Origin: Candidatus Babelota bacterium
GTDB lineage: Bacteria; Babelota; Babeliae; Babelales; Vermiphilaceae
Length of the DNA stretch: 64,000 nucleotides
NCBI GenBank assembly: GCA_049325595.1
Contig: JBMOLF010000015.1
Coordinates: 160,001 to 224,000 of the forward strand
Reading direction: 5' to 3'
Shown here: in pieces, positions 1-64,000 of the stretch
Layout: every line of letters begins with the position of its first letter
How positions within the stretch are numbered: the first letter of the stretch is position 1
The notes under the pieces: generated by a model
What the model saw: the letters and a program-made list of their open reading frames with translations, nothing else
Database searches by the model: none
What the model was told of the DNA's origin: nothing
Translations under genes and position numbers: made by a program

Positions 1-550
1 CAAAATTACGATCTGCAATCTTAGCTAAAATAATATCCATTTTATTTAACTTATGGAGAGTATTAAAAGCGAGTTCATCTGCTTCAAATTCCTTTTGATA
101 TTCTGATTTACTAAGCCATGAATGTTTTAAAATCAAGTGCGCAACTTCGTGATAGGCAACAAATTTTATTAAATCATCGTTTATTGTCGTATCTAACCAA
201 ATTCCAGTAGGTGTTTGTACTCCACATAAATTAGATTCATTTTTTTTAGCTGATTCACTTAATTCATGCACAGGCCATGTAGCAATATCTATTGGGTGAG
301 CTCCCATAGCAAGACCAGCTTCCTCGATAGTTTTTTGAATTTCTGCAGATGCGAGCCAAAAGCCATACTTCATTTGATTATTACCATAGTTTGATTCTAG
401 ACTTAAGCTTTCACCGAAAAAACACTTTAAATCATGGCTGTAATTAAATTTTAAATTATGTTTTCCCGGAGTTGGATTATCTGATAAATTTTCAGATGCT
501 CCCAGCCCAGTAATACATAAGAATGATAAAATAATGAATATCTTTTTCAT
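1..550 (-). CDS. Secreted zinc metalloprotease, M48-like (partial, runs off window start)
   Basis: Not in the ORF track; translated by hand: ATG at 550 with AGGAGG RBS at 558-563, MKKIFIILSFLCITGLGASEN... signal peptide, FVAYHEVAHLILKH (HExxH) and downstream QKEFEADELA (ExxAD). Confidence 0.75.
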   Translation of the reverse strand, partial: MKKIFIILSFLCITGLGASENLSDNPTPGKHNLKFNYSHDLKCFFGESLSLESNYGNNQMKYGFWLASAEIQKTIEEAGLAMGAHPIDIATWPVHELSESAKKNESNLCGVQTPTGIWLDTTINDDLIKFVAYHEVAHLILKHSWLSKSEYQKEFEADELAFNTLHKLNKMDIILAKIADRNF

Positions 551-653
551 CGTTAAACCTCCTATAAAATTTTTTTATTATTTCTAATTGTAACAATTAT
601 AGGAAATTAATCAATAAAAATAATTTATAAAATTGAATATTTAATCATAATTT

Positions 654-1610
654 CTAAATATTATTTGACTGTAAAAAATCATTTAATTTACGCTCTGGCG
701 CTGCTTCAATACGCTTCATGCGCTCAATGTCCCCCAGATATACTTCAGTAGTCGTTGGCGCAGTATGCCGCATAGCAAGCTGTACTTCATAAAGTGATGC
801 TCCAGCTTGCATGGCCATTACCCCAAAGGTGTGTCTCAAGCTATGGGCCGTAATGCGTGTGCTTACAATGCCAGCATCACGCAAGCGATTTTTTATAATG
901 CGGGAAAGAGAATGAATGGTAATGCGTCTGCCATAATTGCGGTCTGAAAGAGAACTAAATAATGGATCTTTGGTAGAAATTTTTTGCCGCGCTTTTAAAT
1001 AATCTCTAATGGGCTCATAGGCTTCGGGAGTTAATAATACAAAATCATCTTTACCATCGCGCGCCTTACCGCGAATCCATAACAAAACATCAGTTTCAAA
1101 ACTCATATCGGCAATATCAGCCCGCTTAATTTCAATTAAGCGCAGGCCAGTTCTTATGAGTAAATTAATAAGTGCGTAATCTCGTTTGCCAACAAGTGTT
1201 GTACGATCGATAGATGATAATAATATTCTAATTTGTCCTACGGTAAGCGCATTTTTTTGGTGGCTTTTAACTTGCTTTTTTGCGCCCTTTATACCGCGCG
1301 CAATGTTGGGATACATTTTAATGGTCTCGGTCCATTCAAAAAATTTTCTTACCACTACTAAATAAGCAGAGCGGGTAAATGGACGCAAGCCTTTAAGATC
1401 CAGGCTTTCTTTGTAGGCTAAAATAGTTTCTCGTGTGGGATTGGCATGAGTAGTTTGAGCAAACCAGATAAAAAATTGCTTGAGAGCATTGCGATAAGAA
1501 ATGCGTGATGTTTGTGTAATATCTTGCGCTGCGATAAACTGTTCGAGTAATGCTTCAAATTGTGAAAATGGTATTTGGCTTACTGCATTGTTATGCTCCA
1601 CTAACTCCAT
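654..1610 (-). CDS. Tyrosine recombinase (XerC/D or integrase family)
   Basis: Catalytic residues: RTGLRLIE, RGK, HSLRH, MRH, EVY; N-terminal SAM-like domain. Confidence 0.9.
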   Translation of the reverse strand: MELVEHNNAVSQIPFSQFEALLEQFIAAQDITQTSRISYRNALKQFFIWFAQTTHANPTRETILAYKESLDLKGLRPFTRSAYLVVVRKFFEWTETIKMYPNIARGIKGAKKQVKSHQKNALTVGQIRILLSSIDRTTLVGKRDYALINLLIRTGLRLIEIKRADIADMSFETDVLLWIRGKARDGKDDFVLLTPEAYEPIRDYLKARQKISTKDPLFSSLSDRNYGRRITIHSLSRIIKNRLRDAGIVSTRITAHSLRHTFGVMAMQAGASLYEVQLAMRHTAPTTTEVYLGDIERMKRIEAAPERKLNDFLQSNNI

Positions 1611-1640
1611 ACCATTGCTCTCCTTTACAAAAGGTACTTA

Positions 1641-2471
1641 ATGAAGAACAACTATTGCTTGTATATTATAGCTCTAATTCATGTTTTTTGTAATGTTTCA
1701 TTGCATGGCTGGCATGAAATTATTTCACCTTTAAGCAAAGTTCCAGGAAACTTATATACCCTAGAAATTATTGATAGCAAATCAGCATGGGCAGTTACCT
1801 TTTTGAATAATGATCTTGAGCGAAGCTTAGTAAAATATCATGATAATCAATGGCAATCGTTTGCTATTCCTGCCCAAGATCCACATTTGCTGGCGACAGG
1901 GGATGATGGCAGTTTATTTATTGTGGCAAGAGATGAAAATTATAAGTATGGATTATGGCAGCTTGTTGATAATATGTGGCGGCCCTTAGGAAATTTTGAC
2001 AGTACAAATGGCTATCCAACCAATCTTATTGCTATTAATAAAAATTGTGCACTAGTTGCCATTTGCCCATGTCGTGGCAGCACGCAAATACGATCAGCGC
2101 TCTATGCATGGGATAACAACAAGCTTATATATATTCCGAATGTACTTAATCATAATGCAATGAGTATTACTGACGAAGGAAAAATTGCGGCGGATTTTAC
2201 CATAACAAAACAGTTGTCCGATAATAATTCTCTTTTTAATAAAATCTTATTTCACCATAATATGCCTACTCATACTATAACCATTGTCGTAAAAAATAAT
2301 TCTCAAATATGGGCTTATGCTGGTAATACGGATACAAAACTCTATTGCTGGAATGAAAAAAGACAGACTTGGGAAATTTTCACTAAAAATTGTGATGCGC
2401 TAATGAAGGGGAGTAGGGATAAAAAAATATATTACATAGACAAACAAAATAAACTATTTTGTTATAATTAA
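1641..2471 (+). CDS. Secreted hypothetical protein, probable beta-propeller
   Basis: Signal peptide; repeated short beta units with W (YHDNQWQ, LVDNMWR, WNEKRQTWE). Confidence 0.55.
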   Translation: MKNNYCLYIIALIHVFCNVSLHGWHEIISPLSKVPGNLYTLEIIDSKSAWAVTFLNNDLERSLVKYHDNQWQSFAIPAQDPHLLATGDDGSLFIVARDENYKYGLWQLVDNMWRPLGNFDSTNGYPTNLIAINKNCALVAICPCRGSTQIRSALYAWDNNKLIYIPNVLNHNAMSITDEGKIAADFTITKQLSDNNSLFNKILFHHNMPTHTITIVVKNNSQIWAYAGNTDTKLYCWNEKRQTWEIFTKNCDALMKGSRDKKIYYIDKQNKLFCYN

Positions 2472-2574
2472 TAACAAACCTATATCACCCCAGAAAAAGC
2501 AAACTGTTTTTCTTGCAGATCACAATGGTGTAGTATGTATGCGGTGCTTTTTATAATTAGCGATAAAGGAAAAA

Positions 2575-3522
2575 ATGATTACTGTTTTATTACTCTACAT
2601 GTTTATGGCAAGCACCTTTACGTTTGGTAAAGCTGCTTTGTATTATTTACAGCCATTTTTCTTTATTGCATTGCGCATGATTGGTGGTGGAGTTTTGTTG
2701 CTTGGTTATCAATATTTTTTTAATCGTAAACATATCAGGATTGAGCGAAAAGATTGGTTTTTGTTTGCTCAGATTATCGCATTTCATATTTACATTGGCT
2801 ACATATTTGAATATTGGGGTATGCAATATGTTAGTTCTTCAAAAACCTGTTTGTTATATAACTTATCTCCATTTATAACTGCGCTTATTGTCTATCTACT
2901 TTTTAATGAGCGTTTATCTATACAAAAATGGATTGGCCTAAGTGTAGGATTTGTGGGCATGCTACCAATTCTGTATACCCAAGAAAGTGCTGAAGCGCTT
3001 ACGCAACATATTGGCATATTTTCTTTGCCTGAAGTTTCCATTTTGCTTTCTGTTGCCTCAACCGCTTATGGTTGGATTGTAATGCATCAATTAGTCAAAA
3101 AACATTATTCACCGATATTAATTAATGGTATTGGCATGCTATTTGGTGGTATTTTTGCACTTATTACTTCAGCCTACATTGAAGGATGGCCACCAAAATT
3201 ATATACACCAGTTCAAGAATCTGGTTTTTTAATTAAAATGCTTGGTGGTTGCTTAGGCTCAACCTTTTTTGTTTCTCTTGCTATGGCTCTTTACTATACA
3301 TTATTGCTTATTATCATTGGTAATGTAATTTGCTATAACCTCTATGGCAACTTGCTTAAAAAATATTCTGCCACATTCTTGTCGTTTGCTGGATTTACTA
3401 CACCACTTTTTGCTGCGCTTTTTGGTTGGCTCTTTTTTGGTGAGGTAATACCATGGCAATTTTATGTATCGGTAATTGCCGTGTTTTTTGGATTATGGAT
3501 ATTTTATCGACAAGAGTTGTAG
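2575..3522 (+). CDS. EamA/DMT family transporter
   Basis: About 10 TM segments, two EamA repeats (LSPFITALIVYLLFNERL, TPLFAALFGWLFFGE). Confidence 0.9.
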   Translation: MITVLLLYMFMASTFTFGKAALYYLQPFFFIALRMIGGGVLLLGYQYFFNRKHIRIERKDWFLFAQIIAFHIYIGYIFEYWGMQYVSSSKTCLLYNLSPFITALIVYLLFNERLSIQKWIGLSVGFVGMLPILYTQESAEALTQHIGIFSLPEVSILLSVASTAYGWIVMHQLVKKHYSPILINGIGMLFGGIFALITSAYIEGWPPKLYTPVQESGFLIKMLGGCLGSTFFVSLAMALYYTLLLIIIGNVICYNLYGNLLKKYSATFLSFAGFTTPLFAALFGWLFFGEVIPWQFYVSVIAVFFGLWIFYRQEL

Positions 3523-3547
3523 TTTGTTTTCTACAACTCTCTTTTTT
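3513..3547. terminator. Intrinsic terminator between convergent genes
   Basis: AGAGTTGTAG / CTACAACTCT 10-bp inverted repeat followed by a T tract. Confidence 0.65.
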
Positions 3548-3551
3548 ATTA

Positions 3552-3869
3552 CTAAGAATTAAGAGTAAATCGTTTTACAATTCTTCCATTATATTCAATG
3601 TCTTCGGTAAATAATGATACTGGACGTACCCAGATAAGTTCGGGGTTAGATTCAAGCTGATAAACTACAACTTCTTCTAACGTAGCTTCAATGTGTGCTA
3701 TTGCAATAATTTTATAGCGATCACCTTTGTAATGGGTATAAATAGTATTAGGTTGAATAGTAAGTGCTTGAGTTGAGTAGGGTTGTAAACTCATTTTGTT
3801 TTCCTTTGCAATTGAAAAATTAGCTAAGCATATTAACGCCAATAATATAGTTGTTTTATTTATTATCAT
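3552..3869 (-). CDS. DUF1653 family protein with signal-like N-terminus
   Basis: YTHYKGDRYKIIAIAH...EEVVVYQ...WVRPVSLF...KRF signature. Confidence 0.8.
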   Translation of the reverse strand: MIINKTTILLALICLANFSIAKENKMSLQPYSTQALTIQPNTIYTHYKGDRYKIIAIAHIEATLEEVVVYQLESNPELIWVRPVSLFTEDIEYNGRIVKRFTLNS

Positions 3870-4059
3870 TTTTTTCTTTTTCTAATGAACCCATTGCTGT
3901 TAAAAATTCACTTAATCGTTGGGAGTAACTAGATTGTTGTAATGTTAGCTTATGGTATGGGTTTTCGCTTTGTCTGACTTTATCTTTTAGAACCTTTTTT
4001 AGAACAATATTTTCATCATTTGAAAATTGTATCTTTTCACTGGTATAGGCAGTTGTCAC
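3856..4059 (-). CDS. Small hypothetical protein
   Basis: ORF overlapping the start of the DUF1653 gene; no recognisable motif. Confidence 0.35.
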   Translation of the reverse strand: MTTAYTSEKIQFSNDENIVLKKVLKDKVRQSENPYHKLTLQQSSYSQRLSEFLTAMGSLEKEKNDNK

Positions 4060-4184
4060 AAAACATATCCATATAAAAAGTAGGTATTTTTTATTGTTTT
4101 GTGTTTCATATCTGAACTCTTTATTTTTGTAAAAACGTGATAAGATGAATCATCTATATAATAATCTTTTATAAAGTTTAATCT

Positions 4185-4685
4185 ATGCCATCATCAGTTC
4201 ATGCACAAGTAAAAATAAATTCACCCATCGGTGACATATATCTTATTGCTTCTGATAAAGGTTTATCGGGAGTTTACCATTCAGTACAACCTATACCTAT
4301 GCTAGATAGTTCTGATTCTTTATTGAACAAACAACGTGTTATTTTAGCGCACGCCTCGCGTGAGCTTACTGAATATTTTGAAAATAAAAGAACAACATTC
4401 ACAGTCCCATTAGATATTCAAGGCACACCATTTCAACAAAAAGTATGGCAATCATTGCTTGAAATACCATATGGAAAAACAATTTCATACAAACAACTTG
4501 CCGCAATGGTTGGCAATCCAAAAGCATCCCGCGCTGTTGGGTCAGCTAATGGAAAAAATCCCTTATGGATTATTATTCCCTGCCATCGAGTGATTGCTGC
4601 TAACGGCACATTAGGTGGTTATGCAGGCGGATTAGCTGCCAAAAAGCACTTATTAGATCTTGAACAAAAAGTTACTCATAGCTAG
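4185..4685 (+). CDS. ogt: Methylated-DNA--protein-cysteine methyltransferase
   Basis: GTPFQQKVW, IPYGKTISY, RAVGSANGKNP, active site IPCHRV. Confidence 0.95.
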   Translation: MPSSVHAQVKINSPIGDIYLIASDKGLSGVYHSVQPIPMLDSSDSLLNKQRVILAHASRELTEYFENKRTTFTVPLDIQGTPFQQKVWQSLLEIPYGKTISYKQLAAMVGNPKASRAVGSANGKNPLWIIIPCHRVIAANGTLGGYAGGLAAKKHLLDLEQKVTHS

Positions 4686-5124
4686 AATTGCTTTTTGTTT
4701 TTTCTAGAGTGCCCGGTTTATGTTGTGATGGTGCATAAATGGTAAATAATTTAAGTGGACTTTTGCCGGTATTTATAAAATTATGTTGAGTGCCAGCTGG
4801 TACGAATACTAAATGGCCTGGTTTGATTTCTGACTCAATGCTGTTAAGAACGGCTTTGCCAGTTCCCTCAACAAATATAAGTGTTTGGTCAACTTTGTGC
4901 GTTTCAAGTCCAATATCTTCATTCACCGGCACACTCATTAACACTATTTGACTATGAGGCCCGGTTACTACCTCTTGACGGAAATTTGTGTTTTTTTTAG
5001 CTAATTCAACAATATTTTGATTATATGTTTTCATAGGCGCCTTTTTCATTGAAAAGTTAATGCCGTAAATGGGTAATAACCATATATTTGATAGTATTCC
5101 TATTAAAACTATTGTTATTCGCAT
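4672..5124 (-). CDS. Cupin domain protein
   Basis: IGLETH...DQTLIFVEGTG...VPAGTQHNFINTG...LFTIYAPSQH; start placed at ATG 5124 after GGAG. Confidence 0.85.
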   Translation of the reverse strand: MRITIVLIGILSNIWLLPIYGINFSMKKAPMKTYNQNIVELAKKNTNFRQEVVTGPHSQIVLMSVPVNEDIGLETHKVDQTLIFVEGTGKAVLNSIESEIKPGHLVFVPAGTQHNFINTGKSPLKLFTIYAPSQHKPGTLEKTKSNSSYE

Positions 5125-5205
5125 AGTAACTCCTTTTATAATTATTTTAATTGTGCGATACACAACAGGTTAACCGCAACTGTTTAAAAAAAAGGGATTG
5201 CTTCT

Positions 5206-5526
5206 ATGCTTACTAAAAGAAACATTTGGATTATGGTTTTGCTTATCTTGGTTACCGGAGGCCTTTATTTAGCCTATTGGTTTGTGGTAACTAAATGGGA
5301 ACTTAATGCTATGGGCGCACAATTGCCCACCGCATTCTTGTTTTTTATACCTTTTGCTAATATCTATTTTATCTATAAATTTTCACAGGCATTTGCACAA
5401 AAAGTTTTAAAGAATGAATCAGAGGCTCTAACGTACTTTTTGTTACTATTCTTATTAATGCCTATTGGTGTTCTTATTGCACAATCTAAAATTAATAATT
5501 TTAAACAGGGATTATCTTCAAAATAG
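5206..5526 (+). CDS. DUF4234-like membrane protein
   Basis: LLILVTGGLYLAYW...ELN...QSKIN pattern, 3 TM segments. Confidence 0.7.
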   Translation: MLTKRNIWIMVLLILVTGGLYLAYWFVVTKWELNAMGAQLPTAFLFFIPFANIYFIYKFSQAFAQKVLKNESEALTYFLLLFLLMPIGVLIAQSKINNFKQGLSSK

Positions 5527-5586
5527 TTCTGACAATTTTCATGGAAATGATTACTTCATGTGCTTGGACATTTGAGTAAGATTAAA

Positions 5587-5626
5587 AATTTAAAGACCCC
5601 TCTTTTAACTGAGGGGTCTTTAAATT
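5587..5626. terminator. Bidirectional intrinsic terminator
   Basis: Perfect 16-bp inverted repeat AATTTAAAGACCCCTC / GAGGGGTCTTTAAATT between convergent genes. Confidence 0.8.
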
Positions 5627-5653
5627 ACATAATTGGATAAAAAGGTAATTCTT

Positions 5654-5905
5654 TTAGAGCTCGAGGCCCAATACCTTTTTTTTTGCAACTTTACGTTTAG
5701 CACCAGTACGTTTGGTTGCAGCACGTTTTGTAGTTTTACGTGCGCCACCGCGGCGTGCAGCTGTTTTTTTACGTGCAGTTGTCTTTTTAGCTGCAGTTTT
5801 TTTTGCTGCCCCTTTTTTAGCGGTGCTTTTTTTAGCAACTTTACGTTTAGTCGTTGCTTTTTTAGCTACAGTTTTTTTTGCAGTAGCTCTTTTTTTGGTT
5901 GCCAT
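5654..5905 (-). CDS. Histone H1-like nucleoid protein (Hc1/Hc2-like)
   Basis: 83 aa, almost only K/A/T/R, xxAKK pentapeptide repeats, KRKVAKK twice; strong RBS AAGGAGAG. Confidence 0.85.
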   Translation of the reverse strand: MATKKRATAKKTVAKKATTKRKVAKKSTAKKGAAKKTAAKKTTARKKTAARRGGARKTTKRAATKRTGAKRKVAKKKVLGLEL

Positions 5906-6026
5906 TGTACTCTCCTTTTTTAATGGTTACAACCATCTATCATTTACAATTACAATTGTACAAAATTTAAATTTTAAAAATCAATAACTGAAGAAACAAT
6001 TTTTATTTCAACCGTTAAAAAAACTA

Positions 6027-6497
6027 TTAGTTTTGAGCATCTTGTACTTGCGTGATTTCGTTAGATTTATCCGATCTAAAGGAATTTTCTGCAATAATTT
6101 GACTATCAAGATTTTTACAATAACGGGTATTTAAAAATGAACCATAATTAATTAAAAACGCTTCATGACTATGAGGAATATTTTCTTTTTTTAAGTATGC
6201 ATGTGCCGTTGCTTTAACTAACAATCCGGTAATTATTAATTTTACCAAAGGATTACCTACTGATGGCGTATGGCTTGCAAGTAATCTAGATGGTATTTTT
6301 ATCGCAAAATTAGTTGCTGCAACGGTTAAAAATGGATGATTATATACAAGCCGTGCAACATCTTCGGCATTAAGTTTTCGTGCTTCATCCTGTGCTGATT
6401 GTAAGAGTTTTCTTACATGTTCTTGTAAGTTTACTTCTTGCGCATTAATAGTAATAGCACTTACTAAAATAGTTAATACAAAACGTGTGGATAACAT
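6027..6497 (-). CDS. Secreted hypothetical protein
   Basis: AAGGAG RBS; signal peptide ending INA|QEV. Confidence 0.6.
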   Translation of the reverse strand: MLSTRFVLTILVSAITINAQEVNLQEHVRKLLQSAQDEARKLNAEDVARLVYNHPFLTVAATNFAIKIPSRLLASHTPSVGNPLVKLIITGLLVKATAHAYLKKENIPHSHEAFLINYGSFLNTRYCKNLDSQIIAENSFRSDKSNEITQVQDAQN

Positions 6498-6581
6498 CTT
6501 TGCTCCTTGATTAACCGGTTGTTTGAATTAAAATGCTATTAGTATAGCAAATTAATACGCTTTGCTAATACTTATGCCAAT

Positions 6582-7967
6582 TTAACTTCTCTTTGTATGT
6601 TTTTTTACGGTTTCTATAAAATAGGCGGTGCCATCTTTTATATGCCTATTTTTATTGATTGGATCAACTGAGTAAAGACCATAACGTTTTTGTGATCCCC
6701 ATTCGTAGGAATCAAGCAATGTCCATACAAAATAACCGTGCACGGGAAACTCTTGGGTTGCAACTGATAAAGCATATAAATATCGTTTAAAAAATAAATC
6801 GCGATGCAATTCGTTATCAGTACTAATGCCATTTTCTGTTATGTAAATAGGAATTTTTAATGGTCCTGCCAATGAATGGTATACATCTTTTATAGCTCGA
6901 TATAATCCTTCAGGGTAAATAGAATATAGAGGATTTTGTGTTGGTAGTTCATCTTCAAACGCTGCCACTTTAAAGTTTTTAGATTGGCCATGCGAATAGT
7001 AATTAATACCAATAAAATCAAGCGACCGAGATGCTTCATGATTGCTATGCTTCACTTTAGCAAGCAAAGGAACCTCAACATCAAAATGTCCGGTTCTAAA
7101 AAAATGATATACATTGGTTTCTAATAACGCTTGTGCTGCTTTGGTAGCAATAATATCCCACAGATAACCTGCGTCTATTTGGTAAATACATTGCACTAAA
7201 CCTATTTTAATTTCTTTATTGGCAGTTCGCGCTTTGAGTGCTTTGTACACCCGTACATGTGCTTCAAGCATGGTGCATATTACTGTTTGCATACGTTGGC
7301 CATCTTTTAGTCCTGGTGGCGCCATAGCCTTAAAATATGCTCTTCCTCCATAACTGGTGGGGGAATTTATGGTAATCCACATAGTACAATACGGATGTAA
7401 TCGATCAAAAACAACGCAACAAAAATTTATAAAGTCTGCTATATTTTCTTTTCGTTCAAAGCCACCTTTTGATAAAAACCATAACGGACTTGCAAAATGA
7501 TGAAGCGTTATTACAGGCTTAATGCCGGCTGCACATAGTTCTATACACAACCGCTCATAATGATCAAGAATTGTCTGATCATATACCCCTTGCTCAGGTT
7601 CAATCATGCACCAATCTACGGAAAATCGGTAAGCGTTAATTCCCAGCCTCTGCATTAACACAACATCTTCTTTATAGCGATTCCAATGATCACATGCGTT
7701 TTCTGTCTTTAATGAAACTTTTCCTAATTGTTCCCATCGGCACCAATCACTTTTGGTACAAATTCCTTCAATTTGATGAGCTGAGGTTGAAACACCCCAT
7801 AAAAAATTTTCAGGGAATTTAAGCTGGGTGGTATTAATTTTATGCCAATCCCAGTAGAGGGGATTTTTTTGTATAACCGGCATTTTTTTGTGCCAACTAT
7901 ATAAAACATCTGGCTTTAATAAAATTGTTATTAAGATAATATTTTTAAATAATCTAATCATGAACAA
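6582..7967 (-). CDS. Glycoside hydrolase family 1 (acid/base Glu replaced by Ser), with signal peptide
   Basis: FPENFLWGVSTSAHQIEG, YRFSVDW, TLHHF, TINSP (canonical TxNEP), YITENG nucleophile. Confidence 0.9.
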   Translation of the reverse strand: MFMIRLFKNIILITILLKPDVLYSWHKKMPVIQKNPLYWDWHKINTTQLKFPENFLWGVSTSAHQIEGICTKSDWCRWEQLGKVSLKTENACDHWNRYKEDVVLMQRLGINAYRFSVDWCMIEPEQGVYDQTILDHYERLCIELCAAGIKPVITLHHFASPLWFLSKGGFERKENIADFINFCCVVFDRLHPYCTMWITINSPTSYGGRAYFKAMAPPGLKDGQRMQTVICTMLEAHVRVYKALKARTANKEIKIGLVQCIYQIDAGYLWDIIATKAAQALLETNVYHFFRTGHFDVEVPLLAKVKHSNHEASRSLDFIGINYYSHGQSKNFKVAAFEDELPTQNPLYSIYPEGLYRAIKDVYHSLAGPLKIPIYITENGISTDNELHRDLFFKRYLYALSVATQEFPVHGYFVWTLLDSYEWGSQKRYGLYSVDPINKNRHIKDGTAYFIETVKKHTKRS

Positions 7968-8110
7968 TACCCTAAATTTTTAGCGCATGATGTAGCAAGT
8001 TTATTTTTTTTAGCCCTAAAAATACAAGATACCATCACTTTGCTGTACAAGAATGGTTGTCTCTAGTACTCTTTACACAAGAACATATAGCTATTTATCA
8101 AGAGAATAAT

Positions 8111-9535
8111 ATGAGTAATAAACTGCCTGATATTAATACACAATTTCCTGATTGGTACCAAGAAGTTATTCAACAAGCTGAATTAGCTGATCATGCTCCG
8201 GTTCGTGGTTGCATGGTAGTGCGTCCTTATGGTTGGGCAATATGGGAACATATTAAAAATACACTTGATGATCGCATTAAAAAAACCGGCCATCATAATG
8301 CTGCATTTCCTTTATTAATCCCAGAATCTTTTTTTAAAAAAGAAGCAGAACATGTAGAGGGTTTTGCCCCAGAATTGGCAGTAGTTACTCATGCTGGTGG
8401 TAAAGAACTTGAAGAACCATTAGTAGTTCGACCTACTTCTGAAACAATAATCCATTACATGTTTGCTCAATGGATAAAATCATGGCGTGACTTACCTCTT
8501 AAAATAAATCAGTGGGCTAATGTTATTCGCTGGGAAAAAAGATCGCGCCCGTTTTTACGCACTACTGAATTTTTCTGGCAAGAAGGCCATACTGCTCATG
8601 AAACCTATCAAGAAGCTCTTGAAGAAGCCGAGCTCATGCTGCAAGAATACGTAAACCTTTGTCACAACGTTCTTGCTATTCCTGTTATTGCTGGGATTAA
8701 ATCAAAAAAAGAAAAATTCCCTGGGGCTGAAAAAACGATGACCTTCGAGGGCATTATGCCTGATGGCAAAGCGTTGCAAATGGGTACCTCACACTTATTA
8801 AGCCAAAGTTTTGCTCATTCATTTAACATGCAATTTCAAGATCGCAATGGTCAACTTGCAATGCCTTATCTTACTAGCTGGGGAAGCACTACTCGTTTAG
8901 TAGGTGCAGTAATTATGGTGCATGGAGATCAAAAAGGTCTTATTTTACCGCCAAAAATTGCACCTATCCAAATAGTTATTATTCCAATTTTTAAAGCTGG
9001 ACAAGAAAAAGATGCTATTTTAACAAAAGTCTATGAAATTAAAGACCAGCTAGCAGCTCAACACATTCGCGTTGAAATTGATGATAATGAACATAAAACA
9101 CCTGGTGCAAAGTTTTATCATTGGGAATTAAAAGGTGTTCCTTTCCGCCTTGAAATTGGACCGCGTGATTTAGCGCAAAATAATGTGGTTATTGTTAACC
9201 GTCTCACTGGTTATAAATCAGTTATGGCAATTTCAGAGTTAGCAACGAAATTACCAATTATGCTTGATGAGTTTCAAGCCGATTTGTTTGCTCGAGCCCA
9301 TGAAAGACAAAATGCCGTAACACACACCGGTGAAAAACTTATTAATTTTGGACCAATTATGTCAGAGCACAATGGTGTGTATAAAACCGGTTGGTGTCAA
9401 AGAGATGAATGCGAAGAAGCATTACGTGAATACAAAGCAACAACCCGTTGTTTATTACCAACTAAAGAATTTGCTGAATGTTTTAATTGTGCACGTCAAA
9501 GTCTTGGCGATGTTTTAGTAGCAAAAGCATATTGA
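8111..9535 (+). CDS. proS: Prolyl-tRNA synthetase (archaeal/eukaryal-like type)
   Basis: RPTSETII, QWANVIRWE, FLRTTEFFWQEGHT, C-terminal Cys cluster ending AKAY; start placed at ATG 8111. Confidence 0.97.
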   Translation: MSNKLPDINTQFPDWYQEVIQQAELADHAPVRGCMVVRPYGWAIWEHIKNTLDDRIKKTGHHNAAFPLLIPESFFKKEAEHVEGFAPELAVVTHAGGKELEEPLVVRPTSETIIHYMFAQWIKSWRDLPLKINQWANVIRWEKRSRPFLRTTEFFWQEGHTAHETYQEALEEAELMLQEYVNLCHNVLAIPVIAGIKSKKEKFPGAEKTMTFEGIMPDGKALQMGTSHLLSQSFAHSFNMQFQDRNGQLAMPYLTSWGSTTRLVGAVIMVHGDQKGLILPPKIAPIQIVIIPIFKAGQEKDAILTKVYEIKDQLAAQHIRVEIDDNEHKTPGAKFYHWELKGVPFRLEIGPRDLAQNNVVIVNRLTGYKSVMAISELATKLPIMLDEFQADLFARAHERQNAVTHTGEKLINFGPIMSEHNGVYKTGWCQRDECEEALREYKATTRCLLPTKEFAECFNCARQSLGDVLVAKAY

Positions 9536-9636
9536 TTGTTGCAATCTCTGAGTAATAGCGTTATAAGCATATACGTTATATTTACATACATAATGAGGAC
9601 GGCGCTTGCTGTCCTATTAAAAATCGAAATAAAACT

Positions 9637-10542
9637 ATGTTAGCTATTACTGATTTATTTGAATCTTTTAAGCAATTTTTATTAACACAAAAAAGAGTTT
9701 CTCAAAACACATTTGAAGCATATGTTTCTGACTTATCCCAATTTAAAGAATTTTTATTGCACAACAATATTAGCATTCTTACGTTAGACTCTTCTTGCGT
9801 AAAAAAATATATTTCTTATTTGGTTGAGACTTTACAGTTAAGCGCATCAAGTCGCGCACGCAAGATTTCATGCTTAAAAGCTTTTTTTTCGTTTTTGCAC
9901 ACACACTACAACATTCCTAATTTAGGTCTTGAATTATTAATCCCCAAATTAGAAAAGAGATTGCCACATTTTCTGTCTGAAGCAGAAATAGATCAACTAC
10001 TGCGCGTAGCTGATTTAGATACGACTACTGTTGGGGTCCGCAATAAAACTATGCTGTATCTTTTATATGTCACAGGAATGCGTATTAGTGAGCTTACCAA
10101 TTTAACAATAACGTCATATCATGCTGAAACTGGATTTTTGCGTGTAAATGGTAAAGGAAACAAAATGCGCGAAATTCCACTACCACATTCAATTCTTGAT
10201 ACCCTCAATCACTATGTAACGGTAATTAGACCCAAACTTTGCCAGGAATTACGATCAGATTATATGTTTCCTATTTTGTATGGCGGCTCAGTAAGACCAA
10301 TTACTCGACAAGCATTTTGGGTGATACTCAAAAACTTATGGAAAAAAACTGGCATTAAAAAAAATATTTCACCACATCAACTTAGGCACTCATTAGCGAC
10401 TCATTTACTCAAACGTGGCGCTGATTTACGATCGTTGCAGCAAATACTTGGTCATGAAAATGTTTCTACCGTTCAAATATATACTCACGTTGAAACCACT
10501 CATTTGCGTAAAATATATGATAAGAAACATCCACGCTCATAA
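9637..10542 (+). CDS. xerD: Site-specific tyrosine recombinase XerD
   Basis: LYVTGMRISEL, GKGNKMR, TRQAFW, SPHQLRHSLATHLL..GADLRSLQQILGH...TVQIYTHV, HPRS end. Confidence 0.9.
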   Translation: MLAITDLFESFKQFLLTQKRVSQNTFEAYVSDLSQFKEFLLHNNISILTLDSSCVKKYISYLVETLQLSASSRARKISCLKAFFSFLHTHYNIPNLGLELLIPKLEKRLPHFLSEAEIDQLLRVADLDTTTVGVRNKTMLYLLYVTGMRISELTNLTITSYHAETGFLRVNGKGNKMREIPLPHSILDTLNHYVTVIRPKLCQELRSDYMFPILYGGSVRPITRQAFWVILKNLWKKTGIKKNISPHQLRHSLATHLLKRGADLRSLQQILGHENVSTVQIYTHVETTHLRKIYDKKHPRS

Positions 10543-10567
10543 TTAACTTAAAAACACGGGGGGAACA

Positions 10568-10936
10568 ATGGCATCTTTAGTTAAATTAATAGCATTATTG
10601 CTGGTTATAAACTGCGGTACTCATATTGATGCTATGGATGATGTGCATATACCGATCAAACAAAAACGAAATTCAACCGAAATTGAGGAAATGAAAAATG
10701 CATGGATCGCTTATGAGTTAGTGGTTACCCATAGAGTTGTGATACATAATTATAAACAAGAACTTCTTGTTCAGTACAATGAATTACGAAAAGCGTTTAA
10801 TATGCCTCCCGGTACTTATATTGATAAAGGATGGCTGGATGGTGTTGAGCATGTGCTATCACATATAATCGATAAACCATATCTTGGATATAAAAAAAAG
10901 AAAAAAAGAAGAAATAAGATTTGTCTTGTGATATAA
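10568..10936 (+). CDS. Secreted protein with C-terminal polybasic-CaaX motif (candidate effector)
   Basis: Signal peptide IDA|MDD; ends KKKKKRRNKICLVI*. Confidence 0.7.
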   Translation: MASLVKLIALLLVINCGTHIDAMDDVHIPIKQKRNSTEIEEMKNAWIAYELVVTHRVVIHNYKQELLVQYNELRKAFNMPPGTYIDKGWLDGVEHVLSHIIDKPYLGYKKKKKRRNKICLVI

Positions 10937-10965
10937 TTGCCTGCTGTTTTGTATAATTATTTTTT

Positions 10966-11496
10966 ATGAAAGAGGCTATGATAGTATTATTACTTGGCAT
11001 TAGCTTGACCGTTTGTTTTACTGCTTTTTCAATGGAACAAGAAGTGTCAACTTCTATAGAATTAATGACAATCATATCGCGGCAATCAAAACAGATTATC
11101 TCAATGCCTGAACTCCAAGAATTACCAGCTATTGTTTGTGTGCAACATGAGGGTAACGATCATGGAGAAATCCATTGGTTTGAGGGAAAAAAATTACAAC
11201 AAAATGGCTATGCCATTGCGCGAACCAAAACATCTAAATTAATTAATATAGTTGCTTACAAAAAAACTGTTTTTAACGTTGACCCCAATAGCATTCTGTT
11301 TAATGATGCAGAGAATTCAATAACATTAACACTTAAAGATTTATCACGAAAAAATAATTTTGTGGTGAAATCGACTATGAAACAATTTCAAAAAGATATT
11401 ATTAACAGCATAAGCATCAATGGTATAGAACATATTTTTCATAGTCCCTATGAAATAATACCCATGGTAAAAAAAATAATACCAATCTCTTATTAA
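10966..11496 (+). CDS. Secreted hypothetical protein, degenerate EEP-like, paralog of 11508
   Basis: AFS|MEQ; PAIVCVQHEGND. Confidence 0.6.
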   Translation: MKEAMIVLLLGISLTVCFTAFSMEQEVSTSIELMTIISRQSKQIISMPELQELPAIVCVQHEGNDHGEIHWFEGKKLQQNGYAIARTKTSKLINIVAYKKTVFNVDPNSILFNDAENSITLTLKDLSRKNNFVVKSTMKQFQKDIINSISINGIEHIFHSPYEIIPMVKKIIPISY

Positions 11497-11507
11497 AAGG
11501 AAGCTTT

Positions 11508-12167
11508 ATGAACTTATTACAAAAGACTCTTGTTTTTCAATTAGGAGTACTTTGCTCAATTTCTTGTGCAATGGAATTAGTGCCAACTAATCCACCAATT
11601 AGTATTTTGACTATTCAGACAGATCATGAAGAACAATTGTTAATTACGCCAAGTCTTGACCAATCACCTGATATTGTGTGCATACAACACAAAGGTGAAG
11701 ATAACGAGGCTATCAAAGAACTCGAGAAAAAATTAGAAAAAAATTATACCTGTAATAGTTTTAAAGTAAAATCAAATCTAGTTAAGCCTCAAATCGCGCT
11801 GGGTTCTACCATTAATATAATTGGTTATAACAATAATAGTTTTGAGTCTCCAAAAAAAGGTACTATTCAGTCAACTCAAATAGGTCTTAGCAATTGGATG
11901 AATATACCGTTATATAGAAAATGCAATGGTAGCCAAATCCATATAATTTCTGCAATGCCAAAAAAAGATGTTTTTATGGATGAAACTACTATTAAAAAGT
12001 TTATCATAAATGATGCTCATCAATTTGCTGCTAAAACAGATGCTTCAGTAATTGTAGTCGCAGATTTTGAAGGTAATCAAAAACAAGACTCACAGTTAAT
12101 TATCCTTTCAAAAACAGTTGCATATAAATTAGGTATTCAAAAATTAAAATTAATGAACGATAATTAA
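11508..12167 (+). CDS. Secreted hypothetical protein, degenerate EEP-like
   Basis: SCA|MEL; PDIVCIQHKGED and VIVVADFE resemble EEP motifs DxxxLQE and GDFN. Confidence 0.6.
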   Translation: MNLLQKTLVFQLGVLCSISCAMELVPTNPPISILTIQTDHEEQLLITPSLDQSPDIVCIQHKGEDNEAIKELEKKLEKNYTCNSFKVKSNLVKPQIALGSTINIIGYNNNSFESPKKGTIQSTQIGLSNWMNIPLYRKCNGSQIHIISAMPKKDVFMDETTIKKFIINDAHQFAAKTDASVIVVADFEGNQKQDSQLIILSKTVAYKLGIQKLKLMNDN

Positions 12168-12187
12168 TAGAACTTTTTATGGCAACT

Positions 12188-12222
12188 AAAAAACGGATGA
12201 AATCAATCATCCGTTTTTTTTA
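12188..12222 (+). terminator. Intrinsic terminator
   Basis: AAAAAACGGATGA-loop-TCATCCGTTTTTT followed by more T. Confidence 0.75.
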
Positions 12223-12247
12223 TGAATTATATGAGTAAAGGAATGTA

Positions 12248-12757
12248 ATGAAAAAATATTTAATTATTGTCTTAAGTTTTTCATTGTTGCGCTGCATGGA
12301 AAAAAATAATATTACTGCATTTGCACCATTTCCCGATCCAAATAATAAGCCTTGTTATGATGGTGGTTGGTTTAAATTAAATGAATTTGAAGAAGCCCCA
12401 ACCAATATTAATCAATGGTTTGAATTATACGGACCGGTTAATAAACCCTATGATATTAGTGATTTATGCAAAGCGACATTATTAAGAAATTTATTTAAAG
12501 AAGCACGCGTGCATAGCTTTTTAAATGATACAGTAAAAAACGAAATTTTAACTGATGAAGAAATAAAAAAAATAATAGAGAGCAAAAAGCCAATCAACGA
12601 TATTAAAGGCCGTATACTTAAAATAGTTTTCTCTGACGCTACAATAAATCTTTATGATTACATGATCTATAATGGACGAAAAGCCGCTGAGACAGCACTT
12701 ATTAATACTAAGAAAATCAAGAAAGAATCATGCTGCGATCATGCTGCCAATGATTAA
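12248..12757 (+). CDS. Secreted hypothetical protein
   Basis: Signal peptide LRC|MEKNN. Confidence 0.6.
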   Translation: MKKYLIIVLSFSLLRCMEKNNITAFAPFPDPNNKPCYDGGWFKLNEFEEAPTNINQWFELYGPVNKPYDISDLCKATLLRNLFKEARVHSFLNDTVKNEILTDEEIKKIIESKKPINDIKGRILKIVFSDATINLYDYMIYNGRKAAETALINTKKIKKESCCDHAAND

Positions 12758-12790
12758 AATATCCGTCATCAGACTCAATATAACTGAAGG

Positions 12791-13039
12791 ATGTCCATGT
12801 ATAAATACCTACTTGTAAGTTTATTAACTATGAGCACACTCTATGCCATGGATAGAAATAATCAAAATAATGCAAATAATAATAAAGCTAAGATGATAAG
12901 ATATATTCATGAGATTCCATGTACTTTACCATCATCTTCAAGTTCATCGGGCGATGATTCTGACTCAGAAGAAGATCGAATTCGTTTTTGGATTGGGGAA
13001 AGTTTGGCTGAACTTCAAAGAAAATTTTATAACAAATGA
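12791..13039 (+). CDS. Small secreted low-complexity protein
   Basis: LYA|MDRNN; Asn-rich, then SSSSSSGDDSDSEED. Confidence 0.55.
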   Translation: MSMYKYLLVSLLTMSTLYAMDRNNQNNANNNKAKMIRYIHEIPCTLPSSSSSSGDDSDSEEDRIRFWIGESLAELQRKFYNK

Positions 13040-13206
13040 AAAAATCGTATAACGATAATTAATTTATATAAGCGGATATCAATTATTCGCTTTTTTTATT
13101 TTAATAAAACTTTTCATTTTTTCATGCGCATATTATATTGATATTCTAGCCATAAAATTGGAAAAAATATTTAAAAAATTACCGTATAATAAAGGCATTT
13201 ACGCTC

Positions 13207-14331
13207 ATGGAAAGCAACTTTATTGTAGAACAAAAACCGTTCATTTCATTGCTATCTGCAATGCAACCTATTTGCTCAAAACGTACTACTATTGATGCAA
13301 CAAGCATGATTATGTTTCAAATAGGACACAAAGAAGTGGTGTTAAAAAGCACTGATTTAGAAATTAGCTTACAAGCAAGTTACTTGCCTAGTTTGTGCAA
13401 TATTACTGAACCGCATTCATTTTTAGTTCCAGGCAAACGTATTTTTGATATTGTAAAAGAATTGGATGGTGACATACAATTTCAATTGCGTAACAACCAA
13501 CTTTCAATCAAATCAGGTTCGGTTAATTTGTCGTTAAATATTAAAGATGCGCAAGAATTTCCACCATTTCCTGAGCGCATTGAAAATATTATGCACCTTG
13601 ATGCATCATTCTTGCTTAATATGCTTGATAAAGTTGCCTTCTTGATTCCCCAAAATAATGCTAACAACTCATTAAACGGCTTATTCTTAGAAATTTCGCC
13701 AACAGAATTTAAAATGACCACCACGGATGGGCATTGTCTTGCTCAGGTAAGCACCGATAAGTTTACCTTAGAAGAACCTAAAAAATGGTTACTTCCTCGT
13801 CGTGCCGTTTTTGAAGTAAAAAAATTACTCGAAGCTGCGTCAGATAGCCCGGTATTTTTAGGGGTATGCGGTAATCAATTAGTGTTTTCTGGTGAATCAT
13901 TTAACTTCTTCACTAAACTACTTGCCGATCAATTTCCTCAATACAATGCAATCTTAAATAAAGAAGGCTTTGTTGGAGCAGTGGTTGATCGTTCACATTT
14001 AGTTAAAACATTGCGCCGTTCTTCTTGTTTATTATCAGGACAATTTATTGCTACAAAATTTAGTTTTGATTCTAATTCTTTAAATGTATCGATGCAAAAT
14101 AAAGAAGTAGGTAATTTAGAAGAAAATTTACCATTATATCAATTTAATGGTGACCCTATGGATATTCGCTTTTATGCGCCATATCTTTTAAGCGGCCTTC
14201 AAGCATTTGCCGATGATAAAATTAATTTTTTCCTAAAAAATGCTACTAAACCAATTTTATTCCAAAGCGAAACTGATAGCGGCAGACTTACCTATTTGGT
14301 AATGCCAGTATCGCCTACTATGAGTAATTAA
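13207..14331 (+). CDS. dnaN: DNA polymerase III beta clamp
   Basis: STDLEISL, TTDGHCLA, FPQY, YLVMPV C-terminus. Confidence 0.95.
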   Translation: MESNFIVEQKPFISLLSAMQPICSKRTTIDATSMIMFQIGHKEVVLKSTDLEISLQASYLPSLCNITEPHSFLVPGKRIFDIVKELDGDIQFQLRNNQLSIKSGSVNLSLNIKDAQEFPPFPERIENIMHLDASFLLNMLDKVAFLIPQNNANNSLNGLFLEISPTEFKMTTTDGHCLAQVSTDKFTLEEPKKWLLPRRAVFEVKKLLEAASDSPVFLGVCGNQLVFSGESFNFFTKLLADQFPQYNAILNKEGFVGAVVDRSHLVKTLRRSSCLLSGQFIATKFSFDSNSLNVSMQNKEVGNLEENLPLYQFNGDPMDIRFYAPYLLSGLQAFADDKINFFLKNATKPILFQSETDSGRLTYLVMPVSPTMSN

Positions 14332-14333
14332 CA

Positions 14334-15410
14334 GTGCAATTGCAACGCCTTACTATCAAAAATTTTCGCTGTTTCGAGTCTTTAGAGCTTAATTTTGGCA
14401 ATGCTATAATTTTCATCGAGGGACTCAATGGTTCGGGAAAAACCTCTATTATAGAGGCGTTGCATTATTTATGCTATCTTCGCTCATTTCGAACTTCAAG
14501 CTCATCTGACTTGCTTCAGTTTGATACTCAGACTTTCTTTGTAAAGGCTGAGATTAAAAATAACGACATTATAGATGAATATCATTCTATTCAAGTAGGT
14601 TTTAAGGGCAAAAAAAAGATCGTTCGCGTTAACCAGAAAGCGGTCAACTCCTATAAAGATTTAATGCATTTTTACCGGGTTATAACCGTTACCGAAGACG
14701 ACCTTGAGCTTATCAAGGGTTCCCCAGAAGCACGTAGAAATTTTATCGATCATGTTATTATTCTTTATAGCCCAGATTTTGCCCAATCTGTTCGTCGCCT
14801 TAAGCATATTGTAGAACAACGTAATGCTATTATCATGCAGGGCAAAAAAGATGCTACCGAATTTGCTATTTGGACTCAGCAGCTTTGGCAGGTTTCCCAG
14901 CATATAAAGCAGTTGCGCAAAGAAACGTTAGTTCAACTTGAGCAGGAAATAGGGGTACTTACCCAGGCATACTTTCCTGATATTGCTATTCAGTTTCATT
15001 ATACCAGTAAATCCAATCAAGACGCGTACGAGCAATTTTTTACAGAAAATTCATCATTATTCGCTCAAGAAGAGCGCCTGGGGCGCTCCTTATTTGGCGC
15101 ACATTTAGATGATTTTTCGGTAACTTTTCAGCAAAAAAAATCTAAGATTTATGCATCACGAGGTCAACAAAAATTGGTTATCATGCTGGTAAAAATTGCG
15201 CAAATGAAGTGGCTCTGCCAACGCAAGGGCCCTGCAATCTTCCTTCTTGATGATTTTATGACTGATTTTGACCGTCAAAAGGGTATTCAGCTTCTCAAGC
15301 CGCTTTTAGATATGAGCAATCAAATAATTATAACAGCACCAGGCACCAATCAGTGGTTAGCCCAAGAATTGCATTCTTATGGTTGTACTTATATAAATCT
15401 TACAGAATGA
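14334..15410 (+). CDS. recF: DNA replication/repair protein RecF
   Basis: NFRCF, GLNGSGKTS, RSFRT, SRGQQK, FLLDDFMTDFD; follows dnaN. Confidence 0.93.
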   Translation: MQLQRLTIKNFRCFESLELNFGNAIIFIEGLNGSGKTSIIEALHYLCYLRSFRTSSSSDLLQFDTQTFFVKAEIKNNDIIDEYHSIQVGFKGKKKIVRVNQKAVNSYKDLMHFYRVITVTEDDLELIKGSPEARRNFIDHVIILYSPDFAQSVRRLKHIVEQRNAIIMQGKKDATEFAIWTQQLWQVSQHIKQLRKETLVQLEQEIGVLTQAYFPDIAIQFHYTSKSNQDAYEQFFTENSSLFAQEERLGRSLFGAHLDDFSVTFQQKKSKIYASRGQQKLVIMLVKIAQMKWLCQRKGPAIFLLDDFMTDFDRQKGIQLLKPLLDMSNQIIITAPGTNQWLAQELHSYGCTYINLTE

Positions 15411-15450
15411 ATATTTTATTATAAATAAAGCATTATTATTTTTTACTGTT

Positions 15451-15479
15451 TTGACAAACATAAAAATTATCTATATAAT
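15451..15479 (+). promoter_or_regulatory. Consensus sigma70 promoter
   Basis: TTGACA (15451-15456), 17-bp spacer, TATAAT (15474-15479). Confidence 0.8.
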
Positions 15480-15485
15480 GTTTGT

Positions 15486-15691
15486 AATGATATTTGAAAA
15501 AAGATTGTTAAAACAACATTTATTGACATAAAATATTTGACTTTTTTGTAATATCATTTAATTTAATTCTTAGAATCTATAGTCAAAATATAAAAATAAC
15601 TTATGGACTATAAGAAATTTTAATTAGGCTTCATTACTACTCTCCTTTTTTCCATCGCATTGATTTCGGTCAGTGCGGTGGAATTTTTTTT
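15486..15691 (+). ncRNA. Putative small regulatory RNA (~205 nt) with anti-Shine-Dalgarno seed
   Basis: Perfect promoter upstream; 5' hairpin (15486-15503 with 15541-15558); second hairpin (TATAGTC/GACTATA); unpaired CATTACTACTCTCCTTTT; terminator; no substantial ORF. Confidence 0.65.
15650..15691 (+). terminator. Intrinsic terminator with UUCG tetraloop
   Basis: TTCCATCGCATTGAT-TTCG-GTCAGTGCGGTGGAA (15 bp with G-U pairs) plus T8. Confidence 0.85.
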
Positions 15692-15996
15692 GCTTATTTA
15701 CCATTTTTTTCAATACGATATAGATCAGCTCATGTGTATAAGCAAAGACCTATTTATTTAGTTAGTTATTCGTATAGTGGTCTTTTTTCTATTACTAGTA
15801 GTAAGACGTTTAATTGGTTAGTAAATTTGTGTGGGTTTTTACGCAGAGATAAATAAATGCCTTCCTTTATAAAGAATAATATAATTAAAACCGCAAAAAA
15901 TTGATTCATCAATAATTTGATTCATCAATGTTCATAAAGTCACGGTCCATCCATCTTCAAATTTTTACATAATGAGCATTATCGGAACATTTTTTG

Positions 15997-16464
15997 CTAA
16001 TTAGCATACGAAAGTACAAATACTGGTACCTGCTTGAGCCCTTCTTTAACTGCCTGATAAAAATAGGTATACCAAAGCTGCTCATTTAACAGTGAAGTTA
16101 GTTCAATCCAAATAAAATCACAGTTAAATTCTTCGCATAAAAAATCTTGCATAGTTTTTTTGGAAGTTGTATCTAAATATCCATAAGCCAATAATGAATT
16201 ATATAGATCAATAATTTCTGGTTCTAAATTATGATTATCTAATGATAAACAACCGATTGCTTGGTAACATCCTAAAGACCTTAACAACATTTTCATTATA
16301 GAGCGTCCAGCTAATGTATCTTTAACTAATATTTGATGTATTCCTGGCGTAAGCATTAATGAATGCCCAGCAATAATATTTTCTTCTTTTGCAAGCCCTG
16401 ACAAAAAACTATAATTAAATGCTTTATTAGTAGTAAATACCGACGACGAGCGCTTTAACATCAT
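15997..16464 (-). CDS. Hypothetical protein
   Basis: ORF downstream of ruvC; start placed at ATG 16464 after AAGAGGAA. Confidence 0.6.
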   Translation of the reverse strand: MMLKRSSSVFTTNKAFNYSFLSGLAKEENIIAGHSLMLTPGIHQILVKDTLAGRSIMKMLLRSLGCYQAIGCLSLDNHNLEPEIIDLYNSLLAYGYLDTTSKKTMQDFLCEEFNCDFIWIELTSLLNEQLWYTYFYQAVKEGLKQVPVFVLSYAN

Positions 16465-16552
16465 AAGATTCCTCTTTGAATGCGCTTTTATACCATTACA
16501 TCCCCTAACTATCAATCCTACTCTACTTTATTTTATAAAAGAAATGCAATTA

Positions 16553-17041
16553 TTATCGCATTAAAAGGGAATGTTTGTTTTTCCACAACCCACATAAGGT
16601 AATAGCTAATGCATCGGTAACATCATATTTATTCGGTTTAATGAGTTTGGGGAAAAGTTGTAAAATTACGCGTGCAACTTGGTCTTTACTTGCACCCCCA
16701 AAACCAGTAAGTGATAATTTTACTTCTCGAGGCGCAAATTCATGTAAGTGAATAGTATATTGATTGGCTAGTAAATAAATAATACCGCGCAAATAACCAA
16801 GTTTTAGAAAATTTTGGGCATTTTTACCCAAGAAAGGAGTTTCTAGTGCTATATCAGTTACCTGATACATTTTTATTTTTTCAGAAAAAAAGTTGTAAAA
16901 AAGACCAACTCGTTCAGACAAATGCTTGGATGGTGGTGTCGCTAAAAAACCGCAGTCTAACAACTGTGATTGGTGTCCATTTTTTTGAATTATTGCAAAC
17001 CCAGCAGCGGTAAACCCTGGGTCGATTCCTAATACTATCAT
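16553..17041 (-). CDS. ruvC: Holliday junction resolvase RuvC
   Basis: VLGIDPG, ALETPF, PREVKLSLTGFGGASKDQV, DVTDALAI. Confidence 0.95.
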   Translation of the reverse strand: MIVLGIDPGFTAAGFAIIQKNGHQSQLLDCGFLATPPSKHLSERVGLFYNFFSEKIKMYQVTDIALETPFLGKNAQNFLKLGYLRGIIYLLANQYTIHLHEFAPREVKLSLTGFGGASKDQVARVILQLFPKLIKPNKYDVTDALAITLCGLWKNKHSLLMR

Positions 17042-17105
17042 ATGACTTTATGAAGGCGCTCTAAGATGAGCGCCTCGTATTGTTTTATTTTTGTTTTTTC
17101 GTCGG

Positions 17106-18254
17106 TTATTTAAAATATGAAACTATCGAAGATCCCAAATTTGATATGGTTCTTTTAGCTTCATAGCTAGCAGCTTCTAAGATGCCATATTTTTCGTCTT
17201 TTTTTCTGATGCATCTTTCTACTTCATTCATCTGAGTTGTAATGCGAACTAGATTGGCCTCCAGTTGTTTTATGTTACTTTCTATAGATGGTTTGTTTTC
17301 TAGTGTAGTTACCGCTAATTTTTGTTGTTCTGCTTTCAATTGATGCTCAATCTCTTCTTTACACTTTGATACTTCTTTCTTTTTTTCTTCTAACATTGTT
17401 ATGAAAACTGTTTTTCTCTTATCGTAAGCATCAATAAACGCTTTTATTTCATCAATTTTGTTTGTTGAATCTGAAATCGCATTGTCAATAAACTTGATAT
17501 CTTTCTCAGTTTGAGCTTTGATCTCTTTTTGTTTTTTTATTTCAACTTCAATTGGTTTTAATTGTGCAGTTAATGATGCAATTTTTTGCGCTTCTTCAGA
17601 CCAAGAAGCAACTGGCTTTGCGGCCATTGCATTATGTAATTCTGCTAATTGTAATTTAATACCTTCTGCTTGTTGCGTTTTTTCAATTAACAAAGATTCT
17701 GTTTCTTGAGAAACTCGTTGCTTTTGGGCCAACTCTTTTTGTTTTTGCACAAGAAATTGATTGTAATACTCCAAGTCTTTATTATTTAATTTTTTTGCTT
17801 CTTCGCTCGCTGGAATTACATAATAACGAAATTTAATTAAATTAATGTTATACAGATCTTCCTTAGCCTTCAATTCATTATCTAACCTGCTGGTTTCTTT
17901 TTTTTCTTTCTGTGCTTGTTCAATTTGTGTTTTTAATGCTTGAATCTCACTTTTAATTGGCTTAAGATATTTTTGATAAACACCTTCAAAAACCGTATAG
18001 TAATTCGTTAACTTTGATAAATCTTTTTTTTGTTCTTTAGCTATTGTTTCAATCTTACGAAAGGCATCAATTTCACCGTGTGATGGTCTATTAGGCAAAG
18101 AAGTTTTTATCTGACTTAATAATGTATGCAATAAGTCTTGTTGTTGTATCACTACATTATTTGTAGTACTAGCTAAGGTTATGGCTTTTTCATCCATTGC
18201 ATGTGTCAGAAAACTACTCATTAAAGTAAGTAAATAAGCGGACCAATATTTCAT
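17106..18254 (-). CDS. Secreted coiled-coil protein
   Basis: THA|MDE; long K/E/Q-rich heptad pattern. Confidence 0.7.
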   Translation of the reverse strand: MKYWSAYLLTLMSSFLTHAMDEKAITLASTTNNVVIQQQDLLHTLLSQIKTSLPNRPSHGEIDAFRKIETIAKEQKKDLSKLTNYYTVFEGVYQKYLKPIKSEIQALKTQIEQAQKEKKETSRLDNELKAKEDLYNINLIKFRYYVIPASEEAKKLNNKDLEYYNQFLVQKQKELAQKQRVSQETESLLIEKTQQAEGIKLQLAELHNAMAAKPVASWSEEAQKIASLTAQLKPIEVEIKKQKEIKAQTEKDIKFIDNAISDSTNKIDEIKAFIDAYDKRKTVFITMLEEKKKEVSKCKEEIEHQLKAEQQKLAVTTLENKPSIESNIKQLEANLVRITTQMNEVERCIRKKDEKYGILEAASYEAKRTISNLGSSIVSYFK

Positions 18255-18341
18255 TGAATACTCCTTGTAAAATACGATTGTTTTAAATCGTGTCTAACAT
18301 ATAGTACATTTTTATTCAGATGTATAGCTTTTTATTTACTA

Positions 18342-18602
18342 TCATGGTTCGGACATATGAGAAAGCGATTCAACAACATCATAGCAAGAAGTATGTGATA
18401 CACTCTCCGAATCGCAAGGACTGGGCACAAAACAATAATCAAAAGAATGTGCAAGGACTAGCAAAGTATTAAAAGAAATTTTTTTCAAGCCATCAAATAA
18501 ACATGATCTATTGTGATTGGAATTATTTGACAATGAAAACGTATTAATTTCTTGCGCATAGCTATAATAAGCCAACATAAGCAGCAATAAAAAAATTCTC
18601 AC
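18342..18602 (-). CDS. Small secreted hypothetical protein
   Basis: Signal peptide SYA|QEI; AAGGAAAG upstream. Confidence 0.45.
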   Translation of the reverse strand: MRIFLLLLMLAYYSYAQEINTFSLSNNSNHNRSCLFDGLKKISFNTLLVLAHSFDYCFVPSPCDSESVSHTSCYDVVESLSHMSEP

Positions 18603-18708
18603 TTACTTTCCTTAATATAGTAAAAGATAAGTTTTTGACTTTTTTACTGTAGTTAGACAAAAACAAAACTGCAAGAATATTTTTAATATGTGATAACAGT
18701 ATGCACAG

Positions 18709-20082
18709 TTACAAATGATCTGCGTCTTCAAACTTGGTGAGATCTTTTGCAAAGTGCAAGAATATGGTGCCCGTTGGACCATTACGCTGCTTACCAATAA
18801 TAAGTTCAGCAATTGAAGGATTTTCCGTTTCAGGGTTATAAACTACATCACGATATAAAAACATAATTAAATCGGCATCTTGCTCAATTGCACCTGACTC
18901 TCGCAAATCTGAAAGCAGTGGTCGTTTATCCATACGGCTGTCTACCGCACGTGAAAGCTGAGAAAGAGCGATTATAGGAAGATCAAGTTCTTTTGCCAGC
19001 GCTTTTAATGAACGGGAAATATCTGAAACTTCTTGATGTCGATTTTCATGTTTTTTACTTGAATGCACTAGCTGCAAATAATCTATTACTAAAAATTGTA
19101 GATTATGCTCCGCTTTTAATTTTCTTGCTTTTGCGCGCAAGTCAGTCACACTTACCATCGCCGTATCATCTATAAACAGCTTCATGTTAGCAAGGCGTGC
19201 GGCTACATTAGTAAGCTCAACCCATTCATCTGAGGTTATAGTAGCATTACGAATATTGTGATGAGGTATTCCTGCTTCAGCTGAAAGTAAACGTAAGGTG
19301 AGTTGTTCGGCAGCCATCTCAAGGGAGAAAAAACCTACGGTAACACCACTTGCAGCTGCTTCGAGTGCTAAACTTAAAGCGAGAGCCGTTTTACCCATCG
19401 AAGGTCGCGCAGCTAATACAATTAAATCTCCCTTTTGAAAACCCGATGTCATTATATCAAGTTTTTTATAACCTGAGGCTACGCCCGTTATACCCTTGCT
19501 GTGACTTTTAATTTCAGATAAATGTTGGAAAGTTTTTTTAAGCCAGATATCAAGCTGCACAAAACTTTGACTAGCACGCTTGTTAGAAATCTGAAAGATA
19601 GTTTTTTCAGCAGCATCCAATACACTGTCTATTTCTTGTTCATTTTGATCATAGCAATGTGAAATAATCGACGTTGCAGAGCTAATGAGCTCACGCAAAG
19701 TCGATTTCTCTTTAATAAGCTTTGCATGCTGCTCAACAAGCCCTGCACCTGAAAAATCTTCCGTTAGTGATACCAAATATACCAATCCGCCCGCTGCTTC
19801 AAGTTGATTTTTTTTGGTGAGTTCATCTTGAAGTGTAACTAAATCAATGCGTGATCTTTTTTGGGCAATTTCCAAAATCGTTGCATAAATTACTTGATGT
19901 TGCGAGACATAAAAATCACTAGGCACTAATAATTCGGCTAGTAAACTTAATGTTTCGTCATTCAGTAATACAGCACCCAGAACCGCTTTTTCTGCTTGTA
20001 TATTAGCAGGCAATGTTCTGCCGAGTAATTTTTGTGCATCGATTGGTTTTGGTGTTAAAACACGTTTTTCAGGTTGTTGCAT
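18709..20082 (-). CDS. dnaB: Replicative DNA helicase
   Basis: AEKAVLGA, AARPSMGKT, FSLEM, IDYLQL, LSQLSR, DLRESGAIEQDAD, KQRNGPTG. Confidence 0.97.
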   Translation of the reverse strand: MQQPEKRVLTPKPIDAQKLLGRTLPANIQAEKAVLGAVLLNDETLSLLAELLVPSDFYVSQHQVIYATILEIAQKRSRIDLVTLQDELTKKNQLEAAGGLVYLVSLTEDFSGAGLVEQHAKLIKEKSTLRELISSATSIISHCYDQNEQEIDSVLDAAEKTIFQISNKRASQSFVQLDIWLKKTFQHLSEIKSHSKGITGVASGYKKLDIMTSGFQKGDLIVLAARPSMGKTALALSLALEAAASGVTVGFFSLEMAAEQLTLRLLSAEAGIPHHNIRNATITSDEWVELTNVAARLANMKLFIDDTAMVSVTDLRAKARKLKAEHNLQFLVIDYLQLVHSSKKHENRHQEVSDISRSLKALAKELDLPIIALSQLSRAVDSRMDKRPLLSDLRESGAIEQDADLIMFLYRDVVYNPETENPSIAELIIGKQRNGPTGTIFLHFAKDLTKFEDADHL

Positions 20083-20102
20083 AATTGTGTACTATTTGAT
20101 TA

Positions 20103-20555
20103 TTAACGTGTTTGTTCGGGTACAACATTAAGTATTAACGTAGGTTTTAAACGCGATGAAAGCTTAATAGTAATTTCATGCTTACCTTGCGTTTTAATAG
20201 ATTTGTCAAATTCTACTTGATTTTTTGAGATAATAATTTTCTTTTTAGCAAGTAGATCAACAATTTCATTAGCGCTTACTTTACCGTATAATTCACCATT
20301 ATCATGAATTTTTCGTGGTAAAGTTAATTCGGTTGATTTAATTTTTTCAGCAAGCTCAGAGGTTTTTGTTTCTATTTCTTCATTGCGCTGTTCAATTTGC
20401 TTAATACGTTTTTTAAAAAAAAATTCATTATCAGCAGTTATTTCTACTGCTAGTTTGCGAGGGAATAGAAAATTTTTTGCATAGCCATCGCTTACATTTT
20501 TAATATCGCCTGATTTGCCAACGTTTTCAACGTCTTTCAATAAAAAAACTTTCAC
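20103..20555 (-). CDS. rplI: 50S ribosomal protein L9
   Basis: [41 protein letters not shown] start at 20555. Confidence 0.95.
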
Positions 20556-20782
20556 CAGTTGCCCTTTCTCTTTGTGAATAGACAATGTTAATTAGCATTA
20601 AGTGTAGTTAATATTTGGAATTTTGAAAATAGGAACGTACAAATTAGTTTCCTTATAAGATATAAGTAAATAGCCTTTTGTAAATTGGCTTTATACTGAA
20701 TGATTTCAATATCATCAAACATCACCTAATAATATTTTCATAATAGATTCGTTATGCGACGACATGGGTTAAAATAAATTAC

Positions 20783-21211
20783 TCATAGCTTAATTGGTTT
20801 TGCCAAAATTTTGTCATTATCTTTTAAAAGTTCATAGTGTATTTTTTGATAAGTGGTAGCCGTTAGATAAGTTAAACAACAGCTAACTCGCTCATTCTTT
20901 TGCTCGATAGCAAGATTTAGCTTTCCACTTGGTAAATTATAGCGCTCTAATTTTTCTATGCTCAAATGATATTCTTTCGATGGCCAGTTTTTATTCTTTA
21001 GCAGCAATTTAATAACATTTACTGCCATTTCTTTTAACGTATGTTTAATTTTTTGATTTGTGTATTGGTTATAAGCATTTTGATGCATCAATGTTAAACA
21101 TGCCATGTAATAACTACCCAGTGTTGTTAAAAAACTCAGTATCAGTATTATCATAAGCAAAGCATTACCCTGTTTAGGCCGTGGGCACCATTTCATGCAC
21201 ATACCATCCAT
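20783..21211 (-). CDS. Minor pilin/pseudopilin, PilX/GspK-like
   Basis: KQG|NALLMIILILSFL class III signal without E5; last gene of the pilin trio. Confidence 0.55.
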   Translation of the reverse strand: MDGMCMKWCPRPKQGNALLMIILILSFLTTLGSYYMACLTLMHQNAYNQYTNQKIKHTLKEMAVNVIKLLLKNKNWPSKEYHLSIEKLERYNLPSGKLNLAIEQKNERVSCCLTYLTATTYQKIHYELLKDNDKILAKPIKL

Positions 21212-21677
21212 TTTTTAAATTCCAGACAAATTTTTTTGGATTATTTACAAAATAAAGCTCGATCATAATGGTATTTTTTTTGTTACTCACAAGAGCACAG
21301 CAAAAACTTTTTATATTATTTGCAACTAAGGCCGTGTTGCACGCATTATCTTGTATCATTGTATATTTTCTATATAATGCATTACCTTTTTGAAACCATG
21401 TTATAAAGGCTTTCTCATCATTCAAATACAATTTACCATCATCAATTTTCATGCTTGCTGGATTTGCATAAAAATAATCGGTTGCTAAAAGATCATATAC
21501 GGTATTTGCTTGGCGCGCACAATGACACTCGTAATATCGATTTTTAAGTTTGTACTGGATAGCAAAAACGGCCTGCAAACAAAAACCAACAAGAACAACG
21601 CTTAGAGTACTATAAATCAGAAATTCAAATAGCGTAAATCCCTGCGCACGCTGATTTATCAACAAGCTTCTTGCCAT
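21174..21677 (-). CDS. Minor pilin/pseudopilin, PilW/GspJ-like
   Basis: RAQG|FTLFEFLIYSTLSVVL prepilin cleavage/methylation motif. Confidence 0.75.
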   Translation of the reverse strand: MARSLLINQRAQGFTLFEFLIYSTLSVVLVGFCLQAVFAIQYKLKNRYYECHCARQANTVYDLLATDYFYANPASMKIDDGKLYLNDEKAFITWFQKGNALYRKYTMIQDNACNTALVANNIKSFCCALVSNKKNTIMIELYFVNNPKKFVWNLKNGWYVHEMVPTA

Positions 21678-21907
21678 ACCGCCTGCATCTTAGTTTTTAA
21701 TTCTGATTTAAGTTTTTTATTTTTTGATTCCGCGACGAATAATGCATCGTAAAGTATAATTGTTTTTTGGCAGTGATTCACGACATATATTGTTAATTGC
21801 CATGCCACTGTCATTAGTATCATGAGCACAAACAATACATAACCAATTTCTATTAATAGAAAACCGTGTTCTGCTCTTTTTTTATACACAATATTAAATT
21901 CCTGCAA
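21659..21907 (-). CDS. Minor pilin/pseudopilin, PilV/GspI-like
   Basis: KKRAEHG|FLLIEIGYVLFVLMIL motif with E5. Confidence 0.65.
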   Translation of the reverse strand: MQEFNIVYKKRAEHGFLLIEIGYVLFVLMILMTVAWQLTIYVVNHCQKTIILYDALFVAESKNKKLKSELKTKMQAVWQEAC

Positions 21908-21998
21908 AAATGCTTAATTGCCCTATTTCTTTAATTTAGAAAAATTTTAGTGTAATCTGTTTGATAACTTCAATATCTTAGCACAAGAAAAGGATCAT

Positions 21999-23675
21999 AT
22001 GTTACCTAAGAGCCTTTTAAAATCACTACAAATCTTTGTACTTTTAATCGGATTATCAATTAATGTTGTTAGTAATTTGCATGCAGCTCAACCTGGATTG
22101 CCTGCTAATAGCAAAGGAATGGCATTAAGCCAAGAAGATATAAAAATGCTCAATGAAGTTGAACAAGAAATCAACAAATTTGTGGCTACCCTTTCGCCCG
22201 AGGAACAACAAGCTTTTTGGAAAGATGTTGATGAGCTTACTAAAGTAATGAGCACCATGAGTGAAGATGAACTAGTTAAATTCATGGAAGATGTTTTCCA
22301 AGAGCAAGCGCCAGCACCTACGCCACCCGTTGTTGCTCCTCCTGCACCAGCACCAGTTGAAAAACCAGTTATTGAAGAACCTAAACCAATTAAACCTGAA
22401 ATGCTTAAAGCCCAAGAAAGAGCACTGATATTAATTGATTCACTTATAACTAAAATAAATAATTTTATTGGTAAAACACAACTTATTCCTGATCTTTCAA
22501 CCAACATTAAAAATTGGGCACAAGGAAAAAAATTAAAAAATTGGCCTTCCAATACCAGTTGGTCACAATTTAAATCGCAAATTGAAGAACTAGAAGTAAA
22601 ACTAAACCGCCTTAAAGAGCGTAATCCAAAAACTAATCAGTATCGTCACCTTGATGAGTTTATTAAAAATGAAGCTTTATATAATAATTTAAGTAAATTA
22701 AATTCAGTTCTGTCAGCTCATGAGCCTAAAATTGAATTGCCTTCTTTTGTTCTTGAAAAAATGTCTGAAGATGCCAAAACAGCATTAAGAACCGTAATTG
22801 ATTCTCTTGTTGAAGCGGTAACGATATTACAAATTCCTACAGATATTGAGGCAGTATTTGAAAAATACGAGCCAATAGCCAAAACCATTAAAGAACAAGA
22901 AGAAGCCGCAAAAAAACGAGCCGCGGAAGCTCCCGGGGTTAAAGCAGGACCAACCATTGTTGGTGGACGCAAGCAAGAACCGGTAGATCGTTTTAAGCCT
23001 GAGTATTTACCCGAGCCATATTTTCCACCTTATCAACCAGATTTTTTCCCTTCTGAACCTGCGCGTGAACCAAAAAGAGCTGAAGAAAAGGCCGGCGAAA
23101 AAGAAACAAAACAGCCAGAAGCTCCTGCTAAAAAAGAAGACGAAAAGAAAGAGGAAAAAAAAGCTGAGCTCGATAAAGTTGCTGAAAGTCATATCACCAC
23201 CACTGATGCGCAATTAACTAACATTGCCGGCATCGTGGATGATTTCCGTCAGCTAAAAAATCTCAAAGATTTCTTATATGGCTCAGAGCCAGTAAGTAAA
23301 GAACTTATCACTGAAGGTATTGCTGGGCTTAATAAAGCAGCGCGCGATGGTCGCAATGCCCTACGCTCACTTAAATTGCGTATGAGCAAACTCAATGATA
23401 AAGAAAAAGAAGAAGTAAAACTTTTGATTAAGAATATATCAAAAGAATATGGCGACACGCTCAACAGATTATCTGCTCAAATAGAAGATGCACGATTAAG
23501 CATGGGCGGTTTTTCACCTGAAAAACAATGGGCTTTCTTTGGCATTGAACCTTCAGATACTCAAAGACAACATGTCGATGATTTCAAGAAAAATACCGGT
23601 ATTTCAACACCAGTAAATCTTTTAGATCTTAAATCACGTATTGATGAGCTTAAAAAAGCTCTTGATGCAATATAA
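21999..23675 (+). CDS. Secreted alpha-helical protein with Pro-rich linkers
   Basis: Signal peptide LHA|AQP; PAPTPPVVAPPAPAP; K/E-rich. Confidence 0.75.
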   Translation: MLPKSLLKSLQIFVLLIGLSINVVSNLHAAQPGLPANSKGMALSQEDIKMLNEVEQEINKFVATLSPEEQQAFWKDVDELTKVMSTMSEDELVKFMEDVFQEQAPAPTPPVVAPPAPAPVEKPVIEEPKPIKPEMLKAQERALILIDSLITKINNFIGKTQLIPDLSTNIKNWAQGKKLKNWPSNTSWSQFKSQIEELEVKLNRLKERNPKTNQYRHLDEFIKNEALYNNLSKLNSVLSAHEPKIELPSFVLEKMSEDAKTALRTVIDSLVEAVTILQIPTDIEAVFEKYEPIAKTIKEQEEAAKKRAAEAPGVKAGPTIVGGRKQEPVDRFKPEYLPEPYFPPYQPDFFPSEPAREPKRAEEKAGEKETKQPEAPAKKEDEKKEEKKAELDKVAESHITTTDAQLTNIAGIVDDFRQLKNLKDFLYGSEPVSKELITEGIAGLNKAARDGRNALRSLKLRMSKLNDKEKEEVKLLIKNISKEYGDTLNRLSAQIEDARLSMGGFSPEKQWAFFGIEPSDTQRQHVDDFKKNTGISTPVNLLDLKSRIDELKKALDAI

Positions 23676-23702
23676 TAGATCAGCTACAATTTTATCCAAT
23701 TT

Positions 23703-23732
23703 AAAAGAAGCAGCATTCAAGCTGCTTCTTTT
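23703..23732 (+). terminator. Intrinsic terminator
   Basis: AAAAGAAGCAGC-ATTCAA-GCTGCTTCTTTT. Confidence 0.75.
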
Positions 23733-23765
23733 GCATATAAAAATCACATTTATGCAGGAGAAAAC

Positions 23766-24059
23766 GTGATTAAAAAATTTTTAATTCTTTTATTTAGTTT
23801 ATATGGCATTTCGTTTGCTAGTGAATTATCTGAAATACAAAAAATCAAAACAAAAAATCTCACTGAATTGAAAAAAATAGAAAAACTAATAACTGACCAA
23901 ATGAATAAATGTTACGATGATCTTTTTTGGGCAATTATTAGAGGTGAAATAACCGGAATGTCTGTATTTGGCGCAGATGAACATTGTAAAAAGCAATATA
24001 AGAAAATTTTGGAGCGCGTCCAAAAAACAATAAAAAAATGTGAGAAATCAAATCAATAG
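23766..24059 (+). CDS. Small secreted hypothetical protein
   Basis: AGGAG RBS, GTG start, SFA|SEL. Confidence 0.6.
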   Translation: MIKKFLILLFSLYGISFASELSEIQKIKTKNLTELKKIEKLITDQMNKCYDDLFWAIIRGEITGMSVFGADEHCKKQYKKILERVQKTIKKCEKSNQ

Positions 24060-24066
24060 GAGTTTT

Positions 24067-24447
24067 ATGTATAAAAAAATAATAATTGCACTGCTATTTT
24101 CTACAGGATTATCAATCAATGCTCATGAGTACTATAATCCTCGCAAAAGCCCTATCGTGATTATCGAAAATCATGATGATGATCATAATCAACACCACCA
24201 CCATCATCATAAACATAAAAATAATGCACAAGCAGCAGTACATGGATTTGCAACTTCTTGTACAACAAATCTACTTGGTTATGCTATTACAAAAGATGCA
24301 ATAAAAAGTAGCTTGCTTGCAGGCTCTTCTGATTTGGCATTAGGTCTTTTACATAAAAAATATTATAAAAATAGCGCTTATTGGGTTGGCGCAGGAATCG
24401 GTTGGGTGACAAGCATGGCATTAATAGGATACCTCACCTCAAAATAA
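24067..24447 (+). CDS. Secreted/membrane protein with poly-His tract
   Basis: AGGAG RBS before ATG 24067; INA|HEY; HDDDHNQHHHHHHKHK; hydrophobic C-terminus. Confidence 0.6.
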   Translation: MYKKIIIALLFSTGLSINAHEYYNPRKSPIVIIENHDDDHNQHHHHHHKHKNNAQAAVHGFATSCTTNLLGYAITKDAIKSSLLAGSSDLALGLLHKKYYKNSAYWVGAGIGWVTSMALIGYLTSK

Positions 24448-24626
24448 TCTGTTTTTAAATCATAAAATTCAGGCGCAATAAAGTTGCGCCTTTTTTAGTT
24501 AAAAAAAATTAACTCATTTTAATAACTTATCATGTAAGAATTTATTTTTTGTCCAAATAGCATATTTTTGATACACTCCAAAAAGTAGTTATACCTATTT
24601 TACAACCTTTTTACTGTGTATTTATT

Positions 24627-25805
24627 ATGAAAAAATCTCGTAACTGTTTTGTCATATATAGTTTTGTTTTTTTCTTTTCTTCTACTGTATTTTTAGCTAT
24701 GGAAAAAAATAATAAACCTACTATTCCAGAAGAAAGAAGTTTAGATTTTTTTAAAACAAAAACTCATGAAAATCGACTTGTACAATTAGGAGCCAGAGTT
24801 CTTTGGAAAATACGAGAAGATAAATATATAGCAAAAGATTTAGATAACCAATTAGCTGATTTATCAAAAGCGTATTATGCAATCTATAATGCAGCATCTC
24901 AAAAAATAGGATTTTTGTTTAACAAAGGAAGCATAAAACTTGTTGGCCAAAAAAACTTTAAGGTATATGAAACGTTTGGTACTTATGCTTTATTAGCAAA
25001 TCCGAAATTAACTGGTACTAATGCCGATTGGCGTAATTTAGTTACTTTTAATAAACGCGCTGATTCACGCGCATCAACTCATTTTTATTCACCTGAATAT
25101 ACACAATATGGTATTAATTTAGAATTTGATAATAGTTTTGCCGCAGAACTAAACAAATTTCCCAACGACCATCAACATTTATTATTTGGCGTGGTAAGCA
25201 AGGAAAAAGATACTTTCTTCTTTAAACCAGAAGAACATGGCACTCATTATACGGAAACACCTGCTCACGCACTTGGATTAGGCAAATCATTTACTCGAAA
25301 ACATATTTTACCTATTTTTGAAAAAATAATTCCTTCTTTTGCTCCAGTAGTTGAATCTTTTACCGGAAAAGAACATGACCCCTTATCACGCAGAGAGACA
25401 GTTAATCCAGAATGGATTAAAGAATATAACAACATTATTAATAATTCTTATATGAATGATGAAGCTAAAAATCAACACATTGCCTTATTTAAAAAAGAAG
25501 GTATTCAATTTGTAACGCAACAATTAGATCATTGTTCAAAAACTTTTAATGCGCTTATACAGAATCCTAAAATAAAAGAATACACACCACAAGAACATAC
25601 CTTGACTAATGAGCAAATCATAGCATACCATGCGGGAATGCCTCATTATCCGTGGGAACAATTAATGGTTTTTGTCGGTAAAATTGGTAAAAAGAATGAT
25701 AATATTCTTTTCAGACAAGGAGAAGAAGTCATTTTAACCGATAAAGATTTAGATAAATATTTAAAAGAAACAGACATATATATGTCAGAGTTATACAAGG
25801 ATTAA
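24627..25805 (+). CDS. Secreted hypothetical protein, paralog of 26060
   Basis: FLA|MEKNN; RASTHF, TQYGI, HQHLLFGVVSK, FKPEEHGT. Confidence 0.75.
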   Translation: MKKSRNCFVIYSFVFFFSSTVFLAMEKNNKPTIPEERSLDFFKTKTHENRLVQLGARVLWKIREDKYIAKDLDNQLADLSKAYYAIYNAASQKIGFLFNKGSIKLVGQKNFKVYETFGTYALLANPKLTGTNADWRNLVTFNKRADSRASTHFYSPEYTQYGINLEFDNSFAAELNKFPNDHQHLLFGVVSKEKDTFFFKPEEHGTHYTETPAHALGLGKSFTRKHILPIFEKIIPSFAPVVESFTGKEHDPLSRRETVNPEWIKEYNNIINNSYMNDEAKNQHIALFKKEGIQFVTQQLDHCSKTFNALIQNPKIKEYTPQEHTLTNEQIIAYHAGMPHYPWEQLMVFVGKIGKKNDNILFRQGEEVILTDKDLDKYLKETDIYMSELYKD

Positions 25806-26059
25806 AAATAAATTGAATTGCATGCTTTCACTTGCCCAGGATAATTATTCTGGGCTTTTTTATTTTTAGATGCAAATTCTTTTTCTTTCCTTGTTCTTGC
25901 TTTCTAGAGAATTTACATAAATTAATGAGTTATCAGACCTCAATGTCGAAAAGAAAACTAATTAATTGCCCCCCTTCTTAACATATTTTCTATTTGAAAT
26001 TTAATTAATTTCATGTTATTCTATAATAATATAGATTGATATAGAAAGGGAGGCATTTT

Positions 26060-27316
26060 ATGAAAATAAAAAAACTAGTTTTATTGCTTTTATGTATCGC
26101 TAATACAAGAGCAATGGAACACAATAATCCACTCTACGAATATTCCGAAGAATCTAAAAGCAGCAGTTCAAATGAAAGTCCTCGGCAACAAGTATATAAA
26201 GTAATTGATGAAAAAACCGGTGCCATTACGGCAGAATACCCAGGGCTTTCTTATTTTCAACGCGGCCCAACAGAAATTTGGACGCGCGGTCAAGAAATTC
26301 TTCGTCGCTTGGTTAACACACCACTTGCTCTACCTAAAATACAAAAGCCTGTTACCCGTATTGGCCAGCAACGTATGCCACAAAATAATCATAACTCCAC
26401 AGAAATTAACCCAGAGTTATCACTCGAGGATAGCAACTTAACTAAAGATCAGTATCTTGAAATGATTGTAGAAGTATTATGGGCTCTTTATAAAATTGCC
26501 AGTGAAAAGAAGGGTTTTCTGTTTGATAAAGGAACCATTGTAATCCACGATCCTGAATTGAAAATATTTAAATTTTTATTTAACTACACCCAACAAAGAA
26601 ATGACAAAATTACCGGTAAAAATGATAAAGCGTATTTTGTAACCTTTAACCCAGACACTACATCAAGGGCATCTACTCATTTTGTCGAAAGCCAAAAAGA
26701 ACATACTCAATATGGTATCGATATTCGCTTTGATGATCCAACATTGCAAACCATTTTTAAACTACCACATAACCATAAACACGTACTATATGGTATAGTT
26801 AGTAAAGCTAAAGGAATAATCTTCCTCAAATTCGAAGGGGCTGGAACCTACATTGCTGACGGTTTTATTGAACACGCCGGAAGCTTAGCGAAATCAATTG
26901 CGCGAAGCTCATGGTATCTTGCAAAGCCAATAGTACCAGAGTCCGTGTTTAAAAAAGGACAAGAAAAATTTGGCAGCGATAACGACCCTAATGCTTGTCG
27001 CGAAAAAGTACCAAAAGCAATAATAAAAGAGTTTTCAGAGATAATAAATGCTTCTAACCTTTCACCTGAAAAAAAAGCGCAACACATTATGCGTTTTAAA
27101 GAGCTTGGACTAAAACATGCGGTAATTATGAGTAAAATTCCAGACTCTATTACACCTGGTACCGATATACTCTTCCCGCATGAAGAAGTAAAAAAATTTG
27201 CTGACAAATATGTAAAGCAACTAGGTAATGACAGTAAGCAAAATGTATCATCAATTGGTAAATGGCGAGAAGTCGTTATAACAGAACTAGATATCAAAAA
27301 AGCGATAATGAGATAA
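26060..27316 (+). CDS. Secreted hypothetical protein, paralog of 24627
   Basis: TRA|MEHNN; RASTHF, TQYGID, HKHVLYGIVSK, LKFEGAGT. Confidence 0.75.
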   Translation: MKIKKLVLLLLCIANTRAMEHNNPLYEYSEESKSSSSNESPRQQVYKVIDEKTGAITAEYPGLSYFQRGPTEIWTRGQEILRRLVNTPLALPKIQKPVTRIGQQRMPQNNHNSTEINPELSLEDSNLTKDQYLEMIVEVLWALYKIASEKKGFLFDKGTIVIHDPELKIFKFLFNYTQQRNDKITGKNDKAYFVTFNPDTTSRASTHFVESQKEHTQYGIDIRFDDPTLQTIFKLPHNHKHVLYGIVSKAKGIIFLKFEGAGTYIADGFIEHAGSLAKSIARSSWYLAKPIVPESVFKKGQEKFGSDNDPNACREKVPKAIIKEFSEIINASNLSPEKKAQHIMRFKELGLKHAVIMSKIPDSITPGTDILFPHEEVKKFADKYVKQLGNDSKQNVSSIGKWREVVITELDIKKAIMR

Positions 27317-27317
27317 T

Positions 27318-27347
27318 AAAAAAGGCACTCAGATGAGTGCCTTTTTT
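27318..27347. terminator. Bidirectional intrinsic terminator
   Basis: AAAAAAGGCACTC-AGAT-GAGTGCCTTTTTT between convergent genes. Confidence 0.8.
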
Positions 27348-27350
27348 GAA

Positions 27351-37513: not shown

Positions 37514-37966
37514 ATGATGAAAAAGCTTGTTTTATTCTTAGGTATTTTATTAATCATTCCACAACAAGCACGTACTGAAATACACGAAAATCGGGGCATT
37601 CCATTAACCATAGCTTCTCTTGTTGCAGCTGGCATAGGTTATGGATCGTGGAAATTATGCACTCATTGTTTAGACAAGCTTGATAGTAAAAACCTTTCAA
37701 AAAAACAGGCTTTGACCTATAAAGCACTTACGGGAATAACTTCGGCCATTGCCGCTCTTTGTTGTTGCGCAAGCCCTTTATTGCTTGCGGGTGCTATTCA
37801 AGAATTAAATGAAGAGTTTGGTTATTTTGAAACTGATAATGATAATACTGCTATACAGATGCCACCATATAAAGAACTACTCATCCAAGAACATAAAGAG
37901 CAAATGCAACGAGAAAAAATTTTAAAACTGTTGCAGAATGATAATATAAAAAAAGAAGCGCATTAG
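37514..37966 (+). CDS. Hypothetical membrane protein
   Basis: Signal peptide plus two hydrophobic segments. Confidence 0.55.
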   Translation: MMKKLVLFLGILLIIPQQARTEIHENRGIPLTIASLVAAGIGYGSWKLCTHCLDKLDSKNLSKKQALTYKALTGITSAIAALCCCASPLLLAGAIQELNEEFGYFETDNDNTAIQMPPYKELLIQEHKEQMQREKILKLLQNDNIKKEAH

Positions 37967-37986
37967 TTAATGCGCTTCTTTTTTTA
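37950..37986. terminator. Bidirectional intrinsic terminator
   Basis: AAAAAAGAAGCGCATTA / TAATGCGCTTCTTTTTT. Confidence 0.7.
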
Positions 37987-37994
37987 TAAATAAT

Positions 37995-39515
37995 TTACTT
38001 TTTCCAATTCAATGCGACATCAGTTAGCAATCGTACACCAAATCCTGTTGCACTTGCCGGTCTGAAATATGGCACATCTGGTATATCCAGGTCAACCCCT
38101 GCAATATCTAAATGTACCCATGGCACATCATCAACAAAATTCTTCAAGAAATGAGCTGCGGTGATTGCCCCTGCCATGTAACGTGGTGAGCCAATGTTGC
38201 TAATATCAGCAACGGCAGATTTTATTGCTGGCTTATAATCGTCATGCAATGGTAAACGCCATACGCGATCACCGGTACGATTTGAAGATTCTTGTACTTT
38301 AGCAACTAACTCATCATGCTGGCTCATCAAGCCGCAAAAGAAAGGCCCAAGAGCCGCAGCGCATGAACCGGTTAAGGTTGCAATATCAATAATCGCGTCA
38401 ACTTTATAATGTTTTACCACATACGACAAAGCGTCAGCTAAAATTAAACGCCCTTCAGCATCAGTATTTTTTATTTCTGCCGTTTTGCCATTGTAAAAAC
38501 GCGCAACATCACCTGGCTTAATGGCACTTCCACTTGGTAAATTTTCTGAAATCGGCGCTACGGCTATTACGTTAACTTTAGGTTTTAATTCACCTAAGGC
38601 ACGCATAGTAGCAATTACTGCAGCAGCACCAGCCATATCAGCTTTCATAGTTTCCATAGCGTTAGCTGGTTTAATGCTCAAACCACCTGAATCAAAGGTA
38701 ATTCCCTTACCAACAAAAGCGATTATTGGTGCATTTTTATCTTCAGCCTTATATTCCATGATTACTAATTGGCAGTCAAGTTCTGATCCTTTTGCAACCG
38801 CACTTAATCCACCCATGCCCATTTTGTTAATTTCTTCTTCAGAGAAAACGGTAATCGGCATATTATACTTTTTGGCAATCTCACGTGCATGATTTGCTAA
38901 ATTTTCTGGCGTTAATGACGATGGCGGCAAATCAATCCAATGACGCGCATCATTTACCGCAGTGGCAATTACCGTGCCTTTTTCTACTCCCGCTTTTACT
39001 TGTTGCATATTTAAGTCATCAAGCACAAGTGTCACCGTAACTTCTGCAGGAATTTTGCGCTTTTCATCAGTAATAAATAGATCAAAATAATAATGCGCCA
39101 TGGTAATAATGGATGAGGTTTGCTCAGCAAGATATGTTGCATCTACACCAAACCACTCTGGTTTTGGTAATTGAATAGCCAGCGATTGCCACTTATTATC
39201 TTCAGCAAGCCTTACTACTTTACCAAGTGCGCGGCGATAGAGTTCAATATCAATCTTTTTACCATTTTTTTGTGAGCCAAGCCCCATTACTATGTGCCAA
39301 ATAATTTTACCATCATGAACCACGGGAAAACGAACCATAGTAAGCGCTTTTCCGCTAAAATCATGATCAGTGCAAAGCTGTTTAAGCGCAGGGAACTGTT
39401 TTTCTAATAATTGTACACGTGAAGTTTCTAAAAAACCATCTTCAACAAATAATACTCGTGCTTGAGTATAATTTTGTTCTAACAATGGTTTTTCATTGAT
39501 ATGAATCAAAACCAT
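37995..39515 (-). CDS. pepA: Leucyl aminopeptidase (M17)
   Basis: VGKGITFDSGGLSIK, MKADMAGAA, NTDAEGRLILAD, ATLTG, WVHLDIAG. Confidence 0.97.
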   Translation of the reverse strand: MVLIHINEKPLLEQNYTQARVLFVEDGFLETSRVQLLEKQFPALKQLCTDHDFSGKALTMVRFPVVHDGKIIWHIVMGLGSQKNGKKIDIELYRRALGKVVRLAEDNKWQSLAIQLPKPEWFGVDATYLAEQTSSIITMAHYYFDLFITDEKRKIPAEVTVTLVLDDLNMQQVKAGVEKGTVIATAVNDARHWIDLPPSSLTPENLANHAREIAKKYNMPITVFSEEEINKMGMGGLSAVAKGSELDCQLVIMEYKAEDKNAPIIAFVGKGITFDSGGLSIKPANAMETMKADMAGAAAVIATMRALGELKPKVNVIAVAPISENLPSGSAIKPGDVARFYNGKTAEIKNTDAEGRLILADALSYVVKHYKVDAIIDIATLTGSCAAALGPFFCGLMSQHDELVAKVQESSNRTGDRVWRLPLHDDYKPAIKSAVADISNIGSPRYMAGAITAAHFLKNFVDDVPWVHLDIAGVDLDIPDVPYFRPASATGFGVRLLTDVALNWKK

Positions 39516-39605
39516 GCTGGTTACCCTTTAAGTAATAGAAATTTGTGTTATTACCAACTGGCTAAATAATAACAAAGGTATTAATAAATGAAATGAATTT
39601 TTAAA

Positions 39606-40220
39606 CTAATAGCCACAACCAACACCAAAATATACACCGCCACCACAACCGCCCCAATAAGGGGTATTCCAGTAATAAGGCCAGCCATAGTAACCCCAGT
39701 AGGGAGTCCAATAAGCCGCAGCTTCTTGGGCGCGCAAACGGCGCTCTTCTCGGTTGTCTTTAATTGCTTGATCAATATCAGAACCAAAGTTTTCATCAAT
39801 AAATGAGCGTAATTCAGAGTAACTAAATTCGCCCGTTAACCGTTGGTCAAGCGGTACGCCATTTTTAAATAAAATGATAGTTGGTTCTTTTGAAAGATTA
39901 TAGTCATAATACCACGAATTATCAGTCGCACTGTTTATGACAATAAAACCTATTCCTGCTTCTTTATATTCGCTGACTTGACTTACATCTCGGACGATAT
40001 TTTTAAGCTGTGACAATGCTTGGCGCACACAACGATCTTTTTTTGAGCACCGATCATCATAATAAAAAAACGTAACTGCAAGATCGCCTCTGCTTAGTTC
40101 TTTATTAAAACGATTTTGACTTTCTAAAGCAACATACCTGGTATAAGTAAAATTTTTTATTAAGCACAAGGTAATAATAAAAAACACAAAACCATAAAAA
40201 ATTCCGCGACCATAGTTCAT
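39606..40220 (-). CDS. Thioredoxin-fold protein without CxxC, with Y/W/G-rich tail
   Basis: EPTIILFKNG Trx-fold end; tail YWTPYWGYYGWPYYWNTPYWGGCGGGVYFGVGCGY. Confidence 0.6.
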   Translation of the reverse strand: MNYGRGIFYGFVFFIITLCLIKNFTYTRYVALESQNRFNKELSRGDLAVTFFYYDDRCSKKDRCVRQALSQLKNIVRDVSQVSEYKEAGIGFIVINSATDNSWYYDYNLSKEPTIILFKNGVPLDQRLTGEFSYSELRSFIDENFGSDIDQAIKDNREERRLRAQEAAAYWTPYWGYYGWPYYWNTPYWGGCGGGVYFGVGCGY

Positions 40221-41332
40221 GAAGGAACCTCTATTGCTTTTGCAACCTCAACGGCTTGCTGTGCTTCTTTTTTTACTATTGAAAGCATATCATCTTGATC
40301 TTCAATAATTTTTTTATCATAGTCAGCAGGTAATCGCCCAAAGACCAAGTTGTATGCAAATTCTCTCACATTCTTTTTGTAAGCTCCATGGTTATAGAAA
40401 ACTGAATCATAATGTTTGCGACCTTCAGTAAGCCACAACGTTTTGTACCCACCTACCGCGTTATAGACTGTTTTAACGGCATCAACCGATATTTTTTCAT
40501 CATTTTTACAATGAATGAAAAAGCATGGTACTTTTATTTTTGCGGCCGATTCTGCAGGACGTACCGGCTGTACATCTAAATCAATGTTTTTAAAATCAAC
40601 ATGGGCAACTGTACGTAGTGCAAGCTTTAGCAATGATTGCATATAAGGATGAAATACATATTTTGCCAACAAATCTTTTCCAGGCAAGCCAAATTGATAT
40701 CCCATAAATGAAAAACGAAGACCTTCAAGGCACTGGCGCAGTACATTCTCGGTTGAATCAAAAGGACAGTCAAGTATCATACCAGTAAATAAACTACCAT
40801 CTTTTGCCTGAGCTTCTATTGCCGATACAGCACCCATAGAAAATGCATAGGCAATCATTGGTTTATTTATTAATTGTGGATGTGATTTGGCAAATTTTAC
40901 GGTCGAAATAACATCAAGTGCTTCATTTTTACCTAAAGTACATTGTTGACCTTCTGCATTTTCGCCATGTCCTCTAAAATCAAATAACACGTAATTAAAT
41001 TTTTTCTTTGGGAATAAGCTGCATAAAAAAGCAATATCAAATTTATCACACATAAAGCCATGACAAAAAACTACGGTAGCAACAGCATCTTTATGATGCA
41101 TTATCACCCCATGGCGTACTATTTTTTCGGTTGTTTCTTCATTTTTTGGTGAGTAAATAAGTATTTTATCAATTTGCGAACCATTTACGGGATCATTAAC
41201 ACGTTCAACAACTTTGCCCCATTCATTTTCAAATTGAGGAGTAAGGGTATTAGCAAACACTGAACCAAAAAAATTAAATACAAAGCAAAATCCTATTACT
41301 ATCATGTTATTTTTGTTTTTGAATTGCACCAT
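40217..41332 (-). CDS. Secreted alpha/beta hydrolase
   Basis: FCHGF, FDFRGHGEN, AFSMGA nucleophile elbow, LDCPF, IHCKNDEK, GRKHYD. Confidence 0.85.
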   Translation of the reverse strand: MVQFKNKNNMIVIGFCFVFNFFGSVFANTLTPQFENEWGKVVERVNDPVNGSQIDKILIYSPKNEETTEKIVRHGVIMHHKDAVATVVFCHGFMCDKFDIAFLCSLFPKKKFNYVLFDFRGHGENAEGQQCTLGKNEALDVISTVKFAKSHPQLINKPMIAYAFSMGAVSAIEAQAKDGSLFTGMILDCPFDSTENVLRQCLEGLRFSFMGYQFGLPGKDLLAKYVFHPYMQSLLKLALRTVAHVDFKNIDLDVQPVRPAESAAKIKVPCFFIHCKNDEKISVDAVKTVYNAVGGYKTLWLTEGRKHYDSVFYNHGAYKKNVREFAYNLVFGRLPADYDKKIIEDQDDMLSIVKKEAQQAVEVAKAIEVPS

Positions 41333-41525
41333 GACACAACTCTCACCATTTAAATTTTTACTTACTTTCACTTCTTATCGTATCAAATGAAAATTTCAGT
41401 TTGCAACAAATTTTAAAAGTAAATTAACTTGTACTCAATTAAAACCATTCTATAAGTAAATAAAAGAAGCGATTGTTTTTTTTTGAAACTATTTTGATTT
41501 ACACTTGCAAAAAAAGGATGAATGT

Positions 41526-42191
41526 ATGAAAAAATTAATATTCTTATTCATTTGTATTATGAATACATCTCTTAATGCAGGAGAACCCACCACACCACGT
41601 AGAGCCATAAAACAACTTCTTCTTGCAAATATAAAAGCGGATCAATTATCAGAAGATCAATCTGATGGTGCAGTAACTGAACGCGCAGAATCTCCCCCAT
41701 TTTCACATCATTCAGATGATCAACTGCAAGATGCAATAGAATACTGCCAGGACCTTGATGTACGTCTTACCAAGTTAGAAGAAAAATTTTCAAGTCCTTT
41801 TATTAGCCTAAAAACCCCCTATTCTGCTGGAATGGTAGCTTTAGTAGCACATGCTTGGCTATGGGATGAGGCAATAAAACAATCATCATTATCAGATAAA
41901 CACAAGGAACTATTAGAAAACGTGCTACAAAAAAGCAGAGAAAATTTACAACTTAATTTTGCCCAAACGATAATTATGCAACATCGAGCTCATAATGGAT
42001 GGCATTTTATAGCATGGTGCACTGCTTTAGACCTTCTACAAAGTAAAATAACATTCGATGTAAGGCCGGTAGCAGATTATTTTGGCAATCATTATTCAGA
42101 AGAGACTATTAAAATGGGCATAAAGGGAGTCGCTGCGTGGTGTCTTGCCTCACTTGCACAAGGCATTGTTCAGACAAGACACCAACATTAA
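41526..42191 (+). CDS. Secreted hypothetical protein
   Basis: Start placed at ATG 41526; LNA|GEP. Confidence 0.6.
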   Translation: MKKLIFLFICIMNTSLNAGEPTTPRRAIKQLLLANIKADQLSEDQSDGAVTERAESPPFSHHSDDQLQDAIEYCQDLDVRLTKLEEKFSSPFISLKTPYSAGMVALVAHAWLWDEAIKQSSLSDKHKELLENVLQKSRENLQLNFAQTIIMQHRAHNGWHFIAWCTALDLLQSKITFDVRPVADYFGNHYSEETIKMGIKGVAAWCLASLAQGIVQTRHQH

Positions 42192-42192
42192 G

Positions 42193-43665
42193 TTATTTTA
42201 CCTGGCCATCAAGATATTTCATTACTAAATCAAATAATTCTTGGCGATCCATAGTCTTGTTATAGCGAGTAACTAACGTTTTATTTTTTAACACCAGAAG
42301 AGCTGGTACTTTGTATACTTTATATTTTTGCATAATTTCAGGACTTACTGCTGCATCAATTTTCACAAAAATAGCTTGGTCTTCAAACTTTTGTGCAACT
42401 GATTCAAATACAGGCAGCATATGCATACAAGAAGGACAATAATCAGCAAAAAAGTCGAGAACAACTGGTTTTTCTTCTGCTTGTTCAAGCAGCGCGTCTA
42501 ACTCTTCTATTGTTTTTACTAATTTTACGTAACTTTCTTGTTTTACTTCCGGATTAAAACGATTGGTTTCTAATTGTTTTACCAATTCATCGTTGTAACC
42601 AATTTTAATTAAGAAATTCCAGGCATCTAATGCGGCCTTTACTCCGTTGCCCGCCGCAACTATTGCTTGGCGATACACATGATCTTCGACATCACCTGCA
42701 ACAAAAACACCGGGAATGCATGAGGTTTGACTGCGATTTTTAAGCTTAATATATCCTTGGTCGTCGATTGGCAAGTAATCTTTAAATAATTTTGAATTTG
42801 GCATATGGCCGATTGCCAAAAATACGCCATTTATTGGCATTTCATAGGTTTCGTTTTTACTGTTATCAAATACCGTAATACCAGTAACATGCTTGTCACC
42901 TTTAATTTCTTTAACTTCTCGGTTAAACAGCACGGCAATATTTTCATAGCCTTTTAACTTTTCCTGCATAGATGCTGCCGCACGCATTTTATCTTTACGA
43001 ACTAAAATCGTGACATTTTTAGCGTAGCGAGCAAGCAATAAGGCTTCTTCAACTGCCGTATCACCACCACCAATTACCACCACATCTTTATCTTTGTAAA
43101 AAGCTGCATCACATACGGCGCAGGTAGTTACCCCAATTCCCCAGAACTCTTTTTCACCTTTTACGCCAAGAACAAGCGGGGTAGACCCGGTTGCGACTAT
43201 CACACTCAATGCGGAAATTTTAAAGCCCTCTTGGGTATATACTTCAAATGGCCATACATTGAAATTTACTCGTTCTACGACATCAGAAAGAATATGGGCA
43301 CCCATTTTTTCAGCATGTTTTTTAAAGTTGCCCATAAGGTCTTTACCTAAAATCGATTCATTTCCGGGCCAGTTTTCAACATACGATGTTTCAGTTAACA
43401 CCCCACCGGGTTTTTGCCCTTGAATTATCCAGGTATTAAGACCATTTCGCGCACCATAAATAGCAGCTGGCCATCCTGCAGACCCGCTCCCAATAATTAA
43501 TAAATCCACAATATTTTCTTTATTAAGTGCGTATCTTAAAGTTACATCAGGCATCACACATGTGGTACTGACATTTTTTTCACTTGTTCCTTTAAAACAT
43601 CCAGGCAGCAATAGTATGCCAGAAATTACTAACAGAATACCTTTTGCAAAAACATGTTTTTTCAT
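42193..43665 (-). CDS. trxB: Thioredoxin reductase-thioredoxin fusion with lipoprotein signal
   Basis: IIGSGSAG (FAD), CAVCD, VIGGGDTAVEEA (NADPH), VFVAGDV...RQAIVAAG; C-terminal Trx DFFADYCPSC; N-terminal LLLPG|C. Confidence 0.9.
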   Translation of the reverse strand: MKKHVFAKGILLVISGILLLPGCFKGTSEKNVSTTCVMPDVTLRYALNKENIVDLLIIGSGSAGWPAAIYGARNGLNTWIIQGQKPGGVLTETSYVENWPGNESILGKDLMGNFKKHAEKMGAHILSDVVERVNFNVWPFEVYTQEGFKISALSVIVATGSTPLVLGVKGEKEFWGIGVTTCAVCDAAFYKDKDVVVIGGGDTAVEEALLLARYAKNVTILVRKDKMRAAASMQEKLKGYENIAVLFNREVKEIKGDKHVTGITVFDNSKNETYEMPINGVFLAIGHMPNSKLFKDYLPIDDQGYIKLKNRSQTSCIPGVFVAGDVEDHVYRQAIVAAGNGVKAALDAWNFLIKIGYNDELVKQLETNRFNPEVKQESYVKLVKTIEELDALLEQAEEKPVVLDFFADYCPSCMHMLPVFESVAQKFEDQAIFVKIDAAVSPEIMQKYKVYKVPALLVLKNKTLVTRYNKTMDRQELFDLVMKYLDGQVK

Positions 43666-43761
43666 GAGGTTCCTTGTTTTTTTACATTTTTTAAATTTTC
43701 GCTCTTCTAGTTATACTAAAAAGTAGCGATTTCACACAGTAATTTTTACAAAGGACGCATT

Positions 43762-44631
43762 ATGAAACAAGTTCAAGCATTATTTTTGAGTATGATAATC
43801 ATTATGGGCGGTTACTCTCATAGTATTTTGGCAAGCAGCTTGTTCCATTCAATTAAAAAGTTTTATCATCATATCCGATCTACTCAATCAAAAACTATAC
43901 TTCAGGTAGTTACACCACCTAGCTCAATTAACTTTCAAGATATAGTTGGCTTAGAAAACGCAAAACAAATTCTTACTCATATAACTGCACTAACGCCAAT
44001 GGCTCGTGATACTCAAGACGTTTTACTCAAAAAATTAATAGTTTTAACCGGAGATTCACGCACGGGGAAGACATTTTTATCCATTGCCTTTGTTAATGAA
44101 CTCAAAAAATGCAATGCTAATTTTTTATGTCTTATGCCACGAACAATAATCGATAAAAATAATATCAACCAATTAGAAAATGATTTAGAACATTTAAACA
44201 AAGCAGTTTTAATTTTTGATGAAAGTTGTTTTTATGAAGAGTCTCATTTAAAAAAGCCTATTTTTACCGAGATTATTCGAATATTTACCAAGCATATAGA
44301 GAAAAATCCTTCCAAAGAACTTTTTTGCGTCATGCATTTATTCTCTGGTGAAGTTAAACCAATTCTCAATGAAATAGACCCAGAAATATACCAACATATT
44401 CCTTTAACAAGTCCAACAGAATCGGAACGTACAGAATACATTCGCAAATGGATCTCATCGTATAAATATCCTAACCTGTGGAATAAAATTGAAATTACCG
44501 ACTTGGTTAACCTTACCGGTGGACTCACCTATTCTTTAATTGATGGGCTTTTACAAAAATGTGCTATAACAGCTCAAACGCAGAACCAACAAATAAGTTA
44601 TGAAATGATATTAAACATTCATAAAAAGTGA
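43762..44631 (+). CDS. Divergent AAA+ ATPase domain protein with signal-like N-terminus
   Basis: INFQDIVGLENAKQ, Walker A GDSRTGKT, Walker B LIFDES. Confidence 0.7.
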   Translation: MKQVQALFLSMIIIMGGYSHSILASSLFHSIKKFYHHIRSTQSKTILQVVTPPSSINFQDIVGLENAKQILTHITALTPMARDTQDVLLKKLIVLTGDSRTGKTFLSIAFVNELKKCNANFLCLMPRTIIDKNNINQLENDLEHLNKAVLIFDESCFYEESHLKKPIFTEIIRIFTKHIEKNPSKELFCVMHLFSGEVKPILNEIDPEIYQHIPLTSPTESERTEYIRKWISSYKYPNLWNKIEITDLVNLTGGLTYSLIDGLLQKCAITAQTQNQQISYEMILNIHKK

Positions 44632-44785
44632 ATCCACTACACTTTTATTTCTATTAGAGCAAAAGATCAACCGTTAGGATTATATACAAAATAGTATACC
44701 ATTCGACAATTTCTTTAAATTTTATATAGTTATTAGTATAGCTTTAATTTCCCATGAAATTTCTAACACTCTTAAAGGAACACGC

Positions 44786-47572
44786 ATGAATCGAGCTCGC
44801 ATACTATTGTGTTTAGCTTTTCTGTGCTCTGTTGAATACAACTTCGCAGAAGATCAACTACCTATTACCACCCAAGAATCAGTTGAATCAGTAAGCCCTG
44901 CGGCTCAATTTTTTACCAATAAAATAGTTCCTCAAATTGAACATCTTGCCGCCCTTATAGCTCATTCTGAAACATTTTTTATACCCGATTCACAAAAACA
45001 AAAAAGCGATGCTCTTCTTACCTATTTAAATGAATTTGAAGCTACTATTCAAAAAGCCAATTCGACTCCTATTAATGACCAATTTAATTCATCATTATTG
45101 CAGATTAACTATGGCATTAGCCAAGAAATAGCAGTATGGCTTAAAACCAACTTTGAACAAGTAATGCCATTTGATACTAATCGCTATCTTTCAGAACCTG
45201 TTTCTTTAACCCCCGAGCAGCAAGAAATAGTATTTGAACAAATTAATAAAACACTTGCCGAAGTTACTAAAGAAATCGGCGAAAAAGTTCAAGATGTATT
45301 AGCCGAATTAGTATTAGCCGTGCGCAATCAAATTACTAATCTTGATTTTTCTTTGCAAAAAATAACTGCCATTGTTAATAACAGCACCCATAAAAATAAA
45401 AACGATTTACGTGCTAACATTACTGAATTGCGCTCAGTATTACAAGGCATTCAACACGCAATTATAACTTCTCCGGCTGATATGCGAATGCTGGTTATGG
45501 GTCACGAAATAACCCGTGCGATTATTACTCATTTGGCCAATGCAACCAGCAATAAATTTGCAGGTATTCAACAATTTGATTTAGAAAAACAACTTAAACG
45601 TAATCCTAAAGAACTACCTCAATCAATCGATGAGTTAAAAAAAGAATTAGCCAAAACGAGCAAAGAATTAGCAAAATTACAATCAAAAGCAGAAAATGCT
45701 GATCTTACCTGGGTTAACCGTCTTGCCCGTGCATTTGATAATCACATCGTTACTCCCGCACAAAAATACCATTTACCAACACGTATTGGTACTACTTTGG
45801 TGGTAACCGGTTTAGCCACATACTTGTGGTGGCATTTTGATCAACATCGCTATGCTGACGCTATTCCAGGATTTAGAAAAATATTTAAATGGAGTAGCAA
45901 ACAAACTATTATAGAAACCACTTATTGTATAAATGATAAAGGTGAGAACACTACTGTCGAAAAACCTATTCAAGATCCGAGTCGTCCATTTGGTTTCTTA
46001 AAATATACCGAAGATTATTTGGCAGGTGTATGGAATGCTCAAAAACCAATTGCTAAATTTTTAATGGTAACTACTGGTGCTGCTATATATAAAGAATGGA
46101 AAGTAAGTATAAGCCCTTGGCTTACTAAAAAAATAAGAGCTACATTCAATCGCCTTAAAGGTGGTACGTACCGTAAAATTGCTGACGGTATTGAAGAAAT
46201 TCGCCCAACCGTAACATTTGACGATGTTATTGGCCTTGATTATGCAAAAGAAATGGTGCGCCCGCATTTAAAATATATTAAAGACCCTGAGCGTTGGGAT
46301 GCAAATGAGATTGCTCCACCTACTGGTATTTTGTTAACGGGACCTTCACGTACCGGTAAAACATTCTTAGCGCGTGCTATTCAAGGCGAAATTAACAAAG
46401 AAAATCCAGAAAAAGGTGTTCGCTTCTTTGCGCTTGATGCCAGCATGCTTGAAAATGATAGCATTGAGCTGTGGCTCCATATGGCAAAAATGTGTGCCCC
46501 ATGCGTTATTTTCATCGATGAGATTGATTTACTTGGTCTACAACGTTCTAGCAATACTAAGCGCTTGAGTGAATTCTTACAAGCAATGAGTGGTGTTATG
46601 GACAAAGATCCAAAAAAACAAGTTATTATTATTGCTACTACCAATAGACCAGAAAACTTAGATTCTGCCTTATTGCAAAATGGTCGTTTTGGATTAGAAA
46701 TTCGCTTCCAAAAACCAACATTAAAAGAACGTCAGATGTATATCATGCGCGAACTTAACAAGCATGCAATCGACCCTGAGTCTTTTGGCATTGATCTTGC
46801 TAAGCTTACCTATGAAACAGAAGATGCTTCTTACGAAGATATTAAAGCAATGATTGATGATGCATTGATTGCGGCAAGTATTCGTGGCGAAATTATTAAT
46901 CAATCAATTTTTGAACGAGCACTCGATAAGAAAATTCGCAAAATTATTGATGTTGATTCAAAAAATATTTCTGATAAAGAAAAACATTTTATGGCAGCGC
47001 ACCAAGCTGGTCGTACCTTAGTACATCTTTTATTAAATCTTGAATCAAAAATATCTAAAGTTACTATTAGACCTATTACGGTTGAAGTAAAAGAAGAAAG
47101 CGTTATTGACCAATATTATAAACCAACCGGTTCTAAACAAACGGGCACTGATGTGGGCGCTGTGTTTACCTACCATGAACACGATACTAACGACTTTTTA
47201 AGTGCACAAGAGCAAGAAAAATTATTTAAATCGTATCTTGCTGGCCGTGTTGCTGAAAAAGTAATTTTGGGTACCTGCAGTAATTATAAAAATGGTTACA
47301 AACAATGGGTATTTACCCGCCTAAAAACCATGCTTACTGAAGGTATTAATATAAAAGAGCTGTCTAAAAAAGACCAAGATCGCATTAATCAACAAGCACT
47401 TGAGTTAATTGCTCAGTATGAAGCTGAAATTGAAAAGCTCTTGCGTGAAAATAAAGAAAAGCTTGCGCTACTTACTGATGTGTTGCGCGTTAAACAAACA
47501 TTAAGTATTGATGAAATTAATTACATTTTGTTTGAAAACCACGAAATACAAGAAACTCCAGCTGCAGCGTAA
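44786..47572 (+). CDS. FtsH-like AAA+ ATPase with degenerate M41 protease domain
   Basis: TFDDVIGLD, GPSRTGKT, IFIDEID, TTNRPENLDSALLQNGRF, AHQAGR (canonical HEAGH), LAGRVAE; signal peptide and TM segment. Confidence 0.85.
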   Translation: MNRARILLCLAFLCSVEYNFAEDQLPITTQESVESVSPAAQFFTNKIVPQIEHLAALIAHSETFFIPDSQKQKSDALLTYLNEFEATIQKANSTPINDQFNSSLLQINYGISQEIAVWLKTNFEQVMPFDTNRYLSEPVSLTPEQQEIVFEQINKTLAEVTKEIGEKVQDVLAELVLAVRNQITNLDFSLQKITAIVNNSTHKNKNDLRANITELRSVLQGIQHAIITSPADMRMLVMGHEITRAIITHLANATSNKFAGIQQFDLEKQLKRNPKELPQSIDELKKELAKTSKELAKLQSKAENADLTWVNRLARAFDNHIVTPAQKYHLPTRIGTTLVVTGLATYLWWHFDQHRYADAIPGFRKIFKWSSKQTIIETTYCINDKGENTTVEKPIQDPSRPFGFLKYTEDYLAGVWNAQKPIAKFLMVTTGAAIYKEWKVSISPWLTKKIRATFNRLKGGTYRKIADGIEEIRPTVTFDDVIGLDYAKEMVRPHLKYIKDPERWDANEIAPPTGILLTGPSRTGKTFLARAIQGEINKENPEKGVRFFALDASMLENDSIELWLHMAKMCAPCVIFIDEIDLLGLQRSSNTKRLSEFLQAMSGVMDKDPKKQVIIIATTNRPENLDSALLQNGRFGLEIRFQKPTLKERQMYIMRELNKHAIDPESFGIDLAKLTYETEDASYEDIKAMIDDALIAASIRGEIINQSIFERALDKKIRKIIDVDSKNISDKEKHFMAAHQAGRTLVHLLLNLESKISKVTIRPITVEVKEESVIDQYYKPTGSKQTGTDVGAVFTYHEHDTNDFLSAQEQEKLFKSYLAGRVAEKVILGTCSNYKNGYKQWVFTRLKTMLTEGINIKELSKKDQDRINQQALELIAQYEAEIEKLLRENKEKLALLTDVLRVKQTLSIDEINYILFENHEIQETPAAA

Positions 47573-47596
47573 ATATTGCTAGACAAAAAAACATTC

Positions 47597-47628
47597 AAGG
47601 GGCACTTATAAAAAGTGCCCCTTTTTTT
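47597..47628. terminator. Intrinsic terminator
   Basis: AAGGGGCACTT / AAGTGCCCCTT plus T tract. Confidence 0.75.
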
Positions 47629-47643
47629 ATTAGCTGTTTTTAC

Positions 47644-50600
47644 TTAATCTTTGAAAAATTTAACAATTTCTTGCGCTAATGCTTTTGCACTGGCTTGTGG
47701 GTTTTTGAAATCAAACGTAAAGTTCAGAACTTTAGGTTTTTGTAAAATGTCAATTTGCAGCATTAAATGAGGCAATTTGCCACCGGATATTTCTCGCGCA
47801 CTTCCTTCAAAACGCACACGTTTTAAAACTACGGTACCAAGCAACCCACGAGCTACCCATTTACCGCCCTCAAATACCGCCAACCCACTTTGTTTTGCAC
47901 CTTCAAGCACCCCATTAGCCGTTTCACGCGCTGCAATTAAGGTACCTTTTGCAACTGACCGAGCAACCTTGTCTAAAAATTCTTCTGCTCCTCGTAAGAC
48001 TAGTTGAGCGGCATTTCTACTTTGCTCAATTGCAAAGCGGGAAGTAACACGCGCTCTTTCAAGATCGTGCTCTATCTTTGCAATACTTATCTGCAAAGTG
48101 GCATTTGCTGTTTCAAGTGCAGCAATTTGCACCCCATTTTTTATTCCTAATGCAATTTTCTCGAAAGTGCTTGCGCGATCAATTTCAGATTTAAGTCGTG
48201 CAATCTCGCGATTGTTTGCATCGATTTTCATACGTACTTTGTATAATTCACTTTGTTGCTGATTAATTGAGCGATCAATTTCTGCTAATTGGTTATCCCA
48301 CGATCTTAAATCTGCACGTGCTTGTTCAACTTTAGCTTTTGCCTCGTTTATTTGACGATCGGCATTGGCAATTTCATTGTTAATACGCTGAACATCAGCT
48401 TGTGCTCTGCTAATATCACGCTCTGTTTTACGTTGCAACTCAGTTAATGCTTCGTTAATATACTTGAGTGCATAGTCGGTAAACTGCTGTCTAAAATCGA
48501 TTACCAATCTAAAATCTGGTTTTGGTACATTAATTTCTGCTTTACCCTCCACCAAAGCCTGGAACATATCAGCAATTGCCGTTTCAAATCTAAAGCTCAT
48601 ATCATTTCGTGCAATACTCACTCGACTATCAACTTTAAATAAATCAGCTAGTTCGATTTTTCCAGATAACAAGAATTCTTGCTCAGGTAAGGTAAGAATC
48701 AACTTAACAATTGGCCCACCAGTTGGACTATCAGTTGGTTTACTTGCTGAGATTTTTAATGGACCAGCTTGAATAATTGAAGTGTATCCCAATGCGCGAA
48801 TACCAGTGCGGTCGACATTAAAATCAATAACTCCTTTGGTGTCTAATATATGCAATTCACCTTTTACTGTAATACCTTGAGGAATAGTAATTTCTCCAAT
48901 CTTAACGGTTTTAGGAGCAAATTTGAGCTCAACATCTTTTACCGCGATGTACGGTACTTTAGATTCATCAATACGAGCACCAAGTGGATTTGCAATTGCT
49001 TGTACTAAATCAAGCAATGATAATTCATTAAGCGATCCCGCCAAGGTCATATTTTTAAAGAGCGTATCAAATTGACCAGCTAGGAATAATTTGTGCTTAC
49101 CGATATCCATTTTCCCGGTCAAGCCAAGTCGGTTTGGCAATCCGGTTGCAACTAATTGCGCATAATTTAATCCCAATTGCGCAGCCACATCAGCAATTGA
49201 TAATCCTTGCAGATTAAATGGGTTTTCCCATTTACCAAGCATAGTTGCAGCAAATGTTGCATCTAAAGGATCAAGCTCAATACGTCCAATAAATTTAAGC
49301 GGTACATCATTAATGGTTGGTTTTATATAAAGCGTTGTTAAAAGGGCTAACGATGGTCTACCAGTTATTTCAAGCGCTAATGGCCCAGTTGACATTAATT
49401 CGGTTGATAATGGTAAGCTTCCGGTTAATTTCGCTCCCAATACAAGATCTTGTGGGTTGGGGTTTATAATACCGTATACTTTTACTTTACGTTCTTCTCC
49501 ACCTAAGATCTTCCGTAAATTATCAAGATCACCAATAAGCGGTAAATATGCTGCAAAGGTAAGTCCTTTTCGTATCTCTTCTAATGCAACCTGTTTTTCA
49601 CCGGGCTTTGATTGAAGATCCAAATTTTCAACACCAAAAAAGTCTCGTTCTGGTAGATCATAATCAAGCGTACTTGCTAAAAAATACGCTTTTTCAAAGC
49701 TAAGTCTTTCTAAAATAGTGCCACGTAAAGATGGGAATGAATCTGAAAATCTCCATTCATCCGGAACACCTGCTTTGAATATCAAACCTTTATGATCAGG
49801 TTCATAAACAATATAAAATGAACCGATAACGGTATGCCCTAATAGCGTCGTGGTTGCGCCAAGACCAAACAACAATTTGGTAGCATCAGAACGTGAAACA
49901 TTAAAACTGGCTTTCAGGTTGTTAAACGTTAAGCTATTAATAGTTGGTATACTAAATGAGCTAAATGGAGACCATTGATCCTTAGTTGCATTCACTCCTA
50001 ATAAAAATCCTTCATTTTCATCGTAACCAATTGATATCTGCAAATCGAGCAATTGAATTTTAGGAATAGTTAATTGTGCTCCTGCTGTTAATAAAAATGA
50101 GGGCTTTTGCCCTGGTTTGTACCCAAAAGCAAGTTTAATAGCTTGAATATTTTGAATAACATCAGGAATTTTTTTGAAAATAGGCAGCGCTATTTCTTCT
50201 AACTCTCCCTCCATTGAAAAACCCTCTTCTTTGCTAATTTTTGCAGCAACTTGGACATTGCTTACTGCAGTTCCGAGCTCATTTTGTTGATTAATTTGTG
50301 AAAAGTCAGCTCGCCCCGTAAATGACATACTTACACCCTGAGAAACACTTTCTTGAGAGCCATAACTCGTATTAAATTCAACACCGGTAAGAGGCACTGA
50401 AGAATAAATAGTTTTTTCCAGCGGTTTAATTAATTCACCCATGGTAATTGCCGGAAGATTAAATGTCGCAGAAACCCCTTCTTTGCTGGCTACAAAATTA
50501 AGAGCTGCCGGATTACCAAAAAAACGAATCCAAGAAATTAGATTAACTGGCTCATTTTCTTGTAACTGTAACAAAACTGAATTAAGTTGGATTGATCTTC

Positions 50601-51207
50601 CCGGAACTAAGGTTAAAGTTGGTTCATCTTTGAATCTAATTAGAAATTGAGCAGTTCTAATAGTAGTTGCTTTTTTAGGAAATAAGATAAAATCAAATTG
50701 AGGAACAACTATTTCACCTTTGGCGTTGGTAGTGGGAGTTCGTGTTAGAAAAGTGCCACCTGATGTACTTTCACTCGTAAAAGTCTGTAAATTTAACGTT
50801 CCTCTTTTGCCAAATAACGTAACATCACCTTCAACTTTAAGTTTATTGTTTTCATCTAAATAAATAATGCCGCCATCTAAACTTACTGGCCCAAGTTGTT
50901 TTTGTGGTAAGCTTGTAGCCCAACGACCAAAGCCAGTTTCAGCAGCTTCCTCTTTACGGAGCGTAACATTACCAATGAGTGGAATATTAAAAGAAAATTC
51001 ATCAATCTGGGCAAATTCTTGGTCTATATCTTCAGCAAATTGGACTTCTTGTCCTTCAAAAACTTCAAAGCCAACTGCTGCAATATTAGAATCAATCTGA
51101 ACAGTTAGTAAATTATCTTGCGTCCAGATAGCAGTTGTATAGGTAAACACAAATACTGCTATTAAAAAACCTTGTAATTTTCTTGCCAATAGGCGCTTCA
51201 TCCCCAT
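47644..51207 (-). CDS. Large secreted beta-rich protein with C-terminal coiled coil
   Basis: Signal peptide; about 900 aa of alternating-hydrophobic beta strands, then heptad repeats. Confidence 0.75.
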   Translation of the reverse strand: MGMKRLLARKLQGFLIAVFVFTYTTAIWTQDNLLTVQIDSNIAAVGFEVFEGQEVQFAEDIDQEFAQIDEFSFNIPLIGNVTLRKEEAAETGFGRWATSLPQKQLGPVSLDGGIIYLDENNKLKVEGDVTLFGKRGTLNLQTFTSESTSGGTFLTRTPTTNAKGEIVVPQFDFILFPKKATTIRTAQFLIRFKDEPTLTLVPGRSIQLNSVLLQLQENEPVNLISWIRFFGNPAALNFVASKEGVSATFNLPAITMGELIKPLEKTIYSSVPLTGVEFNTSYGSQESVSQGVSMSFTGRADFSQINQQNELGTAVSNVQVAAKISKEEGFSMEGELEEIALPIFKKIPDVIQNIQAIKLAFGYKPGQKPSFLLTAGAQLTIPKIQLLDLQISIGYDENEGFLLGVNATKDQWSPFSSFSIPTINSLTFNNLKASFNVSRSDATKLLFGLGATTTLLGHTVIGSFYIVYEPDHKGLIFKAGVPDEWRFSDSFPSLRGTILERLSFEKAYFLASTLDYDLPERDFFGVENLDLQSKPGEKQVALEEIRKGLTFAAYLPLIGDLDNLRKILGGEERKVKVYGIINPNPQDLVLGAKLTGSLPLSTELMSTGPLALEITGRPSLALLTTLYIKPTINDVPLKFIGRIELDPLDATFAATMLGKWENPFNLQGLSIADVAAQLGLNYAQLVATGLPNRLGLTGKMDIGKHKLFLAGQFDTLFKNMTLAGSLNELSLLDLVQAIANPLGARIDESKVPYIAVKDVELKFAPKTVKIGEITIPQGITVKGELHILDTKGVIDFNVDRTGIRALGYTSIIQAGPLKISASKPTDSPTGGPIVKLILTLPEQEFLLSGKIELADLFKVDSRVSIARNDMSFRFETAIADMFQALVEGKAEINVPKPDFRLVIDFRQQFTDYALKYINEALTELQRKTERDISRAQADVQRINNEIANADRQINEAKAKVEQARADLRSWDNQLAEIDRSINQQQSELYKVRMKIDANNREIARLKSEIDRASTFEKIALGIKNGVQIAALETANATLQISIAKIEHDLERARVTSRFAIEQSRNAAQLVLRGAEEFLDKVARSVAKGTLIAARETANGVLEGAKQSGLAVFEGGKWVARGLLGTVVLKRVRFEGSAREISGGKLPHLMLQIDILQKPKVLNFTFDFKNPQASAKALAQEIVKFFKD

Positions 51208-51364
51208 TCTCCCAATTATAAAAATAATTTCTATTATTATAATTGTGACAGAATGAAAATAATATATTCAACTATTTTGAAAAAAAGCACTCAAGTAAGA
51301 CAATCTTAGAAGTGATATGACTGTTGAATGTTTTAGTAATTAAAACAACTGTTTTACAATTCGA

Positions 51365-51820
51365 TTATATCCCGCCCCATGTATCAATTTGCGCAATACG
51401 CTGTGCATATCGCCCACCTTTTGGCTGCGTTACAAGCCATGCCTGTACCATTTGTATAAGTTGATGTTCAGAAATATAATCAGCCGGAATAACTAAGATA
51501 TTTGACGAGTCATCTGCGCGGCTTTGTATGGCAACTTCTTTGTTCCAAACTAATGCTGCATAAATACCTGCAAATCGGTTAGCCGCAATAGCCATGCCTA
51601 CGCCACTACCACATAATAAAATACCTAATTGCGCTTGTCCGCTGCGTATTTTTTCTACAACAGCCTTTGCAAATGGCGGATAATCACAGCGTTCGCTGGT
51701 GGTACAACCAACGTCTATCCAATTGATTACTATATCGGCAGTTGCTTTTAATTTGATTAATTTATTTTTATAGTCAAAACCACGATGATCAGTGCCAATT
51801 GCGATTGTTATGGACATCAT
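51365..51820 (-). CDS. rpiB: Ribose-5-phosphate isomerase B
   Basis: IGTDHRG, CDYP, GILLCGSGVGMAIAANR, GGRYAQR. Confidence 0.93.
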   Translation of the reverse strand: MMSITIAIGTDHRGFDYKNKLIKLKATADIVINWIDVGCTTSERCDYPPFAKAVVEKIRSGQAQLGILLCGSGVGMAIAANRFAGIYAALVWNKEVAIQSRADDSSNILVIPADYISEHQLIQMVQAWLVTQPKGGRYAQRIAQIDTWGGI

Positions 51821-51829
51821 TATCCCTTT

Positions 51830-52564
51830 TTACTGTAATCCAACCAAGTCTCGTTCCTCACAATTTGGCGTACAGCCACCATGATTTACCGGCAAGCAAC
51901 ATTGCCCAGTCGCACATGGATTACATGGATTATGTGCATCTTCTGGTCTTGTCGCCCAGGTAACAACCCCTTCTTTTTTTATTGATCTAAAACGCATGCT
52001 CATACAACGAGTTTGCTCGGTAATGATATCATTTTCATCATTATCTTGTGCTTCAAATTTTACCATATAGGCAGTTTTAAAACGATTATAGCGATTACCA
52101 AAAAATGCTTGGTACTCGGGTGTAAGTTCAATTGGCTTTATTTCGATTGGCGTATATACCTGACCATCAATTTCAAGCATTACCGTCCACACTGAATCAG
52201 GTTCACCTAACGGAAACTCATGCAAACTGAGTATAATAAACGATATAAAGTGTTCATTTTCGGCTAGTAGTCGGCGCAATAAATTATTTTCTTGGATTTC
52301 ATTTTTACCCACCCGGTGGCTGTGTGTCTGTGCATATGCAGTGCGCACTTCATCAGAAAGCCATAACGCATCAAAAATGCCGACCGTAGTAAATTGATCA
52401 TAGATAATAATTGTTCTTACATAGGCGCACACACCCGAAGGAATTCCTTCGGCTTCAATTCCTTGATAAAAGTTGCATTTTCCCCAGTCTATAAGTCTGC
52501 CACAACCGCAAAGCCCCATAAGAAAAACAAGAAGAACAGCACGAAATAAAAATGGATGCTTCAT
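51830..52564 (-). CDS. Lipoprotein with Cys-rich C-terminus
   Basis: Start placed at ATG 52564 (GAGG RBS); lipobox LCG|C; tail CNPCATGQCCLPVNHGGCTPNC. Confidence 0.65.
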   Translation of the reverse strand: MKHPFLFRAVLLVFLMGLCGCGRLIDWGKCNFYQGIEAEGIPSGVCAYVRTIIIYDQFTTVGIFDALWLSDEVRTAYAQTHSHRVGKNEIQENNLLRRLLAENEHFISFIILSLHEFPLGEPDSVWTVMLEIDGQVYTPIEIKPIELTPEYQAFFGNRYNRFKTAYMVKFEAQDNDENDIITEQTRCMSMRFRSIKKEGVVTWATRPEDAHNPCNPCATGQCCLPVNHGGCTPNCEERDLVGLQ

Positions 52565-52670
52565 AAAGATGCCTCTTTTTTTTAGACTCAGGATATCCTT
52601 TGTATAGTAAAAAAAAGAGTTATAATTGACAAGTTCAAGTAACCATCTTGCAATGAGCGAGGCATAAAAA

Positions 52671-53894
52671 ATGAATATTGCATTGTTATTGGCCAAAAGA
52701 TATTTGCTCCGACATCAAGAAAAAAACATATCGGTCATGTTAAAAATATGCTTTTTAGCTTTATTTGTAGGTTCTTTAGCATTAGCGTTAGTCTTATGCA
52801 TTATGCAAGGCTTTGAAACAGCCACACACGAAAAATTACGTGGCATTCATGCACCAATTATAATGCAAGCAGGAGGCCAAGCTCTTGATAGCAGTGCTAT
52901 TGGTAAAGTATTGAATGAAGAATTTCCTGAGATTGTTTCGTGGAGCAGCTCTGCTCTTAAACAAATTATTGTGCAAAACCCCCAAACAACACAAACAAGC
53001 CACGTCGTTTTGCTTAAAGGGATCGATGCCCAACAAGAGCATTTAGTAACTAATATTGCTCAAATGATCACTAAGCAATTAGTATCATGGCCTGACTTAT
53101 TGCAAGATAACCAAATTATAATTGGCAATAAATTAGCACAAGATTTACAAGCTACTATCGGTTCGGAGGTTACTCTTCTTTATTCACCCATTGATTCATA
53201 TGAATCAAAAAAAATTAATCTTGAATCTACCACTGCAACCATTAGCGGAATTTTTAATACCGGAATCGAAGAATTTGATAATGGTCTGATAATTTCTTCA
53301 TTGTCATTTTTTTCAGAGTTATTTCCTGAAGAAGGCGTTACACAAATTAGTATAAAAACTGCTCCCACTAGTGATGAAAATAAATTAGTAAAACGACTTA
53401 AAGAACGATTTGAAAACTTGTCAGTCTATAGCTGGAAAGATTTGTATCCTGCTTTAGTTTCTGCTTTAAAGCTTGAAAAATATGCCATGTTTTTTGTAGT
53501 CAGCTTAATGATTTTGGTAGCAAGCATGAATATCATTTCGTTATTATACATGCAAATTATTCAAAAAAGGGCCGATATTGCCATTTTAAAAACGCTTGGT
53601 GCTAGTTCGTTGCTAATTCGTCGTATATTTTTTTGGTATGGTATGATTATCTCATTTATTGCCGCATTATCAGGACTATTCACTGCATGGATTATTGGAT
53701 TACTGCTAAAAAAATATATCCATATTCCCTTGCCTGATAGTTATTATGTAACCTATGTACCGATTGAATTAAACTGGCATTTATTTGCTCTTGTATTTGG
53801 CGTAATAATCGGTATAAGCTTACTGGCAGTACGATTACCATTACGAACAGTAGAGCGTATTACTATTTTAAATTTATTACGTTTTGAGGTTTAA
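52671..53894 (+). CDS. LolC/E-type ABC transporter permease
   Basis: LAKRYL, IMQGF, KLEKYAMF, VASMNII, DIAILKTLGAS...IRRIF. Confidence 0.88.
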   Translation: MNIALLLAKRYLLRHQEKNISVMLKICFLALFVGSLALALVLCIMQGFETATHEKLRGIHAPIIMQAGGQALDSSAIGKVLNEEFPEIVSWSSSALKQIIVQNPQTTQTSHVVLLKGIDAQQEHLVTNIAQMITKQLVSWPDLLQDNQIIIGNKLAQDLQATIGSEVTLLYSPIDSYESKKINLESTTATISGIFNTGIEEFDNGLIISSLSFFSELFPEEGVTQISIKTAPTSDENKLVKRLKERFENLSVYSWKDLYPALVSALKLEKYAMFFVVSLMILVASMNIISLLYMQIIQKRADIAILKTLGASSLLIRRIFFWYGMIISFIAALSGLFTAWIIGLLLKKYIHIPLPDSYYVTYVPIELNWHLFALVFGVIIGISLLAVRLPLRTVERITILNLLRFEV

Positions 53895-55067
53895 GTGACA
53901 AAATACTTAACCGTAAAAGATATTAATATTTATAAACAACGGATTTTATTACGAGCCGATCTAAATGTTCCCATCTTAAATAACACGATTATTGATGATT
54001 ATCGACTACATGCCATTTTGCCAACAATTGATTATTTATTACACCAACAAACTCATATTGTATTGATAACTCACCTTGGAAAACCCAAAGGAATTGAAAA
54101 AAGTTTATCAACACATATTTTAGTACCATGGTTTCAAAATAAAGGGTACTCAATTACCTTTGCACCAGATATCAATACCGCCTATCAATTGAGCCAAGAA
54201 AAAATAAATCGCATTGTTCTGGTTGAAAATTTACGCTTTTTTGCCGGCGAACAACAATCAGATTCTACTTTTGCACAGCAACTTGCGACACTAGGTGATA
54301 TTTTTGTAAATGATGCATTTGGTACGCTACACCGCAACGACAGTTCAATAGTATTAACGCCATCATGTTTTGCTAAAAATAAACGATGCATCGGATTACT
54401 TGTTGCTAAAGAATTATCCGAACTTGAAAAACTATTTTTCCCCAAAAAACCGTTTACACTCATACTGGGTGGTGGAAAACCAAAAACAAAAATCCCATTA
54501 ATCATTAATTTACTTGATAAAACTGATTATGTTTTATTGTGTCCTGCTCTTGCTTTTACTTTTTTAGCTGCGCAAGACATACCGGTTGGCGCTTCATTGA
54601 TAGATAGCACCTTATTTAACGACTGTCTTGAAATTATTAAGAAAACAAAACAAACTAGAACGCAACTTATTTTTCCTATGGATTATATGGTGAGTAAGAA
54701 TAAATTAAATCCTCCTTATCGCACCATTACTATACATAACTTTGAAAGCTTTGATAGTGGCGTAAGCATTGGCCCTAAAACAATTGAGGACTGGGAGCCA
54801 ATTATTAACAAAAGCAAAACTATATTTTTTAATGGACTAATGGGTGATTTATCTATACCGGAATCGACGAGCTCAAGTATGGAATTATTTAAGGTAATCA
54901 CCCAATCTAATGGTTTTAGCGTTATTGCAGGAGGAGATTCAGTTGCTGCTGCAATAAAGGGCGGTTTTGAGAAAAAAATTAGTTATTTATCAACCGGCGG
55001 TGGAGCTACTCTGGCTTATCTTGCAGGCCAGGAGTTACCTGGCCTTAACGCATTAAGAGCTAATTAA
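53895..55067 (+). CDS. pgk: Phosphoglycerate kinase
   Basis: RADLNVP, THLGKP, ENLRF, VNDAFGTLHR, GGGK, AGGDS, STGGGATL. Confidence 0.95.
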   Translation: MTKYLTVKDINIYKQRILLRADLNVPILNNTIIDDYRLHAILPTIDYLLHQQTHIVLITHLGKPKGIEKSLSTHILVPWFQNKGYSITFAPDINTAYQLSQEKINRIVLVENLRFFAGEQQSDSTFAQQLATLGDIFVNDAFGTLHRNDSSIVLTPSCFAKNKRCIGLLVAKELSELEKLFFPKKPFTLILGGGKPKTKIPLIINLLDKTDYVLLCPALAFTFLAAQDIPVGASLIDSTLFNDCLEIIKKTKQTRTQLIFPMDYMVSKNKLNPPYRTITIHNFESFDSGVSIGPKTIEDWEPIINKSKTIFFNGLMGDLSIPESTSSSMELFKVITQSNGFSVIAGGDSVAAAIKGGFEKKISYLSTGGGATLAYLAGQELPGLNALRAN

Positions 55068-55597
55068 TAAATAGGACAGAAACTTAATAAACACAAGCCA
55101 TTCATTAAATGATCTTGTTCAATGTCCATATCACTTGCACATTCATATAAAAATAGACCGTGGTTATCGTATTTTGAATTCCACGAACAAAATGCATGAT
55201 TTTTCATACCGAGATTCTCAGCTATCTCATTAACCATGCCCACATCAGATATAGCACTTTTTTTACTTGCGCTGCATAACATAATCGAGCGCACCTGCTG
55301 GTTAAATGGTGATGATTTCATATGTGCTGAAAATAAATCTGGTTGCTCCCAAATTTTATGCGATTCAGGATAACACTCTTCTTTAGAAAAGCCGGTAATG
55401 CCTTTAAGACAATTAAAATCAGGATTATCAACCAAATAGGCTGCTTTGGTGATTTTAAAGCACCGATCATGGCATAGATCATGCATGACAAACTCTGTAA
55501 GATTATCAGTACCCTGCATTGTTAATATTTTTCTTGGTAAATAACTGAGATGTTTTAACAATTCATGAGGATGTATCTTTCGGTTGTCTCGCTCCAT
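55064..55597 (-). CDS. Hypothetical protein (possibly GAF-like)
   Basis: AAGGAAGGG RBS; globular; no firm motif. Confidence 0.6.
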   Translation of the reverse strand: MERDNRKIHPHELLKHLSYLPRKILTMQGTDNLTEFVMHDLCHDRCFKITKAAYLVDNPDFNCLKGITGFSKEECYPESHKIWEQPDLFSAHMKSSPFNQQVRSIMLCSASKKSAISDVGMVNEIAENLGMKNHAFCSWNSKYDNHGLFLYECASDMDIEQDHLMNGLCLLSFCPIY

Positions 55598-55793
55598 AAC
55601 GAGCCCTTCCTTTTTAAAATGTTTTACGCTTCTTTACTACACTCCTTGTAATAAACCATACCCTAGTTATAAGGCAACATCAACAGCCCAATTAAATTAT
55701 CTTTCTGGTTTGACAGGCCTAGCTATATTTTTTATAGATTACGTAGTATGTTTTTGAAAAAAAGAGTAGTACCATTTAACGTATGCAAGAATC

Positions 55794-56867
55794 GTGATTA
55801 GATATAAATACCTATTTTTACTTATAATTTTTAACGTTCCTATTAACAGCCGTAGTCCACATCGGTCTCATTATCAACAGATGCCCGAGCTTATTACTCG
55901 ATGGGTAAGTGATAAACATTATTATTCAATGAAAAGTCCTTTTTTACAGGAATATCCTATTTTCAAATTATATAATGAGAATTTTTTTTTATCTCATCTT
56001 TTACCTGACCAAATAACATCTCTTGCTGACCCTACAAAAACTGTAAGCGGAAATCATCTAAGTCAATTAATTGAAAATCTTTTAATAGAAATTAAACAAA
56101 ACAAAAAAAAATTTACTGATTTTGAGCTCCTGCAATGGAAAGATTACAATAAAAAACGTCATTATGGCTTAATTGTTTTAAAATTTAAACAGTATCCTTT
56201 TGTACTTAAATTGTTTATTGAAACCCCTGCAAGCTTAACTGCGCCATTTAATAAGGGAATTGAACCAATTTTCCTTTTTTGCATGGGAGGCGGTATCAAC
56301 CGTCACATGATGGGTTTCACCAGAATTCCTAATCTTGAAATTATAAACTATCGTCTGAATCAAAGTGAGATATGGGAAAACCAAGTAATTACTCCTCGAA
56401 AATGGTATTGGCTTCCAAAAAACAATTATTGGATTGAAATCACAGGAAAACATATTAATAAAAACAATGAAATTCTTGTTACTAAAATTCCAGGAACTTA
56501 TGCTATTGTTGCTGACTATATTGAGTGTGAACGAAAATTTTCACTTTTTAATGCTAACGATACTGCTCGTGCTCTAGAACTTTGTAATTATCTTGAGCTT
56601 TTTATCGATCCGCACATTGAAAATTTTATGATCGAAAAAAATAGTAAAAAAATAGCTATAGTAGACACTGAACATTTTTTAACTATTGTTGGCTTGGAAA
56701 AAGTAACACAAGAATACAAAAATTATGGAAGCTGGTATCTCGAGTTAGTTTTAAAATGTTTAAAAGACAGTTTTTTTTGTACAAAAAAAGATAGGATGGA
56801 AATTCGCAAGCGCTCATCTGAGCATTGGCCATTTAACAACGTTTCTCAATCAAGAGTGTACGTTTAA
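55794..56867 (+). CDS. Secreted atypical kinase-like protein
   Basis: Signal-like N-terminus; FVLKLF, DPHIENFMI, IAIVDTE. Confidence 0.55.
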   Translation: MIRYKYLFLLIIFNVPINSRSPHRSHYQQMPELITRWVSDKHYYSMKSPFLQEYPIFKLYNENFFLSHLLPDQITSLADPTKTVSGNHLSQLIENLLIEIKQNKKKFTDFELLQWKDYNKKRHYGLIVLKFKQYPFVLKLFIETPASLTAPFNKGIEPIFLFCMGGGINRHMMGFTRIPNLEIINYRLNQSEIWENQVITPRKWYWLPKNNYWIEITGKHINKNNEILVTKIPGTYAIVADYIECERKFSLFNANDTARALELCNYLELFIDPHIENFMIEKNSKKIAIVDTEHFLTIVGLEKVTQEYKNYGSWYLELVLKCLKDSFFCTKKDRMEIRKRSSEHWPFNNVSQSRVYV

Positions 56868-58217
56868 AATTTCTTCTTCCATTTGCTTAAGTTGATTGTG
56901 AAAATGCTGTTGCTGCTGCGCTTGTTGAGCAATTTTATCAAGCGCATGCATAACGGTAGAATGATCACGCCCCCCTAAAAACATCCCAATATCTCGTAAA
57001 GATTTATCGGTAACCTTTTTCATTAAAAACATTGCAATTTGTCGAGCAAAAGATAATTCTTTATTGCGCTGTTTTGAACGTAAATCTTCAAGATTATAGT
57101 GATAATATTTGTGTACGCACTTGATTACATTATCAAAACCAACCGGCATCGTTTTTTGTACCGTGGTGTGGGCAAGAACTTTTTTTGCCAAATCTAAAGT
57201 TACCGCTTGCTGTGTCAATGATGCGAAAGCCATAACTCGAATTAAAGACCCTTCTAATTCACGCACATTACTTACCGCTCGAGAAGCAATAAAATGTGCT
57301 ACTTCATCATCTAATTGCTCATTATGACTCATTTCTGCTTTTTTCTTAATAATAGCAATTTTAGTTTCAAGTGTTGGCATATGCATATCAACAACAAGAC
57401 CCCATGCCAAACGATATTTTAAACGTTCAGCCAATCCTTTCATATCTTGTGGAAAGGTATCACTTGAAAAAATAATCTGTTTTTGAGCATCATAAAGCGC
57501 ATTAAAAATATGAAAAAAAGCTTCTTGGGTTTGCTCTTTATTTGAAATAAATTGAATATCATCAATTAACAATACATCAACTGCTTTATATTTTGCTTGA
57601 AAATTATGAACTTTATCAAATCGTATTGCATTGATAAATTCATTCACAAAACGATCAGCTGTTTGGTACAACACTGAATAACGTTTATTTTTTTCTTTTA
57701 TTTCATTACCAATGGCATGAAGCAGATGAGTTTTGCCTAATCCAGAATCTCCATATACAAAAAGAGGATTATATATTTCTCCGGGTTTTTCTGCGACTGC
57801 CTGTGCTGCCGCATATGCAAGAGAATTATTAGGCCCTACTACAAAAGTATCAAAGGTATAGCTTCTAATACCAGTAACCTCTTTTTTAGGTATACTCAAT
57901 GAGGGCGGTTGAGTTTGTGCAACAATCACTTGCGCAGGAACTATTTTGGGTAGTTCAGATTCCGGACGTTGAATATCGTCAAAAACTATTTTTAAGTCGT
58001 CTACGTATAACAATCTTCTTAGATGTGTTTCAAGAAGATTCATGTAATGAGATTGAATCCACCCTTTAATAAATTGATTTGGTGCTTGAAGATAGACTAA
58101 TTTTTGATATGCATCCCAGCGCTTTAGAGTAACAGCACGAAACCAAGTCTCTACAACTCGGCTGCCTACCTCATCTTTTGCAAGTATCAAAAATTCTGAC
58201 CATACATCTCTGACCAT
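56850..58217 (-). CDS. dnaA: Chromosomal replication initiator DnaA
   Basis: YTFDTFVVG, YNPLFVYGDSGLGKTHLL, LLIDDIQF, NVRELEG, RQIAMFL, GGRDHSTVMHA. Confidence 0.98.
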   Translation of the reverse strand: MVRDVWSEFLILAKDEVGSRVVETWFRAVTLKRWDAYQKLVYLQAPNQFIKGWIQSHYMNLLETHLRRLLYVDDLKIVFDDIQRPESELPKIVPAQVIVAQTQPPSLSIPKKEVTGIRSYTFDTFVVGPNNSLAYAAAQAVAEKPGEIYNPLFVYGDSGLGKTHLLHAIGNEIKEKNKRYSVLYQTADRFVNEFINAIRFDKVHNFQAKYKAVDVLLIDDIQFISNKEQTQEAFFHIFNALYDAQKQIIFSSDTFPQDMKGLAERLKYRLAWGLVVDMHMPTLETKIAIIKKKAEMSHNEQLDDEVAHFIASRAVSNVRELEGSLIRVMAFASLTQQAVTLDLAKKVLAHTTVQKTMPVGFDNVIKCVHKYYHYNLEDLRSKQRNKELSFARQIAMFLMKKVTDKSLRDIGMFLGGRDHSTVMHALDKIAQQAQQQQHFHNQLKQMEEEILNVHS

Positions 58218-58316
58218 GAAATTATCTCAATTAAGTGACGCTTATAATGAAAAGTTTGTGTATTATAATAAGCCAACTTTACCAAAAGTATTTCATTTGG
58301 AGAAGTATAATCTTAT

Positions 58317-64000: not shown

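Follow-up and report, generated by a model that had tools for sequence, protein, structure and literature searches.

The 64-kb stretch of DNA analyzed here (the window) very probably carries, at 15451-15691, a genuine conserved small RNA gene, which we call sRNA-1 (Table 1). Its product is most likely a translational repressor resembling the csRNAs of Streptococcus, probably with a decoy or partner RNA. Based on the computed gene, its conservation and structure, its complementarities, and the pattern of substitutions in a second RNA (RNA-2), we infer that sRNA-1 is transcribed, that it pairs with other RNAs in cells and represses them, and that RNA-2 has a role in this regulation. We place the probability that sRNA-1 acts by pairing with start-site-like RNAs, blocking the access of ribosomes, at roughly 0.6. 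The product would be a trans-acting, base-pairing RNA: behind its own sigma-70 promoter come a structured 5' part specific to the lineage, an unpaired stretch that is invariant, and a Rho-independent terminator. By pairing with RNAs that resemble translation starts, the unpaired stretch would keep ribosomes away, in the way proposed for the streptococcal csRNAs. What is unusual in sRNA-1 is its phylum-wide presence, its long invariant stretch, its synteny with recF, and the existence of a complementary RNA that mimics a start site.

TABLE 1 Features of the sRNA-1 locus, its predicted partner RNA-2, and candidate targets (positions in the window except for RNA-2)
Feature	Position	Strand	Remarks
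sRNA-1	15486..15691	+	~205 nt in this genus; length and both ends predicted
sigma-70-type promoter TTGACA-17-TATAAT	15451..15479	+	score 12/12; predicted start near 15486
Variable structured 5' part of sRNA-1	15487..15627	+	predicted hairpins 15487-15557 and 15558-15627 (MFE fold)
Single-stranded seed AGGCUUCAUUACUACUCUCCUUUUUU	15628..15651	+	reads anti-AAG, anti-AUG, spacer, anti-SD
Intrinsic terminator	15650..15691	+	13-15 bp stem, UUCG loop, T8 tail
recF (SMC_N/AAA by Pfam)	14334..15410	+	conserved upstream neighbor of sRNA-1
Convergent ORF	15997-16515	-	closes the gap that begins after recF
Histone H1/HC2-like gene	5654..5905	-	83 aa, Lys/Ala/Thr-rich; candidate target
Histone-like mRNA start region AAAAAAGGAGAGUACAAUG	5903..5921	-	complements the seed over 14 contiguous nt and over 4 more nt at the AUG
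Tyrosine recombinase start region	1610..1626	-	gene 654-1610; candidate target; -22.8 kcal/mol, rank 29
RNA-2	contig C7:12523-12600	+	flanked by an rluD-like gene and a convergent PLD-like gene; predicted strand and ends

The first-pass annotation had proposed an unannotated sRNA gene at this position and had read the gap after recF as a complete transcription unit. Both proposals are borne out. Conservation, the promoter, a covarying terminator, and the lack of an Rfam match agree with such a gene, and the promoter (12/12), two hairpins, and a 15-pair, UUCG-capped terminator followed by T8 were all found. In the MFE fold of 15486-15691, the two 5' hairpins are followed by an unpaired segment (15628-15649) and then by the terminator, whose stem-loop forms 15 pairs within 15650-15683 in this genome (1.29 Mb in 24 contigs, 35% G+C). 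The CATT-AC stretch that had been pointed out just before the terminator is present as CATTACTACTCTCCTTTTTT at 15632-15651. The promoter is identical in the congener G001, and in the alignment with that genome conservation begins at the -35 box, runs to the end of the T-run, and decays directly afterwards. The unit is longer in this genus than in relatives, where the predicted length has a median of ~113 nt. Like trans-encoded sRNAs in general, sRNA-1 has its own promoter and an intrinsic terminator, and is without a conserved ORF; its conserved seed is accessible and has complementary counterparts at other places in the genome.

Coverage of the region by contigs from RNA libraries reaches a depth of only 2-3; these libraries are metatranscriptomes, and DNA or read-through is a possible source. 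One contig of 151 nt, from a soil metatranscriptome, covers 15538-15688 and stops within the T-run, and another RNA-library contig, from data of the same depth, includes the promoter region. A contig from another RNA library continues 94 nt past the terminator. All of these contigs are too shallow to define a transcript of sRNA-1, its ends, or its strand.

Using a covariance model (R1) built from 123 sequences, we detected sRNA-1 in 146 of 151 genomes (97%) sampled across the phylum Dependentiae (TM6/Babeliales), representing 93 of 96 genera; the same scan found no match in families f8 and f17. Most genomes carry a single copy. Two to three copies occur in families f12 and f7, and genome G035 has three in tandem. 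A BLAST search with 15440-15700 matched 37 of 41 related genomes, from 15 of 17 families, and the seed is near-invariant in these 37, an outcome that favors the proposed gene on the point of seed conservation in relatives, which the first-pass annotation had singled out as a check. Outside the genus, the BLAST match is confined to the 3' 72 nt (80-99% identity), and sequence conservation is absent from the 5' part. The 5' parts of 100 homologues form more stable folds than shuffled sequences (mean z, -2.8). The core, CUUCAUUACUACUCUCCUUU, is invariant and is retained even in the most divergent families. An exact 23-mer of the seed occurs in at least 119 species genomes; among the 80 matches listed for it, 38 have Dependentiae-type titles and 18 have Pseudomonadota-type labels, which are possible mislabels. 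Seed identity is present by construction in the sequences collected through this 23-mer, and the independent evidence for invariance consists of the BLAST and model searches.

Across the 123 sequences, the 13 pairs of the terminator stem are 99.5% paired and 12 of the 13 show changes on both sides, a level that none of 500 shuffles reached and that is lost when the partner strand is slid. Among distinct homologous loci with enough upstream sequence, the pattern TTGAC[AT]-N16-19-nAnnnT is found within 220 nt upstream in 121 of 121, versus 5 of 121 on the reverse complement. In all 38 sRNA-1 loci with a recF match (29 of 30 distinct relatives), recF lies upstream on the same strand, RecF itself being only 33-48% identical among these relatives.

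The constant position of the block after recF, on the same strand, might instead indicate that it is no RNA regulator at all, being a terminator or 3' untranslated region of recF, a DNA element, or the ribosome-binding site (RBS) of a minus-strand mini-ORF; the minus strand of the block reads as a perfect Shine-Dalgarno (SD) sequence plus AUG AAG CCU. We consider such an explanation very improbable. The core is located 140-390 nt beyond recF, with the conserved promoter between the two in all 121 loci, the T-run and compensatory stem suit a terminator on the plus strand, and the conserved block is not palindromic. We rejected the mini-ORF specifically, as its frame lacks conservation, some genomes having a stop at codon 5 and others at least 14 codons, and as promoter, T-run, and stem are all consistent with the plus strand. 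The GC-skew profile of the window gave no clear origin signal near the locus.

Comparison with Rfam, which had been suggested as a way of unmasking a housekeeping RNA, linked sRNA-1 to no such family. At gathering thresholds no family matched anywhere within the 64-kb window, and a permissive scan of 15300-16000 (E up to 10) placed none inside 15451-15691. For 6S RNA (RF00013), nothing was found in the genome at E up to 1; this identity was also rejected on architecture, sRNA-1 offering a free linear stretch plus a terminator, versus the closed rod of ~180 nt with a central bubble that characterizes 6S. SRP RNA and 16S rRNA were rejected as candidates, as both are located elsewhere in the genome. 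The 3' end of the 16S rRNA is canonical, and we found no extended complementarity between the seed and the rRNA operon. A search of the literature on small and non-coding RNAs of Dependentiae, covering titles and abstract openings, found no report of such an RNA.

It is not obvious that pairing alone would cause an invariance of 20-29 nt throughout a phylum, which exceeds that of the usual pairing seeds. The near-universal occurrence of sRNA-1 and its fixed synteny resemble those of housekeeping RNAs, and a conserved orthologous mRNA target was not found among the candidates described below. These properties would suit an RNA that sequesters or delivers a conserved protein (for example, an RNase, a chaperone, or a ribosomal protein) and whose invariant stretch serves mainly to bind it. 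We know of no partner protein, and we judge this reading unlikely on three grounds. The stretch is precisely anti-AAG, anti-AUG, a 5-nt spacer, and anti-SD at natural spacing; it has a conserved complementary RNA, RNA-2, with wobble-preserving substitutions; and searches of this 95% complete genome turned up neither an Hfq nor a CsrA gene, the seed itself being without GGA repeats. The same negative result also weighs against a base-pairing RNA.

The order of elements in the seed instead points to base pairing with translation starts. The invariant CUUCAUUACUACUCUCCUUU reads, in sequence, anti-Lys-codon, anti-AUG, spacer, and anti-SD, and the complement of the seed is an idealized translation start, AAAGGAGAG-UAGUA-AUG-AAG, in which a start codon and a Lys codon follow an A-rich SD at natural spacing. 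Dependence on CiaR defines the csRNAs of Streptococcus. These cia-dependent RNAs (ccnA-E) have two stem-loops flanking an unpaired anti-SD and an anti-start-codon CAU, are proposed to block initiation on several mRNAs, and are multicopy in some genomes (PMC3091779). On that description, sRNA-1 shares with them a 5' stem-loop, the unpaired anti-SD plus anti-AUG, and the terminator stem-loop (PMC3091779), and its two to three tandem copies in two Dependentiae families recall the multicopy csRNAs. Unlike the csRNAs, sRNA-1 is mostly single copy, is fixed in position after recF, and has an invariant stretch that is far longer than the one described for them. It also differs in lacking sequence or Rfam similarity to them, in belonging to another phylum, and in having an ordinary TTGACA -35 box. 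The csRNAs appear to be the closest published build to sRNA-1, which would itself constitute a new family.

Pairing with several SDs by one unpaired seed also has a counterpart in the Firmicutes, where RsaE/RoxS use short C-rich seeds, often in loops, to pair with the SDs of several mRNAs without Hfq. The seed of sRNA-1 is likewise unpaired and pyrimidine-rich. Unlike these seeds, it is U-rich and adds an anti-AUG and an anti-AAG at fixed spacing.

In a scan of the whole genome for duplexes with the seed, the strongest non-self site (-31.8 kcal/mol) was RNA-2, which is not a gene start. Its 13-mer GUAGUAAUGAAGC and the invariant GCUUCAUUACUAC of sRNA-1 are perfectly complementary, and the match reaches 15 nt in this genome. 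Allowing up to 3 mismatches, a 24-mer of RNA-2 was found in 70 of 151 genomes, versus 0 for the reversed control, and a gapped pattern was found in 63 of 151; among these is a diverged form from family f5. RNA-2 is single copy, and its neighbors are conserved: the same ones were found in all 24 other genera searched in the family and in several other families. Upstream lie a conserved TTGC-type -35 element and a TAGCAT/TAGCCT -10 element at a spacing of 16-17 nt, separated by a variable spacer. The predicted transcript begins GAGCUAAGAAGGAAUUGUAGUAAUGAAGC, after which conservation ends, and we propose that its 5' end would lie at GAGCUAAG and its length would be ~70-110 nt. This 5' end carries a mimic of a translation start, consisting of an SD-like run and an AUG. 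The RNA-2 loci matched no Rfam family. An Rfam scan of a separate region, RNA-3, gave chance-level matches only.

Substitutions in RNA-2 bear directly on whether the two RNAs interact. Across the 70 genomes, 18 of the 19 substituted cells in the 13-mer are A-to-G changes, the exception being a terminal C-to-G; the A-to-G changes affect four different A positions and recur in several families. Each of them retains pairing with an invariant U of sRNA-1 as G·U, whereas on the opposite strand an A-U pair would be broken. Because the pattern keeps G·U pairs on the proposed strand only, it is our best evidence, at the level of sequence, for the reading of RNA-2 from that strand and for its presumed pairing with sRNA-1 in cells. 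The predicted duplex of the two RNAs has a mean energy of -29 kcal/mol over 26 genomes. RNA-2 is the best-conserved predicted partner of sRNA-1, and it would serve either as a decoy (sponge) that titrates sRNA-1 or as its main regulated target. Since RNA-2 was found in about half of the genomes and sRNA-1 in 97%, RNA-2 alone cannot explain the invariance of sRNA-1.

In 17 of 35 loci, significant pairing is also found between the 5' end of RNA-2 and a pyrimidine run downstream, often with a U-run after it, and the closing stem includes compensatory examples (GAGUCAAG with CUUGACUC; AAGCU with AGCUU). Such a fold, found in about half of the loci, and the SD-like run with its AUG could be those of a type I toxin-antitoxin system in which RNA-2 is the mRNA of a toxic peptide, held by a 5'-3' fold-back, and sRNA-1 is the antitoxin that covers its RBS; some genomes indeed have a hydrophobic frame of 19-29 codons following the AUG. 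We regard this arrangement as highly improbable. Over 26 genomes the frame varies from 4 to 39 codons without a conserved toxin peptide, the two loci are unlinked, lying on different contigs or hundreds of kilobases apart, and each RNA is single copy with fixed housekeeping neighbors, unlike mobile toxin-antitoxin cassettes.

The decoy role considered for RNA-2 has precedents. In the SroC/GcvB and RosA/RoxS pairs, a sponge transcript imitates the target of a regulatory sRNA and base pairs with the seed of that sRNA. RNA-2 similarly bears a target-site mimic that would pair with the sRNA-1 seed. Unlike in those pairs, both sRNA-1 and RNA-2 are conserved over many families and the mimic is of a whole translation start; the case made here is based on sequence.

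A second class of partners would be mRNAs with strong, A-rich SDs, often those of exported or membrane proteins beginning Met-Lys and, in this genus, that of the histone-like gene. We ranked 1259 start regions of this genome, defined with a crude ORF caller from open frames of at least 300 nt, and added the histone-like gene by hand to give 1260. Only 3 of the 1260 have at least 14 contiguous nucleotides complementary to the seed, namely, those of a rhodanese-like gene at C1:92482 (15 nt), a gene for a 204-aa exported protein at C10:269376 (14 nt), and the histone-like gene (14 nt). Control seeds derived from the start regions of 247 other genes gave a mean of 0.26 matches of at least 14 nt, and 3 of the 247 reached three. 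Given a mean of 0.26 against 3, the seed would resemble an unusually consensus-like anti-start-site, with the histone-like match as one instance. A 9-nt match to the RBS of the recombinase gene, reported in the first-pass annotation, was recovered as a contiguous match. Neighboring starts, including that of dnaN, pair poorly with the seed; recF was left out, as the caller missed its real start.

We counted non-self matches to the 20-mer complement of the seed in 41 genomes. There were 47 with up to 3 mismatches, 12 with up to 2, and 3 with up to 1; two controls in which the 5-nt spacer had been permuted gave 19, 0, and 0 and 42, 4, and 1. The excess of seed-matching mRNA starts beyond a generic SD plus AUG plus AAG is thus modest and is seen only at high stringency. 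Individual starts match closely: in G024, 24 nt ending in the AUG of a gene that adjoins a tandem paralogue complement the seed with one mismatch, and G017 and G035 each contain a gene start that differs from the 20-mer complement at one position, along with sites at 1-2 mismatches. No common orthologous mRNA target emerged from 24 proteins encoded at best-matching starts (the 20 best start regions of relatives, three earlier loci, and the sites of this genome), which are unrelated except for one G000/G001 pair. Signal-peptide-like N termini were assigned by a crude heuristic to 35 of the top 50 predicted targets, against a background of 45%. This enrichment, a weak lead, largely follows from Met-Lys starts and strong SDs.

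The histone-like gene had been the focus of the first-pass annotation, which proposed that sRNA-1 is a switch for it, by analogy with IhtA and hctA of Chlamydia. The ORF matches Pfam HC2 with 32.7 bits (E value, 1e-7) in one search and 38.1 bits in another, neither reaching the cut-off of 40 bits. Where the gene starts, the plus strand reads CATTGTACTCTCCTTTTTT (5903-5921), and the complementarity claimed for it, 14 nt over the SD and 4 nt over the AUG, is present. The shared 14-mer, allowing one mismatch, occurs twice in the window versus 0.09 expected, and none of 100 shuffles reaches 2. The match goes beyond random chance, and most of it can be put down to an anti-RBS facing a strong A-rich RBS.

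In its strict form, this proposal holds that sRNA-1 chiefly blocks the histone-like protein until a late, condensing developmental stage. The 14 contiguous base pairs on the SD with 4 more on the AUG would favor it, as would the place of this start among only three in the genome with at least 14 nt. The histone-like starts of same-family relatives also pair over long runs (12 nt in G001, 13 in G016, and 10 in G023), and Dependentiae are obligate intracellular bacteria, for which IhtA provides a precedent (PMC3469542). We nevertheless find a dedicated switch quite unlikely. With a duplex energy of -21.7 kcal/mol, the histone-like start ranks only 43rd of 1260, so that 42 starts rank higher by energy, and the rhodanese-like gene pairs over a longer contiguous run (15 nt); the annotation had itself cautioned that the core is a generic anti-SD with several potential targets and that better pairing at other RBSs would count against a specific switch. 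A protein query detected histone-like genes in 7 of 41 relatives and Pfam HC2 detected them in 11 of 41 (one of the 11 above the cut-off), against 37 of 41 for sRNA-1, although detection of these low-complexity proteins is weak and absence from the remaining relatives is not implied. One genome, G031, has a histone-like match and no sRNA-1 match.

Co-conservation of the seed and the histone RBS, which had been suggested as a check on the switch, failed. The contiguous pairing at nine histone-like starts is 14, 13, 12, 10, 9, 7, 7, 6, and 6 nt, falling to 6-9 nt in G010, G012, G030, and G039; relatives retain only a generic A-rich SD, and the part beyond the SD varies. In addition, the seed has an invariant 5' half, AGGCUUCAUUAC, that matches the histone mRNA no further than the CAU. 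What survives of the proposal is that the histone-like gene is a plausible candidate target in this genome and genus, neither the only nor the best-conserved one; the dedicated switch is not supported.

IhtA is ~105 nt long with three stem-loops, is encoded between sctC and tRNA-Thr in the Chlamydiaceae (PMC3469542), represses hctA and CTL0322/ddbA, and pairs by a G/C-rich hairpin loop of 6-7 nt around the AUG and not at the SD (PMC3469542, PMC4355289). Like IhtA, sRNA-1 comes from a bacterium with an obligate intracellular life, and it could keep a histone-like protein from being translated by pairing at the start codon. Unlike IhtA as so described, sRNA-1 follows recF, would pair through a linear unpaired stretch of 20-29 nt that includes the anti-SD (14 nt for the histone-like gene), and is not specific for the histone-like gene; the two RNAs were compared by description. 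The analogy is at best a functional speculation, implying neither homology nor specificity.

A broader scheme can be drawn from the csRNA-like reading, in which a phylum-wide two-RNA switch operates: sRNA-1, encoded next to dnaN-recF, would silence the mRNAs of exported proteins with strong RBSs together with that of the histone-like protein, RNA-2 would titrate sRNA-1 as a decoy, and the pair would gate the passage between replicative and infectious forms. We offer this scheme tentatively and think it rather unlikely as a whole. If true, it would be a functional analogue of IhtA/HctA that evolved independently and acts globally rather than on a specific gene.

Experimental genetics is almost entirely lacking for Dependentiae, which live as obligate intracellular parasites in protists, and a conserved RNA pair provides a testable handle on their translational regulation and possibly on their developmental cycle. 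To our knowledge, base-pairing sRNAs are seldom conserved past the family or order. sRNA-1 is unusual in this respect, with 20-29 invariant nucleotides in ~97% of the sampled genomes of a phylum and in one gene neighborhood, which points to a core function. With its covariance model, sRNA-1 can also serve as a marker RNA of the phylum and enter RNA databases as a new family.

The predicted small RNA gene sRNA-1 lies 7 to 10.5 kb from the histone-like gene, its candidate target, in six family genomes (the window's own, its congener G001, G002, G010, G016, and G023), and 95 kb separates the two in G039. The closeness of the two appears to reflect synteny of the dnaN-recF region and not a link in function. 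sRNA-1 is generally present in 2 to 3 copies in families f12 and f7, and one G035 locus carries three in tandem, spaced ∼120 to 210 nt apart, of which two have a doubled anti-SD (CUCUCCUUUCUCCUUUUUU).

A start complementary to the sRNA-1 seed over 24 nt, with 1 mismatch and the AUG at its end, was found in G024, at the first of two neighboring, nonhomologous genes. Both genes begin with GGAGAGAAGUAAUGAAG; their products (198 and 223 aa) have signal-peptide-like N termini.

RNA-3, the third conserved predicted transcript start, has its own promoter (TTGAGC-17-TAAAGT) and shares its first 19 to 20 nt (GAGCUAAGAAGGAAUUGUA) with RNA-2, the predicted small transcript that mimics a start site complementary to the seed; beyond these, the sequences differ. 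In ∼10 relatives, matches (22 to 24 nt, 96 to 100% identity) appear as second hits, and RNA-3 had no convincing match in Rfam. Across the whole G000 genome (95% complete), searches found neither 6S RNA (RF00013) nor Hfq or CsrA.

Locations of the features described
Feature	Location	Strand
sRNA-1	window 15486-15691	+
Histone-like gene	window 5654-5905	minus
Tandem sRNA-1 genes	G035 locus L141 (C10:12986-13743)	
Neighboring gene pair	G024 locus L148 (C37:52500-54700)	
RNA-3	G000 (the window's genome) contig C9 ∼38700-39004 (locus L274 ∼700-1005), outside window	minus
14-codon frame	window 15488-15532	+
Second hairpin	window 15745-15793	+

A 14-codon frame opens 1 to 2 nt past the inferred start of long-form sRNA-1. 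Based on sequence comparison, it is probably not coding, because its equal-length counterpart in G001 carries 4 to 5 amino-acid changes. A second hairpin with a T-run (AAGACC...GGUCUUUUUU), spotted by eye and absent from the terminator scan list, sits ∼55 nt past the sRNA-1 terminator, within the remaining 300-nt ORF-free stretch.

What the first reader, a model, noticed from the sequence alone, without database searches (positions are those of the whole stretch)
42193..43665. Lipoprotein-anchored thioredoxin reductase-thioredoxin fusion
Seen: MKKHVFAKGILLVISGILLLPG|C lipobox, then a complete low-MW TrxR (CAVC, NADPH motif) fused to a C-terminal Trx (YCPSC). Known: TrxR is normally cytoplasmic because it needs NADPH; TrxR-Trx fusions occur in Mycobacterium leprae and as plant/cyanobacterial NTRC. 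Inference: an extracytoplasmic reductase that could use host NADPH, or reduce a disulfide-crosslinked envelope during differentiation as chlamydiae do.
Basis: partly seen in the sequence, partly recalled or inferred. Interest (0 to 1): 0.7.

Follow-up and report, generated by a model that had tools for sequence, protein, structure and literature searches.

The report
Export-signal thioredoxin reductase-thioredoxin fusion
A parasite of amoebae carries a complete NADPH-thioredoxin reductase fused to a thioredoxin behind a lipoprotein export signal, so an enzyme normally confined to the cytoplasm probably works outside it, but this rests on sequence analysis alone.

Summary
The ORF at 42193-43665 (-) encodes 490 aa: a leader ending in LLPG|C, a full low-Mr TrxR (CAVC, NADPH motif VRKDKMRA) and a C-terminal Trx (CPSC).

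The start codon and leader are real. An AGGAA ribosome-binding site and the leader are conserved in the named sister genome (Dependentiae bacterium Noda2021), which has no downstream Met. Pro at -2 is this genome's own lipobox style; BamD has LLPSC. Lgt and LspA are present and TatC was not found.

The architecture is widespread in the order Babeliales. At least 89 of 121 genomes have a two-domain copy, and 117 of 121 close homologues carry a hydrophobic leader. A second clade, which includes proteins labelled Chlamydiota, carries classic signal peptides.

The window's genome also has a plain leaderless TrxB and a second leader-bearing fusion. NAD kinase was not found in 61 Babeliales genomes, so NADP(H) is probably host-derived.

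Points against export:
- Most homologues have an anchor without a lipobox.
- One genus has the leader-bearing fusion as its only TrxR, beside a leaderless TrxA.
- FAD and NADPH supply outside the cytoplasm is unexplained.

I put export at about 0.7 and a cytoplasm-facing tether at about 0.25. This scan noted the same kind of protein twice before on other DNA. I found no paper describing it.

The parts
42193..43665 (-). Whole CDS, 490 aa plus stop: leader, tether, TrxR, linker, Trx
43670..43675 (-). Ribosome-binding site AAGGAA, 4 nt before the ATG; the AGGAA core is conserved in the Noda2021 record
43597..43665 (-). Signal peptide codons 1-23. n-region MKKHVFAK (+3), h-region GILLVISGILLL, lipobox L-P-G-C with Cys23
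   Evidence: leader conserved in P0002, P0003 and L044
43531..43596 (-). Flexible tether, residues 24-45. Low model confidence up to residue 28; poorly conserved
42610..43506 (-). Low-Mr thioredoxin reductase module, residues 54-352
43111..43122 (-). Redox-active CAVC (C182, C185); invariant in 62 aligned homologues
42979..43002 (-). NADPH 2'-phosphate motif VRKDKMRA (R223 invariant, R228 in at least 90%)
42511..42609 (-). Interdomain linker, residues 353-385, with a helix at 359-368 in the model
42223..42510 (-). Thioredoxin module, residues 386-481, with a cis-Pro (P454) that is invariant
42427..42438 (-). Trx active site CPSC (C410, C413); invariant cysteines
40217..41371 (-). Leader-bearing alpha/beta hydrolase (Hydrolase_4). 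Lies downstream of the fusion in 19 of 21 loci
39606..40220 (-). Leader-bearing 204-aa protein with a weak Trx-fold match, no CxxC and no Pfam family in four relatives. Follows the hydrolase in 13 of 21 loci, often overlapping it by 4 nt
44786..47572 (+). Divergent FtsH-like AAA + M41 protein; a conserved neighbour in 18 of 21 loci
37102..37494 (+). Separate 130-aa thioredoxin (WCRPC) behind a signal peptide; a possible client or partner outside the cytoplasm

Best explanation
The gene encodes an NTRC-type NADPH-thioredoxin reductase-thioredoxin fusion that is sent through the Sec pathway as a lipoprotein precursor.

Proposed steps:
1. Lgt lipidates Cys23.
2. LspA cuts between Gly22 and Cys23.
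3. The mature 468-aa enzyme hangs by a roughly 20-residue flexible tether from a membrane leaflet outside the cytoplasm. This could face the periplasm or lie on the cell surface or on vesicles.
4. Electrons flow from NADPH to FAD, then to C182/C185, then to the fused Trx C410/C413 (probably of the partner subunit, as in NTRC), and finally to client disulfides.
5. The NADPH is host-derived.

Shown here: the domain architecture, intact catalytic motifs, a real and conserved leader, a lipobox of this genome's own type, the presence of Lgt and LspA, and a leaderless TrxB elsewhere in the genome.

Inferred: the translocation itself, FAD loading after Sec export, NADPH access, and the clients. Candidate clients are the exported single-domain thioredoxins and the conserved leader-bearing neighbours.
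For: Start and leader. AGGAA and the ATG are conserved with AP025250.1. Of the 23 leader codons, 5 differ synonymously, two of them inside the L-P-G-C codons, and 6 differ non-synonymously while keeping charge or hydrophobicity. The sister genome has no Met between the leader and GxGxxG.

Lipobox.
- [LVIMF]-P-[GAS]-C with the Cys at position 14-40 occurs 12 times, against 7 elsewhere in 1252 ORFs (0.35 versus 0.02 per 1000 residues).
- Carriers include BamD/YfiO (LLPSC), an outer-membrane efflux protein (IIPSC) and a SurA-like PPIase (LLPAC).
- Lgt and LspA are present.
- The hydrophobic core is only about 12 residues, which is too short for a stable membrane span.
- The leader has no twin arginine, and TatC was not found.

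Family.
- 117 of 121 proteins (P0001 plus the 120 best hits) have a hydrophobic leader.
- At least 89 of 121 Babeliales genomes hold a two-domain copy. This is my hand count over the 150 rows listed.
- Ten of 10 group-B paralogues have a leader, and 7 of 7 group-C paralogues have canonical lipoboxes.
- Of 91 two-domain hits to a group-C query, 85 have leaders. Many are classic AxA-type signal peptides, and four are labelled Chlamydiae, Chlamydiota or Rhabdochlamydiaceae.
- TrxR-only forms nested in these clades keep the leader after losing the Trx domain.

Competence. C182, C185, C410, C413, P454 and R223 are invariant in 62 sequences. The AF2 model has pLDDT 88.9 and matches the TrxR-Trx complex 1f6m with a target-normalised TM-score of 0.92.

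Context.
- A leaderless TrxB and TrxA exist.
- The same pattern of a housekeeping copy plus a leader-bearing copy holds for adenylate kinase.
- About half of this proteome carries N-terminal leaders, as published for another Dependentiae member, where the figure is 44%.
- NAD kinase was not found in 61 genomes.
- Two TLC nucleotide transporters are present.
Against: - No signal-peptide predictor could be run, and there is no experimental localisation.
- Within group A the lipobox is not conserved: 54 of 121 have an anchor without a Cys box and 23 have xQC. Gln at -1 is not a canonical LspA site (that rule is recalled). What is conserved is therefore a hydrophobic N-terminus, not lipidation.
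- In genus g43 (G040, G066) the leader-bearing fusion is the only TrxR match at E <= 1e-20, yet a leaderless WCGPC TrxA exists. An exclusively exported enzyme would leave that TrxA without its reductase.
- Sec export means FAD must be acquired outside the cytoplasm, and NADPH outside the cytoplasm has no shown source.
- G6PD and a 6PGD-like enzyme are leaderless, so they would feed a cytoplasm-facing enzyme.
- A full DsbD already provides the classical route of reducing power to the periplasm.
- No exported peroxiredoxin or Msr client was found.
- Hydrophobic N-termini also precede single-copy sugar-nucleotide enzymes such as Ugd, so a leader in this phylum is not proof of export.
Confidence: 0.5

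Rival explanations
1. Membrane-tethered but cytoplasm-facing. The hydrophobic N-terminus is an uncleaved anchor or a peripheral membrane-binding segment. It holds an otherwise ordinary NADPH-dependent TrxR-Trx at the inner face of the membrane, fed by the cell's own G6PD and 6PGD. There it could, for example, hand electrons to DsbD or to membrane-proximal clients.
For: - Most group-A homologues lack a lipobox (54 of 121), and many have K/R clusters right after the hydrophobic segment.
- In genus g43 the fusion is the sole TrxR, beside a leaderless TrxA.
- The NADPH motif is conserved, and the NADPH-producing enzymes are cytoplasmic.
- DsbD is present.
- The plain TrxB has lost two of the three basic NADPH-motif residues (HIKSKLTA), so the fusion could be the main NADPH-linked reductase.
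- Single-copy Ugd also has such an N-terminus.
Against: - P0001's hydrophobic core is about 12 residues, preceded by three lysines, and ends in a lipobox of exactly the type found on BamD.
- The lipobox is kept through synonymous changes.
- Group C has canonical lipoboxes in 7 of 7, and the Chlamydiota-labelled relatives have cleavable AxA-type signal peptides.
- K/R clusters after the Cys also occur in this genome's Pal-like and OEP lipoproteins, so they do not argue against export here.
Confidence: 0.25
2. Exported and then delivered to the host, on outer-membrane vesicles, on the cell surface or released. It would act as a redox effector in the amoebal cytosol, where NADPH and FAD are plentiful, like the many signal-peptide-bearing ankyrin and AAA proteins of this phylum.
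For: - 54.5% of 622 ORFs of at least 250 aa have N-terminal leaders, against about 7% at internal windows.
- Passages in published Dependentiae genome papers propose secretion of signal-peptide proteins into the host cytoplasm and describe vesicle release.
- Leader-bearing adenylate kinase, uridine kinase and AAA ATPases also need host-type cofactors.
- A signal-peptide Trx with what looks by eye like ankyrin repeats exists in this genome.
Against: A lipid anchor argues for retention on a bacterial membrane. No secretion system was examined here. No host-targeting feature was seen in the protein. The clients are unknown.
Confidence: 0.2
3. Annotation artefact: translation starts downstream, at Met38, and the product is a soluble cytoplasmic NTRC-like enzyme.
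For: An in-frame Met38 (MPDVT) exists in this genome and in P0002.
Against: - I saw no ribosome-binding site before Met38.
- The sister genome has Asn at that position and no other Met before the TrxR fold.
- The leader is conserved at the protein level across the order.
Confidence: 0.03

Closest known systems
NTRC (NADPH-thioredoxin reductase C of plastids and cyanobacteria)
   Same: A single chain with a low-Mr TrxR followed by a Trx. The best solved-structure sequence match is a 487-aa Chlamydomonas TrxR chain (7p9d/7p9e) that aligns over both modules (E 1.8e-76). The NADPH motifs are alike: VRKDKMRA here and VRGERMRA there. Atlas neighbours are cyanobacterial TrxR+Trx clusters.
   Different: NTRC has no bacterial export signal. 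Its Trx site is CGPC, whereas this protein has CPSC. Its main client is 2-Cys peroxiredoxin (recalled), and no AhpC/Prx reached the cut-off in this genome. Whether the two share a common origin was not tested by a rooted tree.
Mycobacterium leprae TrxR-Trx fusion (recalled, no call)
   Same: A bacterial TrxR-Trx hybrid on one polypeptide.
   Different: It is cytoplasmic and has no leader. It was not compared here.
Plain low-Mr TrxB/TrxA system (E. coli type; PDB 1f6m, 1tde)
   Same: The same fold and catalytic motifs. TIGR01292 scores above its cut-off, and the target-normalised TM-score to 1f6m is 0.92.
   Different: TrxB is soluble, cytoplasmic and unfused. This genome keeps such a copy as well.
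DsbD/CcdA route with membrane-anchored periplasmic Trx-like reductases (TlpA, ResA, CcmG)
   Same: It would deliver reducing power to a CxxC Trx-fold protein tethered outside the cytoplasm. CP[ST]C resembles CcmG-type sites (recalled).
   Different: In that route NADPH is used in the cytoplasm and only electrons cross the membrane. Here the flavoenzyme itself carries the export signal. DsbD is also present in this genome.
AhpF
   Same: A TrxR-like flavoprotein fused to Trx-fold domains. TIGR03140 matches at 238.5 bits.
   Different: The score is far below AhpF's cut-off of 502.9. AhpF's Trx-like domains are N-terminal, and no AhpC was found.

Membership tests
Low-Mr thioredoxin-disulfide reductase (TIGR01292) | Family model score above the curated cut-off | tested here: met
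   352.7 bits against 343.45
Low-Mr thioredoxin-disulfide reductase (TIGR01292) | Redox-active CxxC in the NADPH domain, and the FAD and NADPH glycine motifs | tested here: met
   CAVC 182-185, GSGSAG 59-64 and GGGDTAVEEA 199-208; invariant in alignment A2
Low-Mr thioredoxin-disulfide reductase (TIGR01292) | HRRxxxR-type NADPH 2'-phosphate site | tested here: met
   VRKDKMRA aligns with HRRDEFRA. R223, K224 and R228 are kept; the His is replaced by Val, as in the NTRC-type chain
Low-Mr thioredoxin-disulfide reductase (TIGR01292) | The fold | tested here: met
   AF2 pLDDT 88.9. Target-normalised TM-score is 0.92 to 1f6m and 0.94 to 5mh4
Thioredoxin (PF00085 / TIGR01068) | Domain model match | tested here: met
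   PF00085 scores 67.3 bits against a cut-off of 23.5. The equivalog TIGR01068 scores only 61.5 against 96.8
Thioredoxin (PF00085 / TIGR01068) | Canonical WCGPC active site | tested here: not met
   The site is YCPSC. The family majority is YCPSC or YCPTC
Thioredoxin (PF00085 / TIGR01068) | cis-Pro loop | tested here: met
   P454 is invariant
NTRC-type fusion | TrxR followed by Trx on one chain | tested here: met
NTRC-type fusion | 2-Cys peroxiredoxin partner in the genome | tested here: not met
   No PF00578 match over the cut-off in a genome that is 95% complete
NTRC-type fusion | Common descent with plastid or cyanobacterial NTRC | not tested
   I had only similarity, plus a best-hit column in a published supplement for a paralogue in another species. 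No rooted tree with NTRC sequences was built
Bacterial lipoprotein (Sec/SPII) | Positive n-region, short h-region, and a lipobox with an invariant Cys | tested here: met
   MKKHVFAK / GILLVISGILLL / LPGC. It matches the G+LPP-style pattern but not the PROSITE-style pattern because of Pro at -2; both patterns were typed from recall. It matches this genome's own x-P-[GAS]-C class, which includes BamD
Bacterial lipoprotein (Sec/SPII) | Lgt and LspA in the genome | tested here: met
   (Lnt and Lol were not searched)
Bacterial lipoprotein (Sec/SPII) | Lipobox conserved in orthologues | tested here: inconclusive
   Kept in the closest relatives, but only 40 of 121 are lipobox-like, 23 are xQC and 54 have none
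Bacterial lipoprotein (Sec/SPII) | Lipidation and LspA processing | not testable with these tools
   Needs globomycin, lipid labelling or mass spectrometry
Tat substrate | Twin-arginine leader and a TatC | tested here: not met
   There is no RR in the leader, and TatC was not found

The most novel reading that the evidence does not exclude
Two phyla of obligate intracellular parasites of protists, Dependentiae and environmental Chlamydiota, run a complete NADPH-driven thioredoxin system outside their cytoplasm. It would consist of exported TrxR, TrxR-Trx fusions and exported thioredoxins, and it would draw NADPH, and perhaps FAD, directly from the host. This would be a route of reducing power to the envelope or to host targets that bypasses DsbD.
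Probability: 0.35. Interest if true: 0.85.

Novelty: new variant of a known kind. Interest (0 to 1): 0.66.

Why it matters
Textbook redox biology keeps NADPH-dependent thioredoxin reductase in the cytoplasm and sends only electrons across the membrane, through DsbD or CcdA. A flavoenzyme that is itself exported, and that is conserved across an order of host-dependent bacteria and mirrored in Chlamydiota-labelled proteins, would be a different way of powering extracytoplasmic thiol chemistry. It would imply that NADPH and FAD are available outside the bacterial cytoplasm inside a host cell.

The question can be tested, because several Dependentiae members grow in amoebae. If the enzyme instead faces the cytoplasm, then the many 'signal peptides' of this phylum need re-reading, which also matters for how its 'secretome' is interpreted.

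Tried and rejected
- RNA evidence: no RNA holder was listed.
- Promoter and terminator scan of 41400-43900: 6 promoter-like sites against 8.7 expected. Not informative.
- The search for related loci in genome contigs returned only one locus, the Noda2021 record.
- Pfam on four relatives of the 204-aa neighbour found no family. Pfam on eight Cys-rich leader-bearing ORFs found no family in seven and only a sub-threshold Zn_ribbon_PaaD match (21.4 bits against a cut-off of 27) in the eighth (L092). The 'disulfide-crosslinked envelope' idea therefore could not be tested.
- Possible clients: no AhpC/Prx reached the cut-off, and MsrAB is leaderless.
- Positive-inside charge counts on the flanks of the hydrophobic segment were not discriminating. 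The N-side has +2.0/-0.3 and the C-side +2.5/-1.2 for the anchor class. Bona fide lipoproteins of this genome also carry K/R clusters after the Cys.
- Dual start codons as a route to two locations: Met38 is not conserved. The Met seen in other homologues sits at a position that varies among Leu, Met and Val in a helix.
- Synteny as proof of an operon was rejected as strong evidence. The conserved block also includes leaderless housekeeping genes, PepA and RpiB.
- The midpoint-rooted FastTree cannot say whether the leader arose once or twice.
- Literature: no paper on an exported flavoprotein TrxR. The one 'membrane-bound thioredoxin reductase' passage refers to quinol-linked enzymes.
Full report
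**1. The observation**

The ORF at 42193..43665 lies on the minus strand and encodes 490 aa. Pfam places Pyr_redox_2 at residues 54-341 (6.6e-47) and Thioredoxin at 386-481 (1.3e-18). NCBIfam's thioredoxin-disulfide reductase equivalog TIGR01292 scores 352.7 bits, above its cut-off of 343.45.

The catalytic features are all present:
- GSGSAG at 59-64
- CAVC at 182-185
- GGGDTAVEEA at 199-208
- VRKDKMRA at 222-229
- CPSC at 410-413
- a cis-Pro at 454

VRKDKMRA aligns with HRRDEFRA of a solved mycobacterial TrxR, so two of the three basic NADPH-phosphate residues are kept as Arg and the third is Lys. An AlphaFold2 model built on 62 homologues has mean pLDDT 88.9. Only residues 1-28 fall below 50. 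The model matches solved TrxRs, with a target-normalised TM-score of 0.92 to the E. coli TrxR-Trx complex 1f6m.

**2. The start codon and the leader**

AAGGAA lies 4 nt upstream of the ATG at 43665. I aligned this region with the only named close relative, AP025250.1, Candidatus Dependentiae bacterium Noda2021, which is 85% identical in protein.
- The AGGAA core, the ATG and a block further upstream are conserved.
- Within the 23 leader codons, 5 differ synonymously, two of them inside the L-P-G-C codons. Six differ non-synonymously but keep the positive n-region and the hydrophobic core.
- The sister protein reads NPEVV where this one reads MPDVT. It has no Met between the leader and the Rossmann strand.

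The downstream start proposed as a refutation is therefore not available there.

**3. Is LLPG|C a lipobox?**

The genome's own usage is more telling.
- Of 24 pattern-matching ORFs, 11 have Pro at -2.
- [LVIMF]-P-[GAS]-C with the Cys at position 14-40 occurs 12 times, against 7 times anywhere else in 1252 ORFs. That is 0.35 against 0.02 per 1000 residues.
- Carriers include BamD/YfiO (LLPSC), an outer-membrane efflux protein (IIPSC), a SurA-like PPIase (LLPAC) and a GH1 beta-glucosidase (LIPAC). A Pal-like OmpA protein has IAGC.
- Lgt and LspA are encoded.
- TatC was not found in this 95%-complete genome, and the leader has no twin arginine, so export would go through Sec.
- The uncharged core, GILLVISGILLL, has about 12 residues. 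That is the length of a signal peptide, not of a membrane span.

**4. The organism and its other thioredoxin parts**

The window is C15:160001-224000 of a 1.29-Mb, 34.7% GC genome. It is of the same genus as the Noda2021 record, that is, Dependentiae of the order Babeliales. The genome holds three TrxR genes:
- this one;
- a second fusion of 474 aa, with a hydrophobic N-terminus, a CTIC site, a degenerate NADPH motif (VREPQLQA), a CSLC site in its Trx and no cis-Pro;
- a plain 307-aa TrxB with no leader, next to trigger factor.

It also has a leaderless TrxA (WCGPC), a full-length DsbD and at least three single-domain thioredoxins behind signal peptides. One of these lies in the window at 37102-37494 (PF00085, 9e-20).

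The plain TrxB reads HIKSKLTA at the NADPH-phosphate motif. It has lost two of the three basic residues that the leader-bearing enzyme keeps.

**5. The family**

Group A, the close homologues:
- Each of the 120 best hits to P0001 (447-775 aa) carries both PF07992 and PF00085. Where a source names them, they come from Dependentiae or Babeliales; one comes from a moss assembly.
- Of the 121 proteins, 117 have a hydrophobic N-terminal segment before the Rossmann strand. Forty end in a lipobox-like [GAS]-C, 23 end in xQC and 54 have no such Cys.
- Of the 4 without a segment by my rule, one has none at all, two look truncated and one has a visible leader that falls below my threshold.

Spread across genomes:
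- All 121 sampled Babeliales genomes have a TrxR match.
- By my hand count of the 150 listed rows (120 more matches were not listed), at least 89 of 121 have a match spanning both domains.
- At least 11 genomes have two such copies.
- The 8 genomes of one genus have only a plain TrxB match, apart from a weak second match (best E 8.9e-40) in one of them.

Other groups, from loci I fetched:
- Group B: 10 of 10 have a leader.
- Group C (GGGIGG, CATC, Trx CPPC/CYPC): 7 of 7 have canonical lipoboxes such as LVGC, FFGC, FTGC, FSAC and LIGC.
- Eleven TrxR-only forms all have leaders, for example MKNYLLLVAVIFINILSAHA|AVQ. I chose these because their open frames were longer than a plain TrxB, so this count is biased.
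- Three plain TrxBs have no leader.

A search with a group-C member returned 91 two-domain proteins. Eighty-five have leaders: 53 are signal-peptide or anchor type and 32 are lipobox-like. Their NADPH motif is VR[KR]xxxRA and their Trx site is WCGPC or WCPPC. The labels include Chlamydiae, Chlamydiota or Rhabdochlamydiaceae (4), Verrucomicrobia (1) and Dependentiae or Babeliales (4).

A midpoint-rooted FastTree of the TrxR domain gives three groups: clade C, which is leader-bearing; the plain TrxBs; and clade A+B with the TrxR-only forms, which is also leader-bearing. Several TrxR-only forms are nested among fusions, so the Trx domain was lost while the leader was kept. The tree has no outgroup and cannot count gains of the leader.

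**6. Neighbourhood**

I compared 21 loci (20 relatives and the window). The fusion is followed by:
- a leader-bearing alpha/beta hydrolase in 19 of 21 loci;
- then a roughly 210-aa leader-bearing protein in 13 of 21, which often overlaps the hydrolase by 4 nt;
- then leucyl aminopeptidase in 8 of 21.

A divergent FtsH-like gene lies upstream in 18 of 21 loci, and rpiB in 12 of 21. The window has two extra genes inserted in this block. Because leaderless housekeeping genes belong to the conserved block, I do not read it as a functional operon.

**7. Wider context**

- By a simple hydrophobicity rule, 54.5% of 622 ORFs of at least 250 aa have an N-terminal hydrophobic segment, against about 7% at internal positions. 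In 266 of the 622 it is the only such segment.
- Passages I read in the paper on Chromulinavorax destructans report signal peptides on 44% of its CDS, replication in the host cytoplasm and vesicle release (PMC6561590).
- Passages I read in the paper on Babela massiliensis note an expansion of thioredoxin reductases and of ATP-dependent Zn proteases. They propose that signal-peptide proteins are secreted into the amoebal cytoplasm. Its supplementary file 9 lists two longer TrxB-family proteins with a positive SignalP call in one of three modes, and a plain TrxB with none. The passages I saw do not discuss this (PMC4378268).
- In this genome, adenylate kinase, uridine kinase, UDP-glucose dehydrogenase, several AAA ATPases and two MutS-like proteins also carry such N-termini.
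- Adenylate kinase has a second, leaderless copy in the secY-adk-map cluster, the same pattern as for TrxB. Ugd, however, is single-copy.

**8. Where could NADPH come from?**

- NAD kinase (PF01513) was found in none of 61 Babeliales genomes of at least 90% completeness, this one included. All 14 control genomes gave a match.
- Two TLC nucleotide transporters are present.
- This suggests that NADP(H) is taken from the host and must pass through the periplasm. That is an inference.
- On the other side, G6PD and a 6PGD-like enzyme are leaderless and would regenerate NADPH in the cytoplasm.

**9. Evidence against exclusive export**

- G040 and G066, both of genus g43, each have a single TrxR match at E <= 1e-20, and it is the two-domain form.
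- Their N-termini are MTYQAKIYFILPIILLCASVGFYVSQKK (no canonical lipobox) and MAYQARVFYVLPIVVAFICLSGC (lipobox LSGC).
- All three g43 genomes encode a leaderless 108-aa WCGPC thioredoxin.

If the fusion is wholly exported there, cytoplasmic TrxA has no known reductase. Either another enzyme serves it, or part of the fusion stays inside, or the family faces the cytoplasm.

**10. Verdict**

For this gene, the sequence evidence favours a Sec/SPII lipoprotein precursor of an intact NTRC-type NADPH-TrxR-Trx. I put translocation at about 0.7, split as 0.5 retained on a bacterial membrane and 0.2 delivered onward. I put a cytoplasm-facing tether at 0.25 and a wrong start at 0.03.

The fusion itself is a known kind. 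The conserved export or anchor signal on a flavin- and NADPH-dependent TrxR is not described in the papers I could search. This scan noted the same kind of protein twice before on other DNA. I could not see the figures of the cited papers or any supplements other than those named.

Noticed in passing
window 37102-37494 (+): A 130-aa thioredoxin (PF00085, 9e-20; WCRPC) behind a signal-peptide-like leader. It is one of at least three leader-bearing single-domain thioredoxins in the genome; the others are on L004 and L007.
   Followed up: partly
window 39606-40220 (-): A 204-aa leader-bearing protein with a weak Trx-fold match, no CxxC and a Trp/Tyr/Gly-rich C-terminal tail ending GCGGGVYFGVGCGY. 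Relatives follow the hydrolase gene in 13 of 21 loci, and four tested relatives match no Pfam family.
   Followed up: partly
L003 1489-2412 (-) = G000:C15, outside the window: The plain, leaderless TrxB of this and two other Babeliales genomes has HIKSKLTA, HIKDKLTA or QISESLTA where NADPH-specific TrxRs have HRRxxxR. It may prefer NADH, while the leader-bearing fusion keeps the NADPH motif.
   Followed up: partly
whole genome G000: 54.5% of ORFs of at least 250 aa have an N-terminal hydrophobic segment. Among them are adenylate kinase, uridine kinase, UDP-glucose dehydrogenase, AAA ATPases and MutS-like proteins.
   Followed up: partly
whole genome G000 and 60 other Babeliales genomes: NAD kinase (PF01513) was not found in any of the 61 genomes, although G6PD and a 6PGD-like gene are present in this one.
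   Followed up: yes
whole genome G000: The lipobox of this organism commonly has Pro at -2 (x-P-[GAS]-C), for example on BamD. Standard lipobox patterns that forbid Pro there would miss these proteins.
   Followed up: yes
window 42189-42195: The fusion gene and the convergent 228-aa ORF (41505-42191, no family) end one base apart, with no terminator-like hairpin between them.
   Followed up: no
G000:C23:14803-15291; C15:66119-73953; C23:27389-32951: A 162-aa lipoprotein-like ORF starts its mature part with RRRCYDCPPKCEEQC. There are also several 350-880-aa leader-bearing ORFs with 3-5.6% Cys. The 162-aa ORF, three of the four C15 ORFs and two of the three C23 ORFs gave no Pfam hit at the thresholds used; C15:66119-67750 (L091) was submitted with coordinates that were out of frame, so it was not validly tested, and C23:27389-28456 (L092) had a sub-threshold Zn_ribbon_PaaD match.
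   Followed up: partly
P0004: A 775-aa relative from a moss genome assembly has a leader, then TrxR, then Trx, then a second TrxR. It probably comes from a Dependentiae-like contaminant.
   Followed up: no
L020 and L030 (G012:C2:29912-33421): Two leader-bearing TrxR-Trx genes lie in tandem. In one of them the Trx active site appears lost (NLPLT in the alignment).
   Followed up: no
G000:C3:377-3634 (L006): A second WCGPC TrxA lies beside an acyl-CoA dehydrogenase and a TonB-receptor-like gene. Contig C3 may not belong to this organism.
   Followed up: no
G000:C15:239877-240266: A 129-aa membrane ORF with CVLC looks by eye like a VKOR-type disulfide oxidoreductase. DsbB was not found.
   Followed up: no
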